From Paramicrosporidium saccamoebae KSL3 (Eukaryota > Fungi > Cryptomycota): a DNA stretch of 5,089 bases. The position numbers and the translations under genes were made by a program. How positions within the stretch are numbered: the stretch's first letter is position 1; each line of letters opens with the position of its first letter. The stretch lies in NCBI GenBank assembly GCA_002794465.1, contig MTSL01000009.1, forward strand, positions 1 to 5,089, read 5' to 3'. Below are positions 1 through 5,089 of this stretch, in pieces. Under the pieces are notes generated by a model. The model was not told the DNA's origin, made no database searches, and saw nothing but the letters and a program-made list of their open reading frames with translations.

Positions 1-2
1 TA

Positions 3-674
3 TTGCTCTTTGTGGACCCCACCGAAGTCGCTCGTTGTCGAGAGTGGTTCGTAAAATGCGCGACCATGCTGGAAGTCGTCGCCACGGCCAAGGATGGGGC
101 GCTAGGAGACGCCCTCCAGTATATTTGGGAGGATGATGTGCTCTCCCGGAGGATCCGATTGGATCTGACGGTTGATGCCATGAAGCGCATGGACGCTGAG
201 GCGAGGCAGGCACTTGGCGTTGCCCTTCACGCCAAGTCGCCCGATGATCCATGGCTTGAGGAGCATCTACCGGCGCCGCCAAAGAAGAAGGACGGTACAA
301 CGTGCAATGCAATTACCGAGCCTCCGAAGAATCTCACTTTTGGCACGTGGTACCAAGCGGACACTTTTGCAGAGTGTCGATTGTGTAGATTTCGACCAGT
401 AGAGAAGCCGTTCCTGCAGTATGGCATGAGATTTCTACAGGCGACGCTTCAAAGAGCCTATTATTGCAAATTCTGTAGATATTGGACCCTCAAGCTTGGA
501 TTGGTATCAGATCCTGTACCAGTAGAAAGTGAGACTAAGGAACCCGGGCATACCAGCACCGCTGACAATAAGCTCGAAAAAGCAAACAGGCATGACAAAG
601 AAGCTATTAGGAATACAAGGGACGAAGGCATCAGTGAAGAAGGCCCTTCAGCTCGAGTAAATGGCACTAATTAA
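3..674 (+). CDS. Gene A copy 1, 5'-truncated by the window edge. Uncharacterised protein with a CxxC-x26-CxxC putative Zn-binding motif and an acidic/basic disordered tail
   Basis: Open frame from the window edge to TAA 672-674; the track's 'M' is TTG (Leu), not a start. About 67% aa identity (66/98) to reconstructed A2 over the first 98 aa. VKCATMLEVVATA differs from A2 only at five synonymous sites. CRLC starts at 375 and CKFC at 465. Confidence 0.85.
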   Translation: MLFVDPTEVARCREWFVKCATMLEVVATAKDGALGDALQYIWEDDVLSRRIRLDLTVDAMKRMDAEARQALGVALHAKSPDDPWLEEHLPAPPKKKDGTTCNAITEPPKNLTFGTWYQADTFAECRLCRFRPVEKPFLQYGMRFLQATLQRAYYCKFCRYWTLKLGLVSDPVPVESETKEPGHTSTADNKLEKANRHDKEAIRNTRDEGISEEGPSARVNGTN

Positions 675-675
675 A
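670..675 (+). promoter_or_regulatory. Possible polyadenylation signal ATTAAA overlapping the gene A stop
   Basis: ACTAATTAAAAA is conserved at the same position in copy 2 (ATTAAA 3358-3363). It is a variant signal in AT-rich context, so support is weak. Confidence 0.35.
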
Positions 676-992
676 AAATTCCATTCTACAATTCGAATAA
701 TTATATTGGTAGGATCATATCTGATTGGGCAATGGTGAGCGCATAAAATAGCTCCTCAATGTGCAGTATTACAGTTCCAAGATGTAGTTCTGAAAAGAGT
801 TAGTGAATGGGTATTTGGGGAGTTAGATTCATGGGAATCATAAACTTTCAAAAAACTGAGCAGTCTTAGTCTATTTAAATCATAGCGATGCTTGATTTCT
901 GCACTGATTTTAGCGTATGCGCTTGACTCCTTTGTTGTCTGATTACCCAAGACATAGGAATGTTTTTGACATGAAGCTCTCATGCAGACGTC

Positions 993-998
993 TTTATT
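993..998 (-). promoter_or_regulatory. Polyadenylation signal AATAAA for B1
   Basis: TTTATT on the + strand, about 40 nt past the B1 stop. It is positionally conserved in copy 2 (3855-3860) although the surrounding spacer has diverged. Confidence 0.6.
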
Positions 999-1037
999 GA
1001 ATATTACAGCAACTAACAGAACGATATATATGTTTCG

Positions 1038-1850
1038 CTATGCTTCCAGGCCAAGCAGTTCCGGATTCATCAGTAAACGACAACACTGACACTGCCTTTC
1101 CGCTTCTCTCATGAACCAAGATCGTCTTGTATAGTGATTAAATATCACCACCAGGTAATGTGTCAGCAATAATTCACCTCCCGGTCCCTCCAGAATACAG
1201 TTCATGAAACCAAGGAATTGCCGAGTGCACATCTTCCCGTCCAGGAACATCTTGTCCTTCCACAGATAAGGTTCTCCGAACCGAAGAATGACTGTGTGCA
1301 GCTGCCCTGCCAGAGAAAACCCCATTATGAAGAAAAGAACGGCGCCAATACCGAAAAAGTAGCCTGCACCGGACACTGCTATCAGTAGTACGAGTGGGAT
1401 GGCATCGGTGGATAGAACAGCAAGCCAACCCGTCCACTTACTAAACTCGCTCCTGTCGCCGAGGGTAACGTGTCGCTCCCTCAAACAGTCAACTTTGTCC
1501 CATGGATGATAATAACCGAGTGCCAATGAATTGGGCCTGTCCCAAACCGAAAACAGGAATCCAAGATGCTTCAAGTCATGCAGGCCATCAGTTTTTTTTT
1601 TACCGGGACGAATCTTGGCAACGATAAAAGAGCGAATACTGAGTCGCGTAATGAGCCAGTAGAATAAGGGATATGGCACAAGGCCGACCCAGATGGAAGC
1701 ATACATGATCCATCCCCAGAAGGGATAGCAAATATTGACAATGTTCCACACTGTGAGTAACACCAAGAGAGCATCGAGAATAACTGCGAAACATTTCACC
1801 AGTTTTAGCGCAGTTGTATTTCCCTTGGCTGGTCTGAAAGTGACATACAT
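1038..1850 (-). CDS. Gene B copy 1: uncharacterised 270 aa integral membrane protein (about 4 TM, two hairpins) with a Cys/His-containing C-terminal region
   Basis: ATG at 1850 to TAG at 1038. Hydrophobic stretches at about aa 21-41, 44-67, 139-160 and 162-184. About 72% identical to B2 with the frame preserved (one 3-nt indel). TATA upstream and AATAAA downstream. The exact start or first exon is uncertain. Confidence 0.88.
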   Translation of the reverse strand: MYVTFRPAKGNTTALKLVKCFAVILDALLVLLTVWNIVNICYPFWGWIMYASIWVGLVPYPLFYWLITRLSIRSFIVAKIRPGKKKTDGLHDLKHLGFLFSVWDRPNSLALGYYHPWDKVDCLRERHVTLGDRSEFSKWTGWLAVLSTDAIPLVLLIAVSGAGYFFGIGAVLFFIMGFSLAGQLHTVILRFGEPYLWKDKMFLDGKMCTRQFLGFMNCILEGPGGELLLTHYLVVIFNHYTRRSWFMREAERQCQCCRLLMNPELLGLEA

Positions 1851-1968
1851 TGTGGAACGGAGAAAGCGGAGTAGCTTCGCATATATCGTTGTCCAATGGG
1901 AGTGACTCCTGAATAATAACGTGGGATGGCTATTTATAAGCAGTGTGACTATTGGTCCATCAAACTAA
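1851..1968. promoter_or_regulatory. Compact bidirectional promoter between B1 and A2
   Basis: 118 bp between divergent ATGs. TATAAATA on the - strand at 1931-1938, CCAAT on + at 1893-1897 and on - at 1951-1955, TGACTC at 1903-1908. Nearly identical to 4716-4835. Confidence 0.65.
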
Positions 1969-1987
1969 ATGTTATTGGTGCCAAAAA

Positions 1988-2041
1988 GTAATACCACGCA
2001 TCTGATCACTCTCTGCTAATTTAACAACTATGGCAAAATAG
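1988..2041 (+). other. Intron 1 of gene A2 (54 nt, GT-AG)
   Basis: GTAATA donor, GCTAAT branch at 2015-2020, TAG acceptor. Same length and signals at 4855-4908. Confidence 0.55.
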
Positions 2042-2124
2042 ACTGAACGGGTTGCGAATTCCCCAACAATCAGTCCAGGGGAAGATTAGGCCGATTGAAG
2101 CACCAATCTGATGACACCATTTGG

Positions 2125-2177
2125 GTACATTGCACACTCGCTGCTTGAATAGATATTGATAAGCTAATGTGATGCAG
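2125..2177 (+). other. Intron 2 of gene A2 (53 nt, GT-AG)
   Basis: GTACAT donor, GCTAAT branch at 2163-2168, GCAG acceptor. The paralogous intron 4992-5044 keeps length and signals while its interior has diverged and the flanking exons are conserved. Confidence 0.8.
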
Positions 2178-2195
2178 AATCATGAAACTGCTGAA

Positions 2196-2257
2196 GCACA
2201 ATTATTAACCTCAACAGCTCCATAATTGTGCACCACCAGCCAGTCTCATCTCTGTAG
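2196..2257 (+). other. Putative intron 3 of gene A2 (62 nt, non-canonical GC-AG)
   Basis: Pyrimidine-rich acceptor CTCATCTCTGTAG directly precedes the open frame starting at 2258. The donor GAA|GCACAA (copy 3 GAA|GCACGA at 5063) joins NHETAE to VTIERY in phase. The donor is weak. Confidence 0.4.
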
Positions 2258-3854
2258 GTGACTATAGAACGCTATGAGGGCATTGATGCAGATATTATCC
2301 CCAACTTCCCCTCCCCCCTCGAGAGGGTTTACAGCACACTCCTCATGAAATGCCAACAGCTCGGTCTCGAAGATTTCAATACGGAGTGTTTCCACGGACT
2401 GTCCTTCCGGAACACGGGCGGCTTTGGGGGGAAGGCTGCCTCTTATTGCTCTTCATGGGCCCCACCGAAGCCGCTCGTTGTTGGGTGTGGTTCGTCAAAT
2501 GCGCGACTATGCTGGAAGTTGTCGCTACGGCTGAGGGGAAGCACTTGGGAATACTATCTAATATATCTGGGGAGATGACGTGTTCCCGCGGAGAATCCGC
2601 TTGGATCTGACAATTAATGCCATGAAAGCCCATGGACGACGGATCGCGGCAGACACTTGGACTCGTCCTCCACACCAAGTCGCCCGGTGATGTCTGGGTT
2701 GGTGCGCACCTGCCGGCACCTCCGAAAAAGGAGGGCGGTGCGGCCTTAGAATCGCCTGATCTCCCTGCCAGTGTCGCCATTGATCACTGATATCAAGGAG
2801 GCACTTTAGCAGAATGTCGACTGTGCAGATTTCGGCCATCACAAGTGACACTGCTTAGCAAAGTCGCCTTTAGGCTGCCTAAACTGACGCTTGGGTGGAG
2901 CCCGTGCTGTGCCATCTGTGGATATCACACCCTCAAGCCCGAGTTGGTACTAAATCCTGCACCGGTCGTGACGGAGGATAAAAAATCGGGGGACACTATA
3001 CGTAACGGCAATAGCAAGGCAAAATGCGAGTATGTGGGAACTACCAATGGAGACACAAGCCGTCACAATTGTGAAAGTAACGAGACCAAGAAACCTGGGA
3101 GTGCTGGTACCATTGACGACAAGCACGAAAAGCAAGCGGGCACGACAAACGAGCTGTTAAACAACATCAACTTATTATTGGCGAGTCCGACTCAGATAGC
3201 GGTCCCATAGCCCAGTTTGGTTATATTAAGAATGGCCACCTATAAAGAAACCATATGCTTTAATAAAAGTAAGCTCACCCATCAACAGAAGCCATTAGAA
3301 ATACAAGGGACGGAGACGTTAGTCAAGAAGGCCCTTTAGTTTGAGTGAATAGCACTAATTAAAAATTTCATTCTACGAAACCTGGATAATTACATTAGTA
3401 GAATCCTGCCTAATTGATCAATAGTGTGTACACAAAGTAGCTACTCAATGTACAATATTATTACAGTTCCATTGTGGATTCAGTTTTAGAACATATTTCT
3501 ACGTATCGATAACTCCGACAAGAGTTAGTGAAGGGACGGCTGGCAAGCCGTACGACATCCGATATTCTAGACTCTGACGCGTGATTTGGAAGGGTTTGAA
3601 ATCGGGGACAGTTTCAGTGCGTGCACATCCTATAAATGCTTGATTCCCACGTGTTTGTAGAGCATTTATATTGTCTGGCCATTCATACAATAACGACACT
3701 GGGCCACGATTGGAATAGAATGAAAGCGGGAAAGAAAGGAGAGGAAAGATACAATTGGACGCGGGGAGCCTAGTGGCCGGCTCGGAGCATGCTTCAAGTA
3801 AAATTCATTGACTCTTGGTATTGGTGTTTGATGTAATGTTCTTTCCATAAGCTT

Positions 3855-3860
3855 TTTATT
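3855..3860 (-). promoter_or_regulatory. Polyadenylation signal AATAAA for B2
   Basis: TTTATT on +, about 40 nt past the B2 stop, same spacing as for B1. Confidence 0.6.
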
Positions 3861-3899
3861 AAATACTGCAGCAAACATCAGAAAGGTATCTATGGCACA

Positions 3900-4715
3900 T
3901 TACGTTTCCAGGTCACGCAGAACTGGATCCATCAATAGACGACAACACTGACACCGCATTTCTGATGCTCGTAAGAACCACGAGTGTCTTGTGTAATGGT
4001 TGAACAGCAATACATCGTTTAGTGTCAGAAACAATTCACCTTCAGGTCCCTCCAGAACACACATCATGGCGCCGAGGAATTTCCGGGTACACATTTTTCC
4101 ATCCAGGAACATTCGATCTTCCCACAACTCGGGTATAACCAGACGAAAAATAGTCATGCGCAGCTGTTGCGCCAAGGCAATACCCATTATAAAGAAGATA
4201 ACGACACCGATGCCGAGAAAGTAGCCAGTACCGGATAGTGCAATCGGGAGTACGAATGGGATAGCATCGGTGGATAGGACGACAAACCAACCCAACCATT
4301 TGCTAAGCTCTCTTCTATCACCAAGAATAATATGTCGCTCTCTCAAACAGTCAACTTTGTCCCATGGATGATAATAACCAAGTGTCAATGAATTGGGCTT
4401 ATCCCAAACCGAAAACAGGAATCCAAGATGCTTCAAGTCATGCAGGCCATCAGACTTGAGTTGATCTCCAGGGCGAATCTTGGCGACGATAAAGGAACGC
4501 ATGCTAACGCGTTCGATGAGCCAGCAAATGAATGGGAATGAAACAAGGCCAACCCAGGTGGAGGCATAAATGATCCACCCCCAGAAAGGGTAGCACAGAT
4601 TGACAATCGTCCACAGTGTGAGTAAGAACAAGAGCACATCAGGAGCGATGGCGAGGCATTTCACCAGCCTTAGCGTAGTTGTATTTCCCTTGGCCGGTCT
4701 GAAAGTGGCATACAT
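3900..4715 (-). CDS. Gene B copy 2: uncharacterised 271 aa integral membrane protein (about 4 TM)
   Basis: The first in-frame ATG is at 4715 (MYATFRP), matching the B1 ATG. The track start at 4763 is TTG and is not in frame in B1. Stop TAA 3900-3902. No disruptions. Confidence 0.88.
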   Translation of the reverse strand: MYATFRPAKGNTTTLRLVKCLAIAPDVLLFLLTLWTIVNLCYPFWGWIIYASTWVGLVSFPFICWLIERVSMRSFIVAKIRPGDQLKSDGLHDLKHLGFLFSVWDKPNSLTLGYYHPWDKVDCLRERHIILGDRRELSKWLGWFVVLSTDAIPFVLPIALSGTGYFLGIGVVIFFIMGIALAQQLRMTIFRLVIPELWEDRMFLDGKMCTRKFLGAMMCVLEGPEGELFLTLNDVLLFNHYTRHSWFLRASEMRCQCCRLLMDPVLRDLET

Positions 4716-4835
4716 ACTGTGGAACGGAGAAAGCGGAGTAGCTTTGCATATATCGTTGTCCAATGGGAGTGACTCCTGAATAATAACGTGGGATGGCTAT
4801 TTATAGACAGTGTGACTATTGGTCCATCAAACTAA
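4716..4835. promoter_or_regulatory. Bidirectional promoter between B2 and A3
   Basis: TATAAATA on the - strand at 4798-4805. Near-identical to 1851-1968. Confidence 0.65.
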
Positions 4836-4854
4836 ATGTTCTTGGTGCCAAAAA

Positions 4855-4908
4855 GTAATACCACGCATCTGGTCACTCTCTGCTAATTTAAAAACCGTGG
4901 AGAGATAG
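4855..4908 (+). other. Intron 1 of gene A3 (54 nt)
   Basis: GTAATA donor, GCTAAT at 4882-4887, TAG acceptor. Paralog of 1988-2041. Confidence 0.55.
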
Positions 4909-4991
4909 ATTGAGCTGGCGGCGATCCCCTCAACAATCAGTCCAGGGGAAGATTTGACCGATTGAAGCACCGATCTGACGACACCATCCGG

Positions 4992-5044
4992 GTAAATTCC
5001 CCACTTATTGCTTAAATAAACACCACTATGCTAATGTGGTGCAG
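4992..5044 (+). other. Intron 2 of gene A3 (53 nt)
   Basis: GTAAAT donor, GCTAAT at 5030-5035, GCAG acceptor. Paralog of 2125-2177. Confidence 0.8.
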
Positions 5045-5089
5045 AATCATGAAACTGCTGAAGCACGACCATTAGTCTCAACAGCTCCA

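Follow-up and report, generated by a model that had tools for sequence, protein, structure and literature searches.

A tandem array of a predicted two-gene membrane module in Paramicrosporidium-like Rozellomycota

The toxin-antidote pair peel-1/zeel-1 of C. elegans consists of adjacent novel genes: peel-1 encodes a four-pass transmembrane (TM) toxin, and zeel-1 encodes an antidote with TM segments and a soluble domain. The pair is a single insertion/deletion polymorphism. The wtf, Spok, and het-c/pin-c genes are multi-copy and lineage-restricted. The products of wtf genes are multi-pass TM proteins (PMC10721834), and both wtf and Spok produce poison and antidote from a single gene. The large gene families of microsporidia (such as NemLGF) belong to obligate intracellular parasites of the Rozellomycota-Microsporidia lineage; these families have TM segments, are restricted to a clade, and have expanded into many paralogs (PMC5423893). 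Finally, Paramicrosporidium saccamoebae carries an array of true homologs of the genes that we describe here. In its annotation, the B proteins are listed simply as "hypothetical", and the A genes do not appear at all.

We analyzed a stretch of 5,089 nucleotides (the window). Judging by its sequence, it is part of an array in which a two-gene membrane module is repeated in tandem, and the carriers are Paramicrosporidium-like Rozellomycota, parasites that live inside the nuclei of amoebae. We will call the two genes A and B, and we number the related loci L001 to L012 (L008 is from P. saccamoebae). The only named relative of B is PSACC_01160 from P. saccamoebae, which bears out the proposed fungal host, if fungal is taken in the broad sense that includes Rozellomycota. 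On contig MTSL01000086.1 of P. saccamoebae (GCA_002794465.1), the gene order is A-B-A-B-A-B plus remnants, with three intact A genes (all of them unannotated) and one intact B. Like the window, this array has A and B head-to-head in tandem, a mixture of intact and decayed copies, and the A promoter motifs TAAAAATAG, TCAGGAGT, and ATTGGA. Unlike the window, it belongs to a different clade of the family. Its neighbors are PEPCK/CitMHS and Sybindin genes, and an NSA2-like gene adjoins another array edge. The GC content of the window is 46.5%, as compared to 47.2% for MTSL01000086.1 and 46.9% for the P. saccamoebae genome (PMC5701793).

The repeat unit is 2.4-2.9 kb long and comprises gene A on the minus strand and gene B on the plus strand. 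The window contains 2.15 copies of the unit as a direct repeat, with a start-to-start spacing of 2443 bp for the B part and 2862-2867 bp for the A part. There are two copies of A and two copies of B, and the first B (B1) is cut by the window's edge. The third unit is represented within the window by 372 bp of intergenic DNA alone (4718-5089). The original prediction, that a two-gene unit was duplicated at least three times, was thus right about the direct repeat but overstated the number of gene pairs. It also described the copies as about 70% diverged, whereas the A1 and A2 proteins are 72% identical and the DNA of the units is 65-97% identical, depending on the block. The window has no signature of RIP (TpA/ApT is 0.70, and ts/tv is 2.0 and symmetric).

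A and B point away from each other, head-to-head, with a control region of about 0.4-0.5 kb between them, and the cassette has eukaryotic signals (TATA, CCAAT, and AATAAA, as well as a 34-nt GT..AG intron in B). In intact relatives, the distance from the ATG of A to the ATG of B is 487-518 bp; in the window, homology to B resumes at 2258, which is 408 bp from the ATG of A1. The two genes had been described as lying 118 bp apart on one shared promoter, but the ATG at 1969 (118 bp beyond 1850) opens only a 16-codon ORF. Also, each gene has its own TATA box: A's is at 1930-1938 on the minus strand, and B's can be seen in L003 and L001. The core promoter and leader of A1 (1851-1957, minus strand) includes GACCAATAG at 1949-1957, TATAAATAG at 1930-1938, TCAGGAGT at 1905-1912, and CATTGGAC at 1891-1898. 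In the alignment, the same four motifs appear in the core promoter and leader of A2 (4716-4824, minus strand), at 4816-4824, 4797-4805, 4772-4779, and 4758-4765. The two core promoters are 97% identical, while A1 and A2 differ at 49% of synonymous sites. Even P. saccamoebae shares the TATA-like box, TCAGGAGT, and ATTGGA. By alignment of the units, the remainder of the divergent control region spans 1958-2244; within it, 2165-2238 is homologous to DNA upstream of the B promoter of L003. The start of the third unit (4825-5089) is collinear with 1958-2212, and the window stops before the coding sequence of B3.

A1 (1038-1850, minus strand) and A2 (3900-4715, minus strand) are intact intronless genes, with open ORFs of 270 and 271 codons, respectively. 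A2 is the sister of A1 in the family tree, and the two have a dN/dS of 0.21. A was predicted to be a four-TM protein, and we agree: hydropathy and the helices in the AF2 model point to four hydrophobic segments, at about 20-42, 46-68, 141-163, and 166-190. AF2 modeled A poorly (pLDDT of 46.5), and the topology that we use below is from hydropathy and the positive-inside rule only. A1 is 58-64% identical to 12 metagenome proteins and 45-47% identical to three unannotated ORFs of P. saccamoebae (over 259-269 amino acids; tblastn E = 1e-75 to 1e-77). An AATAAA polyadenylation-type signal lies 40 nt downstream of the stop codon of A1 (993-998, minus strand), and another lies at the same distance from the stop codon of A2 (3855-3860, minus strand).

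Intact B proteins have about 375 amino acids, with 2-3 TM helices at the N terminus, an all-alpha domain of about 170 amino acids, and then a CxxC-x26-30-CxxC knuckle. The AF2 model of B has a pLDDT of 71.9, with 80-92 in the core. B1 (3-674, plus strand; identified from the ORF and blastp alignments) covers the final 223 codons of exon 2 and is open through the stop codon. The left edge of the window cuts off its N-terminal part: exon 1, which encodes the TM helices, then the intron and the first part of exon 2. B1 is 44% identical to B from L003, 34% identical to PSACC_01160, the B of L008 (over 182 amino acids; E = 3e-25), and 28% identical to B from L007 (which is itself 55% identical to PSACC_01160). 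The C-terminal motif aligns at 348-476 on the plus strand: W-Y-x6-E-CRLC (with CRLC at 375-386), a spacer of 26 residues, CKFC (465-476), and then x-Y-x-T-L. The four cysteines, the tryptophan, and the TL are invariant across all open B sequences. The family pattern is W-x-x-x-G-x3-E-CxxC...CxxC-x3-TL, and the homology to PSACC_01160 is significant. This part of B has no match to a Pfam model and its AF2 pLDDT is 30-66; we consider the C terminus of B, with its two CxxC pairs, to be a candidate zinc-knuckle-like region. The intron of B is 34 nt long (GT..AG) and is at a common site in L001, L003, L010, and L012. In contrast to this intron in the window's clade, B at the PSACC_01160 locus is intronless.

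The middle copy of B, or B2 (2258-3369, plus strand), is by its sequence a pseudogene of B exon 2 and not a gene. Three-frame translation, piecewise blastp against B1, and the alignment of the units show three changes of frame (near 2440, 2560, and 2630), with homology to B in the frames of 2258, 2287-2607, 2562-2687, and 2626-2787. There is a nonsense codon at 2788-2790 (TGG>TGA), and the tail contains both a premature stop and some 250 bp of additional low-complexity sequence. Relative to L003, B2 has lost about 480 bp, including the CCAAT and TATA boxes, the 5' UTR, exon 1, and most of the 34-nt intron. The last 13 nt of the intron, CTCATCTCTGTAG, remain at 2245-2257 (plus strand).

Decay is common in other copies as well: L003 has a nonsense codon, L001 has a frameshift, L008 has fragments of B, A is frameshifted in L006, and both genes are dead in L012. 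Overall, about 12 of 15 copies of A and about 7 of 14 copies of B are open, so B decays more often than A does. In three cases, an intact A lies beside a dead head-to-head B: A1 and B2 in the window, and the A genes at 8018 and 12434 in L008. This suggests that A does not need a B of its own, which argues against the proposal that the copies carry different specificities.

As the original prediction anticipated, A and B form a conserved linked pair. B-homologous DNA adjoins A in every locus with enough flanking sequence, and A and B are adjacent and alternating in the window, L001, L003/4, L005, L007, L008, L010, L011, and L012. The homologs are neither unlinked nor single-copy housekeeping genes, either of which would have counted against a poison/antidote module. 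Neighboring A and B pairs also have similar synonymous divergence (dS of 0.57 vs. 0.68, 0.25 vs. 0.29, and 1.08 vs. 1.13), which implies that A and B duplicate as one unit. The pair was expected to be fast-diverging, but purifying selection acts on the intact copies (dN/dS of 0.14-0.35, or 0.07-0.35 overall) and the paralogs are old (dS from 0.8 to saturated). The family tree has at least two deep clades, and two JGI samples contain at least 20 distinct A sequences (this counts sequences and is not per organism).

A and B might instead be functionally unrelated. They could be neighbors because of a compact bidirectional control region, and they could be amplified together because the repeat unit spans both. 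This would fit with the intact A genes beside dead B genes, with the array edges in L005 and L009 where A has a foreign upstream neighbor, and with a compact genome (76% gene space; PMC5701793). But the pairing has persisted through saturated synonymous divergence and across two deep clades, no locus with enough flank has one family alone, and the taxonomic ranges of A and B are both narrow and match exactly. We consider it unlikely that their functions are unrelated.

Both families were described as unrecognized, and our searches agree. A profile of A had 12 matches among 1.84 billion representative proteins, and a profile of B had 6 matches among about 1.8 billion representatives; all of these were members of the families. 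Neither A nor B has a sequence match in Pfam, NCBIfam, PADLOC, or PDB, and the model of B has no fold neighbor in PDB or BFVD. The expected lack of similarity to wtf, Spok, or het-c/pin-c also held up, as the profile searches found nothing outside the families and there is no HET domain.

A selfish toxin-antidote element, acting after segregation or by meiotic drive, would be another explanation: one of the two membrane proteins would kill any cell or spore without the linked partner. The tight and conserved linkage, the co-duplication, the two novel membrane proteins, and the variable copy number of a lineage-restricted family are all consistent with this, and the architecture parallels that of peel-1/zeel-1 (PMC3144186). 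Drive is possible in principle because P. saccamoebae is probably diploid and has the full meiosis toolkit (PMC5701793). On the other hand, no one has ever observed sex in Rozellomycota (PMC5701793). Neither the average dN/dS (0.14-0.35) nor the age of the paralogs shows any sign of an arms race, and a module that was kept in clades with just 45% identity between their A proteins would imply a long lifetime for a driver. The profile searches with A and B and the fold search with B also found no likeness to known drivers. A and B are not homologous to peel-1/zeel-1, B has a soluble domain that is not zyg-11-like, and A/B is an old tandem amplification rather than a single polymorphism; unlike wtf and Spok, it comprises two separate genes. 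Overall, we think that a toxin-antidote element is improbable.

One version of the idea, in which A is the toxin and B is its copy-specific antidote, is excluded by the three intact A genes beside dead cognate B genes. Those three cases are compatible with the reverse assignment. Because B decays while A is retained, B (with its TM helices and candidate zinc knuckle) could be a decaying killer and the tetraspan A a retained antidote. The module would then be an ancient, tandemly diversified analog of peel-1/zeel-1 with two new folds. We doubt this specific scenario a little more strongly.

It is very unlikely that the module is cargo carried by a mobile element or by an integrated virus, such as giant-virus or transposon cargo that was gained inside an amoeba and then amplified in the genome. 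The module is an orphan, multi-copy, and patchy across a few samples, and one paralog of A has a weak, sub-threshold match to a holin-like Pfam family (E = 0.03). But the window lacks terminal or inverted repeats, none of the loci has a transposase, integrase, or capsid gene, and searches of 2.9 million viral contigs and of BFVD folds gave no relatives. Also, the copies are head-to-tail in tandem rather than dispersed, they are flanked by ordinary nuclear genes, and their GC content is that of the host genome.

A het-type locus for vegetative incompatibility or allorecognition, as had been proposed, seems very improbable. The pair shares generic features with such loci, in that it is linked, multi-copy, and lineage-specific. 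But we found no HET (PF06985), NACHT, WD, STAND, or NLR-type domains (Pfam scans were empty at E ≤ 1), and selection is purifying instead of balancing or diversifying. Furthermore, the carrier lineage is unicellular and intranuclear and has no hyphal fusion (PMC5701793), which makes an allorecognition module implausible.

We tentatively favor the view that A and B are a lineage-specific two-gene membrane module of an intracellular parasite that evolves by birth and death. Unequal recombination between units would expand and shrink the array. The positive-inside rule would place the conserved soluble parts of A and B in the cytosol. In A, they comprise the 70-amino-acid loop between TM2 and TM3 and a tail of 80 amino acids that ends in W-F-x7-C-x-C-C; in B, they comprise the helical domain and the C4 knuckle. 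The two proteins may be co-expressed as subunits of a single membrane complex, with several paralogs of A served by one B, or A may act alone. The likeliest role would be in parasite-specific membrane biology, as was proposed for the clade-specific TM families of microsporidia, and not as a selfish killer. The predicted outside loops of A are about 5 residues long, so that almost nothing is exposed, which is a poor fit to a classic host-facing surface family.

Like the microsporidian large gene families (PMC5423893), A and B are clade-specific and have TM domains (by hydropathy and AF2 helices). They have no sequence relationship to NemLGF-type families, and their unit comprises two different genes. 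Also, these Reinke-type families evolve fast, while A and B are clearly under purifying selection (dN/dS of 0.14-0.35), which counts against the view that we favor.

A and B define two new protein families that have remained paired throughout saturated divergence; about 1.8 billion representative proteins include no relative of either, and there is no fold neighbor. The only reference annotation lacks the tetraspan A family altogether, and it gains three missed genes of P. saccamoebae and a class of 34-nt introns. The pair is also a marker family for spotting Paramicrosporidium-like organisms in metagenomes. If the module were a toxin-antidote element after all, then this part of the tree would have its first example; if A and B form a complex, then the module would be a new parasite-specific membrane machine.

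The window holds 2.15 copies of the repeat unit within its 5,089 bases. B1 (3-674, plus strand) is open for 223 codons, with its N-terminus beyond the window, and is separated by an AT-rich tail-to-tail spacer of 363 bp from A1 (1038-1850, minus strand; 270 amino acids). A head-to-head control region (1851-2257) lies between A1 and B2 (2258-3369, plus strand). After a second spacer comes A2 (3900-4715, minus strand; 271 amino acids), and the window closes with 372 bp from the start of a third control region. The direct repeats are spaced by 2,443 bp in the B part and by 2,862-2,867 bp in the A part because the second unit has about 420 bp of extra sequence, mainly in the low-complexity tail of B2 and the 3' intergenic spacer. 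A1 and A2 are 72% identical as proteins, and the DNA identity of the two units is 47-97% per 100-column block. RIP is ruled out as the source of the divergence: the differences are symmetric in direction, with a transition/transversion ratio of 2.0, and both RIP indices (0.70 and 1.32) fall in the normal range, so the divergence is ordinary. Scans of the window for tRNAs and Rfam families gave no match. Its GC content (46.5%) is in line with the P. saccamoebae contig and the metagenome loci.

The A genes are eukaryotic and real. Each is preceded by GACCAATAG, TATAAATAG, TCAGGAGT, and CATTGGAC, in that order, and then by a leader of ~40 nt and the ATG; AATAAA lies 40 nt past each stop codon. 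Every family member examined keeps the TATA-like box, TCAGGAGT, and ATTGGA, even the P. saccamoebae copies with only 45% protein identity. Across the two units, the promoter and leader (100 bp; 1859-1958 versus 4726-4825) are 97% identical, beside coding regions that differ at 49% of synonymous sites. Strong constraint on cis-regulation could account for this, as could a local tract of gene conversion, and the two may also act together. The A proteins are under purifying selection (dN/dS of 0.21 for A1 versus A2 and 0.07-0.20 against relatives). Codons 91-120 (1464-1563 versus 4326-4425) have a synonymous divergence of 0.11, versus 0.49 gene-wide. This stretch spans the invariant K-H-L-G-F-L-F-S-V-W...G-Y-Y-H-P-W-D-K block, and its low divergence suggests nucleotide-level constraint or gene conversion.

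Gene B comes in two forms. In relative locus L007 and in P. saccamoebae, intact B is an intronless open reading frame of 374-377 amino acids. In the window's clade (loci L001, L003, L010, and L012), exon 1 has ~125 codons and encodes the transmembrane helices, and a short intron separates it from exon 2. The intron is exactly 34 nt, GT..AG, in phase 0, and at the identical codon position in all four paralogs (minus strand; L001 2381 to 2348, L003 1965 to 1932, L010 2271 to 2238, L012 2323 to 2290). The P. saccamoebae/L007 clade lacks it, and removing it yields a product that aligns gap-free with the intronless form. The change of frame between exons 1 and 2 in L001 and L003 could be taken for a pseudogenizing frameshift; the common GT..AG segment in four paralogs overturns that reading. 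Bacterial-style gene calls break B at the intron.

A and B have separate TATA boxes. That of B lies ~30-35 nt 5' of the likely start codon (minus strand; L001 ~2762-2726, L003 2349-2307), so the 5' UTR would be just a few nucleotides long, a feature shared with microsporidia. In L001, the first in-frame ATG is too near the TATA box for use. Past the second CxxC, the B tail is of low complexity (K, E, S, G, T) and its length is highly variable among copies (window 2940-3340; L003 1056-1349; L010 ~1000-1540, minus strand). The L010 tail is long and strongly basic. The final residues, E-G-P-S-x-R-x-x-G-x-N, are kept in the window's clade.

B2 is, by its sequence, a pseudogene. Aligned to L003, it is missing ~480 bp, which removes the CCAAT and TATA boxes of B, the 5' UTR, the whole of exon 1, and all of the intron except its last 13 nt (2245-2257). 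The remainder of exon 2 has three frame changes and a TGG>TGA change (2788-2790); we compared the pieces of B2 separately, without reading through stops. The original prediction placed A and B 118 bp apart, which proved to be an artefact, as the ATG at 1969 opens an open reading frame of merely 16 codons. The A1 ATG is 408 bp from the exon 2 remnant of B2, and in intact units the ATG-to-ATG distance is 487-518 bp.

B-homologous DNA lies beside A at every locus with enough flanking sequence, and the two families have an equally narrow range. The dS values of neighboring duplicates are matched: 0.57 for A and 0.68 for B within L007, 0.25 and 0.29 within the P. saccamoebae array, and 1.08 and 1.13 between L007 and P. 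saccamoebae. This implies that A and B duplicate and diverge as a single unit. That they are merely co-located, without functional coupling, seems unlikely to us.

Intact B genes are also under purifying selection (dN/dS of 0.27-0.35), and the B protein changes ~1.5-2 times faster than A. Decay is frequent and hits B harder: the open copies number roughly 12 of 15 for A and 7 of 14 for B. In three cases, an intact A stands beside a dead head-to-head B (A1/B2 in the window, and the A genes at 8018 and 12434 of L008, the P. saccamoebae contig MTSL01000086.1). Broken copies of A exist as well, so we dropped the idea that A is always intact: both genes are dead in L012, and A is frameshifted in L006. 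A/B is a birth-and-death multigene family. The fast evolution that had been proposed did not hold up; the module is instead ancient and conserved.

The sole named relative is PSACC_01160, a B gene of P. saccamoebae. This organism is an intranuclear parasite of Saccamoeba, in the Rozellomycota, with a 7.28 Mb genome of 46.9% GC (PMC5701793). The array on MTSL01000086.1 runs: decayed unit, A, B fragment, A, B (PSACC_01160), A, and a frameshifted B at the contig end. Its three intact 274-amino-acid A reading frames (7200-8024, 8695-9519, and 11616-12440, minus strand) are not called as genes in the public record, which explains why protein searches with A are empty at NCBI. The A tree splits into two deep clades: P. 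saccamoebae, L007, and P0013 make up one, and the other comprises most metagenome copies together with the window's A1 and A2, which group as sisters.

The MTSL01000086.1 array adjoins PEPCK/CitMHS and Sybindin genes, and an array edge from the metagenome has an NSA2-like ribosome-biogenesis gene alongside (Ribosomal_S8e family, E = 5e-38). These neighbors place the A/B family in ordinary nuclear DNA. Given the nuclear flanks, and with no terminal or inverted repeats, mobility genes, or viral relatives found, it is very improbable that A and B are mobile or viral cargo. At the array edges (L009 2-550; L005 179-646), one A is 378 bp downstream of the NSA2-like gene and the other adjoins an acidic low-complexity reading frame; array boundaries vary by locus.

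A and B are a new, unannotated two-gene orphan family. Scans of A1, A2, B1, the pieces of B2, and full-length relatives against Pfam, NCBIfam, and PADLOC gave nothing at or near threshold. Among 5.8 billion clustered proteins, A has only 12 relatives, all from JGI samples 3300042203 and 3300042204 and one Logan run. A profile of 14 A sequences found nothing beyond the A family among 1.84 billion representatives, and no relative in the viral, bacterial/archaeal, and metagenome contig collections searched. The B profile recovered six proteins. Sequence-profile searches of PDB gave no significant match for either protein; BCL11A zinc fingers (for B) and V-ATPase subunit H (for A) are noise at E > 0.1. 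The AlphaFold2 model of A (pLDDT 46.5) was too poor for a fold search. The model of full-length B was usable (pLDDT 71.9, pTM 0.67), with helices at 2-22, 33-54, and 58-96, an all-alpha core at 109-275 (pLDDT 80-92), and a C4 region of low confidence. Foldseek found no fold neighbor for it in PDB (best E = 1.5) or BFVD (best E = 0.8).

Comparing the A and B profiles gave no homology, just an 18-column motif resemblance (E = 0.16, non-significant). The A1 tail W-F-x7-C-x-C-C (amino acids 245-257; 1080-1118, minus strand) resembles B1 amino acids 116-128 (348-386, plus strand), the first knuckle, W-Y-x6-E-C-x2-C: they have in common a W, an aromatic residue, and Cys at +9/+12. This could be chance or a common metal or partner site.

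The original prediction was partly confirmed: the linkage and novelty of A and B were borne out, and the homologs are neither unlinked nor single-copy housekeeping genes. The selfish or defense function that it proposed found no such support. A toxin-antidote element would be compatible with this linkage, and the architecture recalls peel-1, a four-pass transmembrane toxin of Caenorhabditis elegans, and its adjacent antidote zeel-1, with a transmembrane domain and a soluble domain (PMC3144186). [quoted passage not shown] But such an element is hard to square with the age and conservation of the module, and intact A next to dead B contradicts A as a toxin with B as its private antidote, which leaves the reverse assignment (B the toxin, A the antidote). 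We consider a toxin-antidote element improbable, and an ancient fungal toxin-antidote pair slightly more so. A het-type allorecognition locus is hardly credible, as neither protein has a HET or NLR domain and the module is carried by a unicellular parasite.

We tentatively propose, at a little under even chances, that A and B form a membrane complex in parasite membrane biology. From hydropathy and the positive-inside rule, A would have both termini inside and two tiny outer loops, with its 80-amino-acid tail facing the cytosol. Its basic TM2-TM3 loop, of 70 amino acids, would carry the invariant H-x-G-F-L-F-S-V-W block. By the same reasoning, the helical domain and C4 knuckle of B, which follow a basic stretch past the last transmembrane helix, would lie on the same side of the membrane. 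These predicted same-side soluble parts are why we propose a hetero-oligomeric complex whose two components would be expressed together from the divergent control region and in which one B may serve several A paralogs. By analogy with the clade-specific transmembrane families of microsporidia (PMC5423893), we favor a role in parasite-specific membrane biology, although the purifying selection on A and B and their predicted minimal external exposure weaken the analogy. A and B are best classed with the lineage-specific expanded membrane-protein families of intracellular parasites, a known phenomenon.
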